From positions 1 through 5,988 of the IMG/VR virus record IMGVR_UViG_2534681774_000011: a stretch of DNA of 5,988 bases; one strand, 5' to 3'. Source of the stretch: a virus (lineage: Duplodnaviria > Heunggongvirae > Uroviricota > Caudoviricetes). The number at the start of each line of letters is the position of its first letter. Positions within the stretch are counted from its first letter, which is position 1. Positions 1-5,988 of the stretch are shown in pieces. The notes beneath the pieces were generated by a model. The model searched no databases. It saw only the letters and a program-made list of their open reading frames with translations, and was not told the DNA's origin. The position numbers were made by a program, and so were the translations under genes.

Positions 1-1
1 C

Positions 2-154
2 GCATCACGCGTCGCGCAAATCATGCACATCAATATGCTGCATGAGCGTAGCTGCGAACTTTCAAACCTCTATTCATCCGCTGTTTTCAGCTATCTGGCG
101 GATGATCTGCGCGAGCTTCAGCAGCTCATCCAGCAGCAAAACAAACTCCATTAA
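2..154 (+). CDS. 3' end of an upstream gene entering from beyond the window (hypothetical protein, C-terminus ...LADDLRELQQLIQQQNKLH)
   Basis: Reading frame +2 is open from the window edge to TAA at 152-154 and translates to a protein-like sequence (ASRVAQIMHINMLHERSCELSNLYSSAVFSYLADDLRELQQLIQQQNKLH). It is co-oriented with the downstream operon. The competing +3 frame ORF (42-230) is serine-rich low complexity. Frame choice is unresolved without a homology search. Confidence 0.35.
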   Translation, partial: ASRVAQIMHINMLHERSCELSNLYSSAVFSYLADDLRELQQLIQQQNKLH

Positions 155-226
155 TTCCTGTTCCGGGCCTTTCCTGCACCTTGCGGCGGGAGGCCTTCGC
201 ACATCTGTAACAAGAGGATTGCCGCA

Positions 227-592
227 ATGATTCTCGCCAACGACTTTCTTGAATACCTGCTCAACACAGAACGTGATCTTGCCGCTCGCGTGCGTGAACG
301 TTATGACATGTACCTGAAATCCCTGCCTGTACCGCAGCTCGCTGACGGAAAGATTGTTATTGATGGTCGCTACATGATTGACAGCCACGAGGGAAATTAC
401 AGGCTTTACCGCATTGAAGGTGGCACCCCGTCCGTTATTGGCATTTACCAGCGCCCATCCTCTGCAATCGTCGATGTGATTGCCGACAGCATCCGCATCA
501 CACATCGCCATGCCGACACAGAAGACACCGTGCTGGAAATTCAGCGGCTGGCTACAGTCTGCCGCGACACCCTGAATGGCATAACGAAGTAA
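227..592 (+). CDS. hypothetical small protein of the early/replication operon, 121 aa, function unknown
   Basis: ATG at 227 preceded by AGAGGA about 13 nt upstream. Stop TAA 590-592 lies 6 nt before the next ATG (599), giving tight operon spacing with the gpA-like gene. The translation has no recognisable motif. The antisense ORF 74-1063 is judged spurious. Confidence 0.6.
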   Translation: MILANDFLEYLLNTERDLAARVRERYDMYLKSLPVPQLADGKIVIDGRYMIDSHEGNYRLYRIEGGTPSVIGIYQRPSSAIVDVIADSIRITHRHADTEDTVLEIQRLATVCRDTLNGITK

Positions 593-598
593 ATCACT

Positions 599-1060
599 AT
601 GACGGCAGAGTACATCAGGGACTGGCAGCAACCGCGCCACGCAGTGGGGCGTGAAGGAACGGGGATCCCCGCTCCTGAATCCGCGCTTTCCTCCTGGCTG
701 GATGCCTACCGGGCAGAGAACGAGCGCTGCCAGGAAATGGCTGATGCGGCGTTCTCCGCCACGCCGCTGGGCAACCTGATTAATAAAAGCCTGGACGCAC
801 AGGAAAAACAGGACAAAACCATCACACTGGCAGGAGACGCCAGAAAGCAGGCACGCGGCGCGGTGGATGAAGCCATGGCCTCGCTGCGCCTGCTGCCATC
901 CTATCTGCGCGATCCGCTTATTCGCCACCTCTCCTTCCTGCGCAAAAAACAGGAATCGACCGCCAGAAAGGCAAAAAGAGCTGGCAGGCTGAACGCTACG
1001 CGCGCGGAACCCTGCGCAAAATATTCGAACGTCTGGACCGCACCGACGGGCGCTGGCTGA
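599..1060 (+). CDS. probable N-terminal segment of the gpA-like replication initiator, in frame +2 (out of frame with the main ORF); alternatively a separate small gene
   Basis: ATG 599 follows the previous stop by 6 nt. The translation is protein-like up to about residue 125 (...LRLLPSYLRDPLIRHLSFLRKKQESTARKAK) and then turns low-complexity (RAGRLNATRAEPCAKYSNVWTAPTGAG). Exactly there, frame +1 becomes protein-like and continues into the HUH initiator ORF. Frame +1 is open from 871 to 1105 without any ATG/GTG/TTG. Confidence 0.5.
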   Translation: MTAEYIRDWQQPRHAVGREGTGIPAPESALSSWLDAYRAENERCQEMADAAFSATPLGNLINKSLDAQEKQDKTITLAGDARKQARGAVDEAMASLRLLPSYLRDPLIRHLSFLRKKQESTARKAKRAGRLNATRAEPCAKYSNVWTAPTGAG

Positions 1061-1104
1061 CACCGGGTTATCGCTCCCTTGCCGGACGCGAACGCCTGGA
1101 TGAT

Positions 1105-3420
1105 TTGCTTTACCTGCCGCAGCTCAACAAGCACCAGATACAGACGCTGGCCACCATGACGGCGGCGATGTTCAGCAGCACCTTCGAAACACTCTGCGAT
1201 GGCTTTGGTGCCAGAGATGGCGAACTGACCATGGATGTAACGCTGAAGGCGTATCGGATGCTGGCCCGTATCGCATTACGCCTGCACATCATGCCGCCAC
1301 ATTACGACGCACTGACAACAGACAAAGACCGGAGGAACGATCCGGACACGGAACTGTTACCGGGCGCAATCCTTCGCCTGACCTGTGCGGAATGGTGGAA
1401 ACGCAAACTGTGGCTGTTACGTTGCGAGTGGAGAGAAGAACAACTCCGCGCCGCCTGTCTGGTTTCCAGAAAAACATCACCCTATCTGAGCCAGGACGCG
1501 TTAAGCGAGTTTCGCGCACAGCGCGAGAAAACACGCGATTTCCTGAAAAGTTTCATGCTGGAAAATGAAGACGGGTTCACGATTGATCTCGAGACAGTGT
1601 ATTACGCGGGAGTAAGTAACCCGGTTCACCGTAAGGCAGAAATGATGGCCACCATGAAGGGACTGGAACTTCTGGCCGAAGCCCGTGGCGACAGAGCGGT
1701 GTTTCTGACTGTCACCTGCCCGTCAAAATACCACGCAACAACGGAGAACGGTCATCCGAACCCCAAATGGAACGGGGCCACCATGCGCGACTCCAGCGAT
1801 TACCTGGTTAACACGTTTTTTGCGGCGGTCCGCAAGAAACTGAACCGCGACGGCCTGCGCTGGTATGGCATCCGCACGGTGGAGCCTCACCATGACGGAA
1901 CCGTGCACTGGCATATGATGGTCTTTGCCCATCCGGAAGAAATCGACACCATTGTGTCCCACACCCGCGATATTGCCATTCAGGAAGATCGTCACGAGCT
2001 GGGCGATGATATTACTCCGCGCTTTAAGGCGGAGTATGTAGACGGCTCAAAAGGCACGCCAACCAGCTACATCGCCACCTACATCGGAAAGAACCTGGAC
2101 AGCCGCGCCGTGGATGGCATCGACCCGAAAACGGGCAAGCCACGCGTTGACCACGAAACAGGAAAATCAATGGCCGAGAGCGTGGAGCGCGCCATCGGCT
2201 GGGCGCGCCTTCACCGGGTCCGCCAGTTCCAGTTCTTTGGCATCCCCTCCCGTCAGGTGTGGCGTGAACTCCGCCGCCTTGCCAGCCAGATGGCACGCAA
2301 CCCGGAAGGCCCGCAACGGCTGAAGGATGACGCAATGGATGCGGTTCTTGCTGCCGCTGATGCCGGATGTTTTGCCACCTACATAGAGAAACAGGGCGGC
2401 GTACTTGTTCCACGCAAAGACTACCTGATTCGCACCGCCTACGACCTCGCCGATGAGCTGAACGATTACGGCGAACAGAGCGTACAGATTTACGGGATCT
2501 GGTCACCACTCATCGGGGAATCCTCCCGTGTGTGCACGCATCCGGATAACTGGAAGCTGGTAAGACGCAAACCGGAAGCGGAAGACAGCGCCCGCGAAAA
2601 TGGTTTTGACCTTCAGGGCGGCCCTGCCGCCCCTTGGACTCGTGGCAATAACTGTCCCCGTGTACAGGAAACGGACAACAACGGGACAGAACAGTCGGAA
2701 GAACGGCCAGCACCGTGGCCGCAGCTCCCTGACGGCGTTGAAGTGAACGAATGGATGCGCTCACTGAAACGGCACGAACGCCGGGCGCTGATGCGTTCGC
2801 TTCGTGACAAACAGGCAAAAAACAGCAGTGATGAAATGCAGAGCTGGACACAGAGCCGCAAACAGCAGCGGCCTTTGCCTGATAACCACGAATTACTCGC
2901 TAAAGAATGGCGGAAGTCTGCCGAATCTCTCGGCCTGCATATCGGTGAACAGCAGATGCAGCACCTGTTACGGGGCGGCAGTCTGTACGTTGACGGCAGC
3001 ATCATTGCACCGCAGGGATTTGAAATTGTACGCAAACCGGATACCCGCCCGGACAGTCGAATCACGCAGCTCTGGCAGCACCTGAGCCGTAATCACGGCG
3101 TAAGCAGCACGGAGATCCGCCATAACCCGGTCGCCAGCTATCTGGCACAGCTGGGGGCATCAGACCCCGAAGCCGCCGCACGCCTGGCATCCGCACTTCA
3201 GCAGGATCAGAACACCATGAAAACACCCGTTACCGTGCTTTCTGACATGCTGCGCGCCATCCGCGACGCAGAGCACGCACAGAGAATCAGTGAAACCACT
3301 GAACGCGCCAGCCGCAAAGCAGACCTGCTGCAGGGTGGCCTGACCAGTGGAAACAAAAAACAGACAGAAACGGGATCCACAAATCCCGTAAATGAGCAAA
3401 AAACGCGCCGCGATATATGA
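1105..3420 (+). CDS. phage P2 gpA-family rolling-circle replication initiation endonuclease (HUH nickase); major in-frame portion, likely N-terminally incomplete as an ORF
   Basis: 771-codon ORF. Contains the HUH-type metal-binding motif VEPHHDGTVHWHMMVF (nt about 1885-1930) and paired catalytic tyrosines Y-IAT-Y-IGKN (TAC 2068-2070 and 2080-2082), characteristic of P2 A-type initiators. The ORF-track start at 1105 is TTG with no convincing SD. Coding-like sequence continues upstream in the same frame to the stop at 868-870. Confidence 0.85.
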   Translation: MLYLPQLNKHQIQTLATMTAAMFSSTFETLCDGFGARDGELTMDVTLKAYRMLARIALRLHIMPPHYDALTTDKDRRNDPDTELLPGAILRLTCAEWWKRKLWLLRCEWREEQLRAACLVSRKTSPYLSQDALSEFRAQREKTRDFLKSFMLENEDGFTIDLETVYYAGVSNPVHRKAEMMATMKGLELLAEARGDRAVFLTVTCPSKYHATTENGHPNPKWNGATMRDSSDYLVNTFFAAVRKKLNRDGLRWYGIRTVEPHHDGTVHWHMMVFAHPEEIDTIVSHTRDIAIQEDRHELGDDITPRFKAEYVDGSKGTPTSYIATYIGKNLDSRAVDGIDPKTGKPRVDHETGKSMAESVERAIGWARLHRVRQFQFFGIPSRQVWRELRRLASQMARNPEGPQRLKDDAMDAVLAAADAGCFATYIEKQGGVLVPRKDYLIRTAYDLADELNDYGEQSVQIYGIWSPLIGESSRVCTHPDNWKLVRRKPEAEDSARENGFDLQGGPAAPWTRGNNCPRVQETDNNGTEQSEERPAPWPQLPDGVEVNEWMRSLKRHERRALMRSLRDKQAKNSSDEMQSWTQSRKQQRPLPDNHELLAKEWRKSAESLGLHIGEQQMQHLLRGGSLYVDGSIIAPQGFEIVRKPDTRPDSRITQLWQHLSRNHGVSSTEIRHNPVASYLAQLGASDPEAAARLASALQQDQNTMKTPVTVLSDMLRAIRDAEHAQRISETTERASRKADLLQGGLTSGNKKQTETGSTNPVNEQKTRRDI
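3368..3392. repeat. copy 1 of a 25-bp repeat containing a 7-bp-arm palindrome (AAACGGGAT-N6-ATCCCGTAAA); candidate centromere/operator or origin element
   Basis: aaACGGGATccacaaATCCCGTaaa. Arms ACGGGAT and ATCCCGT are perfect reverse complements separated by 6 nt. It lies inside the last 50 nt of the gpA-like ORF. Confidence 0.55.
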
Positions 3421-3496
3421 AGCGCGCACAAAACAGGCAAAAACGGGATTTCAGAATCCCGTAAACGATTAATTAATCAACATAAGGAAAAGCGAC
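3421..3496 (+). promoter_or_regulatory. putative promoter/operator region of the parM-parR operon
   Basis: AT-rich 76-bp intergenic stretch (..cgattaattaatcaacataaggaaaagcgac) with SD AAGGA at 3484-3488 and palindrome copy 2 overlapping the likely promoter. In known ParMRC loci the ParR-bound repeats flank the par promoter. No precise -35/-10 could be assigned with confidence. Confidence 0.35.
3441..3465. repeat. copy 2 of the same 25-bp palindrome-containing repeat, in the intergenic region upstream of parM
   Basis: aaACGGGATttcagaATCCCGTaaa. Arms and flanks are identical to copy 1 and only the 6-nt spacer differs. It is 73 bp downstream of copy 1 and about 30 bp upstream of the parM ribosome-binding site. 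Confidence 0.55.
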
Positions 3497-4456
3497 ATGA
3501 AAATTTGTATCGACGACGGCTCCACCAACATCAAGCTGGCATGGACTGAGAACGGCGAACGCCGCAACGCCATCAGCCCGAACAGCTTCAAGTCGGAATG
3601 GTCTGCGCCGTTCGGTGGCACGCATCCCGCGAACTACATGCTTGATGGCGTGCGCTATGGCTTTGATCCGGTCAGCGATCGCTTTGTCCAGACGACCGAC
3701 ACGCAATACCAGTACAGCGATGTGAATGTAATCGCCATTCACCACGCGCTGGTCAAATCAGGCATCACACCACAGGAGGTGGATGTGGTTGTCACCCTGC
3801 CACTGAGCGAGTATTTCGACACAAACGCACAGCCGGACATGGCCAACATCAACCGCAAAAAAGCGAACGTCATGCGCCCGGTGGAGTACCAGAACGGTGA
3901 GGCATTCACTATCCGTAACGTGCGGGTTATGCCTGAATCCATTCCGGCAGGCTTTAAGGCACTGGCTGACATGAGTCCGTTTGAATCCCTGCTGATTGTG
4001 GATTTGGGCGGAACCACGCTGGATGTGGCAAAGGTTCAGGGACAACTGGCAGGTATCAGCCAGGTGTTTTGCGATCCACACGTAGGTGTTTCACTGATGG
4101 CCGATGCCGTGCTGTCGGTGATGGCCACTAACGGTATGCGCACCAGTCACCACATCGCCAATACCATTATTGAACATCGCCATGATGAAGCCTGGCTGCG
4201 CCAGCACATCCACAATGACGCGCATTACGCCAGCCTGATGGCGGTTATTCGTGAAAAGGAAGAAACACTGAAACAACGCGTGATCCGCGCGCTGGCGGGT
4301 TTTTCGGGTTACGGGCGGGTGATGGTTGTCGGTGGCGGGGCGGAGATTGTGGCACCCGCTATCCGCGAAGCCTGCGGAGTTAATGCGACTTTCATCGCGG
4401 ACGGGGTGCCACAGTTTGCTCTGGTTAATGGGCTGTACGCAATGGACAAGGAGTAA
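3497..4456 (+). CDS. parM: ParM/StbA-family actin-like segregation ATPase (type II partition)
   Basis: 319 aa. The N-terminus MKICIDDGSTNIKLAW...ISPNSFKSEW...YQYSDVNVIAIHHAL...VDVVVTLPL closely parallels plasmid R1 ParM as recalled (MLVFIDDGSTNIKLQW...ISPNSFKREW...WQYSDVNVVAVHHAL...). Length matches ParM (about 320 aa). Actin-fold phosphate motifs DDGSTN and VDLGGTT are present. SD AAGGA lies 8 nt upstream of ATG 3497. Confidence 0.9.
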   Translation: MKICIDDGSTNIKLAWTENGERRNAISPNSFKSEWSAPFGGTHPANYMLDGVRYGFDPVSDRFVQTTDTQYQYSDVNVIAIHHALVKSGITPQEVDVVVTLPLSEYFDTNAQPDMANINRKKANVMRPVEYQNGEAFTIRNVRVMPESIPAGFKALADMSPFESLLIVDLGGTTLDVAKVQGQLAGISQVFCDPHVGVSLMADAVLSVMATNGMRTSHHIANTIIEHRHDEAWLRQHIHNDAHYASLMAVIREKEETLKQRVIRALAGFSGYGRVMVVGGGAEIVAPAIREACGVNATFIADGVPQFALVNGLYAMDKE

Positions 4457-4460
4457 GCCA

Positions 4461-4772
4461 ATGACGACACCAACCAGACGGATAAGTTTCTATCTGAAGC
4501 CCGCCGCCGTCAAGAACGAAGGCGAAGCATGCGCCTGGCTGGACAGCCTTACACCAGAAGCCCGCAAAAGTGGTCAACGCGTGGCTTTTCTGGCCGGGCT
4601 GGCACTACTGAAAATGAATCCGGCAGAGGCTTACCGACTGGCTGCATGGGCTGATGATGAGGCGTTATCAGTGACACAAACCAGGACAGAACGCCCCGCG
4701 TCACAGCCAGTATCAGCCGCACAGATAACCAGTCAGATGGCCGGAAATATCCGGGCGTTATTTCCCGAATAA
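4461..4772 (+). CDS. parR: ParR/StbB-like centromere-binding adaptor of the type II partition system
   Basis: 104 aa from ATG 4461, with SD AAGGAG at 4448-4453, 4 nt after the parM stop. The N-terminal region RRISFYLKPAAV...LDSLTPEARKSGQRVAFLAGLALL resembles R1 ParR as recalled (RRTIAFKLNPDV...LDSIPQGERSRLNRAALTAGLALY). The ORF-track start at 4326 is an upstream in-frame extension overlapping parM and is not used. Confidence 0.75.
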   Translation: MTTPTRRISFYLKPAAVKNEGEACAWLDSLTPEARKSGQRVAFLAGLALLKMNPAEAYRLAAWADDEALSVTQTRTERPASQPVSAAQITSQMAGNIRALFPE

Positions 4773-4777
4773 CACAA

Positions 4778-4801
4778 CATCAGGGCGCATCCGCCCTGAT
4801 G
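4778..4801 (+). terminator. perfect 10-bp-stem/4-nt-loop GC-rich hairpin immediately after parR; possible terminator or module-boundary structure (no U-tract)
   Basis: CATCAGGGCG-catc-CGCCCTGATG begins 6 nt after the parR stop. It is followed by ACTTTAACCC rather than a T-run, so it is not a canonical intrinsic terminator. Composition shifts to lower GC downstream. Confidence 0.3.
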
Positions 4802-4835
4802 ACTTTAACCCGGGAGCATAAACAAGGGGGACACA

Positions 4836-5168
4836 ATGCAACACATTGACAGAGAAAAAGCGCAGCGACTGATTGAGCGGATGGAAGCGCTGGCGAAAGA
4901 AGAAAATGTCAACATCCAAAAAATAGCTGAATGTGGCCAGATAGTTCTTCGTCGTGAAAAAGACCTCAAACAACTGATGTCTGGCGAAACCAGCAAAACA
5001 TGGACTTCAGGTGAGGAGACGATTTATTGCAGCTTCTGCAATAAATCCCAGTACGAAGTCACAAAGGTGATTGCTGGACCGTCTGTTTACATCTGCAATG
5101 AGTGCGTGGATTTGTGCAATGAAATTATCAGGAGAGAAGTGACAGACAAAAAGGGAAAAAACGCATGA
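4836..5168 (+). CDS. small protein with a C-terminal ClpX-type C4 zinc-binding domain (zf-C4_ClpX-like), standalone and lacking an AAA+ module
   Basis: 110 aa. SD GGGGGA lies 5-6 nt before ATG 4836. The C-terminus ...[38 protein letters not shown] nearly matches the ClpX N-domain as recalled ([39 protein letters not shown]), with the four Zn-ligand cysteines CSFC...CNEC. The N-terminal 70 aa are predicted helical and charged. Confidence 0.8.
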
Positions 5169-5500
5169 ACAGAAAACAAAAACAAGAGTTGAAATACTTC
5201 TTACGTAAAGAAATTGCCAGGCTTGAAGATGCAGAATCACAATCATCAGAAATTCCGTTCGGAATGGATATCAACGACGCCCGTATACTCCAGGCATACC
5301 GCATAGCTCAGGCTGCACTACAGGCAAAACCGTCAGATGGACTGGTTAGAGCAGTACGTTTCTATGAACTGGTAAAGCGTGAGAATCCGCCAGTCGAAAC
5401 CGGAGCATGGAAAGACGCTGTTGACTGGGTGCTCAAAGAGGCTTGCCATGTTGTAAATATTGGTATCAAGGGAGGGGGATATGGCAACCAACAACCGTAA
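5165..5500 (+). CDS. hypothetical protein, 111 aa, translationally coupled to the ClpX-ZBD-like gene
   Basis: ATG 5165 overlaps the upstream TGA (5166-5168) in an ATGA arrangement. The translation is protein-like and no motif was recognised. Confidence 0.65.
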
Positions 5501-5675
5501 AGCAAAGATTCTGTTAGTTCGCAGAAACGATCCAGGCGTATGGCAGTGGGTGAGACTCAGCAACCGACGAATTGGGTTGATGAAATATTACGGGATGATG
5601 GATTGCGGTTTTTGCAAAAAGCCCAGCGCGGCGCAAAACCGCTGGAAAAACCACTTTCGCATTAAAGGAGAGTGA
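5481..5675 (+). CDS. hypothetical small basic protein, 64 aa
   Basis: ATG 5481 is preceded by a strong SD AAGGGAGGGGG (5468-5478) and overlaps the 3' end of the preceding ORF by 20 nt. The protein is lysine/arginine-rich ([23 protein letters not shown]...). The ORF-track start at 5460 is rejected in favour of the SD-backed ATG. Confidence 0.5.
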   Translation: MATNNRKAKILLVRRNDPGVWQWVRLSNRRIGLMKYYGMMDCGFCKKPSAAQNRWKNHFRIKGE

Positions 5676-5676
5676 G

Positions 5677-5895
5677 GTGCCTACACTATTCAGGAAAAAC
5701 TATCCGCGAAAGAGTAGAGCAATAGAATTTCTGTTTCTCATTCTGTTTATCGTGTTGATGATACCGATATCCCCGCTAATTTTTATCTGGGCAATCGGGA
5801 AAATAATTGAGCCAGTTATTGAATTGTATAACGACGTGGTATGGGCGTCGTTCAACACATTGCACAATAAAATTAATCCGTATAAGGAAAACTGA
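5677..5895 (+). CDS. hypothetical small membrane protein, 72 aa, with one long hydrophobic helix
   Basis: GTG 5677 lies 1 nt after the upstream TGA, with SD AAAGGAG (5664-5670) 6 nt upstream. The hydrophobic segment AIEFLFLILFIVLMIPISPLIFIWAIG is flanked by basic residues. The region is markedly AT-rich. The antisense ORF 5700-5969 is considered spurious. Confidence 0.5.
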   Translation: MPTLFRKNYPRKSRAIEFLFLILFIVLMIPISPLIFIWAIGKIIEPVIELYNDVVWASFNTLHNKINPYKEN

Positions 5896-5896
5896 T

Positions 5897-5988
5897 ATGG
5901 CAACGTTGACAAAAAAAGAACAGGCATGGTTGAACGAATTACAGGACGTTCTTGATCGCTGTCCATCACCGAAAAAAATTGGTTTTTA
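5897..5988 (+). CDS. 5' end of a further gene running off the window (MATLTKKEQAWLNELQDVLDRCPSPKKIGF...), function unknown
   Basis: ATG 5897 lies 1 nt after the preceding TGA (5893-5895) with SD AAGGA (5884-5888). The frame is open to the window edge. Only 30 codons are visible. Confidence 0.4.
   Translation, partial: MATLTKKEQAWLNELQDVLDRCPSPKKIGF

Follow-up and report, generated by a model that had tools for sequence, protein, structure and literature searches.

Why does a phage replication initiator gene appear in two reading frames on contig AIHE01000084.1 of Escherichia coli DEC12E? This contig, which in its entirety is the 5,988-bp stretch of DNA analyzed here (hereafter, the window), comes from a 2012 draft assembly; it is short, bounded by repeats, and ends inside prophage DNA. 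A preliminary description had recognized one open reading frame (ORF) at 599-1060, a second one at 1105-3420, and a stretch of frame +1 from 871 to 1105 that is open but startless, all of which are present as described, and had interpreted them as a gpA-like initiator split over two frames by a 1-nt frameshift. A single indel relative to phage P88 and to related prophages bears out this interpretation (Table 1). The split gpA is an ordinary one-off mutation or a sequencing error, with no new biological mechanism.

Table 1 Features of the split gpA gene, with positions numbered along the window.
Feature	Position	Strand	Details
Lesion site	955..958	+	One base missing; sole indel compared to ten intact 2,823-nt alleles
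5' fragment ORF	599..1060	+	153 aa, ATG start, GenBank EHX39490.1
Native gpA N-terminus in 5' fragment	599-957/958	+	Codons 1-120
gpA remainder in native frame	958..3420	+	Codons 121-940, stop 3418-3420
Downstream ORF as annotated	1105..3420	+	771 aa, TTG start, EHX39491.1
A6 run	944..949	+	Normal length; other assemblies have different frameshift alleles here
A AAA AGA in shifted frame	973..979	+	A5 run, then AGA codon
PF05840 Phage_GPA domain	1132..2106	+	Profile 1-321 of 321; residues 10-334 of the 1105 ORF
HUH motif (His-Trp-His)	1906..1914	+	Residues 437-439 of the repaired protein
Catalytic tyrosine pair Y-I-A-T-Y	2068..2082	+	Tyr491/Tyr495 of the repaired protein

Prophage context and identity of the split gene

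The window contains the early/replication region of a prophage that resembles phage P88 (Xuanwuvirus, P2 family). Escherichia phage P88 shares 97% nucleotide identity with the window over 5.4 kb and has the same gene order (a 121-aa ORF, gpA, ParM, a ParR-like protein, and a ClpX zinc-finger protein). The location is that of a P2-like (Peduoviridae) early operon, which in the relatives runs integrase, repressor, cox, ..., gpA, ..., portal/terminase/capsid, and with which the window is collinear. The best whole-window match was E. coli O111:H2 strain 12A (gpA WP_000123484.1; 98.7% over all 5,988 nt), the serotype of which we take to be that of DEC12E; its orthologous prophage is inserted adjoining pheA. 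The gpA of a prophage in FDAARGOS_1059 is likewise an ortholog of the window gene. Compared to strain 12A, window positions 3884-5988 contain one difference in 2,105 nt and no indel, and the left 3.9 kb contains 79 differing sites, which occur in clusters and suggest past recombination.

In P2-family phages, rolling-circle replication is initiated by gpA, an HUH/tyrosine nickase. The P2 protein is 761 aa long with catalytic residues Tyr450/Tyr454, the origin lies inside gene A, and in both P2 and 186 the protein acts in cis on its own genome. In the window, the 1105-3420 ORF matched the complete Phage_GPA profile (E=3e-130, 434 bits vs the curated cut-off of 31.4) and phrog_91 ('nicking at origin of replication'; E=1e-261). 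The latter match begins at profile position 148 in the 771-aa ORF vs position 30 in intact relatives, with positions 1-147 missing, and the ORF is without the first 169 residues of gpA.

Restoring the missing base produced a clean ORF of 940 codons with no internal stop. The joined initiator, expected from the two frames to comprise about 940 aa, therefore has exactly this length, as does P88 gpA (YP_009113059.1), with which it is collinear (96 substitutions, no further indel). P88 gpA is a single ORF, whereas the window gene is split into 153 and 771 codons by the missing base. The tyrosines previously located at residues 322/326 of the 1105-start ORF correspond in the alignment to residues 491/495 of the joined protein, and Y491, Y495, and H437-W-H439 are invariant in an alignment with gpA of P88, the 946-aa type, Fels-2, and Klebsiella 4LV2017. 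The full-length Phage_GPA domain, the HUH motif, and the Y-x3-Y pair are shared with gpA of P2, 186, and Fels-2. However, the P88-type protein is longer (940 aa vs 809 aa as annotated for Fels-2). Its N-terminal module is lineage-specific, and it has a linker of 8 residues that is missing in Fels-2 types. The repaired ORF has a dN/dS of 0.12-0.16, compared to 0.14 between intact genes. Members of the gpA family have a single continuous ORF that includes the N-terminal region; the window gene, split at 955-958, is classified from these sequence features as a disrupted copy of a P2-type gpA family member, an HUH/tyrosine initiator.

A single base is missing at 955-958

Alignment to P88, P88_4B11, and four E. 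coli prophages revealed exactly one indel in the 2.8-kb gene, at 955-958, where TCTG is shortened to TCG at a non-homopolymer site. The gene measures 2,822 nt in the window and 2,823 nt in the relatives, including the intact ortholog of strain 12A. The closest natural allele reads CAGGAATCTGACCGCCAG, compared to CAGGAATCGACCGCCAG in the window. Using the closest local allele (GAATCTGACC) as the reference, a T is lost between 957 and 958, and with P88/RM14723 (GAAGYCGAT) the aligner puts the gap between 955 and 956. The lesion had previously been placed in the A5 run at 973-977, a position that must be corrected: the missing base lies 16-20 nt upstream. An insertion in the A5 run would rejoin the frames, as had been proposed, but the window does not differ from its relatives there, and the run lies inside a stretch matched exactly in all intact homologs. 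The A6 run likewise has six bases in the window and in all intact relatives. A homopolymer error at either run was rejected because the run lengths are the same as in the intact relatives.

Upstream of the lesion, frame +2 matches P88 gpA residues 1-119 and thereafter diverges. The native sequence, which runs to ...FLRKKQE(S) and matches P88 and the IMG/VR alleles, is followed by an out-of-frame tail of 33-34 aa (nt 958-1057) and a stop at 1058-1060. In frame +1, no stop codon interrupts the stretch between the stop at 868-870 and 1105; it reads ...KGKKSWQAERYARGTLRKIFERLDRTDGRW..., and the same residues occur in the single gpA ORF of P88. There is no ATG, GTG, or TTG in this frame between that stop and 1105; in agreement with the preliminary description, no Shine-Dalgarno sequence was seen by eye for the TTG at 1105, and no promoter-like site was found upstream of it. 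The native-frame remainder can be reached from the ATG at 599 only by a -1 shift.

Comparisons with other genomes showed that gpA is one ORF of about 940 codons in P88 and in every complete E. coli genome inspected (single-ORF loci: P88, P88_4B11, RM14723, 12A, AH21B060, MFDS1019527, pCREC455-3, PCN033, U15A, and AZ184). Ten further loci encode 935-946-aa gpA products, and in a 16,881-member protein cluster nearly every listed non-partial member has 940-946 aa. Of about 119 complete-genome matches listed (60 top matches and 59 evenly spread ones), none was out of frame in this segment, all having a span of the query length plus 1 or 15 less than that. The conceptual fusion aligned continuously with gpA homologs across the junction, even at 28% identity (Fels-2 and Klebsiella phages, in a single frame), and no homolog starts near 1105. 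The in-frame allele ...CAGGAATCTGACCGCCAGAAAGGCAAAAAGAGCTGG... was found in two IMG/VR contigs encoding a 940-aa gpA. When the junction was searched for elsewhere, a 26-mer across the deletion was absent from GTDB representative genomes and from IMG/VR; no complete E. coli genome matched a 66-mer better than 95.5%, and the 153-aa product is recorded on AIHE01000084.1 only.

Searches of Pfam, NCBIfam, and PHROGs with the 153-aa product alone returned no match. That this product is an independent, conserved small protein was rejected, given that the related database entries are 'partial' replication endonucleases at contig ends or other frameshifted fragments. EHX39490.1 and EHX39491.1 are thus two halves of one gpA gene and call for correction or for annotation as a frameshifted pseudogene. 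The importance of the locus is mainly for annotation, and it raises no new question on phage replication or recoding.

Mutation in the prophage or error in the contig

At roughly even odds, and by only a small margin over a sequencing error, we favor the explanation that the DEC12E prophage truly acquired this deletion by mutation, and very recently. The codon following Glu119 would have lost one base (TCT to TC); it lies in a short variable linker joining the N-terminal module of about 120 aa to the conserved body. Translation from the ATG at 599 would then yield the 153-aa fragment, consisting of 120 native residues and the out-of-frame tail, and the 820 codons with the whole catalytic domain would have no start codon, Shine-Dalgarno sequence, or promoter to themselves. 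Given the cis action of P2 gpA, induction of the prophage would not lead to its replication, and the element would in effect be cryptic. Both the presence of the lesion in the cell and this phenotypic consequence are what we infer, and if the lesion is real, the DEC12E prophage is marked as replication-defective.

The non-homopolymer site and the otherwise clean contig support a real mutation over a platform error. Private substitutions within gpA (5 synonymous and 4 non-synonymous, too few for dating the lesion), together with two more in the upstream ORF that are non-synonymous by codon reading, would fit a lineage in which selection is somewhat relaxed. Private variants of this prophage lie, for example, at 728 and 1341-1359. 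Counting against a real mutation, the repaired gene has no other sign of decay and the product is known from one contig only; with a dN/dS as in intact genes and no other decay, the lesion, if real, must be very young.

The same observations bear on a sequencing or assembly consensus error, with the gene intact in the cell and the T missing only in the deposited contig, to which we assign somewhat less than an even chance. The lesion is private to one short contig of a 2012 draft, in a gene that is otherwise intact and under normal constraint. Moreover, the contig ends in prophage DNA, and strain 12A, the closest complete relative and presumably of the same serotype, carries three gpA-bearing P2-like prophages, which makes consensus errors plausible in a draft contig of this kind. 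Two of the 12A gpA copies differ exactly at this position in an offset, indel-like manner (GAAGTC-GAT vs GAA-TCTGAC), and mis-aligned reads from paralogous copies could drop a consensus column. Real frame disruption here is also rare in finished genomes, as the listed complete-genome matches indicate. However, not only is the site outside any homopolymer in a contig with no other indel, but the best 12A gpA copy is only 96.3% identical to window positions 599-1500, and a plain mixture of 12A-like paralogues would therefore not account for the left part of the contig. The local allele (the TCTGAC type joined to GGCAAAAAGAGCTGG) also occurs naturally, and since it does so in frame, no chimera is needed to account for the surrounding sequence.

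Among informative sites, the window agrees with 12A copy 2 at 10 of 10 in the interval 554-965 and with copy 1 from 972 on. Most of these sites are private changes in copy 1, and the state found in the window is common to many other alleles. A chimera of the two 12A prophage copies is conceivable but unnecessary, the same local allele being in frame in IMG/VR contigs. Reads from paralogous prophages would be of the GAAGTCGAT type.

Possible ribosomal frameshifting near the lesion

Only at the A AAA AGA at 973-979 could Lys-tRNA, by a chance -1 slip, restore the native frame. Were the deletion genuine yet leaky, infrequent slips there would produce full-length gpA with four altered residues in a dispensable linker and would permit some replication, a reading that we regard as improbable. 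The shifted frame reads GCA AAA AGA here (AGA is a rare codon in E. coli), AAA moved back one base re-pairs perfectly to give ...KAK/KSWQAERY..., and Fels-2-type gpA has no counterpart of the segment with the altered residues (8-aa gap). However, A AAA AGA does not fit the canonical heptamer X XXY YYZ, an SD-like GAAAGG lies only 2-3 nt upstream of the slip site (the wrong spacing for stimulating a -1 shift), and no stimulatory RNA structure was found downstream, where nt 978-1060 fold at -29.1 kcal/mol (z = -0.52 vs shuffles). Because all intact relatives have the same bases, the site is not a signal that evolved for slippage, and its efficiency is probably well below a few percent. Even more doubtful is the further proposal that the prophage is not dead, with slippage by a small fraction of ribosomes 16 nt downstream of the lesion yielding enough of the predicted cis-acting initiator for replication; if true, a slippery site that happens to lie nearby would be suppressing the phenotype of a naturally occurring frameshift mutation.

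A programmed frameshift, or a natural two-protein arrangement of the N-terminal module and the catalytic body, is in our view scarcely credible. It could appeal to N-terminal products of about 150 aa with the same end frame in other assemblies (P0001, P0011, P0026, and P0029), and to the N-terminal module (about 100 aa) being exchanged as a unit between phage lineages. Those products, however, result from different lesions, mostly an A lost from the A6 run (A5 in phage 520873; FLRKNRN... products in P0001, P0011, and P0026), and in some of the records several genes are broken up (phages 520873 and 503458). A single ORF is found in the overwhelming majority of the relatives, the distant ones included; a conserved two-frame arrangement was not found among the homologs examined, and the downstream part is without a start codon. 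Even though the window resembles programmed -1 frameshifting of the dnaX and IS911 type in its overlapping frames and in the A-runs near the frame change, it contains no X XXY YYZ heptamer in the 599 frame over the overlap at 871-1060, where the A-runs read C AAA AAA (943-949) and A AAA AGA. Lacking heptamer, structure, and conserved split, the locus upholds the earlier ranking, in which a real frameshift or a sequencing error came before programmed slippage. Other short gpA fragments exist in Mb-scale contigs and may include long-read homopolymer errors.

Division of gpA by a missing base

The window is contig AIHE01000084.1 of draft assembly GCA_000250295.2 (Escherichia coli DEC12E) in its full length. 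In sequence (97% identity over 5.4 kb) and in gene order (identical), it matches Escherichia phage P88, a Xuanwuvirus of the Peduoviridae (P2 family), in its early/replication region. The best match to the whole window is a prophage that adjoins pheA in strain 12A of E. coli O111:H2 (98.7% across all 5,988 nt).

Features of the window, in the gene order shared with phage P88
Feature	Position (nt)	Remarks
121-aa ORF	227-592	first in gene order
Replication endonuclease gpA		between 121-aa ORF and ParM
gpA HUH motif	1906-1914	H437-W-H439; intact, invariant in alignment
gpA tyrosine pair	2068-2082	Y491/Y495; intact, invariant in alignment
ParM	3497-4456	
ParR-like partition protein	4461-4772	
ClpX-type zinc-finger protein	4836-5168	
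Small ORFs		after the zinc-finger ORF

The replication initiator gpA is present as two ORFs, 599-1060 (153 aa) and 1105-3420 (771 aa, TTG start), as the preliminary description had reported; upstream of 1105, the frame of the latter indeed offers no possible start codon, and its nearest stop lies at 868-870. The 153-aa ORF corresponds to residues 1-119 of P88 gpA and diverges afterwards, and the frame of the 771-aa ORF follows P88 gpA from about residue 121 on. A single 2,823-nt CDS is annotated over the same span in P88, P88_4B11, and eight complete E. coli genomes (product 940 aa; 942 aa in RM14723), whereas the window measures 2,822 nt. Pairwise alignments to P88, P88_4B11, and the comparison loci L014 and L017 contain only one indel in the entire gene (directly after nt 955, the window lacks one base), and BLAST against 20 other loci returned a single gap in all collinear ones.

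Alleles at the junction
Source	Sequence
P88	CAGGAA GCC GAT CGC CGG
RM14723 and 12A copy 1	CAGGAA GTC GAT CGC CGG
12A copy 2 and phage 503458	CAGGAA TCT GAC CGC CAG
Window	CAGGAA TC- GAC CGC CAG

Because the exact in-frame sequence CGCAAAAAACAGGAATCTGACCGCCAGAAAGGCAAAAAGAGCTGGCAGGC occurs in two IMG/VR contigs, both encoding a 940-aa gpA, the lesion is most economically described as a T deletion at window position 957/958, in the TCT codon of Ser120. The preliminary description was right in its observation and main interpretation but has to be amended as to where the lesion lies and what kind it is: the A5 run (973-977), where it placed the frame break, is 16-20 nt off and lies inside a stretch exactly matched across all intact relatives. 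Since, in addition, the A6 run (944-949) is six A's long in every intact relative as well as in the window, the lesion is not a change in homopolymer length.

The undivided gene and other frameshifted alleles

On the comparisons made here, a single ORF is the normal state of gpA. Matches to nt 599-1500 were present in 1,341 records of complete E. coli genomes; in the best 60 and 59 evenly spread hits, the subject span equals the query plus one base (or plus one minus a 15-nt in-frame deletion), so that all of these are in frame. The 771-aa product belongs to a 90%-identity cluster of 16,881 members with a 946-aa representative, and the non-partial members among those listed are almost all 940-946 aa. 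Using tblastn, the N-terminal 239 residues of the repaired protein (one base restored) matched Fels-2, SopEPhi, many Klebsiella P2-like phages, and a Yersinia phage, each in one piece and in a single frame over residues 9-239 (25-29% identity). The protein alignment shows conserved residues before (P100, P106, L107) and after the junction (R133, Y134, R136, T138, E144-R-L146); the junction itself falls within an 8-residue segment that Fels-2-type proteins lack, which marks it as a variable linker. Intact relatives match phrog_91 ('nicking at origin of replication') from profile position 30, but the 771-aa ORF does so only from 148. The 153-aa product alone had no family match, and its relatives in a 5.8-billion-protein set are either entries labelled 'replication endonuclease, partial', truncated where a contig ends, or fragments produced by other frameshifts.

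Several of these fragments carry lesions different from that of the window. Database proteins P0001, P0011, and P0026 and phage 520873 read ...FLRKNRN..., reflecting one A lost from the A6 run, and terminate at the same stop as the 153-aa fragment; P0029 is likewise frameshifted, slightly upstream of the point of A loss. Phages 520873 and 503458 look like low-quality sequence because they are broken up in several places, 503458 also in its partition genes. Their RefSeq records (NC_049344.1 and NC_049341.1; loci L003 and L007) each carry gpA as three separate CDSs and appear riddled with frameshifts. Independent frameshifts in or next to the A6 run, with ~150-aa products ending at the stop of the 153-aa fragment, occur in other assemblies and in both N-terminal module types; they are probably homopolymer errors or mutations, and the run is, from these cases, a recurrent frameshift hotspot.

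Origin and consequence of the lesion

We found no sign of long-standing decay in the dN/dS, domain, motifs, or substitutions of the repaired gene. It comprises 940 codons with zero internal stops and a complete Pfam Phage_GPA domain, and its dN/dS against four intact alleles is 0.12-0.16 (0.14 between P88 and L017, both intact). Compared to 21 other sequences, it has nine private substitutions (5 synonymous, 4 non-synonymous), too few to separate selection from relaxation.

The chance that the lesion is a real, young mutation is, in our judgment, about even. The context of the missing base is not a homopolymer, the contig has no other indel, and positions 3884-5988 differ from strain 12A at one site in 2,105 nt. 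The prophage lineage is rare: this contig is the sole record even of the intact 121-aa protein encoded upstream, as would be the case for an element that has stopped spreading. Against this stands the somewhat less probable reading that the deletion is absent from the cell and present in the deposited contig alone, given a source that is a 2012 draft, a short, repeat-bounded contig, and a closest complete relative (12A) with three gpA-bearing prophages, two of which differ exactly here by offset, indel-like differences. The otherwise undamaged gene and the rarity of frame disruption in finished genomes (0 of ~119 hits inspected) also favor an artefact. The window resembles 12A copy 2 at sites 554-965 and copy 1 from 972 on; this apparent switch was rejected as good evidence of a chimera because most of the sites are private changes of copy 1 and the local allele occurs naturally.

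The remaining probability falls to leaky or programmed readings. Reaching the native frame requires a -1 shift, and neither of the A-runs in the upstream frame, C AAA AAA (943-949) and A AAA AGA (973-979), conforms to the canonical heptamer, X XXY YYZ. Folding of the 83 nt 3' of the A5 run is not stronger than that of shuffled sequences (z = -0.52), nothing resembling a promoter or terminator was found within 500-1300, and, as the chief argument against programmed frameshifting, the split is not conserved in relatives. More speculatively, Lys-tRNA on AAA (974-976), waiting for AGA, a rare codon in E. coli, could move back one base. Such a slip would return translation to the native frame and change only four residues, all in the dispensable linker, but nothing points beyond a fortuitous low-level event.

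If the lesion is real, translation from 599 would yield 120 native residues and a 33-aa out-of-frame tail, leaving the catalytic body without a start codon before the TTG at 1105, for which no Shine-Dalgarno was seen by eye, and without its own promoter-like site. A product from 1105, if made, would be short of 169 residues, among them the invariant RYxRxT...ERL block. Because gpA of P2 and 186 is the cis-acting nickase of the origin, without which rolling-circle replication does not take place, a prophage with a real lesion would be unable to replicate. The case is a known gene of a known phage family with a one-off single-base deletion; its value lies in annotation and is scientifically minor.

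Mosaic structure and neighboring modules

Compared to L019, the orthologous prophage of 12A, the left 3.9 kb (1-3883) contain 79 clustered differences and the right 2.1 kb only the one, and a patch at 1190-1305 matches another allele (L016), pointing to mosaicism in gpA and to a recombination boundary near 3884. Among 153 billion gene positions, the exact 121-aa product occurs on no other contig, whereas the ParM product is listed in 570 blocks of the collection. Both private changes within the 121-aa ORF (nt 298, 583) are non-synonymous by reading of codons. Homology to a group including PhiR44_2, Chuche, and many prophages with a 946-aa gpA (L005, L006, L009-L013) begins only at ~nt 902, about 55 nt upstream of the frameshift, and the upstream ORF (121 aa vs 129 aa) and first ~100 gpA codons appear to have been swapped together as a module.

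A 42-nt direct repeat at 3354-3468 has two copies 73 nt apart, one within the final gpA codons and one in the gpA-parM interval, each with the palindrome ACGGGAT-N6-ATCCCGT; these could be a candidate ParR operator/centromere (parC-like) or other regulatory site. The ParM/ParR-type pair (3497-4772) is of the plasmid partition type and lies inside a P2-like prophage; the gpA-ParM block also occurs on the 129-kb plasmid record pCREC455-3 (L028), and plasmids account for 457 of the window's 4,950 matches. The 110-aa zinc-finger protein is essentially a ClpX-type C4 finger (residues 60-106) without the ATPase domain and could be a phage modulator of ClpX. Positions 5493-5908 (a DUF4014 protein and neighbors) share ~93.5% identity with the Stx-converting lambdoid phages 933W, Sakai VT2, and Min27 and are, judging from this identity, a module common to P2-like and lambdoid phages.

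Follow-up and report, generated by a model that had tools for sequence, protein, structure and literature searches.

The window analysed here, a stretch of 5,988 nucleotides, belongs to a P88-like (Xuanwuvirus, P2 family) prophage of E. coli and carries the genes gpA, parM and parR in that order (Table 1), a junction that we found in 1304 of 5426 complete E. coli genomes. The gpA-like gene is broken in the window by a 1-bp deletion near position 955, leaving open reading frames at 599-1060 and 1105-3420; its counterpart in P88 is a single coding sequence of 940 amino acids. The gene closes with a stop codon at 3418-3420 and is separated from the parM start at 3497 by a 76-bp intergenic leader. 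The predicted ParM matches the structure of R1 ParM (1mwk, E 1.6e-92), and the predicted ParR can be aligned with an R1-type ParR from an IncFII plasmid. A sequence search found no relative of this ParR in the PDB, and an AlphaFold2 model of the monomer was of low confidence (pLDDT 58), with helices at residues 20-29 and 32-52 and a disordered N-terminal strand region; modelling is compatible with a ribbon-helix-helix fold at the N-terminus.

Table 1. Positions of genes, repeats and other elements in the window.
Feature	Position	Strand	Description
gpA-like replication endonuclease gene	599..3420	+	Pfam Phage_GPA 3e-130; site 1 in 3' end
P2 origin nick-site homologue	2618..2655	+	29/38 nt, ~76% identical to P2; likely ori of the phage; outside the proposed parC
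Repeat unit 1	3354..3395	.	A-rich left flank and palindrome ACGGGAT-CCACAA-ATCCCGT at 3370-3389; within last 17 codons of gpA
Repeat unit 2	3427..3468	.	Palindrome ACGGGATT-TCAG-AATCCCGT at 3443-3462; gpA-parM intergenic leader
Block ATTAATTAATCAAC	3468..3481	+	Between site 2 and ribosome-binding site; conserved across three genera as ATTAATCAA
parM	3497..4456	+	Actin-like segregation ATPase, 319 aa; Pfam StbA_N 3.4e-82, ParM C-terminal domain 1.3e-68
parR	4461..4772	+	Adaptor and predicted centromere-binding protein, 103 aa, R1 StbB/ParR family; Pfam Plasmid_stab_B (PF10784) 1.5e-24
10-bp-stem hairpin	4778..4801	.	Directly after parR; terminator-like on minus strand; -20.5 and -25.3 kcal/mol, z about -5

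The original prediction described two 25-bp copies of a repeat with perfect 7-bp inverted arms and similar A-rich flanks, one in the 3' end of gpA and the other in the parM leader, and this description was confirmed throughout. Copy 1 (AAACGGGATCCACAAATCCCGTAAA) lies at 3368-3392 and copy 2 (AAACGGGATTTCAGAATCCCGTAAA) at 3441-3465, and both contain the pattern ACGGGAT-N6-ATCCCGT; in copy 2 the arms are really 8 bp long. The similarity of the flanks allows the repeat to be extended to 42-nt units that are 79% identical and lie 73 bp apart, start to start, and which together hold four GGGAT/ATCCC half-sites arranged as inverted pairs. The sites are 35-127 nt upstream of the parM start, and the GGGA core of unit 2 begins 52 nt ahead of the ATG.

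In simulations with a first-order Markov model, a window contained about 2.1 palindromes with perfect 7-bp arms, and two separate sites with a common arm arose in only 2 of 2000 windows. With up to three mismatches allowed, the pattern was found three times, against 0.22 expected per window. The third match, with three mismatches, at 5590-5609 (a partial site at 5588-5615), falls in a lambdoid cassette and was dismissed as chance, since Stx phage 933W, a phage absent from the records that encode a ParM homologue, has it too. A palindrome scan of IMG/VR recovered the 73-bp-spaced pair in P88-like loci only; the matches in records lacking ParM were single copies in unrelated contexts and were set aside. 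AA dinucleotides show a 10.5-bp periodicity across 3345-3475 (p 0.005), as they do in R1 parC (p 0.004).

Comparison with prophages of Hafnia and Plesiomonas, whose ParM proteins are 62-63% identical to that of the window, revealed that both retain two GGGA-N9-CCC dyads. The copies are spaced 73, 73, and 72 bp apart in the window, Hafnia and Plesiomonas, respectively, and in the same order the distance to the parM ATG is 125, 128 and 131 nt for copy 1 and 52, 55 and 59 nt for copy 2. When the regions upstream of parM were aligned, the conserved blocks were the GGGA...CCC of both copies and ATTAATCAA, the sole further stretch kept across the three, which corresponds to the block ATTAATTAATCAAC in the window, a possible -10-like element or AU-rich leader. 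The coding context of copy 1 differs between hosts: in Hafnia it is inside a separate 167-aa open reading frame, in another reading frame and without detectable similarity to gpA, and in Plesiomonas the C-terminal region of gpA downstream of the ori peptide has no detectable similarity to that of the window. This footprint comprises three genera only, and the pair statistics for RNA covariation across them did not reach significance. Scans of genome contigs, viral records and metagenomes for further genera with a TRR-type ParR returned none, mostly near-identical E. coli loci, and no phage with the same gpA C-terminus but lacking parMR was present in the phage collection.

Within E. coli, the GGGA and TCC cores are invariant in 84 haplotypes, as against variation in 40% of the neighbouring columns, and non-synonymous changes adjoin an invariant GGGA. 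The outer bases of the arms vary, and conservation of the arms as a whole does not clearly exceed that of the sequence around them. Conservation of the arms in related elements had been proposed as a check: the GGGA/CCC cores, the pairing of the dyads and their spacing are kept in Hafnia and Plesiomonas, with stems of 3-4 bp. These comparisons of sequence show that the repeats are under constraint as DNA and keep their place with respect to parM. The 79% identity over 42 nt would also fit a past local duplication that is neutral and without function; given that the pairing and spacing of the dyads and their distance to parM have outlasted the divergence of the intervening sequence between genera, and that the cores stay constant in E. 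coli while their neighbours vary, we consider this explanation highly improbable.

The location of copy 1 in the 3' end of gpA recalls P2, where the origin lies inside gene A, and a connection of the repeats to the replication origin had been raised as an alternative in the original prediction. According to the P2 annotation, the nick is at 29892, 427 nt before the A stop codon. The homologue of this nick site in the window is about 720 bp upstream of the palindromes; there the DNA is ~76% identical to P2 over 38 nt, despite gpA-type proteins that are only 33% identical, and the peptide encoded at the site, AAPWTxGNNC, is conserved. The palindromes themselves have no similarity to the P2 nick-site sequence. 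We therefore dropped the origin hypothesis, and sequence homology indicates that the replication origin of the phage is likely at 2618-2655. There is also very little chance that the repeats are gpA nicking, binding or termination sites: in Hafnia a separate open reading frame without detectable similarity to gpA intervenes between gpA and parM, yet both dyads adjoin parM, and in Enterobacter-type loci, where two genes separate gpA from parM, structured repeats are still found upstream of parM.

Palindromes at a gene junction might also act as RNA hairpins, with roles in processing, stability or translational coupling of the gpA-parM transcript, or as intrinsic terminators of the minus strand. 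The folding energy of each copy is about -10 to -11 kcal/mol whichever strand is folded, with plus-strand z values of -4.05 and -3.65. On the minus strand, where a T-rich run comes after each hairpin, a consensus scan calls the hairpins terminator-like. The plus strand, however, has no T-run, and the map of P88 shows no upstream minus-strand gene to be terminated, the nearest, portal, ending about 2.5 kb away; a much stronger hairpin follows parR. In Hafnia and Plesiomonas only 3-4 bp of stem are left around loops of 10 nt, and copy 1 has no folding advantage over shuffled sequences (z -0.15 to -1.3), an erosion which favours a DNA site over an RNA hairpin or terminator. Polymorphisms in E. 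coli are one-sided, and no strand is consistently favoured, since G-U pairs would be retained on opposite strands in the two copies. A search of Rfam 15 returned no family match at E up to 1 on either strand of 3200-3700. Considering these observations, a function of the palindromes at the RNA level appears rather improbable.

A comparison of 29 parMR loci showed that the motif repeated ahead of parM varies with the type of the N-terminal strand of ParR. ATTTTTC was present in 12 of 12 NRK-type loci, whether these belonged to P2-like prophages or to pOXA-48/IncFIA-type plasmids, and among the other 17 loci it was limited to one occurrence in each of two RRKITFYL loci. ATGCAA was confined to SRRCSFEL loci, AAACCC occurred four times in the R1-type locus, and the GGGA/TCCC dyads accompany TRR[IV]SFYL. 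In all intact copies of the clade except one, the ParR N-terminus TRRISFYLKP is identical, while the rest of the protein falls to 41-52% identity; this constant strand matches the constant target sites, and we counted it in favour of ParR as the protein that reads them. The mapping of motif to strand is not one-to-one, as the left half of the palindrome with its flank (GCAAAAACGGGA) is also found in Serratia and Enterobacter prophages with a slightly different ParR strand, NRKISFYL. We found no link between site variants and two alleles of ParR helix 1.

The occurrence of GCAAAAACGGGA in prophages with a different ParR strand leaves room for dyads that are operators of another DNA-binding protein, such as a host factor or phage regulator, acting at the gpA-parM junction with no part in partition; DNA-level constraint and dyad symmetry would be compatible with any binder. 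In the complete P88 genome, the dyad was otherwise found only in the endolysin and tape-measure genes (two matches, consistent with the 0.99 expected by chance) and there was none near the C/Cox immunity region, so an immunity or phage-wide operator was dropped from consideration. The fixed position relative to parM in three genera and the tracking of ParR type by upstream repeat motifs also speak against a different regulator, which we regard as unlikely.

It is probable, judging from the sequence comparisons, that the two palindrome units are the ParR-binding parC of a phage-borne type II ParMRC module, possibly serving as its operator as well. The sites are upstream of a gene for an actin-like ParM, as are the parC regions of R1 and pSK41, which lie directly upstream of parM-parR (PMC5016525), the gene for a small ParR adaptor directly follows parM, and the repeated motifs form an array of four half-sites, the motif upstream of parM following the ParR strand type across the 29 loci. 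Candidate ParR sites forming a minimal parC or operator were the first suggestion made for these repeats, and after comparative analysis this is the best-supported reading, which we continue to infer. Annotation as parC is sensible but unproven, and concerns a system of a known kind. The accompanying remark that two sites are unusually few was overstated; the palindromes provide four half-sites, and the parC regions that we inspected on plasmids with a ParR of this family vary in layout, direct and inverted. Precedents are srpC of SXT/R391, described below, and the ribbon-helix-helix protein omega, which binds direct and inverted repeats equivalently.

We infer ParR binding, its stoichiometry, wrapping of the DNA, an operator function and a role in a normally integrated prophage. 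The N-terminal strand TRRISFYL would pair in a ParR dimer to form a ribbon-helix-helix head that reads the DNA, binding GGGA(T) and (A)TCCC half-sites. The arm centres are 13 bp apart, and there would probably be one dimer on each arm and two on each palindrome. Separated by 73 bp, about seven helical turns, on A-tract-phased DNA, the palindromes could nucleate a wrapped ParR-DNA complex, in which ParM filaments would be caught at their ends by the tail at the ParR C-terminus (NIRALFPE, conserved), and the filaments would then push apart or position circular phage genomes. The same complex may also throttle parMR expression, as site 2 is directly upstream of the parM ribosome-binding site. Such an operator role is so far unsupported, because no sigma-70 promoter was detected at the consensus threshold near site 2 or elsewhere in 3400-3496, where candidates picked by eye were weak only (TTCAGA-N16-ATTAAT, 8 of 12 positions). 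Transcription of parMR may be simple read-through from gpA, and the hairpin that follows parR probably closes the parMR unit and serves as a terminator on the minus strand.

Among the closest known systems is R1 parC, which resembles the prophage site in lying directly upstream of parM-parR genes that encode a related ParM (the 1mwk match above) and a ParR of the same Pfam family, PF10784, and in its A-rich DNA, phasing of about 10.5 bp, and C- or G-triplet cores (the R1 iterons end ...AAACCC). R1 is a plasmid with ten direct iterons of 11 bp, divided into two sets on either side of a clear promoter, whereas the element described here is an integrated P2-like prophage with two 20-bp palindromes 73 bp apart, one of them within the upstream gene, and no clear promoter. 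The srpMRC system of the SXT/R391 integrative conjugative elements is also a type II partition locus, and its carrier, too, is normally integrated. The srpC site comprises four short repeats, direct as well as inverted; 40-bp fragments with two repeats apiece are bound by SrpR, whereas single repeats are not stably bound (PMC4489591). Homology between SrpR and ParR proteins is not detectable, the repeats differ in sequence and spacing, and binding and plasmid stabilisation have been demonstrated experimentally for srpC, whereas the prophage site is a candidate predicted from sequence. In the AlpAC system of the Corynebacterium prophage CGP3, a prophage again encodes an actin-like filament, and the adaptor binds repeats (alpS) ahead of the operon to which it belongs; the proposed role is to position phage DNA for replication (PMC4446434). 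The alpS site, however, has 24 short repeats (TTAAnnG), its proteins bear no family-level relationship to R1-type ParMR, and host and phage type are different. The P2 origin is alike only in being near the 3' part of gene A, its nick-sequence homologue being away from the palindromes.

About a quarter of complete E. coli genomes have this prophage junction, and its parM and parR are routinely annotated, but neither the cis site nor the role of the module was described in the literature that we found, and no paper naming a parC for P88-like phages came up. A side result of the analysis is the placement of the likely replication origin of these phages. With a 100-bp candidate centromere and four half-sites that can be mutated, the role of the module is directly testable; possible roles include positioning replicating phage DNA, stabilising the excised circle, and excluding related prophages. 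A more speculative and rather doubtful extension is that P2-like prophages, which normally reside in the chromosome, have in these two dyads a minimal centromere that overlaps the gpA 3' end, with which ParM filaments move excised or replicating circles or tug at the host chromosome locus, that assembly of the partition complex is physically coupled to expression of the cis-acting gpA, and that rapid diversification of the ParR linker beside an invariant strand reflects incompatibility or exclusion contests between co-resident prophages. If the parC reading is true, the R1 ParR family would gain a palindromic layout in addition to its known parC architectures.

The two repeat copies with perfect 7-bp arms claimed in the original prediction were confirmed in the sequence, and the arms, ACGGGAT and ATCCCGT, carry no mismatch in either copy. 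Copy 2 also reads as an 8+4+8 palindrome, ACGGGATT-TCAG-AATCCCGT, and a repeat finder indicated that the similarity reaches 42-nt units (3354-3395 and 3427-3468; 79% identity, 73 bp apart). The repeats are real and non-random: the palindrome pattern, with up to three mismatches, is expected by chance 0.22 times per window, and 2 of 2000 simulated windows contained two separate perfect palindromes with a common arm sequence. Because the upstream long ORF (gpA) ends at 3420 and parM starts at 3497, copy 1 lies within the final 17 codons of gpA and copy 2 within the 76-bp gpA-parM spacer, as had been proposed when one was assigned to the 3' end of the replication gene and the other to the parM leader. 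The AA dinucleotides of the repeat region have a 10.5-bp periodicity (p 0.005), as do those of R1 parC (p 0.004). The parM promoter that had been placed between the repeats was not recovered, as no promoter near the sites passed a consensus scan.

Features of the window and of the P2 nick region, with sequences or database matches
Feature	Position	Sequence or match
Copy 1 palindrome	3368-3392	AAACGGGAT-CCACAA-ATCCCGTAAA
Copy 2 palindrome	3441-3465	AAACGGGAT-TTCAGA-ATCCCGTAAA
gpA-type replication endonuclease	599-3420	Pfam Phage_GPA, 3e-130
parM	from 3497	Pfam StbA_N, 3.4e-82; R1 ParM structure match, E 1.6e-92
parR	4461-4772	Pfam Plasmid_stab_B, 1.5e-24
Hairpin directly 3' of parR	4778-4801	CATCAGGGCG-CATC-CGCCCTGATG
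Small protein, 110-aa ORF downstream of parR	4836-5168	ClpX-type C4 zinc finger, Pfam 8.2e-18
Lambdoid cassette, right window end	5474-5988	Stx-converting lambdoid phages, ~93% identity
Partial third site	5588-5615	
P2 nick region		GCGGCATCGCCGCGCCTCGGAGTCCTGTCAATAACTGT
Window counterpart of P2 nick region	2618-2655	GCGGCCCTGCCGCCCCTTGGACTCGTGGCAATAACTGT

The window shares 97% identity with Escherichia phage P88 and with other phages and prophages of the Xuanwuvirus group (P2 family). A search of 5426 complete E. coli genomes placed its 171-bp gpA-parM junction in 1304 of them, where the copies are nearly all chromosomal (92-99% identity) and nearly all flanked by annotated replication endonuclease and ParM genes. 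The gpA counterpart in P88 is one 940-aa CDS; relative to it, the gpA of the window lacks 1 bp near 955 and is thereby divided into two ORFs, 599-1060 and 1105-3420. This prophage copy may have no working replication gene, or the base may have been missed in sequencing. A frameshift in gpA is likewise annotated in a second E. coli copy, L006. In a degenerate prophage on the E. coli EC7518 chromosome (L005), gpA and both palindromes are deleted, and intact parM and parR lie directly 3' of a DUF4761 gene. The P88 counterpart of the small zinc-finger protein is annotated as carboxylate-amine ligase / ClpX, and the lambdoid cassette (DUF4014 and neighbours) is inserted in the variable region of the P2-like prophage. 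The hairpin that follows parR has a perfect 10-bp stem (folding energies of -20.5 and -25.3 kcal/mol for the plus and minus strands, respectively), resembles a terminator when read on the minus strand, and probably ends the parMR unit, insulating it from the variable cargo genes downstream.

A ParM search recovered P2-like prophages ordered gpA, parM, parR in four other genera (ParM identity to the window: Hafnia 62%, Plesiomonas 63%, Serratia 58%, Enterobacter 54%). The upstream footprint covers three genera, E. coli (the window), Hafnia (L020) and Plesiomonas (L023). In the latter two the region upstream of parM has diverged, yet two GGGA-N9-CCC dyads are retained, and the blocks kept in the three-way alignment are both dyads and ATTAATCAA just before the ribosome-binding site. 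Spacing is similar in window, Hafnia and Plesiomonas, with 73, 73 and 72 bp between the copies, 125, 128 and 131 nt from copy 1 to the parM ATG, and 52, 55 and 59 nt from copy 2. Hafnia has a separate 167-aa ORF overlapping the sites, in a different reading frame and without detectable similarity to gpA; the Plesiomonas gpA C-terminal region past the ori peptide has no detectable similarity to that of the window; and in E. coli, changes in the codons adjoining the invariant GGGA replace S with L or F. Since the dyads persist while the upstream coding context differs, these comparisons indicate that the constraint is on nucleic acid, with its position fixed relative to parM and not gpA.

The 160 P88-like loci compared comprise 84 distinct haplotypes. 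GGGA and TCC are invariant in both copies throughout, although 40% of the columns in 3350-3499 are variable, and in the most frequent haplotype the two copies each have perfect 8-bp arms. The expectation that relatives would conserve the arms and vary the spacers thus held for the GGGA/TCC cores and for the spacers but not for the outer arm bases, which also vary. Two rare IMG/VR haplotypes, each seen once, hint at concerted change of the two sites: L068 has CGGGA to CAGGA at the equivalent position in both copies, and L079 has ATCCC to AACCC in one copy and to ACCCC in the other.

Conserved palindromes upstream of a gene could act as RNA hairpins or minus-strand terminators, but several points weigh against this. 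For each E. coli copy the folding energy is about -10 to -11 kcal/mol whichever strand is taken, whereas the Hafnia and Plesiomonas stems are just 3-4 bp with 10-nt loops, and the folding of their copy 1 does not exceed that of shuffled sequence. On the minus strand, where each copy is followed by a T-rich run, both scored as terminator-like in a consensus scan, but P88 lacks minus-strand genes over about 2.5 kb on the relevant side, the plus strand lacks a T-run at the copies, and a far stronger hairpin directly follows parR. Pair counts over the three genera are not significant, E. coli polymorphisms are one-sided and would keep wobble pairs on opposite strands for the two copies, and Rfam gave no match to the repeat region. 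The conserved element is a GGG/CCC dyad with centres 13 bp apart, which would suit a dimeric or tetrameric DNA-binding protein, and this pattern of conservation indicates that the repeats are constrained at the DNA level.

The original prediction had alternatively linked the repeats to a P2-type replication origin. In the P2 record the gpA nick site is annotated at 29892, 427 nt before the gene A stop codon. P2 A and the window gpA are only 33% identical as proteins, and the DNA around the P2 nick aligns with a window stretch at ~76% identity over 38 nt. The peptide encoded by this nick-region homologue, AAPWTxGNNC, is also kept in a Plesiomonas prophage, and the origin of P88-like phages is therefore likely located there, about 720 bp upstream of the palindromes. 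The palindromes have no similarity to the homologue and were rejected as the origin.

Scanning the whole P88 genome for CGGGA-N8-TCCCG, one mismatch allowed, returned the two parM sites and two matches inside structural or lysis genes, the latter fitting the chance expectation of 0.99; no dyad was found near the C/Cox switch. Exact palindrome matches in IMG/VR that lacked ParM were lone copies in unrelated contexts. The partial third site in the window was rejected as a chance match; it sits in the lambdoid cassette and also occurs in phage 933W.

ParR family members start with a short basic strand, and the motif repeated upstream of parM varies with the type of this strand across the 29 parMR loci inspected, which came from plasmids, prophages and metagenomes.

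ParR N-terminal strand types and the motifs repeated upstream of parM
Strand type	Upstream motif	Loci
RRTIAFKL (R1 type)	AAACCC-type iterons	1
NRKC[SL]FYI (pOXA-48 and IncFIA types)	ATTTTTC	7/7
NRKISFYL (Serratia/Enterobacter-type P2-like prophages)	ATTTTTC, one large inverted repeat GGGAAC...AGAAAAAT / ATTTTTCT...GTTCCC	5/5
RRKIQFYI	TTTGAG	6/6
SRRCSFEL	ATGCAA / TTGCAT	4, motif confined to these
TRR[IV]SFYL (window clade, Hafnia, Plesiomonas)	GGGA/TCCC dyads	4

Of the 17 loci whose strand is not NRK-type, 15 lack ATTTTTC and the two of RRKITFYL type have it once each. As this motif is common to NRK-type phage and plasmid loci, the comparison shows, at the level of sequence, that P2-like prophages too have upstream repeats with the behaviour of ParR-type sites. 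Motif and strand do not correspond cleanly, since GCAAAAACGGGA also occurs in NRKISFYL prophages. This sister clade of P2-like prophages (L024 and L027 from Serratia, L025 from Enterobacter, L109 and L229) carries its inverted repeat about 60-120 nt upstream of parM, with arms of roughly 19 nt, GGGAACGA-ATAGAAAAAT ... ATTTTTCT-TTCGTTCCC, and a short central palindrome between them; its ATTTTTC core is that of pOXA-48-type and IncFIA-type plasmid parC iterons.

ParR identity within E. coli falls as low as 41-52% (homologues P0121-P0203), with two helix-1 alleles and a hypervariable linker (about aa 65-95). TRRISFYLKP is unchanged in all intact E. coli copies except one, and the sites are identical with either helix-1 allele; constant strand and constant sites fit recognition of the sites by the ParR strand. 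ParM identity is at least 98% in almost every phage copy, and ParR itself is conserved at residues 1-18 and in its C-terminal tail; this pattern of variation may reflect recombination or diversifying selection acting on the adaptor. The predicted ParR structure model was poor.

By sequence the window module falls in the R1-type ParMR families. R1 parC has ten direct 11-bp iterons around the promoter (PMC5016525), whereas the proposed centromere would consist of two palindromes, or four half-sites, with one palindrome inside the upstream gene. By analogy, such a palindromic, few-site layout has precedents: in SXT/R391 elements, srpC contains four repeats in direct and inverted orientation, and SrpR bound 40-bp srpC fragments that hold two of them each but did not stably bind single repeats (PMC4489591); RHH centromere-binding proteins can use both direct and inverted repeats (PMC5016525); and inverted layouts were seen in plasmid parC regions of the same ParR family. 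Prophage CGP3 offers a functional analogy, in which an actin-like filament and adaptor position phage DNA (PMC4446434).

On balance we lean towards reading the repeats as the ParR-binding parC, possibly also the operator, of a phage-borne ParMRC module. We found no description of parC or of a parMR role in the literature on P88-like phages, and the main value of the result is that experiments can now address what a very common prophage module does.

Follow-up and report, generated by a model that had tools for sequence, protein, structure and literature searches.

A putative type II partition module beside the replication gene of P88-like P2-type prophages

P2-type phages are textbook integrating phages that replicate as monomeric circles. 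The window analysed here, a stretch of 5,988 nucleotides from a tailed virus (IMG/VR record IMGVR_UViG_2534681774_000011, positions 1 to 5,988), carries an actin-type ParM/ParR gene pair directly downstream of a P2-type rolling-circle replication gene. What would an integrating phage do with a partition pair? The original prediction offered three answers: that the element leads an extrachromosomal life stabilised by active partition, that the ParM filament system has been co-opted to position replicating phage DNA, or that the window is derived from a plasmid. The two genes are already labelled parM and parR in databases, and their role in the phage is what is new to ask.

Origin of the window and its replication gene

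Between positions 1 and 5474 the window shared 97% DNA identity with Escherichia phage P88, and the region was 97-99% identical to P88 and to E. coli chromosomal prophages. Full prophage maps showed these matching prophages to be flanked by integrase, C/Cox and P2-type head and tail genes; a P2-type gpA, a C/Cox switch and portal, terminase, capsid and tail genes in P2 order mark the element as a P2-like phage. Judged by sequence, the window is the early/replication region of a P88-like prophage (Xuanwuvirus, Peduoviridae), a genus whose members include Escherichia phage P88 and Citrobacter phage PhiSM. Existing annotation of P88 names gp17 as ParM and gp18 as a partition protein, and the same gpA type is present in EDL933 (O157:H7; prophage CP-933T). 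Compared with P88, PhiSM and CP-933T, the window copy differs in its frameshifted gpA and in the set of cargo genes that follows parR. Literature searches returned no functional study of ParM in Xuanwuvirus or other P2-like phages, and the papers on P88 and PhiSM do not discuss parMR.

A plasmid origin of the window was rejected on account of this 97-99% identity to P88 and prophages, the integrase-flanked relatives and the chromosomal location of the cassette, at 1454 of 1456 places. The flanks of the relatives' loci, in which integrase and att sites had been set against plasmid backbone genes, held integrase and P2-type genes, which supports a prophage and speaks against a plasmid backbone. 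The sole replication gene was a P2-type gpA, which is not the replicon of a plasmid or phage-plasmid.

This gene, encoding a P2-type rolling-circle replication endonuclease, occupies 599-3420 on the plus strand (Pfam Phage_GPA, E = 3e-130). Its relatives encode gpA as a single CDS of 940 amino acids, whereas in the window a 1-nt deletion near position 955, seen in pairwise alignment with all relatives, divides the gene into ORFs 599-1060 and 1105-3420. The split had been overlooked in the original prediction. A predicted ori nick site, GCCGCCCCTTG^GACTCGTGGCAATAACTGT (2626-2655, plus strand), is homologous to the annotated P2 ori nick, and the predicted nick falls between 2636 and 2637. In the P2 record the nick is annotated at 29892, within gene A; the two sites match at 25 of 32 bases by a count made by eye, and the window site is located where the gpA protein alignment places it.

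The ParM and ParR proteins

The arrangement first proposed, with ParM- and ParR-like ORFs following the P2-type gpA in the same orientation, was borne out by the ORF list and by profile searches. Only 76 bp (3421-3496) separate gpA from parM, and both genes lie on the plus strand. A failure of the two proteins to match ParM and ParR profiles had been named in advance as grounds for refutation; both matched strongly. The parM gene (3497-4456, plus strand) encodes an actin-like segregation ATPase of 319 amino acids, the whole of which is covered by matches to Pfam StbA_N (E = 3.4e-82) and to the ParM C-terminal domain (E = 1.3e-68). It also matched the solved structure of R1 ParM (1mwk, E = 1.6e-92). 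Aligned to R1 ParM, it keeps all the nucleotide-binding motifs (DDGST, PES and DLGGTTLD/GGGAE), so that the phosphate-1, phosphate-2 and adenosine motifs of the actin-fold ATPase of type II partition systems are present. Its identity was 46.5% to an R1-like IncF ParM and 48% to the ParM of the P1-like phage-plasmid D6, and reached at most about 52-53% with true plasmid ParMs. Within E. coli, ParM was 98-99% identical and intact in all 87 sampled loci, and the pN/pS of parM was 0.055 over 67 haplotypes, a value indicating strong purifying selection.

The parR gene (4461-4772, plus strand) encodes a ribbon-helix-helix adaptor of 103 amino acids (Pfam Plasmid_stab_B, E = 3.9e-24; PHROG 2515 'partition protein', E = 2e-58). 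The program-made ORF 4326-4772 begins too early; translation starts from the ATG at 4461, 4 nt past the parM stop and with AAGGAG upstream, a start that is also used in the RefSeq annotation of relatives. A small ribbon-helix-helix ParR thus stands directly downstream of parM, as in type II systems. Among the 87 loci, 84 encode an intact ParR, one a protein truncated at 79 amino acids, and two run past the locus end. The DNA-reading N-terminal strand (TRRISFYLKP) and the C-terminal tail (NIRALFPE, with an invariant NIxxxFP) are conserved, and the linker (residues 65-95) varies freely. N96, I97, F101 and P102 were invariant in 32 ParR alleles, and N96 aligns with the Asn of the C-terminal KKNAMKLIN in R1-like ParR. 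ParR also lacks about 20 residues that plasmid ParRs contain between the ribbon-helix-helix domain and the linker. An AlphaFold monomer of low confidence (pLDDT 56) placed helices at residues 20-29, 32-52 and 54-61 and, after the linker, at 86-100, a pattern that fits a ribbon-helix-helix adaptor. A PDB sequence search with ParR gave no match.

Two palindromes form a candidate centromere

Repeats upstream of parM, to which ParR had been expected to bind, are indeed present: a 42-nt direct repeat has its copies at 3354-3395 and 3427-3468, and each copy holds a 20-bp palindrome, ACGGGAT-N6-ATCCCGT. The first palindrome (ACGGGATCCACAAATCCCGT, 3370-3389; core GGG-N10-CCC at 3372-3387), candidate ParR site 1, falls within the last 50 nt of gpA. 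Candidate site 2 (ACGGGATTTCAGAATCCCGT, 3443-3462; core 3445-3460) lies 73 bp further on, in the gap between gpA and parM. The whole P88 genome holds just two copies of the palindrome. The core of site 1 was intact in 86 of 88 P88-like loci and that of site 2 in 65 of 88, the remaining quarter or so including loci with a CCC>CCT variant (for example, strain 55989). E. coli (-125/-52), Hafnia (-128/-55) and Plesiomonas (-131/-59) each have precisely two GGG-N10-CCC motifs in the 300 nt preceding parM. Such a pair arose in a fraction of 6e-5 of shuffled regions, and the three lineages sharing it are kin by descent rather than independent trials. The motif was absent from the Serratia/Enterobacter phage type and from plasmids, where the ParR strand differs. 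Type II centromeres normally lie directly upstream of parM, and the palindrome pair in this position is a candidate for that of parMR. It does not have the form of an R1-type parC: the R1-like locus examined has 11-bp iteron blocks, R1 parC consisting of ten iterons, in place of two 20-bp palindromes 73 bp apart. As there are two sites only and ParR is about 20 residues shorter in the region noted above, the geometry of the ParR-DNA complex may differ from that of R1, or the centromere may lie elsewhere.

The latter would hold if ParMR were a partition pair and the palindromes served as RNA hairpins, minus-strand terminators or part of an origin, which we regard as unlikely. On the minus strand, each palindrome scores as a terminator-like element, and two common site 2 variants, A>G (first base) and C>T (right arm), would keep G-U pairs in the stem of a plus-strand RNA. 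Site 1, moreover, is coding sequence, read as Gly...Pro codons in one and the same frame in E. coli and Plesiomonas, so part of its conservation could be protein-driven. Against this stand the Hafnia and Plesiomonas sites, whose symmetry of 3-4 bp around the 10-nt spacer is too weak for a hairpin and in which the cores and their 72-73 bp spacing are nevertheless kept. A minus-strand gene in need of a terminator is also absent, and the place of the palindromes is the usual one for a type II centromere. A function as minus-strand terminators or RNA hairpins accordingly appears unlikely from the sequence, and the palindromes were rejected as the replication origin in favour of the P2 nick-site homologue at 2626-2655, about 0.75 kb upstream.

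Transcription signals and the end of the conserved block

Between gpA and parM, no terminator-like site was found on the plus strand, which favours co-transcription of parMR with gpA. An A/T-rich element with a Shine-Dalgarno sequence, ATTAATTAATCAACATAAGGAAAAGCGAC (3468-3496, plus strand), was read directly from the sequence and is conserved in the Hafnia and Plesiomonas relatives. It might, speculatively, include a weak -10 element paired with a -35 TTCAGA (3450-3455) in the loop of site 2, a match of 8 of 12 positions by eye. A sigma-70 scan of the spacer gave no promoter at threshold, and a sigma-70 promoter there was rejected on this basis. A weak internal promoter, and hence expression of parMR in the lysogen, may exist; for parM of CP-933T, one EDL933 transcriptome/proteome paper with its supplements contained nothing on expression. 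Downstream of parR, a GC-rich hairpin with a 10-bp stem (CATCAGGGCGCATCCGCCCTGATG, 4778-4801) ends the conserved gpA-parMR backbone. Matches to P88-like relatives stop at 4772-4798, variable cargo begins after the hairpin, and the genes following parR differ between strains 55989 and H10407.

Distribution in E. coli and other genera

The parMR cassette was found in 1278-1308 of 5426 complete E. coli genomes (roughly 24%), with O157:H7 EDL933 and ST131 strains among the carriers. The gpA type occurred in 1320 genomes, about 97% of which also had parMR. In genome contigs, a ParM scan yielded three near-identical loci only, and when viral sequences were scanned with the ParMs of Hafnia and Plesiomonas, one locus and none, respectively, were returned. 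The nearest relatives of ParM, at 54-63% identity, came from Hafnia, Plesiomonas, Serratia, Enterobacter and one IMG/VR contig, and all of them sit in other P2-like prophages between gpA and portal, in the order gpA-parM-parR-cargo-portal. When ParM was placed in a phylogeny, as had been suggested, it grouped with the ParMs of other P2-like prophages, the phage proteins forming one clade in a neighbour-joining tree that carries no support values. By these sequence comparisons, the cassette belongs to the conserved core of an entire clade of P2-like phages and is not a chance capture.

Proposed role of parMR and competing explanations

Taken together, the predicted proteins, candidate sites and gene order suggest that parMR probably acts as a working type II partition module in the core early/replication block of P88-like P2-type temperate phages. 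From the gene layout, the early lytic promoter would drive parM and parR together with gpA, in infected cells or upon derepression and excision. By homology to R1 ParMRC, ParR dimers would bind both GGG-N10-CCC palindromes, whose 73-bp distance corresponds to about seven helical turns, the conserved C-terminal tail of ParR would capture the ends of ParM-ATP filaments, and the growing filaments would separate the circular phage genomes produced by gpA rolling-circle replication. Two outcomes are conceivable, both suggested by the gene layout. The spreading of replicating circles in space, which could make replication and packaging efficient as with AlpAC of CGP3, is put forward tentatively. Transmission of a copy to both daughters when a cell divides with the phage genome not yet integrated or already excised, as with srpMRC, is a fainter prospect. 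The integrated prophage itself would have no need of parMR. Co-option of ParM for positioning replicating phage DNA, as originally envisaged, is retained as part of the best explanation. The proposed extrachromosomal lifestyle holds up in part: an excised or replicating form stabilised by partition survives as the other part of that explanation, and a stable plasmid or phage-plasmid is disfavoured by the 1454 chromosomal places. Both surviving readings have published precedents in other integrating elements (PMC4489591; PMC4446434).

A decidedly unlikely variant takes the P88-like phages for facultative plasmid prophages, in which low-copy circles also persist for many generations and parMR and hok/gef form the maintenance apparatus. 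A complete P88-like genome, with integrase, C/Cox, gpA, parMR and hok/gef, has been deposited as the 34,461-bp circular 'plasmid' pZ1323PEC0009-2. A Hok/Gef gene adjoins ogr in P88, in pZ1323PEC0009-2 and in the pCREC455-3 copy, and the presence of both parMR and Hok/Gef means that these phages hold homologues of both R1 stability loci. The phage-plasmid D6, furthermore, uses a ParM 48% identical to that of the window. The cassette places in complete E. coli genomes nevertheless comprised 1454 on chromosomes and 2 on plasmids, and the plasmid place examined was a prophage integrated in a P1-like phage-plasmid, with no free episome. All relatives have an integrase and att-side genes, a theta-type plasmid replicon is absent, and gpA initiates rolling-circle replication in the lytic cycle. 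The search for an episomal form returned this single 34.5-kb whole-phage record, which may reflect an occasional state or could be an assembled excision or replication product. In the same decidedly unlikely scenario, P88-like phages would have a second mode of persistence, a circle carried unintegrated for generations by low-level replication from the gpA origin, with a two-site ParMR centromere and policing by hok/gef. If this were so, P88-like phages, which are present in roughly one in four complete E. coli genomes, would be the first integrating P2-type phages to combine a truly episomal life with an integrated one.

Highly improbable is an incompatibility or exclusion effect, whereby parMR expressed in the lysogen disturbs the partition or expression of incoming related phages or plasmids. 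It would resemble the P2 conversion genes tin and old, which the P2 record shows in the slot after gene A, and the cassette adjoins the variable cargo between gpA and portal. ParR, with clusters down to 41% identity within E. coli as against 98-99% for ParM, has a pattern that could reflect conflict, and the weak promoter-like element may overlap site 2. Avoidance of incompatibility would, however, require the sites and the DNA-reading strand of ParR to diversify, which they do not, and the sigma-70 scan gave no promoter at threshold. The cassette is backbone rather than cargo, accompanying gpA in roughly 97% of genomes with this gpA type and occupying an equivalent position in distant genera. 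PADLOC defence models matched neither ParM, ParR nor three of the four proteins encoded downstream, a result on which an anti-phage defence system was also rejected.

That parMR is a decaying remnant of a captured plasmid cassette without present function is hardly credible: the frameshifted gpA of the window means that this prophage copy may be defective, but the reading is contradicted by the selection data (ParM intact in 87/87 loci, pN/pS 0.055), by a layout conserved across genera at 54-63% identity and by a closest plasmid ParM at just about 52-53%.

For the favoured reading of parMR as a partition module of the replicating phage, an actin-like motor coupled to P2-type replication would add a step of spatial organisation to a classic system. 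The module is common, occurring in prophages of about 24% of complete E. coli genomes and in several enterobacterial genera under strong purifying selection. Its function would widen the idea that integrative elements need partition during a brief episomal phase, a need so far demonstrated for the SXT/R391 ICEs and CGP3. Both P88 and PhiSM are inducible and plaque-forming, so the role of parMR is directly testable, and the two-palindrome candidate centromere with its short ParR would offer a useful minimal model for the assembly of a ParR-DNA complex.

Comparison with known partition systems

One of the closest known systems is the type II ParMRC of the plasmids R1/NR1 (parA/stb), which shares with the window the order parM then parR and repeated DNA directly upstream of parM; its ParR likewise combines an N-terminal strand-helix-helix with a C-terminal xxNxxxL(F/I) tail. 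The host of R1/NR1 ParMRC is a low-copy plasmid, whereas that of the window pair is an integrating P2-like phage. In R1, two blocks of 11-bp direct iterons flank a strong promoter, in contrast to two 20-bp palindromes 73 bp apart and a spacer in which no sigma-70 promoter was found at threshold. Plasmid ParRs have 116-147 amino acids and the window ParR 103. Phage-plasmids with partition systems include P1 (ParAB), N15 (SopAB) and D6 (StbA-type ParM), and in D6 the ParM gene is followed by a ParR-family gene, as in the window. P1, N15 and D6 have plasmid replicons and live as plasmids, whereas P88-like phages carry an integrase and reside in chromosomes.

Two systems of integrating elements, AlpAC and srpMRC, are compared with the window parMR by proposed function alone. 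In the prophage CGP3 of Corynebacterium glutamicum, AlpA and AlpC are a co-transcribed DNA-binding adaptor and an actin-like filament former (Donovan et al. 2015, PMC4446434; PMC5539076). The adaptor binds sites in the upstream region of its own operon, and on excision the pair is induced early, circular phage DNA depending on it to replicate efficiently (PMC4446434). AlpAC differs from the window pair in its Gram-positive host, its large cryptic prophage, the adaptor gene coming first and an actin-like protein far from ParM. The SXT/R391 ICEs, which are chromosomally integrated elements, carry the type II partition locus srpMRC (Carraro et al. 2015, PMC4489591). Its target is the transient circle formed on excision, which is replicated in rolling-circle mode by an HUH-type enzyme, and a toxin-antitoxin module accompanies the locus; SrpM and SrpR were described as just distantly related to R1 ParMR (PMC4489591), to which the window ParMR is close. 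The host of srpMRC is a conjugative element in which its function has been demonstrated, and that of the window pair is a tailed phage in which the role is predicted. By function, the SXT/R391 trio of rolling-circle enzyme, partition locus and toxin-antitoxin module would correspond to gpA, parMR and hok/gef of the P88-like phages.

A ParM/ParR pair downstream of gpA

The original prediction of unambiguous ParM- and ParR-like ORFs following a P2-type gpA gene in the same orientation was confirmed, the gap between gpA and parM being exactly 76 bp. All listed genes of the window were co-oriented on the + strand in one block, comprising an ORF of unknown function (227-592, 121 aa, PHROG 3237), gpA (599-3420; Pfam Phage_GPA, E 3e-130), parM (3497-4456), parR (4461-4772) and several cargo genes. 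Both partition assignments held up in profile searches: the 319-aa ParM was covered end to end by two ParM-specific Pfam domains (E 3.4e-82 and 1.3e-68), and ParR matched Plasmid_stab_B (E 3.9e-24). ParM also matched the solved R1 ParM structure (E 1.6e-92) with all nucleotide-binding motifs aligned. The true start of parR was the ATG at 4461, located 4 nt past the parM stop and preceded by AAGGAG; the TTG at 4326 proposed by a mechanical ORF list was rejected as too early.

In the window, gpA was broken within 599-1120 by a one-base deletion at ~955 (AGGAA-TCGAC versus AGGAAGTCGA in relatives), which left two ORFs, 599-1060 and 1105-3420. A sequencing error could account for the missing base, or the prophage may be replication-defective in this copy; parM and parR were intact despite the broken gpA. 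The cargo included a gene encoding only a ClpX zinc finger (4836-5168; Pfam zf-C4_ClpX, E 8e-18), a DUF4014 gene (5677-5895) and, listed between them, two small genes without known function. The 110-aa ClpX-finger product contained little beyond the ClpX-type C4 zinc finger, lacked the ATPase domain and might act as a mimic of the domain with which host ClpX binds substrates and adaptors, or block that domain. The DUF4014 gene belonged to PHROG 1832, labelled 'released from the phage upon host infection'. Together with its neighbours (5490-5988), it was 88-95% identical to segments of the Stx-converting lambdoid phages 933W and VT2-Sakai and of plasmids of roughly 50-145 kb from E. coli, Salmonella and related bacteria; this stretch is a mosaic cargo block common to unrelated mobile elements.

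The block belongs to P88-like prophages

Positions 1-5474 shared 97.1% identity with the temperate, P2-like Escherichia phage P88 (genus Xuanwuvirus, Peduoviridae), and E. coli chromosomal prophages matched the window over its full length at 98.7%. In those chromosomes the block sat within a complete P2-type prophage, in the order integrase, C/Cox switch, early genes, gpA, parM, parR, cargo, portal, terminase, capsid and tail. The flanks, which were to distinguish integrase from plasmid backbone genes, thus carried an integrase, C/Cox and P2-type head and tail genes. When 5426 complete E. coli genomes were searched with the gpA 3' end plus parMR (3340-4800), the cassette was found in 1308 of them, at 1454 chromosomal and 2 plasmid places. 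One of the latter was a P88-like prophage apparently integrated in a 129-kb P1-like phage-plasmid. PLSDB held the cassette in six 'plasmid' records; in one match listing, several were 0.2-1.4 Mb long and one, pZ1323PEC0009-2, was a 34,461-bp circle representing an entire P88-like genome.

The suggestion of a plasmid-derived window was therefore refuted, given the P88 and prophage identity, the complete-prophage context and the 1454 chromosomal versus 2 plasmid places. As to the proposed extrachromosomal lifestyle, the same ratio makes a stable plasmid state unlikely, and it cannot be the normal state of the element; a function of parMR in an episome phase is likely. Strain 455 had an entire P88-like prophage (NZ_CP183151.1, 1-34300), apparently inserted in a 129-kb plasmid with seemingly P1-like phage genes, and its chromosome held a second P88-like copy. 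A 226-kb contig labelled Vagococcus sp. WN89Y (NZ_JBQPOM010000071.1) encoded a ParM with 98% identity, which most likely reflects assembly contamination with enterobacterial DNA, this genus being Gram-positive.

parMR is part of the phage backbone

Among the complete E. coli genomes, this gpA type was present at a coverage of at least 80% in 1320 and the cassette in 1278, a linkage of about 97%. Similarity among P88-like prophages ended at 4772-4798, directly past parR, at a GC-rich hairpin with a 10-bp stem (4778-4801), possibly a boundary of recombination or the end of a transcript. The genes beyond it differed between prophages, and the variable cargo region, whose P2 counterpart carries tin and old, therefore begins after parR. 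The cassette is accordingly backbone and not a chance capture. Of the 87 P88-like loci sampled, made up of 80 IMG/VR contigs and reference loci, every one had an intact 319-aa ParM and 84 had an intact ParR (102-104 aa); of the other ParRs, one was truncated at 79 aa and two ran off the locus end. Over 67 haplotypes, parM showed a pS of 0.080 and a pN of 0.0044 (pN/pS 0.055).

The next-nearest ParMs in a 5.8-billion-protein collection shared 54-63% identity, and true plasmid ParMs at most about 52-53%. All four next-nearest ParMs examined for context (Hafnia, Plesiomonas, Serratia and Enterobacter) lay in P2-like prophages, with gpA on one side and the portal gene on the other, and an IMG/VR contig retrieved with the Plesiomonas ParM had a compatible ORF layout. 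ParMs of ~50% identity were carried by an ICE and by an integrated plasmid. A rough neighbour-joining tree without support values, a placement that the original prediction had called for, grouped the six phage-context ParMs in one clade beside IncI, IncL-M and IncFIA plasmid ParMs. Read most simply, these sequences point to a single old acquisition and later descent inside a clade of P2-like phages.

Two palindromes form a candidate centromere

The anticipated repeats upstream of parM were present as two 42-nt direct repeats, each containing one 20-bp palindrome. Site 1 (ACGGGATCCACAAATCCCGT, 3370-3389) lay within the final 50 nt of gpA, and site 2 (ACGGGATTTCAGAATCCCGT, 3443-3462) in the gpA-parM spacer, 73 bp downstream; the whole P88 genome had only these two copies. 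The 300 nt preceding parM contained exactly two GGG-N10-CCC cores in E. coli (-125/-52 relative to parM), Hafnia (-128/-55) and Plesiomonas (-131/-59), spaced by 73, 73 and 72 bp, with flanks otherwise dissimilar by eye. When the E. coli region was shuffled 200,000 times, a fraction of only 6e-5 gave such a pair. Among E. coli loci, the core was intact in 86/88 at site 1 and 65/88 at site 2 (strain 55989 has CCC>CCT in site 2), and the loops were the most variable part. The three lineages with the core pair shared the ParR strand TRR(I/V)SFYL. The motif was absent upstream of parM in Serratia/Enterobacter-type phages (NRKISFYL) and in plasmids (e.g. RRTIAFKL), which had other repeats there. 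In the Serratia- and Enterobacter-type prophages (loci L017, 5887-5940, and L018, 5883-5950), a 14-20-nt inverted repeat with arms 26-28 nt apart (…ATAGAAAAAT / ATTTTTCTAT…) preceded parM and accompanied the NRKISFYL strand. We infer that the two palindromes are a candidate centromere bound by ParR.

A residual chance attaches to the palindromes acting as + strand RNA hairpins, as G-U pairing would survive in two common site-2 variants. Minus-strand terminators are unlikely: both sites scored as terminator-like on that strand, but they do not follow any minus-strand gene, and their Hafnia and Plesiomonas counterparts have stems of just 3-4 bp. The palindromes are not the gpA nick site, because the homologue of the P2 nick site (annotated at 29892, 427 nt before the gene A end) lies about 0.75 kb upstream inside gpA (GCCGCCCCTTG^GACTCGTGGCAATAACTGT, 2626-2655, predicted nick between 2636 and 2637), with 25/32 bases identical around 29892 as counted by eye and at the place expected from the gpA protein alignment.

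The scans detected nothing terminator-like on the + strand in the gpA-parM interval, and in 3200-5000 no sigma-70 promoter reached threshold. A weak TTCAGA-16-ATTAAT, seen by eye, could overlap the site 2 loop, and a ATTAATCAA...AAGGA element before the parM ATG was kept in the E. coli, Hafnia and Plesiomonas lineages. parMR would mainly be expressed along with gpA by read-through in the early lytic operon, possibly with an additional weak, ParR-controlled promoter.

ParR is short and variable

Within Escherichia, ParR was far more variable than ParM, with clusters down to 41% identity compared with 98-99% for ParM. It was hypervariable and mosaic, with many 101-107-aa alleles across the copy in the window (4461-4772) and 87 related loci. 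Variation was concentrated in residues 65-95; the N-terminal TRRISFYLKP strand, the next two helices and the last eight residues (NIxxxFPx) were fixed or nearly so. In ribbon-helix-helix proteins the N-terminal strand reads DNA, and in R1 ParR the C-terminal region binds ParM; the C-terminal tail here aligned with KKNAMKLIN at the C terminus of R1-like ParR. Plasmid ParRs are 116-147 aa long and have, directly after the ribbon-helix-helix domain, about 20 residues that are missing from the P88-type protein. An AlphaFold monomer model was poor (pLDDT 56); its secondary structure ran from a disordered strand through three helices and a disordered linker to a C-terminal helix, in line with this layout.

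Proposed function and parallels with known systems

GenBank and RefSeq already name these proteins ParM and 'plasmid partitioning/stability family protein', and PHROGs families exist for both, labelled 'partition protein'. The PhiSM paper listed the gene among 'fitness' cargo and took it no further, the P88 paper does not mention the cassette, and our literature search found no paper on its function in P2-like phages; a transcriptome/proteome paper on strain EDL933 contained nothing on the expression of these genes. Type II partition as a kind, and partition modules on integrative elements as an idea, are already known; new here is a very widespread, functionally unstudied type II member whose ParR is short and whose candidate centromere is unusual.

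In the proposed mechanism, ParR dimers would bind both palindromes on circular phage DNA and their C-terminal tails would catch ParM-ATP filaments, whose growth would separate the circles arising from gpA-driven rolling-circle replication after infection or excision. One or both of two benefits could follow. Replication might become efficient and spatially organised, as demonstrated for the AlpAC system of CGP3, an integrated prophage (PMC4446434), or both daughters might inherit the non-integrated episome, as demonstrated for srpMRC of SXT/R391 ICEs (PMC4489591). In these ICEs, a type II partition locus goes together with rolling-circle replication and with a toxin-antitoxin module (PMC4489591). 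P88-like phages have the same trio, because a Hok/Gef-family toxin gene adjoins ogr in P88, pZ1323PEC0009-2 and the plasmid pCREC455-3 (comparison loci L002, 34928-35068; L003, 1291-1431; L101, 32558-32698). Together, parMR and this gene give P88-like phages a homologue of each of the two stability loci of plasmid R1. The R1 parC consists of 11-bp iteron blocks, visible in an R1-like locus, whereas the P88-type arrangement is much smaller and very different.

What the first reader, a model, noticed from the sequence alone, without database searches (positions are those of the whole stretch)
4836..5988. Translationally coupled string of five small genes in the post-A cargo position, with a stepwise drop in GC
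Seen in sequence: five + strand ORFs are chained by overlapping or near-abutting stop/start signals, each with its own SD (ATGA overlap at 5165; ATG 5481 inside the previous ORF's last 20 nt; GTG 5677 one nt after TGA; ATG 5897 one nt after TGA). Base composition becomes progressively more AT-rich than the gpA/parM region, which suggests separately acquired cargo. Only the first product has a recognisable domain (ClpX-type zinc ribbon); the others include a basic 64-aa protein and a single-TM 72-aa protein. Established knowledge: in P2-like phages the locus downstream of replication gene A (where P2 carries old and tin) is a documented hotspot for variable anti-phage and anti-host cargo. Inference: this cassette is a candidate uncharacterised accessory system, possibly a proteolysis-targeting factor coupled to a membrane effector.
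Basis: partly seen in the sequence, partly recalled or inferred. Interest (0 to 1): 0.7.

Follow-up and report, generated by a model that had tools for sequence, protein, structure and literature searches.

The report
Mosaic small-gene cargo in P2-like prophage
The five tightly packed small genes are real, but they are a patchwork of independently swapped accessory genes in an already known variable slot of a P2-family prophage, not one coordinated system; the only gene with a testable function is a free-standing copy of the host ClpX protease's docking domain.

Summary
The ORF chain and its stop/start junctions are exactly as described. The element is a P88-like (Xuanwuvirus, P2-family) E. 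coli prophage. The string lies in the gpA–gpQ hotspot already catalogued by Rousset et al. 2022, whose tables list 'StbA + Plasmid_stab_B + zf-C4_ClpX + hypothetical…'. The genes are not one system. g1 (ClpX zinc ribbon) and a g2-type gene travel together behind parMR. The g3–g4 block (window 5489–5892) is a precise insertion about 93% identical to the exo-xis/ea region of Stx phages such as 933W. Sibling prophages carry nothing or a Mom-like gene at that site. Only 6 of 5,426 complete E. coli genomes have all five genes. g4 (DUF4014) has at least 13 upstream and 8 downstream neighbour families. The tight junctions are conserved SD-stop-start linkers that coincide with the recombination joints. 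GC drops abruptly after parR (0.55 to 0.44) rather than stepwise. No defence-model hit and no own promoter were found. The most interesting part is g1: its zinc ribbon is 78% identical to host ClpX residues 13–52, with saturated synonymous sites. It may act as a decoy for ClpX adaptors, which is untested.

The parts
4461..4772 (+). parR/StbB-like partition gene. This is the last backbone gene, and the variable region starts after its stop codon.
   Evidence: PF10784 E = 1.5e-24 and phrog_2515. Homology to Shae_phiSM, 520873 and Chuche ends at 4772-4775.
4778..4801 (+). GC-rich 10-bp hairpin in the parR-g1 spacer with no T-tract on the + strand. It could be an attenuator or an RNA-stability element, and it is part of a shared 5' leader.
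   Evidence: Fold -22.9 kcal/mol, z = -3.2. It is flagged as terminator-like only on the - strand. P884B11 shares the leader up to 4827, ahead of a different gene.
4836..5168 (+). g1, 110 aa: an N-terminal helical hairpin (about residues 6-48), a flexible linker, and a stand-alone ClpX-type C4 zinc ribbon (residues 62-102; Cys 65, 68, 87, 90).
   Evidence: PF06689 64.5 bits against a cut-off of 27. Matches PDB 1OVX and 2DS5. 31/40 aa identical to E. coli ClpX, with 14/40 third codon positions identical. Family alignment. Structure model.
5165..5500 (+). g2, 111 aa: an 'ea-type' N-terminal leader (…[12 protein letters not shown]) plus a highly conserved ~50-aa C-terminal module (GLV[KR]AVRFYE…WVLKEAC). 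It is always the gene after g1, with an ATGA overlap.
   Evidence: phrog_26213 and phrog_660. 569 homologues, none with a Pfam domain. Alignment A3. -4 overlap in 29/29 loci. Four-helix model with pLDDT 68.6 and no fold match.
5474..5490 (+). Recombination joint and linker at the g2/g3 boundary (SD GGGAGGGGG plus ATG).
   Evidence: P88 homology ends at 5474 and sibling prophages end at 5483-5488. 933W homology starts at 5490.
5481..5675 (+). g3, 64 aa, basic, from a narrow Escherichia/Salmonella prophage family. In lambdoid phages it lies after ea22.
   Evidence: phrog_1380 E = 4e-38. 34 homologues, including Stx phages PA16 and Min27, with occasional Ead_Ea22 or DUF4014 fusions. 92.8% nt identity to 933W.
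5489..5892 (+). The g3-g4 block: a discrete insertion relative to g1-g2-g5 sibling prophages. The same site holds a Mom-like gene in others.
   Evidence: L006 joins window 5488 directly to 5893. L007 and L001 carry XF1762/Mom-like there.
5664..5683 (+). Conserved inter-module linker AAAGGAGAGTGAGGTGCCTA (…KGE-stop, SD, start of g4).
   Evidence: It matches two places in 933W, flanking L0068. The same linker precedes g4 behind several different upstream sequences.
5677..5895 (+). g4, 72 aa, DUF4014: a basic N-terminus, one long hydrophobic segment and a ~28-aa C-terminal tail. It is a promiscuous module of lambdoid ea regions.
   Evidence: PF13198 E = 4e-26 and phrog_1832. Its DNA is part of a g3+g4 query that matched 1,360 of 5,426 genomes, up to 7 places per genome, with 311 places on plasmids. 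At least 13 upstream and 8 downstream neighbour families.
5893..5908 (+). Recombination joint and linker at the g4/g5 boundary (TGATATGGCAACGTTG).
   Evidence: Sibling homology resumes at 5893 and 933W homology ends at 5908. The gap after g4 is 1 nt in 59/60 loci.
5897..5988 (+). g5, first 30 codons of an 87-aa gene (phrog_1714), function unknown. It is common to most g1-g2 prophages and to many lambdoid phages.
   Evidence: phrog_1714 E = 7e-51 for the full gene. It lies directly downstream of g4 in 34/72 lambdoid loci.

Best explanation
Window 4836-5988 is the tail of the rightward early gene string (A, parM, parR and onward) of a P88-like P2-family prophage. It lies in the known gpA-gpQ variable slot.

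The slot is filled with single-gene modules from the accessory-gene pool that enterobacterial temperate phages share. The same families sit in the exo-xis/'ea' region of Stx and lambdoid phages and on a ~96-kb plasmid. The modules are joined by short conserved linkers, each holding the Shine-Dalgarno site of the next gene, a stop codon and a start codon. These linkers do two things:
- They allow coupled translation along a string that has no detectable promoter of its own (inferred).
- They coincide exactly with the recombination joints, so they probably supply the microhomology at which modules are swapped (the joints are shown; the mechanism is inferred).

The present arrangement arose when a lambdoid g3-g4 block was inserted between g2 and g5 of a g1-g2-g5 prophage.

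The genes most likely act separately, as early-expressed modulators of the host:
- g1 is a free-standing copy of the ClpX N-terminal zinc-binding domain. It most likely dimerises and presents the same hydrophobic docking patch as ClpX, so it would compete for adaptors (SspB, RssB) and N-domain-dependent substrates and damp adaptor-mediated ClpXP degradation. This is inferred, with in-vitro precedent for free ZBD.
- g4 is a small single-pass inner-membrane protein.
- g2, g3 and g5 have no assignable activity.
For: Backbone and slot:
- 97% identity to phage P88 over window 1-5474.
- gpA, ParM and StbB domains, with the portal gene downstream in L004.
- The hotspot is published, and zf-C4_ClpX arrangements are listed in Table S5A of PMC9122126.

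Mosaicism:
- Joints lie at 4772-4827, 5474-5490 and 5893-5908.
- Arrangements seen include g1-g2; g1-g2-g5; g1-g2-Mom-like-g5; g1-g2-L0066-g6; and others.
- Genome counts out of 5,426: parMR 1,307; g1+g2N 187; the g3+g4 query 1,360; all five 6.
- A contiguous g3-g4-g5 string was found in 0 of 67 lambdoid loci.

Linkers:
- The gap after g4 is 1 nt in 59/60 loci across 8 different downstream families.
- AAAGGAGAGTGAnGTG precedes g4 behind different genes, and is duplicated in 933W.

Shared pool:
- 933W has the g3 homologue, L0068, g4 and L0066 between ea22 and xis.
- P884B11 has an Ea22-like gene directly after parR.

Expression:
- No promoter-like site ahead of g1. The upstream hairpin lacks a T-tract. 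Terminator-like hairpins come only after g6.

g1:
- 31/40 aa identical to ClpX residues 13-52, with third codon positions at 14/40.
- The zinc ribbon stays host-like while the N-half drifts to 36-50% identity.
- F67 and I97 correspond to the F16/I46 docking patch (PMC7804408).
- Free ZBD added in trans inhibits RssB-mediated sigma-S turnover in vitro (PMC7226468).
- dN/dS is 0.35-0.49.
Against: - No function was tested, and no paper on any of the five families was found.
- The co-occurrence counts come from redundant, phylogenetically non-independent E. coli prophages, and from the best 80 of 285 g4 loci.
- The promoter scan is a simple consensus scan and could miss a real promoter.
- The constant g1-g2 pairing (29/29) shows that at least these two genes are not independent.
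- Among 20 close g1 alleles, some zinc-ribbon positions vary (73, 76, 78, 85, 94, 97), so conservation is good but not absolute.
- AlphaFold modelled the zinc ribbon poorly.
- High identity to ClpX could reflect only the fold's own constraints.
Confidence: 0.72

Rival explanations
1. One reading: the five genes are one co-functioning accessory or defence system in which the ClpX-type protein targets something for proteolysis and the membrane protein is the effector.
For: Same strand, tight or overlapping junctions, location in a hotspot known for defence genes, and a low-GC block.
Against: - g1 and g4 co-occur in only 6 of 5,426 genomes. Their query segments matched 187 (g1+g2N) and 1,360 (g3+g4) genomes respectively.
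- P88 and most relatives have g1-g2 without g3-g4.
- g4 sits in lambdoid phages without g1 in 79/79 loci.
- g3-g4 is a clean insertion.
- No PADLOC hit and no own promoter.
Confidence: 0.05
2. g1 and g2 form a two-gene functional unit. For example, the helical g2 protein could bind the g1 N-terminal hairpin, with g1 tethering it to ClpX or ClpX partners. The rest is unrelated cargo.
For: - g1 is followed by a g2-type gene with the same ATGA overlap in 29/29 loci, and is always 63 nt after parR in 28/29.
- Both products are small and helical.
Against: - The C-terminal half of the g2-type gene varies behind g1 (104/111-aa versus 135-aa forms). 13 g1 loci lack a g2 match covering at least 50%.
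- The g2 family (569 proteins) is mostly found without g1, in lambdoid contexts.
- Linkage may simply reflect recent common descent of these prophages.
Confidence: 0.2
3. g1 is an adaptor or targeting factor rather than a decoy. Its zinc ribbon would pair with a ClpX N-domain or occupy its place on the hexamer, and its N-terminal hairpin would deliver a specific phage or host protein for degradation.
For: - The architecture (binding domain, flexible linker, ClpX-interacting module) resembles that of adaptors.
- The ClpX ZBD is a dimerisation domain (PMC7226468).
- The N-half is under purifying selection (dN/dS 0.49).
Against: - No target is known.
- ZBD dimers in ClpX form within the hexamer, and exchange with a free domain is unproven.
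- The only experimental precedent for free ZBD is inhibition.
Confidence: 0.15
4. g4 (DUF4014), alone or with g3 or g5, is a small membrane toxin or superinfection-exclusion protein expressed from the prophage.
For: It is a single-pass membrane protein with a basic N-terminus. It is very widespread, with multiple copies in E. coli prophages. Small membrane proteins of prophages often exclude other phages (general knowledge).
Against: - It lies in early lytic operons (between ea22 and xis in 933W) and has no promoter of its own.
- Its neighbours vary.
- No PADLOC hit and no literature.
Confidence: 0.12
5. The string is decaying, non-functional DNA in a defective prophage.
For: gpA in the window carries a 1-nt deletion. 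Fusions and truncations of these genes are frequent in databases.
Against: - All five ORFs are intact with SD sites.
- They are conserved at 92-99% aa across many phages, including isolated viable phages P88 and PhiR44_2.
- g1 dN/dS is below 0.5.
Confidence: 0.05

Closest known systems
gpA-gpQ (old/tin) diversity hotspot of P2-like phages (Rousset et al. 2022, PMC9122126; Odegrip et al. 2006 as cited there)
   Same: Same position, between replication gene A and portal gene Q next to cos. It is highly variable between relatives. About a quarter of P2-like prophages carry the parMR-type partition genes, and arrangements containing zf-C4_ClpX are listed in their Table S5A.
   Different: The validated occupants there are defence systems with their own promoters. 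This string has no defence-model hit and no own promoter, consists of lambdoid-type small early genes, and was not reported as tested.
exo-xis / 'ea' region of lambdoid and Stx phages (933W L0066-L0068; lambda ea22, ea8.5, orf61, orf63, orf60a, orf73)
   Same: g3, g4 and the start of g5 are about 93% identical at the DNA level to 933W between ea22 and xis. Both are tightly packed, non-essential small early genes with mosaic exchange at gene boundaries. The region is described as influencing the lysis-lysogeny decision (PMC3824215 and PMC8614690).
   Different: Here the genes sit in a P2-family phage downstream of A and parMR, not in a pL operon. The studied exo-xis genes (orf60a, orf61, orf63, orf73, ea22) are not the ones present here, and nothing is published on the g3, g4 or g5 families.
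N-terminal zinc-binding domain (ZBD) of ClpX (PDB 1OVX, 2DS5-2DS8)
   Same: C4 zinc ribbon with identical Cys spacing, 78% identity over 40 residues, and the F16/I46 docking patch retained. Isolated ZBD dimerises and inhibits RssB-mediated sigma-S degradation in trans.
   Different: There is no AAA+ module, and the domain is C-terminal to a novel ~55-aa helical hairpin. It is phage-encoded, and its activity has not been tested.
Anti-adaptors IraD, IraM and IraP, which stabilise sigma-S by blocking RssB (mentioned in PMC7226468)
   Same: The proposed outcome is the same: reduced adaptor-mediated delivery to ClpXP.
   Different: Ira proteins bind the adaptor RssB through unrelated folds. g1 would compete by imitating the protease's own docking domain and would not be specific to RssB.

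Membership tests
ClpX N-terminal zinc-binding domain (Pfam PF06689, zf-C4_ClpX) | Profile match above the curated threshold | tested here: met
   64.5 bits against a gathering score of 27, E = 8.2e-18, covering profile positions 2-38 of 39.
ClpX N-terminal zinc-binding domain (Pfam PF06689, zf-C4_ClpX) | Four zinc-ligand cysteines, CxxC…CxxC | tested here: met
   C65, C68, C87 and C90 align with ClpX C15, C18, C37 and C40 (counting Met1), and are invariant in alignments A1 and A2.
ClpX N-terminal zinc-binding domain (Pfam PF06689, zf-C4_ClpX) | Hydrophobic adaptor/substrate docking patch (F16, I46 in published numbering) | tested here: met
   F67 and I97 are conserved in A1, and the patch is defined in PMC7804408. 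I97 varies in at least one of 20 close alleles.
ClpX ATPase (TIGR00382 / NF003745 equivalog) | AAA+ unfoldase module; full-length score above cut-off | tested here: not met
   50.2 bits against a cut-off of 370.75. Only residues 60-106 match model positions 6-52, and the protein is 110 aa.
ClpX ZBD-type competitor of adaptor docking (function) | Binds the SspB XB tail or RssB, dimerises, and inhibits adaptor-dependent ClpXP degradation | not testable with these tools
   Only the precedent for the isolated E. coli ZBD is available (PMC7226468).
Cargo of the P2-like gpA-gpQ hotspot | Located between replication gene A and portal gene Q | tested here: met
   Order in L004: gpA, parM, parR, g1 to g6, then portal on the opposite strand.
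Cargo of the P2-like gpA-gpQ hotspot | Content varies between otherwise near-identical relatives | tested here: met
   Homology to five Xuanwuvirus genomes stops at 4772-4827, with different genes beyond. More than 10 arrangements were seen behind parR.
Anti-phage defence system | Match to a known or candidate defence protein model | tested here: not met
   PADLOC gave no hit except a g2 match at E = 0.026, which is noise level.
Anti-phage defence system | Components co-inherited as a unit | tested here: not met
   All five genes are present in 6 of 5,426 genomes, and the g1 and g4 distributions are almost disjoint.
Anti-phage defence system | Protects against phage infection, expressed in the lysogen | not testable with these tools
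   The only evidence is that the consensus scan found no promoter-like site ahead of g1.
Lambdoid exo-xis/'ea' accessory gene pool | Homologues located in the early-left region between exo/ea22 and xis/int of lambdoid phages | tested here: met
   The g3 homologue and g4 lie in 933W between ea22 and xis at 92.7-92.8% nt identity, and that homology runs 12 nt into g5, where 933W has L0066 instead. g5 itself lies directly downstream of g4 in 34/72 lambdoid loci. g2- and g6-type leaders occur in EaA/DUF551 proteins. g1 was not found there.
Lambdoid exo-xis/'ea' accessory gene pool | Modular exchange at gene boundaries through conserved linkers | tested here: met
   Joints coincide with SD-stop-start linkers. 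The linker is duplicated in 933W, and the 1-nt gap occurs in 59/60 loci.
Pfam DUF4014 (g4) | Profile match above the curated threshold | tested here: met
   91.6 bits against a cut-off of 23.2, full length 2-72 of 72.

The most novel reading that the evidence does not exclude
g1, possibly together with the g2-type gene that always follows it, is a phage-encoded mimic of the host ClpX N-terminal docking domain. Made early in lytic growth, it would soak up ClpX adaptors and N-domain-dependent substrates (SspB, RssB/sigma-S, replication or transposition proteins). That would reprogram host ClpXP proteolysis to protect phage proteins or alter the host stress response. This would be a previously undescribed way for a phage to interfere with a host protease. 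The stand-alone ClpX zinc ribbons with other partner domains seen in unrelated viral contigs (L050, L052, L055) would make it a wider class.
Probability: 0.3. Interest if true: 0.6.

Novelty: new member of a known kind. Interest (0 to 1): 0.3.

Why it matters
As a whole the finding is ordinary. It is one rare combination of shuffled accessory genes in a hotspot that has already been mapped, and it should not be pursued as a five-gene system.

Two points have some value:
- It is a clean worked example of lambdoid 'ea' genes moving into a P2-family phage, and apparently onto a large plasmid, through SD-stop-start linkers. This explains why such strings look translationally coupled without being functional units, and it is a useful caution for guilt-by-association screens in hotspots.
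- g1 offers a cheap, well-defined experiment. If a free ClpX docking domain made by a phage really titrates adaptors, it would add a new type of phage interference with host proteolysis and a ready-made tool for perturbing adaptor-dependent ClpXP degradation.

Tried and rejected
- **PADLOC scan of all five proteins:** nothing usable.
- **NCBIfam:** only the ClpX N-terminal match, far below cut-off.
- **Rfam scan of the whole window:** no RNA family.
- **AlphaFold model of g1:** the N-terminal helices are confident but the zinc ribbon is poorly modelled (pLDDT about 50-60). It was not used for fold search.
- **AlphaFold model of g2:** moderate quality. Foldseek against PDB and BFVD gave no match at E <= 0.001, so the top hits (TssK, PA2107 and others) were rejected as generic helical-bundle noise.
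- **Literature searches:** nothing relevant for DUF4014, 'ClpX C4-type zinc finger'/PF06689, or a phage-encoded ClpX decoy or anti-adaptor.
- **Recent capture of host clpX by the phage:** rejected, because synonymous sites are saturated.
- **g1 as part of the partition module:** rejected, because the g1+g2N query matched only 87 to 187 genomes against 1,307 for parMR.
- **The parR-g1 hairpin as a + strand terminator:** not supported, because it has no T-tract.
- **First check for an indel in gpA at 1020-1130:** found none. The frameshift is at about 955.
Full report
**Observation**

- The junctions are exactly as stated: ATGA at 5165-5168; the g3 ATG at 5481, 20 nt before the g2 stop and behind GGGAGGGGG; the g4 GTG at 5677, one base after a TGA; and the g5 ATG at 5897, one base after a TGA.
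- All five products match PHROG families (E from 1.5e-14 to 1.5e-58), and RefSeq calls the same CDS in near-identical genomes, so they are genes and not chance ORFs.
- g1 carries a ClpX C4 zinc ribbon (PF06689, E = 8e-18).
- GC does not fall stepwise. The backbone genes are 0.55-0.57, and g1 to g5 are 0.435, 0.455, 0.477, 0.379 and 0.391.

**What the element is**

Window 1-5474 is 97% identical to Escherichia phage P88 (Xuanwuvirus, Peduoviridae). In the complete genome of strain FDAARGOS_1059, the string continues with the rest of g5 (87 aa) and a sixth 86-aa gene. Terminator-like hairpins, the cos region and the portal gene on the opposite strand follow.

So this is the gpA-gpQ interval, which Rousset et al. 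2022 (PMC9122126) surveyed in 18,150 E. coli loci and described as a diversity hotspot. They note that about a quarter of P2-like prophages carry partition genes there. Their Table S5A lists arrangements such as 'StbA + Plasmid_stab_B + zf-C4_ClpX + hypothetical + …', including WP_001163782, the g1 allele of sibling prophages. I found no statement that this arrangement was tested.

**Variability**

Five other Xuanwuvirus genomes lose homology to the window between 4772 and 4827 and carry different content after parR:
- an Ead/Ea22-like gene in P884B11, which shares the 5' leader up to 4827;
- a reverse-strand DUF4760 gene;
- DUF3800 plus small ORFs;
- a lone 89-aa ORF.

**Not one system**

The breakpoints are sharp.
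- P88 homology ends at 5474, and sibling prophages end at 5483-5488.
- Stx phage 933W is 92.7-92.8% identical over 5490-5683 and 5664-5908.
- The siblings resume at 5893.
- Strain 1450 joins g2 directly to g5. AVS0756 and phage PhiR44_2 have a Mom-like 'XF1762' gene in the same site.
- Hence g3-g4 (5489-5892) is a discrete insertion of lambdoid origin.

In 933W the homologues lie between ea22 and xis, in the exo-xis/'ea' region.

Among 136 loci from IMG/VR and reference records, more than 40 gene orders were seen.

| Sequence searched | Complete E. coli genomes with a match (of 5,426) |
|---|---|
| parMR | 1,307 |
| g1 + g2 N-terminal part | 187 (87 covering at least 80%) |
| g3 + g4 query, any part | 1,360 (up to 7 places per genome; 311 places on plasmids) |
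| g3 + g4 adjacent | 114 |
| Whole string | 6 |

- None of 79 lambdoid g4 loci has g1 or a P2 backbone, and a contiguous g3-g4-g5 string occurs in 0 of 67 evaluable loci.
- g4 has at least 13 upstream and 8 downstream neighbour families.
- A ~96-kb plasmid carries the same pool (Ead/Ea22-like, DUF4014, g5-type, DUF551) as another tight string.

**Why the junctions look coupled**

- The gap after g4 is 1 nt in 59 of 60 loci, whichever gene follows.
- The sequence AAAGGAGAGTGAnGTG, which encodes '…KGE-stop' and contains the next gene's SD, precedes g4 behind several unrelated upstream sequences.
- That sequence occurs twice in 933W, flanking L0068.
- Members of the g2 family also end in '…IKGE/IKGD'.
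- Downstream genes often begin with similar codons (MATLTKKE, MALTKKQ, MTELTKEQ).
- The recombination joints fall in these linkers.

My reading is that the linkers are boundary sequences. They allow translation to pass along a promoter-less string, and they supply microhomology for module exchange. Short conserved boundary sequences in lambdoid early regions are described in the older literature; that statement is from my own knowledge and was not checked here. The tight packing is therefore a property of the gene pool, not evidence of a functional unit.

**Expression**

- The consensus scan found no promoter-like site between parR and g1. It found only two sites in 3.7 kb, against 3.9 expected by chance.
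- The spacer holds a strong hairpin (4778-4801, -22.9 kcal/mol, z = -3.2) without a T-tract.
- This suggests read-through from the early operon, as for exo-xis genes, which are transcribed early (PMC8614690).
- It argues weakly against a lysogen-expressed defence function.
- PADLOC found nothing.

**g1**

- Its zinc ribbon matches the solved ClpX N-domain structures (1OVX and 2DS5, E about 1e-19).
- It is 31/40 identical to E. coli ClpX residues 13-52, yet only 14/40 third codon positions agree. This means an old acquisition kept by selection, not a recent capture.
- In divergent relatives from Escherichia, Salmonella and one viral contig, the N-terminal half falls to 36-50% identity while the ribbon stays host-like. 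This includes F67 and I97, which correspond to the F16/I46 patch where lambda O, SspB, RssB and trigger factor dock.
- Among 20 close alleles, dN/dS is 0.49 for the N-half and 0.35 for the ribbon, with a few variable ribbon positions.
- The model shows a confident helical hairpin (residues 6-48), a disordered linker and a poorly modelled ribbon.
- Published work shows that the isolated ClpX ZBD dimerises and, added in trans, inhibits RssB-mediated sigma-S degradation (PMC7226468).
- I therefore propose that g1 acts as a decoy for ClpX adaptors and N-domain-dependent substrates. The alternative is an adaptor that pairs with ClpX. Neither is tested.
- I found no paper on phage-encoded stand-alone ClpX ribbons. 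Other viral contigs encode such ribbons joined to different domains.

**g2 to g5**

- g2 always follows g1 with the ATGA overlap (29/29). It belongs to a family of 569 enterobacterial prophage proteins built from an 'ea-type' leader (…ALASLEAEP), a variable linker and a very conserved ~50-aa C-terminal module. The window's copy is the minimal form.
- The g2 model is a four-helix protein (pLDDT 68.6) with no significant structural neighbour.
- g3 is a narrow family of 34 proteins, occasionally fused to Ead_Ea22 or DUF4014 fragments.
- g4 is a small protein with one long hydrophobic segment. The PHROG label 'released from the phage upon host infection' is an unverified annotation.
- g5 (phrog_1714) has no lead.

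**Verdict**

- The 'cargo in a hotspot' reading is right but already published.
- The 'single accessory system' reading is not supported.
- What remains of interest is the stand-alone ClpX docking domain. It is a plausible and cheaply testable candidate for phage interference with ClpXP.

**Limits**

- All co-occurrence figures come from redundant E. coli prophages.
- The promoter scan is crude.
- No function was tested.

Noticed in passing
window ~955 (gpA, 599-3420): The window's gpA has a 1-nt deletion relative to FDAARGOS_1059 and P88. The 940-aa gene is split into ORF 599-1060 (153 aa) and ORF 1105-3420 (771 aa, TTG start). This is either a defective prophage or a sequencing error. Phage 520873 also has gpA annotated in three pieces.
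   Followed up: partly
L003 (933W) 4172-4191 and 4389-4408; window 5664-5683: The 20-nt SD-stop-start linker AAAGGAGAGTGAnGTGCC is present twice in 933W, flanking the extra ORF L0068. This looks like the footprint of a module insertion. RefSeq does not annotate the g3 homologue upstream of L0068 in 933W, although the Min27 and PA16 records do.
   Followed up: partly
L007 4283-4774; L001 10215-10706: Sibling prophages and phage PhiR44_2 carry an 'XF1762 family' gene in the g3-g4 site. It matches Mom-like DNA-modification proteins (phrog_1384, E = 4e-42; Pfam Mom is below threshold), so it may be an anti-restriction function in the same slot.
   Followed up: partly
proteins P0133 (191 aa, 143 contigs) and P0166 (112 aa): Recombinant fusions are common. 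One is a ParM N-terminal fragment fused to the g2 C-terminal module. Another is a g2 C-module fused to g3, consistent with a frame change in the 20-nt g2/g3 overlap.
   Followed up: no
L142 (plasmid NZ_CP069885.1, 95.8 kb) 1-7232: A ~96-kb E. coli plasmid carries a long tight string of the same gene pool (Ead/Ea22-like, DUF4014, g5-type, DUF551 fragments). The g3+g4 query hit 311 places on plasmids. These are possibly phage-plasmids, which was not checked.
   Followed up: partly
window 5481-5525 (g3 N-terminus): The g3 N-terminus [12 protein letters not shown] resembles the N-terminal ClpX recognition signal of lambda O (TNTAKIL, recalled from memory). g3 is not evolutionarily linked to g1, so this is probably coincidence and it is untested.
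   Followed up: no
L050, L052, L055 (IMG/VR contigs): Other viral contigs encode stand-alone ClpX-type zinc ribbons with different partner regions (153, 121 and 86 aa). Several 60-87-kb contigs encode full-length ClpX. Many 136-aa stand-alone ribbon proteins exist in metagenomes.
   Followed up: no
L004 10472-10732 (g6) and L003 4913-5536 (933W EaA/DUF551): The sixth gene of the string shares its first ~40 residues almost exactly with the N-terminus of the 933W EaA/DUF551 protein, and g2 has the same type of leader. These 'leaders' look like a shared N-terminal module of many ea-region proteins.
   Followed up: partly

Follow-up and report, generated by a model that had tools for sequence, protein, structure and literature searches.

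The gene at 4836-5168 of the window (the whole 5988-bp stretch of DNA that was analysed) codes for a protein of 110 aa in which, as judged by alignment and structure modelling, the C-terminal 45 residues are a faithful copy of the zinc-binding N-domain (ZBD) of the host unfoldase ClpX, and the N-terminal ~50 residues form a helical hairpin. The match to the ClpX ZBD is far beyond chance. Our preferred reading, held tentatively, is that the phage protein acts as a free, dimeric mimic of the ClpX N-domain that competes for docking adaptors and substrates, which we regard as plausible while stopping short of calling it probable. Zinc binding, dimerisation, the binding of ClpX partners and the physiological target are features that we infer.

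The window comes from a P88-like prophage of Escherichia coli (genus Xuanwuvirus, P2-like Peduoviridae) and covers its early/replication end. This bears out the suggestion of a preliminary description, made from the sequence alone, that the gene is carried by a mobile element. It aligns with phage P88 over 91% of the length at 97% identity, and along its whole length it matches prophages in E. coli chromosomes at 98.7%. Annotated loci that are nearly identical give the gene order: a small ORF comes first, followed by the genes for the replication endonuclease gpA, for ParM and for a ParR/StbB-type partition protein, then the ZBD gene, and after it four to five small ORFs, with the portal and terminase genes lying on the opposite strand past the window end. 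The features in and around the ZBD gene are as follows.

4778-4801, no strand assigned: 10-bp GC-rich hairpin, an inverted repeat between the parR stop codon and the ZBD gene
4824-4831, + strand: Shine-Dalgarno-like sequence AAGGGGGA, 4 nt 5' of the ATG, read from the sequence
4836-5168, + strand: CDS of the hairpin-ZBD protein (ORF of 110 aa, ATG start; phrog_6797; RefSeq WP_001163780-type)
4851-4979, + strand: predicted N-terminal helical hairpin, residues 6-48 (helices 6-23 and 27-48), from the AlphaFold2 model and family alignment
4980-5021, + strand: predicted flexible linker, residues 49-62, of low pLDDT and variable in length and sequence
5022-5150, + strand: ClpX-type zinc-binding domain (ZBD), residues 63-105, from PF06689, structure overlay and alignment
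5165-5500, + strand: ORF of 111 aa, the start of which overlaps the stop codon of the ZBD gene (ATGA)

The ZBD gene comes after the early/partition genes, which share its strand, with the GC-rich hairpin at 4778-4801 in front of it, and no promoter was detected directly upstream of it. The hairpin has a fold energy of -22.9 kcal/mol (z -3.2) and is without a U-tract on the + strand, and it may act as a weak terminator or attenuator. It also marks where the conserved backbone gives way to variable cargo of low GC content. The GC content drops from 0.57 to 0.44 at about 4780, the homology of other P88-like phages to the window stops at 4772-4798, and the interval between parR and the portal gene is filled in those phages by quite different genes, so that the ZBD gene is the first gene of the cargo. 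The 111-aa ORF is probably translationally coupled to the ZBD gene in the allele of the window. It matches phrog_26213 and phrog_660, both of unknown function, and was found by tblastn in 25 of 38 P88-type loci, while clusters c29, c43 and c57 replace it in the rest. An obligate pairing of the two genes was considered and rejected, as the 111-aa ORF is absent or replaced in about one third of P88-type loci and in all other subfamilies of the ZBD gene. In PADLOC it gave one insignificant match (E 0.026).

The domain assignment of the C-terminal part is secure. Residues 64-99 match the Pfam family zf-C4_ClpX (PF06689) with an E-value of 8.2e-18 and 64.5 bits (gathering score 27), covering positions 2-38 of the 39 in the profile. 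Over ClpX residues 14-53 the protein shares 31 of 40 residues with E. coli ClpX, in agreement with the earlier view of a stand-alone ClpX ZBD homologue that retains all four cysteines. No other zinc-finger family rose above threshold in the Pfam scan; the runner-up, PF10497, reached 13.3 bits, which is below its own cut-off, and so the possibility, raised in the same description, that an unrelated zinc ribbon might score better was not realised. The zinc-site spacing, C-x2-C-x18-C-x2-C, is that of ClpX, with C65, C68, C87 and C90 aligning to ClpX C15, C18, C37 and C40, and these four predicted zinc ligands are invariant across 32 distinct ZBDs of the family. By the same alignment, F67 is the equivalent of ClpX Phe16 and I97 that of Ile46. 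The top matches among solved structures are the E. coli ClpX ZBD entries 1OVX and 2DS5-8 (E about 1e-19). The similarity begins near ClpX residue 13 and ends near residue 53, which are the borders of the structural domain. Searches with the full-length ClpX equivalogs TIGR00382 and NF003745 reached 50.2 bits (cut-off 370.75) and 48.7 bits (cut-off 359), and the match is confined to model positions 3-52, while the protein ends at residue 110; with scores this far under the cut-offs and only these positions matched, there is no AAA+ ATPase, which agrees with the preliminary description. Pfam and NCBIfam returned only ClpX ZBD matches, with no membership of the SspB, RssB, IraD/M/P or CpdR families. 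A search of PADLOC-DB 2.0 found no defence-model match for the ZBD protein, and assignment to a defence system was rejected for that reason.

The existing annotations are in line with these results. The RefSeq/PGAP name, taken from the annotation of a 98.7% identical locus, is "ClpX C4-type zinc finger protein", and the protein matches phrog_6797 (PHROGs, function unknown) with an E-value of 1.5e-58, residues 1-106 aligning to profile positions 5-107 of 107. Older records call the gene "carboxylate--amine ligase", a name that is unsupported. Since the domain assignment is already present in RefSeq and PHROGs, the observation itself is not new.

An AlphaFold2 model, built from a 10-sequence family alignment (mean pLDDT 80), predicts helices at residues 6-23 and 27-48, disorder at 53-59, and the ZBD at 63-105, in keeping with the helical N-terminal region described from the sequence. 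The pLDDT values are 74-92 in the hairpin blocks and below 50 at residues 53-59. In Foldseek, the modelled ZBD superimposes on 2DS5_A with an rmsd of 0.7 Å over 40 columns at 75% identity. The hairpin was never matched by Foldseek in either PDB or BFVD, where hits were to the ZBD part, and no known fold or domain was found for it, as Pfam offered nothing above noise (NAF, E 0.099). Such a hairpin of helices is too generic to be assigned. The hairpin is amphipathic and could serve as a second dimerisation element or make a specific contact. In the family alignment E17 and E23 are invariant, R40 and G50 nearly so, and C33 is kept in most members. When a profile of the hairpin alone was run against 1.84e9 representative proteins, all intact copies were fused to a ZBD; apart from these it matched only truncated copies and, in three long proteins, short stretches of repetitive sequence. 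The hairpin and the ZBD are therefore an obligate pair. The linker between them tolerates insertions of up to 11 residues (P0019 and P0123).

At the DNA level, the ZBD core shares only 66% nucleotide identity with E. coli clpX, and the same codon is used at 11 of the 31 identical residues. A recent capture of the host clpX gene was accordingly rejected, given this identity and the different codons at 20 of those 31 positions. Synonymous sites relative to clpX are saturated and the protein is conserved, which argues for an old copy that selection has maintained. Across 23 distinct P88-type alleles, pN/pS comes to 0.38 for the hairpin, 0.46 for the ZBD and 0.76 for the linker, values that indicate moderate purifying selection on both folded parts.

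The pattern of constraint was compared with that of 79 proteobacterial ClpX ZBDs taken from real clpX loci, in which 28 of 41 positions are invariant and 34 of 41 are at least 94% conserved. Positions given in this paragraph follow ClpX numbering with Met1 counted unless stated otherwise, so that F17 and I47 are the Phe16 and Ile46 of the literature. Measured against the ClpX consensus of at least 90%, the allele of the window carries five changes (L13I, G19N, H23Y, L28V and D38N). Across the hairpin-ZBD family, the ClpX-invariant positions G19, H23, E24, L28, P32, S33, L43 and D46 vary, and the full list of variable positions adds K27, I47 and R49. Alleles of the D6-type subfamily have L43 changed to D, V or A, P32-S33 to D-N, D-A or D-D, and also D42K; they read IAGD[NAD]VFIC, together with CVKDC, CVDVC or CVEAC. 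Some P88-type alleles carry Y85C or C94Y/F, numbered along the phage protein. Kept in all family members are the zinc ligands, S16, F17, I29, G31, I36, E39 and V41, and in at least 94% of the family V25, A30, V34, C44, N45 and I48; the positions that are invariant in both the ClpX set and the family are S16, F17, I29, G31, E39 and the four zinc cysteines. At the position equivalent to Ile46, 78% of family ZBDs have Ile and 16% have Val, and the Phe16 equivalent is invariant. In an alignment of 15 members (38–95% identity), the invariant ZBD residues, in the numbering of the phage protein, are the four cysteines, S66, F67, V75, G81, I86, V91 and C94. Fold, core and part of the docking pocket are thus retained in the family, under a constraint that is below that of the full ClpX set. 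The drift at ClpX-invariant positions may mean that the ClpX interaction surface is kept only partly, or that none of it is kept.

Of 5426 complete E. coli genomes, 112 (about 2%) carry the P88-type allele, that of the pathogen UTI89 among them. The allele lies directly 3' of parR in 38 IMG/VR loci, wherever the upstream region is present. Three P88-type backbones (L150, L155 and L156) hold a 46–50% identical allele at the same place. In P2-like prophages of Salmonella and of other E. coli, the gene lies between gpA and the portal, in alleles that are 44% and 54% identical. These P2-like contexts have no ParMR, so a link to ParMR as a general feature was rejected, and the idea that the protein might stabilise the partition proteins of its element finds no support. 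A D6-type subfamily (46–52% identity) occurs in phage D6, in the ~108-kb phages PhiR41_1 and CMS-2020a, and in about 94 non-mobilisable plasmids of 89–120 kb from E. coli, Salmonella and Shigella; the phage-plasmid copies lie within arrays of small accessory genes of the Ead/Ea22, EaA, DUF551 and DUF4014 types. No conserved neighbouring or partner gene was found across more than 60 loci. The gene is missing from many P88-like phages, and truncated or frameshifted copies (P0010, P0014, P0018, P0126 and P0127) are common enough to indicate that it is dispensable. A scan of genome contigs with the family alignment gave no further family members; as ZBD motifs make up the most conserved peptides, authentic clpX genes flooded the scan, and the two apparently longer matches (L015 and L050) were ordinary tig-clpP-clpX loci.

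Proteins that consist of a ZBD only, 59–73 aa in length, are encoded by unrelated phages. In Klebsiella lambdoid phages the gene order is cII, ZBD, replication initiator and DnaC; in the Pseudomonas D3-like phage PP9W2 the ZBD gene comes after primosomal and DnaB genes and beside a DksA-like gene; and in the virulent Pakpunavirus EM it is found in an array with Ead/Ea22 and DUF551 genes. Free ZBDs are a recurrent phage invention and tend to sit near replication or early genes. As the ZBD-only proteins possess no other domain, the ZBD alone must carry the function there. Outside phages, actinobacterial proteins combine an N-terminal ZBD with an unrelated C-terminal region, and ZBD domains also occur in cyanobacterial sigma factors (PMC11119718).

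The biology of ClpX gives these observations a possible meaning. ClpXP controls sigma-S, SOS mutagenesis proteins, antitoxins, division proteins and several phage and plasmid replication proteins, and phage Mu requires ClpX for the remodelling of the MuA transpososome. Degrons of the ssrA and AA types are read by the ClpX pore and not by the ZBD. The ZBD dimer is a docking platform for adaptors and some substrates (PMC7226468, PMC7804408), and lambda O is not degraded without it (PMC7804408). Phe16 and Ile46 lie in a hydrophobic side pocket that overlaps the lambda-O site, and TF, SspB and RssB also bind there (PMC7804408). When supplied in trans in increasing amounts, purified E. coli ZBD inhibits the RssB-mediated breakdown of sigma-S by ClpXP in vitro (PMC7226468), which means that the activity proposed here needs no more than a free ZBD.

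In the mechanism that we favour, the hairpin-ZBD protein would form a free, cytoplasmic and probably homodimeric N-domain, joined by the ZBD and possibly by the hairpin as well. Each host ClpX hexamer has three ZBD dimers, and the free domain would vie with these for docking proteins, namely the adaptors SspB (through its tail), RssB and UmuD, and N-domain-dependent substrates such as replication initiators of the lambda-O type and MuA transpososomes. The predicted outcome is a selective damping of N-domain-dependent ClpXP degradation and ClpX remodelling, while substrates recognised by the pore (ssrA-type tags) would be degraded as before. An inhibitor, decoy or adaptor of ClpXP had been suggested in the preliminary description, and the suggestion is plausible. 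The position of the gene hints at replication or early proteins of the phage itself as the target. That the neighbouring genes are not conserved but the ZBD gene is kept fits a protein acting on a host component. Also in favour of competition for docking partners are the invariant Phe16 and the Ile or Val at the Ile46 equivalent in 94% of family ZBDs, and the recurrence of ZBD-only proteins in unrelated phages. On the other side, the family ZBD is less constrained than that of real ClpX, and pN/pS values of about 0.4–0.5 indicate a constraint that is only moderate; a pure decoy would have no role for a conserved hairpin with its E17 and E23; and the gene is dispensable and has no detected upstream promoter, while the effect in vitro was seen with increasing amounts of added ZBD.

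Several other explanations were weighed against this one, and two of them stay alive mainly because the hairpin is conserved like the ZBD. The ZBD may be a mere zinc-stabilised dimeriser, as in CsfB, with the hairpin as the effector that acts on some target with no relation to ClpX, such as a sigma factor, a repressor or a replication or division protein. Such a role would account for the similar conservation of the two parts (pN/pS 0.38 for the hairpin against 0.46 for the ZBD), for the invariant acidic residues E17 and E23, for the failure to find an intact hairpin without a ZBD, and for the drift of ClpX-invariant surface positions around a fixed core and fixed zinc ligands. It also has precedents, as CsfB puts a ClpX-like treble-clef dimer to a non-Clp use (PMC5890618), and ZBDs are built into other architectures, including the actinobacterial proteins and the cyanobacterial sigma factors (PMC11119718). 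However, an identity to ClpX of 72–78% exceeds what a dimeriser needs (that of CsfB is about 20%; PMC5890618), the Phe16 equivalent is invariant and the Ile46 equivalent mostly hydrophobic, the ZBD-only phage proteins have no second domain to serve as effector, and the hairpin matched no known binding domain. We consider a dimeriser role doubtful, though worth keeping in view. The other explanation that leans on the hairpin is that the phage ZBD pairs with the ZBD of ClpX itself, either as a dominant-negative cap, disrupting the dimeric docking sites, or as a built-in adaptor with a hairpin that brings cargo, and this seems to us unlikely. The ClpX ZBD dimer is very stable and constitutive, which makes exchange with assembled ClpX improbable, and an amphipathic hairpin, as a potential second dimerisation element, would favour homodimers. 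The helix changes L43D and D42K in D6-type alleles could affect pairing as well. In favour of pairing, the ClpX ZBD dimerises via its C-terminal helix and beta-hairpins (PMC5890618), the core residues are largely the same as in host ClpX, and the flexible 14-residue linker of the model would let the hairpin reach across the ring; adaptor-like phage modulators of Clp ATPases do exist, such as SPO1 Gp53 for ClpC (PMC6873191).

The same biochemistry could also serve a different role, that of lysogenic conversion or superinfection exclusion, either by blocking ClpX N-domain functions that competitors such as Mu need or by raising sigma-S in the lysogen. We think this improbable. The AA-type degrons are, as general knowledge has it, read by the pore rather than the ZBD, PADLOC gave no match, and a promoter belonging to the gene was not detected; in addition, some relatives belong to a virulent phage and others head lambdoid replication operons, a sign of expression in the lytic cycle. 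What speaks for exclusion is the place of the gene, first in the hypervariable cargo that, in a P2-like prophage, separates the portal gene from the replication/partition genes, a region known to carry defence systems, for example the ClpXP-dependent CmdTAC/PD-T4-9 (bioRxiv 10.1101/2024.02.24.581848), along with the stabilisation of sigma-S by free ZBD in vitro (PMC7226468). Finally, the gene could be a decaying, functionless fragment of a captured clpX 5' end, as the truncated and frameshifted copies and its absence from many P88-like phages might suggest. This we judge highly improbable, for the frame has stayed open across alleles of 38–95% identity in three kinds of element, pN/pS is below 1 in both domains, the ribosome-binding site is good, and the protein is conserved relative to clpX while synonymous sites are saturated.

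If the competition mechanism is extended beyond the present gene, free ClpX N-domain mimics, with or without a hairpin, could be a recurrent and unrecognised phage strategy that titrates ClpX docking and so shields replication initiators and other N-domain-dependent substrates, with the stabilisation of sigma-S and UmuD' and the exclusion of ClpX-dependent competitors such as Mu as side effects; a virus would here, for the first time, disarm a host AAA+ protease with a copy of that protease's docking domain. This wider proposal is speculative, and we would not call it likely. The kinds of element named for it, in which the mimics would sit beside replication or early genes, are P2-like, lambdoid, P1/D6-like and ~109-kb phage-plasmid elements, and virulent phages. 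If true, mimicry of a protease's own domain would be a new phage-host interface and a new variant among phage modulators of AAA+ proteases, and it could explain how some temperate phages protect unstable replication or regulatory proteins. The stress resistance or mutagenesis of lysogens could be altered, and a selective tool would become available to switch off only the N-domain-dependent branch of ClpXP. If the ZBD merely dimerises the hairpin, the family would be an ordinary small phage accessory protein.

One comparable known system is the ZBD that acts as an in-trans competitor in vitro (PMC7226468), which is likewise a free ZBD without an ATPase, and the inhibition of adaptor delivery that it causes is the activity proposed for the phage protein. 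The difference is that it is a laboratory fragment of ClpX, whereas the phage protein is the product of a natural, diverged gene and carries a hairpin. The anti-sigma factor CsfB/Gin of Bacillus is also a small, stand-alone, ClpX-like dimeric treble-clef protein with a helical segment, but it shares about 20% identity with ClpX and its relatedness is doubtful, compared with 72–78% for the phage ZBD (PMC5890618). The ZBD-only phage proteins (phrog_12435 and phrog_5259), such as gp081 of PP9W2, the 'ClpX superfamily protein' of Klebsiella phage ST974-OXA48phi18.2 and gp107 of phage EM, are similarly free ClpX-type ZBDs in early, replication or accessory regions of phage genomes; they differ in the absence of the hairpin, share 35–48% identity over the ZBD and are also uncharacterised, and a literature search did not find a functional study of any stand-alone phage ZBD. 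With the N-domain of ClpX itself, the protein shares, according to the alignment and the model, the fold, the C-x2-C-x18-C-x2-C site, 31 of 40 residues and Phe16. The extra parts lie on opposite sides, as ClpX extends C-terminally of the ZBD into the AAA+ module while the hairpin of the phage protein is N-terminal, and the phage allele is changed at the ClpX-invariant positions G19, H23 and D38, with further changes at E24, P32, S33 and L43 elsewhere in the family.

Similar outcomes are reached by proteins of other folds. The anti-adaptors IraD, IraM and IraP, some of which are encoded in horizontally acquired DNA, bind RssB and have folds unrelated to the ZBD. The would-be effect on sigma-S is the same, that is, a block of RssB-dependent delivery to ClpXP; however, the Ira proteins bind RssB, whereas the phage protein would imitate the docking site on ClpX, and it has no Pfam match to the Ira families. 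T4 PinA and T7 Gp4.5 are inhibitors of Lon, and lambda RexB is also a phage modulator of a host AAA+ protease. Together with SPO1 Gp53 (PMC6873191), these resemble the hairpin-ZBD protein in being small early or accessory phage proteins that retune ATP-dependent proteolysis of the host, as the phage ZBD is presumed to do, but their sequences are unrelated to it and none of them copies a domain of its target protease.

Members of the hairpin-ZBD family (phrog_6797) are widely annotated in GenBank and RefSeq as "carboxylate--amine ligase", including the phage products P88 gp19 and D6 orf93 as well as numerous proteins of E. coli (among them the search hits P0001, P0003 and P0004). None of the profile searches run gave support to this name, and it therefore looks like a propagated misannotation.

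ZBDs without the helical hairpin are found in other genetic settings, as proteins of only 59–73 aa. The genes lie at the following positions of their loci:

Locus L159, 2995-3192: ZBD-only protein
Locus L160, 3001-3222: ZBD-only protein
Locus L161, 2501-2689: ZBD-only protein
Locus L162, 3001-3180: ZBD-only protein

In Klebsiella lambdoid phages, the ZBD-only gene is flanked by cII and the replication initiator, and in Pseudomonas D3-like phages it lies 3' of the replication genes and adjoins a DksA-like gene. The virulent Pseudomonas phage EM also encodes a ZBD-only protein. In MK416022 the gene is unannotated and a minus-strand ORF has been called in its place. Proteins of metagenomic or actinobacterial type (P0031, P0061, P0085 and P0116) represent a separate family of about 136 aa. 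Here the ZBD is N-terminal, and the conserved C-terminal region behind it closes with GVSWxRIGExLGxxxQxAWERFSGE. This region looks like a DNA-binding helix-turn-helix, and the family would be a further, non-phage use of a stand-alone ZBD.

UmuD/UmuD' is a classical ClpXP substrate that depends on the ClpX N-domain. A gene for a UmuD'-like S24 peptidase (humD-type) is located 3.5–6.4 kb downstream of the ZBD gene, and on the same strand, in phage D6 (L010) and in two elements of ~108 kb, PhiR41_1 (L011) and p09EL50 of E. coli O104:H4 (L158). No UmuD'-like gene was found in the examined regions of P88-type prophages. The linkage may have a biological meaning or may be a coincidence.

The features surrounding the ZBD gene are as follows:

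599-1060 and 1105-3420: gpA (replication endonuclease) as two ORFs, with a frameshift near 955 by comparison with P88 and the FDAARGOS_1059 prophage
3381-3389 (+), 3443-3451 (-) and 3455-3463 (+): AAATCCCGT repeats of the gpA-parM region (3381-3463)
4778-4801: 10-bp GC hairpin (-22.9 kcal/mol, z = -3.2), without a U-tract on the + strand
5165-5500: ORF of 111 aa, starting within the stop codon of the ZBD gene (ATGA)
5481-5675: ORF, phrog_1380
5677-5895: ORF, DUF4014, phrog_1832

Phage P88 has gpA as a single gene of 940 aa, and so does the FDAARGOS_1059 prophage. Relative to these references the frame is broken by the loss of 1 nt near position 955 (AAAAAACAGGAA-TCGACC). Either the prophage is cryptic and defective in replication, or the sequence contains an error at this point. 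The 76-bp gpA-parM spacer carries three copies of AAATCCCGT, which are candidates for a parC centromere or ParR-binding sites. In the literature, P88 has been pointed out as a potential phage-plasmid that would exist in an integrated and an episomal state (PMC7969092).

The GC hairpin, which is stable, is placed exactly where the conserved backbone gives way to the variable, low-GC cargo. It might act as a weak terminator or an attenuator, stabilise an RNA 3' end, or mark a recombination boundary. Within the cargo, the N-terminal ~55 residues of the 111-aa protein are joined to two different C-terminal modules across prophages (clusters c13 and c63), and the protein's C-terminal half gives matches to two families of unknown function, phrog_660 and phrog_26213; this is module shuffling like that in Ead/Ea22-type arrays. 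The two following ORFs share 93–94% DNA identity with genes found in lambdoid phages that are Stx-converting (933W L0066-L0068, VT2-Sakai), and the cargo block is therefore common to P2-like and lambdoid phages.

Follow-up and report, generated by a model that had tools for sequence, protein, structure and literature searches.

A DUF4014 family gene for a small predicted membrane protein, carried as an exchangeable cassette in a P2-like Escherichia coli prophage

The terminal segment of the window (the whole stretch of 5,988 nucleotides that was analysed) carries on its plus strand a bona fide gene of the DUF4014 family, which comparison with its homologues shows to be coding and under purifying selection. 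Comparison of its neighbourhoods across phages further shows it to be a self-contained cassette of about 220 bp that moves between phages independently. The explanation that best accounts for our results as a whole is an independent early cassette whose product, a bitopic membrane protein, would bind a host envelope protein, and we give this reading a probability of about 0.45. The protein is already catalogued and ordinary in its identity, and the family is uncharacterised. The features discussed are the following:

5481-5675, plus strand: upstream 64-aa ORF, phrog_1380 (E=3.8e-38; RefSeq CDS WP_000224733.1 in locus L001)
5664-5679, plus strand: conserved upstream junction AAAGGAGAGTGAGGTG, read from the sequence
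5677-5895, plus strand: DUF4014 family gene, 72 aa plus stop (PF13198, phrog_1832; WP_001142597.1 in the near-identical locus L001)
5677-5727, plus strand: basic N-terminal flank, residues 1-17 (hydropathy, charge bias)
5728-5799, plus strand: TM helix, residues 18-41, with the conserved P30/P33 kink (hydropathy, conserved columns, AF2)
5800-5892, plus strand: amphipathic C-terminal tail, residues 42-72, ending in the near-invariant LHNK(I/L)NPY(K/R)E (conserved columns)
5884-5899, plus strand: downstream junction, read from the sequence
5897-5988, plus strand: codons 1-30 of the gene for a soluble alpha/beta protein of 87 aa, phrog_1714, cut at the window end
5700-5969, minus strand: antisense 89-aa ORF, a shadow and not a gene (conservation, substitution pattern)

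The window as a whole belongs to a P2-like E. coli prophage, with the gpA, ParM and portal genes present in the near-identical locus L001, and the DUF4014 gene lies within the variable hotspot between gpA and gpQ. This locus is a described diversity hotspot of P2-like phages, about a quarter of which have a partition system there, and the exclusion genes old and tin of P2 itself are placed in it (PMC9122126). The genes that neighbour DUF4014 in L001, between gpA and gpQ, are early accessory ones, and lysis genes are absent. The exact 1.2-kb context of the window was found in only 6 of 5,426 complete E. coli genomes. In the near-identical prophages in RefSeq the locus is already annotated as DUF4014, and the plus-strand gene is the only one annotated.

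The ORF starts with GTG and encodes 72 aa (MPTLFRKNYPRKSRAIEFLFLILFIVLMIPISPLIFIWAIGKIIEPVIELYNDVVWASFNTLHNKINPYKEN). It matches Pfam DUF4014 (PF13198) with E=4.1e-26 and 91.6 bits against a cut-off of 23.2, residues 2-72 aligning to model positions 2-72 of 72, and it matches the phrog_1832 profile over the full length (1-72 of 72; E=6e-45). Such family matches put the ORF far beyond chance. The frame of 72 codons is open in 42 of 43 distinct homologue DNAs, including ones at 51-54% identity with saturated dS; the exception is phage D6, in which the stop codon is lost. The median dN/dS among the homologue DNAs is 0.22, which points to purifying selection. The earlier note on this DNA had read the plus-strand ORF as a real gene for a small single-TM protein in a phage accessory region, and the two family matches and the dN/dS value bear this out.

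The same note described the 72-aa product as having one long hydrophobic helix with basic flanks. This agrees with a Kyte-Doolittle peak of 2.97 over residues 19-37 and with an N-terminal flank of five K/R and one acidic residue (+5/-1), compared to +3/-4 in the C-terminal tail. The charge difference, read by the positive-inside rule, and the one hydrophobic segment of 24 residues are our indicators of topology. The AF2 model (pLDDT 81.6), for which the alignment was shallow (20 close sequences), has helices at residues 14-28 and 32-66, interrupted at P30-P33. Two alignments, hydropathy and the AF2 model show that the architecture of the family is present, namely about 72 aa, a basic N-terminal flank, a single TM helix with conserved prolines and a C-terminal HNKxNPY. 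The positions conserved in the family are YPRxSR, P30/P33, the invariant G41, E45, Y51, F59 and the C-terminal LHNKxNPY(K/R)E, and this last motif is retained across clades despite synonymous differences. About the identity and architecture of the gene product, taken jointly, we have very little doubt.

DUF4014 proteins are widespread in temperate phages. The gene is carried by 1,019 of the 5,426 complete E. coli genomes, in which up to 6 copies per genome are tolerated, and also by phage-plasmids. In a collection of species-representative genomes, matches were found in E. coli and Shigella only. When all 1.84 billion representatives (50% identity clusters) were scanned with an HMM, 23 clusters were returned, all of the same narrow family or its fragments and fusions, of which there are many, and no remote homologues outside this family; the narrowness limits the power of any comparison. 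Named members are 933W L0067, epsilon15 gp46, ES18 gp39, epsilon34 gp27, g341c gp23, HK225 gp56 and D6 orf103. The window protein has 92% identity to 933W L0067 and 51-54% to the members from Salmonella phages, and it shares with the named members a full-length match, the length of 72 residues, YPRxSR, PISP in the TM helix and the C-terminal LHNKxNPY(K/R)E. What differs is the setting, a P2-like prophage here as opposed to lambdoid, epsilon15-like and P1-like genomes for the known members, and otherwise nothing substantive.

Several labels are attached to the family. PHROG 1832 and several RefSeq phage records bear the phrase 'released from the phage upon host infection'. The epsilon15 homologue was once labelled 'acetyltransferase inhibitor protein epsilon15p46'; the origin of this label is untraceable and the annotation has since been withdrawn. 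Our literature search found no paper with the PHROG phrase, no paper on the DUF4014 family or 933W L0067, and no experiment on any DUF4014 protein. The epsilon34 genome paper is silent on its homologue, and the family and these accessions are absent from the supplements of the P2-hotspot paper (PMC9122126).

The evidence for a cassette comes from the gene boundaries. At the upstream junction, the last codons (K-G-E-stop) of the 64-aa ORF hold the Shine-Dalgarno sequence of the DUF4014 gene (AAGGAG, 5665-5670), and the stop TGA (5673-5675) is followed by a 1-nt spacer and the GTG start at 5677. The junction AAAGGAGAGTGAn(A/G)TG also stands before DUF4014 where its upstream neighbour is one of several unrelated genes ending in KGE and a stop codon; 933W has a homologue of the 64-aa ORF itself, ending in TKGE and a stop codon. 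The downstream junction consists of an SD-like AAGGA (5884-5888) in the last DUF4014 codons, the stop TGA (5893-5895), a 1-nt spacer and ATG (5897-5899). Here TGA-n-ATG followed by ATGGCAAC or ATGACCAC (M-A/T-T-L/I-T-K/R) is kept before at least six unrelated downstream genes. Altogether the neighbours belong to at least 6 families downstream (89 loci) and at least 8 upstream, with the junctions conserved. The run to which the cassette belongs consists of small accessory genes packed closely end to end, like those in the 'ea/nin' early regions of phages of the lambdoid (Stx, P22-like), epsilon15-like and P1/D6-like types. Its cassettes are swapped at the conserved junctions, and therefore the neighbours of DUF4014 vary by phage.

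Horizontal exchange is evidenced by mosaic homology with Stx phages. Over positions 5493-5908 the window shares 93.5% identity with Stx phages, among them 933W, which has the same genes plus one extra inserted cassette, and the related phage P88 is without the DUF4014 segment. Mosaic cassettes with conserved boundary sequences were reportedly described in lambdoid phages by Juhala/Hendrix and Clark. In lambdoid mosaics, as here, unrelated genes are swapped at their boundaries, where short conserved junctions lie, whereas the present exchange crosses phage types, between a lambdoid Stx phage and a P2-like prophage, which is notable and within known behaviour. For modular exchange in lambdoid phages, a passage in PMC13586616 cites Baker et al. 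1991.

The composition of the segment has to be read with more care. The terminal 300 bp or so had been singled out earlier as the most AT-rich part of the window, and rightly, as the GC content of 5677-5988 is 0.381, the minimum among all 5,677 sliding windows of 312 bp, against 0.538 for the entire window. This had been taken to suggest recent horizontal acquisition. The exchange stands, on the mosaic homology just described, but the compositional argument for its being recent is weak, and we rejected low GC as a stand-alone sign of recent transfer. The DUF4014 gene is equally AT-rich in every carrier phage (GC 0.38-0.40), and the deficit sits mainly in codon positions 1 (0.37) and 2 (0.29), with GC3 at 0.48. 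For these reasons the AT-richness is largely a property of the protein composition, which is rich in F, I, L, K, N and Y.

The mechanism that we propose for the DUF4014 protein is putative and tentative, and may well prove wrong. The gene appears to be co-oriented and translationally coupled with genes downstream of the replication gene A, and in other phages with genes of the early-left or early-right operon. No promoter or terminator of its own was found flanking the gene, and promoter-like sites are no commoner than in shuffled sequences. Because of this and of the co-oriented, coupled operon, the protein would probably be made early after induction or infection, as the gene order suggests. 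Hydropathy and the positive-inside rule predict that it inserts as a bitopic inner-membrane protein, N-in/C-out, which would place the basic N-terminus in the cytoplasm, the 24-residue proline-kinked TM helix in the membrane and the 31-residue amphipathic tail in the periplasm. By analogy with small membrane regulators and inhibitors, it may bind a specific host inner-membrane or periplasmic (envelope) protein. Since selection falls on particular positions, specific binding would be expected here and not non-specific membrane damage, although a specific homo-oligomeric pore could account equally well for conservation of this position-specific kind. The DUF4014 protein would act alone and not paired with the downstream 87-aa protein.

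A specific form of such envelope-protein binding would be superinfection exclusion, in which the DUF4014 protein prevents incoming phages from delivering their DNA or using their receptor, like T4 Imm and HK97 gp15. This is possible, and we think it unlikely. It would suit a small bitopic inner-membrane protein (hydropathy, AF2) that is widespread in temperate phages and whose gene lies in the P2 gpA-gpQ hotspot, the home of old and tin (PMC9122126). T4 Imm, HK97 gp15 and P22 SieA are likewise small inner-membrane proteins from non-essential phage regions, but no homology links them to DUF4014 (PADLOC negative), which also has no promoter of its own. T4 imm is an early lytic gene. Similarity to defence or exclusion models was lacking in our scan of 8 proteins against PADLOC-DB v2, in which neither the TM protein nor the 87-aa protein nor their immediate neighbours had a match, the sole hit being a chance-level one for a 111-aa ORF (E=0.026). 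As the DUF4014 gene is without its own promoter and inside early lytic operons in all contexts, its expression from a repressed prophage is doubtful. The presence of up to 6 copies in different prophages of one strain means, in addition, that accumulation is not prevented.

Another possibility, and an improbable one, is that the DUF4014 protein inhibits a host envelope-polysaccharide enzyme, for example an O-antigen O-acetyltransferase of the AT3 family or another O-antigen or ECA enzyme, which would make it an analogue of epsilon15 gp21, D3 Iap and the Gnarl proteins. Epsilon15 gp46 and the window protein have 54% identity over 72 aa (tblastn E=8e-12), and the label of acetyltransferase inhibitor stands in the notes of the g341c and HK225 records and in two cluster names. 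Kropinski 2007 is said, in passages of two later papers, to propose two short epsilon15 proteins that inhibit O-acetylation, 'not investigated to date' (PMC3715488, PMC9558356), and small phage proteins that alter the O-antigen without enzymatic activity exist (PMC12373910). In the current epsilon15 GenBank record, however, gp46 is a 'hypothetical protein' and the transacetylase effect is assigned to gp28, and gp46 lies in the early-right lytic operon and not beside int, as conversion genes usually do. DUF4014 is moreover common in Stx phages of O157 and occurs in D6 on K-12 C600, hosts in which such acetylation is not known. The supplements of the Gnarl study contain no DUF4014. The epsilon15 gp21 alpha-polymerase inhibitor, D3 Iap and Gnarl1-3 are very small phage accessory proteins, several of them hydrophobic, which bind host envelope-biosynthesis proteins without catalysis; they have no sequence relationship with DUF4014, and any likeness would be one of functional analogy.

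The earlier note had argued from a short protein dominated by a very hydrophobic helix with charged flanks, which would fit a stand-alone membrane-damaging toxin (type I-toxin-like, holin-like or an Abi effector) that depolarises the membrane. Hok, TisB, Ldr and Ibs do share the short length and the single hydrophobic helix with DUF4014. In contrast to them, DUF4014 sits in a coupled operon without its own promoter or leader and has conserved polar motifs, and no antisense RNA family was found for it. An Rfam scan of 4700-5988 gave no match at E up to 1 and so no known antitoxin RNA family, though a novel sRNA may exist. The start codon lies 1 nt after the upstream stop, and the gene has no independent promoter or 5' leader. 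The gene is not in a lysis cassette, as no endolysin or spanin genes stand beside it. Strongly conserved polar motifs and prolines are found outside a generic hydrophobic core, and the PADLOC scan was negative. The PADLOC, Rfam and promoter/terminator scans give no evidence for a defence gene and none in either direction on a toxin, abortive-infection or exclusion role, and we see little prospect for the explanation by a toxin.

It is very improbable that the hydrophobic segment serves as a signal peptide and is cleaved at A-I-G/K after the invariant G41 to release a 31-residue periplasmic peptide. The window protein has a basic n-region, a hydrophobic core and small residues at positions -3 and -1, which would fit, but the core of about 23 residues is too long for a typical Sec signal peptide, position -3 varies among homologues and includes F, I and L, and the AF2 helix is continuous through residue 41.

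A second ORF (MATLTKKEQAWLNELQ...) begins at 5897, one base after the DUF4014 stop, and continues past the window end; the abutting gene reported before is thus present, and beyond 5988 it proves to encode the 87-aa protein of phrog_1714. The suggestion that it is a partner or regulator, which would make the two genes a toxin-antitoxin or effector-regulator module, is largely refuted by the statistics of the neighbours. A gap of 1 nt separates the two genes, which seem to be translationally coupled, and the pair is seen in 43 of the 87 sampled loci with a detectable downstream ORF. The downstream slot is, however, also filled by at least five other unrelated proteins with unchanged spacing, and the 87-aa protein has no detectable similarity to 933W L0066. 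Its family is broad, reaching Klebsiella, Enterobacter, Edwardsiella, Pectobacterium and Tatumella, and it occurs without a DUF4014 neighbour in Klebsiella, Edwardsiella and PhiR44_2 (loci L091, L092 and L095). In PhiR44_2, a sister P2-like phage, the gene directly follows a different gene ending in IKGE and a stop codon. The search for the pair in other genomic contexts thus revealed no conserved co-occurrence among the 89 loci.

Least credible of all is that the plus-strand ORF is an antisense artefact of a gene on the minus strand at 5700-5969, the scenario that the earlier note had named as fatal to its own reading: an 89-aa ORF exists there and matches phrog_20982 (E=1.2e-27), most likely because antisense ORFs were called in some phage records, but its ends vary (the stop is at 5700 here, and in most homologues the frame reads on), the epsilon15/g341c/ES18/HK225 clade has 2-3 stops in it inside the DUF4014 gene, no SD precedes its GTG, it straddles the junction into a downstream gene that differs among phages, and it runs antisense to a co-directional operon in which RefSeq annotates the plus-strand gene only. 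Its third codon positions fall on those of the plus frame, and the substitutions are less conservative when read in the minus frame (mean BLOSUM62 -0.59 versus +0.19).

The conserved junctions of the DUF4014 gene offer a clean illustration of early-region cassette shuffling among lambdoid, epsilon15-like, P1-like and P2-like phages. As it stands, the finding carries little weight beyond a modest value as a candidate for function discovery, the protein being tiny, strongly constrained, common and present in Shiga-toxin phages. If DUF4014 proteins do bind and switch off a host envelope-polysaccharide enzyme, which is improbable, a 72-residue peptide found in about one fifth of E. coli genomes, Stx phages included, would alter the cell surface early and without a phage enzyme, which would amount to a Gnarl-like, enzyme-free surface conversion or exclusion. 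Should its target be an envelope enzyme or a DNA-entry route, DUF4014 would join, as a common representative, the increasing number of small phage proteins that reprogram the cell surface.

The last 312 bases of the window (5677-5988) have a GC content of 0.381, the minimum among all sliding windows of this size, against 0.538 for the window as a whole. The ORF coordinates and the GC scan confirm the earlier note's description of an AT-rich end that encodes a hydrophobic 72-aa protein and an abutting ORF.

Open reading frames of the terminal segment
5677-5895, plus strand: 72-codon ORF with GTG start and TGA stop, product MPTLFRKNYPRKSRAIEFLFLILFIVLMIPISPLIFIWAIGKIIEPVIELYNDVVWASFNTLHNKINPYKEN
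From ATG at 5897 past the window end, plus strand: second ORF, MATLTKKEQAWLNELQ..., opening one base after the TGA of the 72-aa ORF

The 72-aa product matches the Pfam family DUF4014 from end to end (E=4.1e-26, 91.6 bits, cut-off 23.2) and phrog_1832 with E=6e-45. Its homologues form about 140 protein clusters at 90% identity, nearly all of 72 aa; the source is almost always E. coli, Shigella, E. albertii or Salmonella. This is a very narrow family: 1.84 billion representatives yield 23 clusters at 50% identity, and many of these are fragments or fused proteins. We compared the gene from 89 loci, which gave 43 distinct DNA sequences including the window. In 42 of these the plus frame runs open for exactly 72 codons, the exception being phage D6, where the stop codon is lost, and it stays open in homologues that are only 51-54% identical and saturated at synonymous sites. 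The median dN/dS is 0.22 with the window allele as reference, every homologue starts with GTG or ATG at the same position, and AAGGAG lies 6 nt before the start in the window. Every criterion that could be tested places the ORF in DUF4014/phrog_1832. The locus is already annotated as DUF4014 in RefSeq; the gene is real but ordinary and already catalogued.

The alternative that the real gene is the minus-strand ORF at 5700-5969 is not borne out. This ORF does match phrog_20982 (E=1.2e-27), which most likely stems from antisense ORF calls in some genome records; the family may have been built from spurious antisense gene calls. The third positions of its frame coincide with those of the plus frame, and a frame in this register can be expected to remain open by chance. 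The ORF lacks conserved ends, with a stop at 5700 in the window, a longer ORF in most homologues and a 113-aa ORF in 933W, and it crosses the junction into the downstream gene, which itself varies between phages. In the epsilon15/g341c/ES18/HK225 clade it is interrupted by two to three stops inside the DUF4014 gene. It has no SD sequence, and amino-acid replacements are more conservative in the plus frame (mean BLOSUM62 +0.19 versus -0.59 in the minus frame). We therefore reject it as a shadow ORF on the evidence of frame, ends, stops, SD and substitutions.

The composition of the segment had been taken as a sign of recent horizontal acquisition. The GC content of the DUF4014 gene is 0.37 at first and 0.29 at second codon positions with a GC3 of 0.48, so that its low GC lies mostly in positions 1 and 2, and it is 0.38-0.40 in 933W, epsilon15, g341c, ES18, HK225 and D6, regardless of how GC-rich the rest of the genome is. 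Most of the AT-richness therefore follows from a protein rich in F, I, L, K, N and Y, and taken alone it says little about recent acquisition. Horizontal exchange itself is directly demonstrated by mosaic homology: many Stx phages match 5493-5908 at 93.5% identity, while the homology of phage P88 to this end of the window covers only 4800-5474. The complete 4800-5988 arrangement is found in only 6 of 5,426 complete E. coli genomes (99.0-99.9% identity), whereas the DUF4014 gene is present in 1,019 of them, in up to six copies per genome. It also occurs on non-mobilisable plasmids of about 90 kb, which we take to be phage-plasmids.

Around the gene the junction is conserved and the neighbour is not. 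Several unrelated families of upstream genes share the ending ...K-G-E-stop, encoded by AAAGGAGAGTGA, which supplies the SD of the DUF4014 gene, and the downstream genes, though unrelated, start with M-A/T-T-L/I-T-K/R-E. In phage 933W one such junction has taken up an extra cassette, the genes being otherwise the same. In orf103 of D6 (L005, 2001-2456) the DUF4014 stop is replaced by GAT, giving an in-frame fusion to a different downstream cassette and a product of 151 aa (...NPYKETD-MATLTKEE...). The DUF4014 gene is therefore a cassette complete in itself that is shuffled at short stretches of boundary homology, and the junctions look like recombination linkers. Cassette exchange of this kind is well known among lambdoid phages; the behaviour here is the same but reaches into a P2-like genome.

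Short, conserved junctions between unrelated small genes recur in lambdoid, epsilon15-like, P1-like and P2-like phages. They lie at 5664-5679 and 5884-5914 in the window, at 2672 and 2889 in 933W (L002) and at 3663 in a locus with the 87-aa gene (L095), with ...KGE-stop (AAAGGAGAGTGAnRTG) upstream and MATLTK or MTTITKE downstream.

Over its full length the window is 98.7% identical to a prophage of E. coli FDAARGOS_1059 (L001). The RefSeq order there, on one strand, is replication endonuclease (gpA), ParM, a partition/stability protein, a ClpX-type zinc-finger protein, two hypotheticals, the 'DUF4014 family protein' WP_001142597.1 (the 72-aa ORF), two further small hypotheticals, and then the portal, terminase and capsid genes of a P2-family phage. 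This places the DUF4014 gene between gpA and gpQ of a P2-like prophage. The gpA-gpQ region has been described as a hotspot of genetic diversity, often with anti-phage genes (PMC9122126), and holds a partition system in about a quarter of P2-like phages (Rousset et al., PMC9122126).

In the window, the ParM gene and a small partition/stability gene (3497-4772) directly follow gpA in an integrated, P2-like prophage. One base is missing at 955-956 relative to FDAARGOS_1059, where gpA is a single 940-aa ORF, and gene A is split into ORFs of 153 aa (599-1060) and 771 aa (1105-3420) in different frames; either the prophage is frameshifted (defective) or the missing base is a sequencing error. The 110-aa protein at 4836-5168 is essentially a ClpX C4-type zinc finger (PF06689, E=8e-18; phrog_6797) without the ATPase domain, and could be a decoy or adaptor for ClpX. 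ORFs of 111 aa (5165-5500) and 64 aa (5481-5675) share 20 nt (5481-5500). Matches to phrog_26213 and phrog_660 fall in the C-terminal half of the 111-aa protein; other loci, such as L019, have a related C-terminus that ends in NKGE* directly 5' of DUF4014. The third small gene after DUF4014 in the FDAARGOS_1059 prophage (8372-8632) has its first ~35 residues (MTTFTDKE[LM]IKEIKERIGSLDVRDNIERRAYEIAL) in common with L0065, the 207-aa EaA-like protein of 933W (L002, 3413-4036), and then diverges, another case of N-terminal module sharing among 'ea' proteins.

The abutting gene had been proposed as a dedicated partner or regulator, and this interpretation is refuted by variable downstream neighbours, a wider range of the 87-aa family and sister phages without the pair. 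Directly 3' of DUF4014 we find at least six unrelated families in the 89 loci: the 87-aa type (43 loci), Ead-like proteins starting MTTITxE (20), 121-aa proteins rich in Cys and His (14) and the 933W L0066 type (7), which shows no similarity to the 87-aa protein on comparison, the other kinds being one pair and one singleton. The spacing from the DUF4014 stop is 1 nt in the IMG/VR and E. coli loci, 3 nt in epsilon15-type phages and 10 nt in one locus. The 87-aa family extends to Klebsiella, Enterobacter, Edwardsiella, Tatumella, Pectobacterium and Kluyvera, and in the Klebsiella and Edwardsiella prophages examined a different, non-membrane protein lies upstream of it. In the P2-like PhiR44_2 a 98% identical 87-aa gene directly follows an unrelated 163-aa gene and there is no DUF4014, and P88 has neither gene.

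Parts of the 72-aa protein
Residues 1-17: N-terminal flank, basic (5 K/R, 1 E), with a conserved YPRxSR motif
Residues 18-41: hydrophobic segment of 24 residues, KD 2.97, with conserved P30 and P33
Residues 42-72: amphipathic C-tail (3 K, 4 D/E), with a near-invariant terminal LHNK(I/L)NPY(K/R)E

In the C-terminal motif it is the protein sequence that is conserved, since synonymous changes separate the E. coli and Salmonella clades in this stretch. AlphaFold gives two helices, 14-28 and 32-66, interrupted at the prolines (pLDDT 81.6, shallow alignment), and the positive-inside rule predicts an N-in/C-out topology.

Our literature search found no experimental study of any DUF4014 family member. 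For the PHROG label of the family, 'released from the phage upon host infection', which several RefSeq phage entries carry as well, we could trace neither a source nor experimental support in the literature. The label '(Sugar/O-polysaccharide) acetyltransferase inhibitor' derives from an early RefSeq name of epsilon15 gp46, for which no experimental support was traceable. The current epsilon15 GenBank record has dropped this name, lists gp46 as a hypothetical protein of the early-right operon and credits the transacetylase effect to gp28, adjoining int. No PADLOC model matches the protein or its immediate neighbours, Rfam finds no RNA, and no promoter or terminator was found bracketing the gene. 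In every context examined it is co-directional inside early lytic operons: in the early-left 'ea' region of 933W, g341c and ES18, early-right in epsilon15 and HK225, and downstream of gpA here. From these findings we infer a protein that would be made early after induction or infection, would insert into the inner membrane and would act alone, its kinked helix and conserved tail binding one particular host protein of the membrane or periplasm.

Two specific forms of such host-protein binding seem most plausible: superinfection exclusion, which the earlier note had also listed, and inhibition of an envelope-polysaccharide enzyme. The resemblance to the exclusion proteins T4 Imm and HK97 gp15 would be one of functional analogy only, as would that to the small envelope-enzyme inhibitors epsilon15 gp21, D3 Iap and the Gnarl proteins (PMC12373910). 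A non-specific membrane toxin is less likely, as conservation falls on specific positions and multi-copy carriage is tolerated, and we consider the toxin interpretation unsupported. As a toxin-antitoxin or abortive-infection pair, a type I toxin-antitoxin locus, a lysis cassette or a known defence system, the ORF fails the tests applied for each. Should the old idea of DUF4014 as an envelope-enzyme inhibitor prove true, there would be a modest upside.
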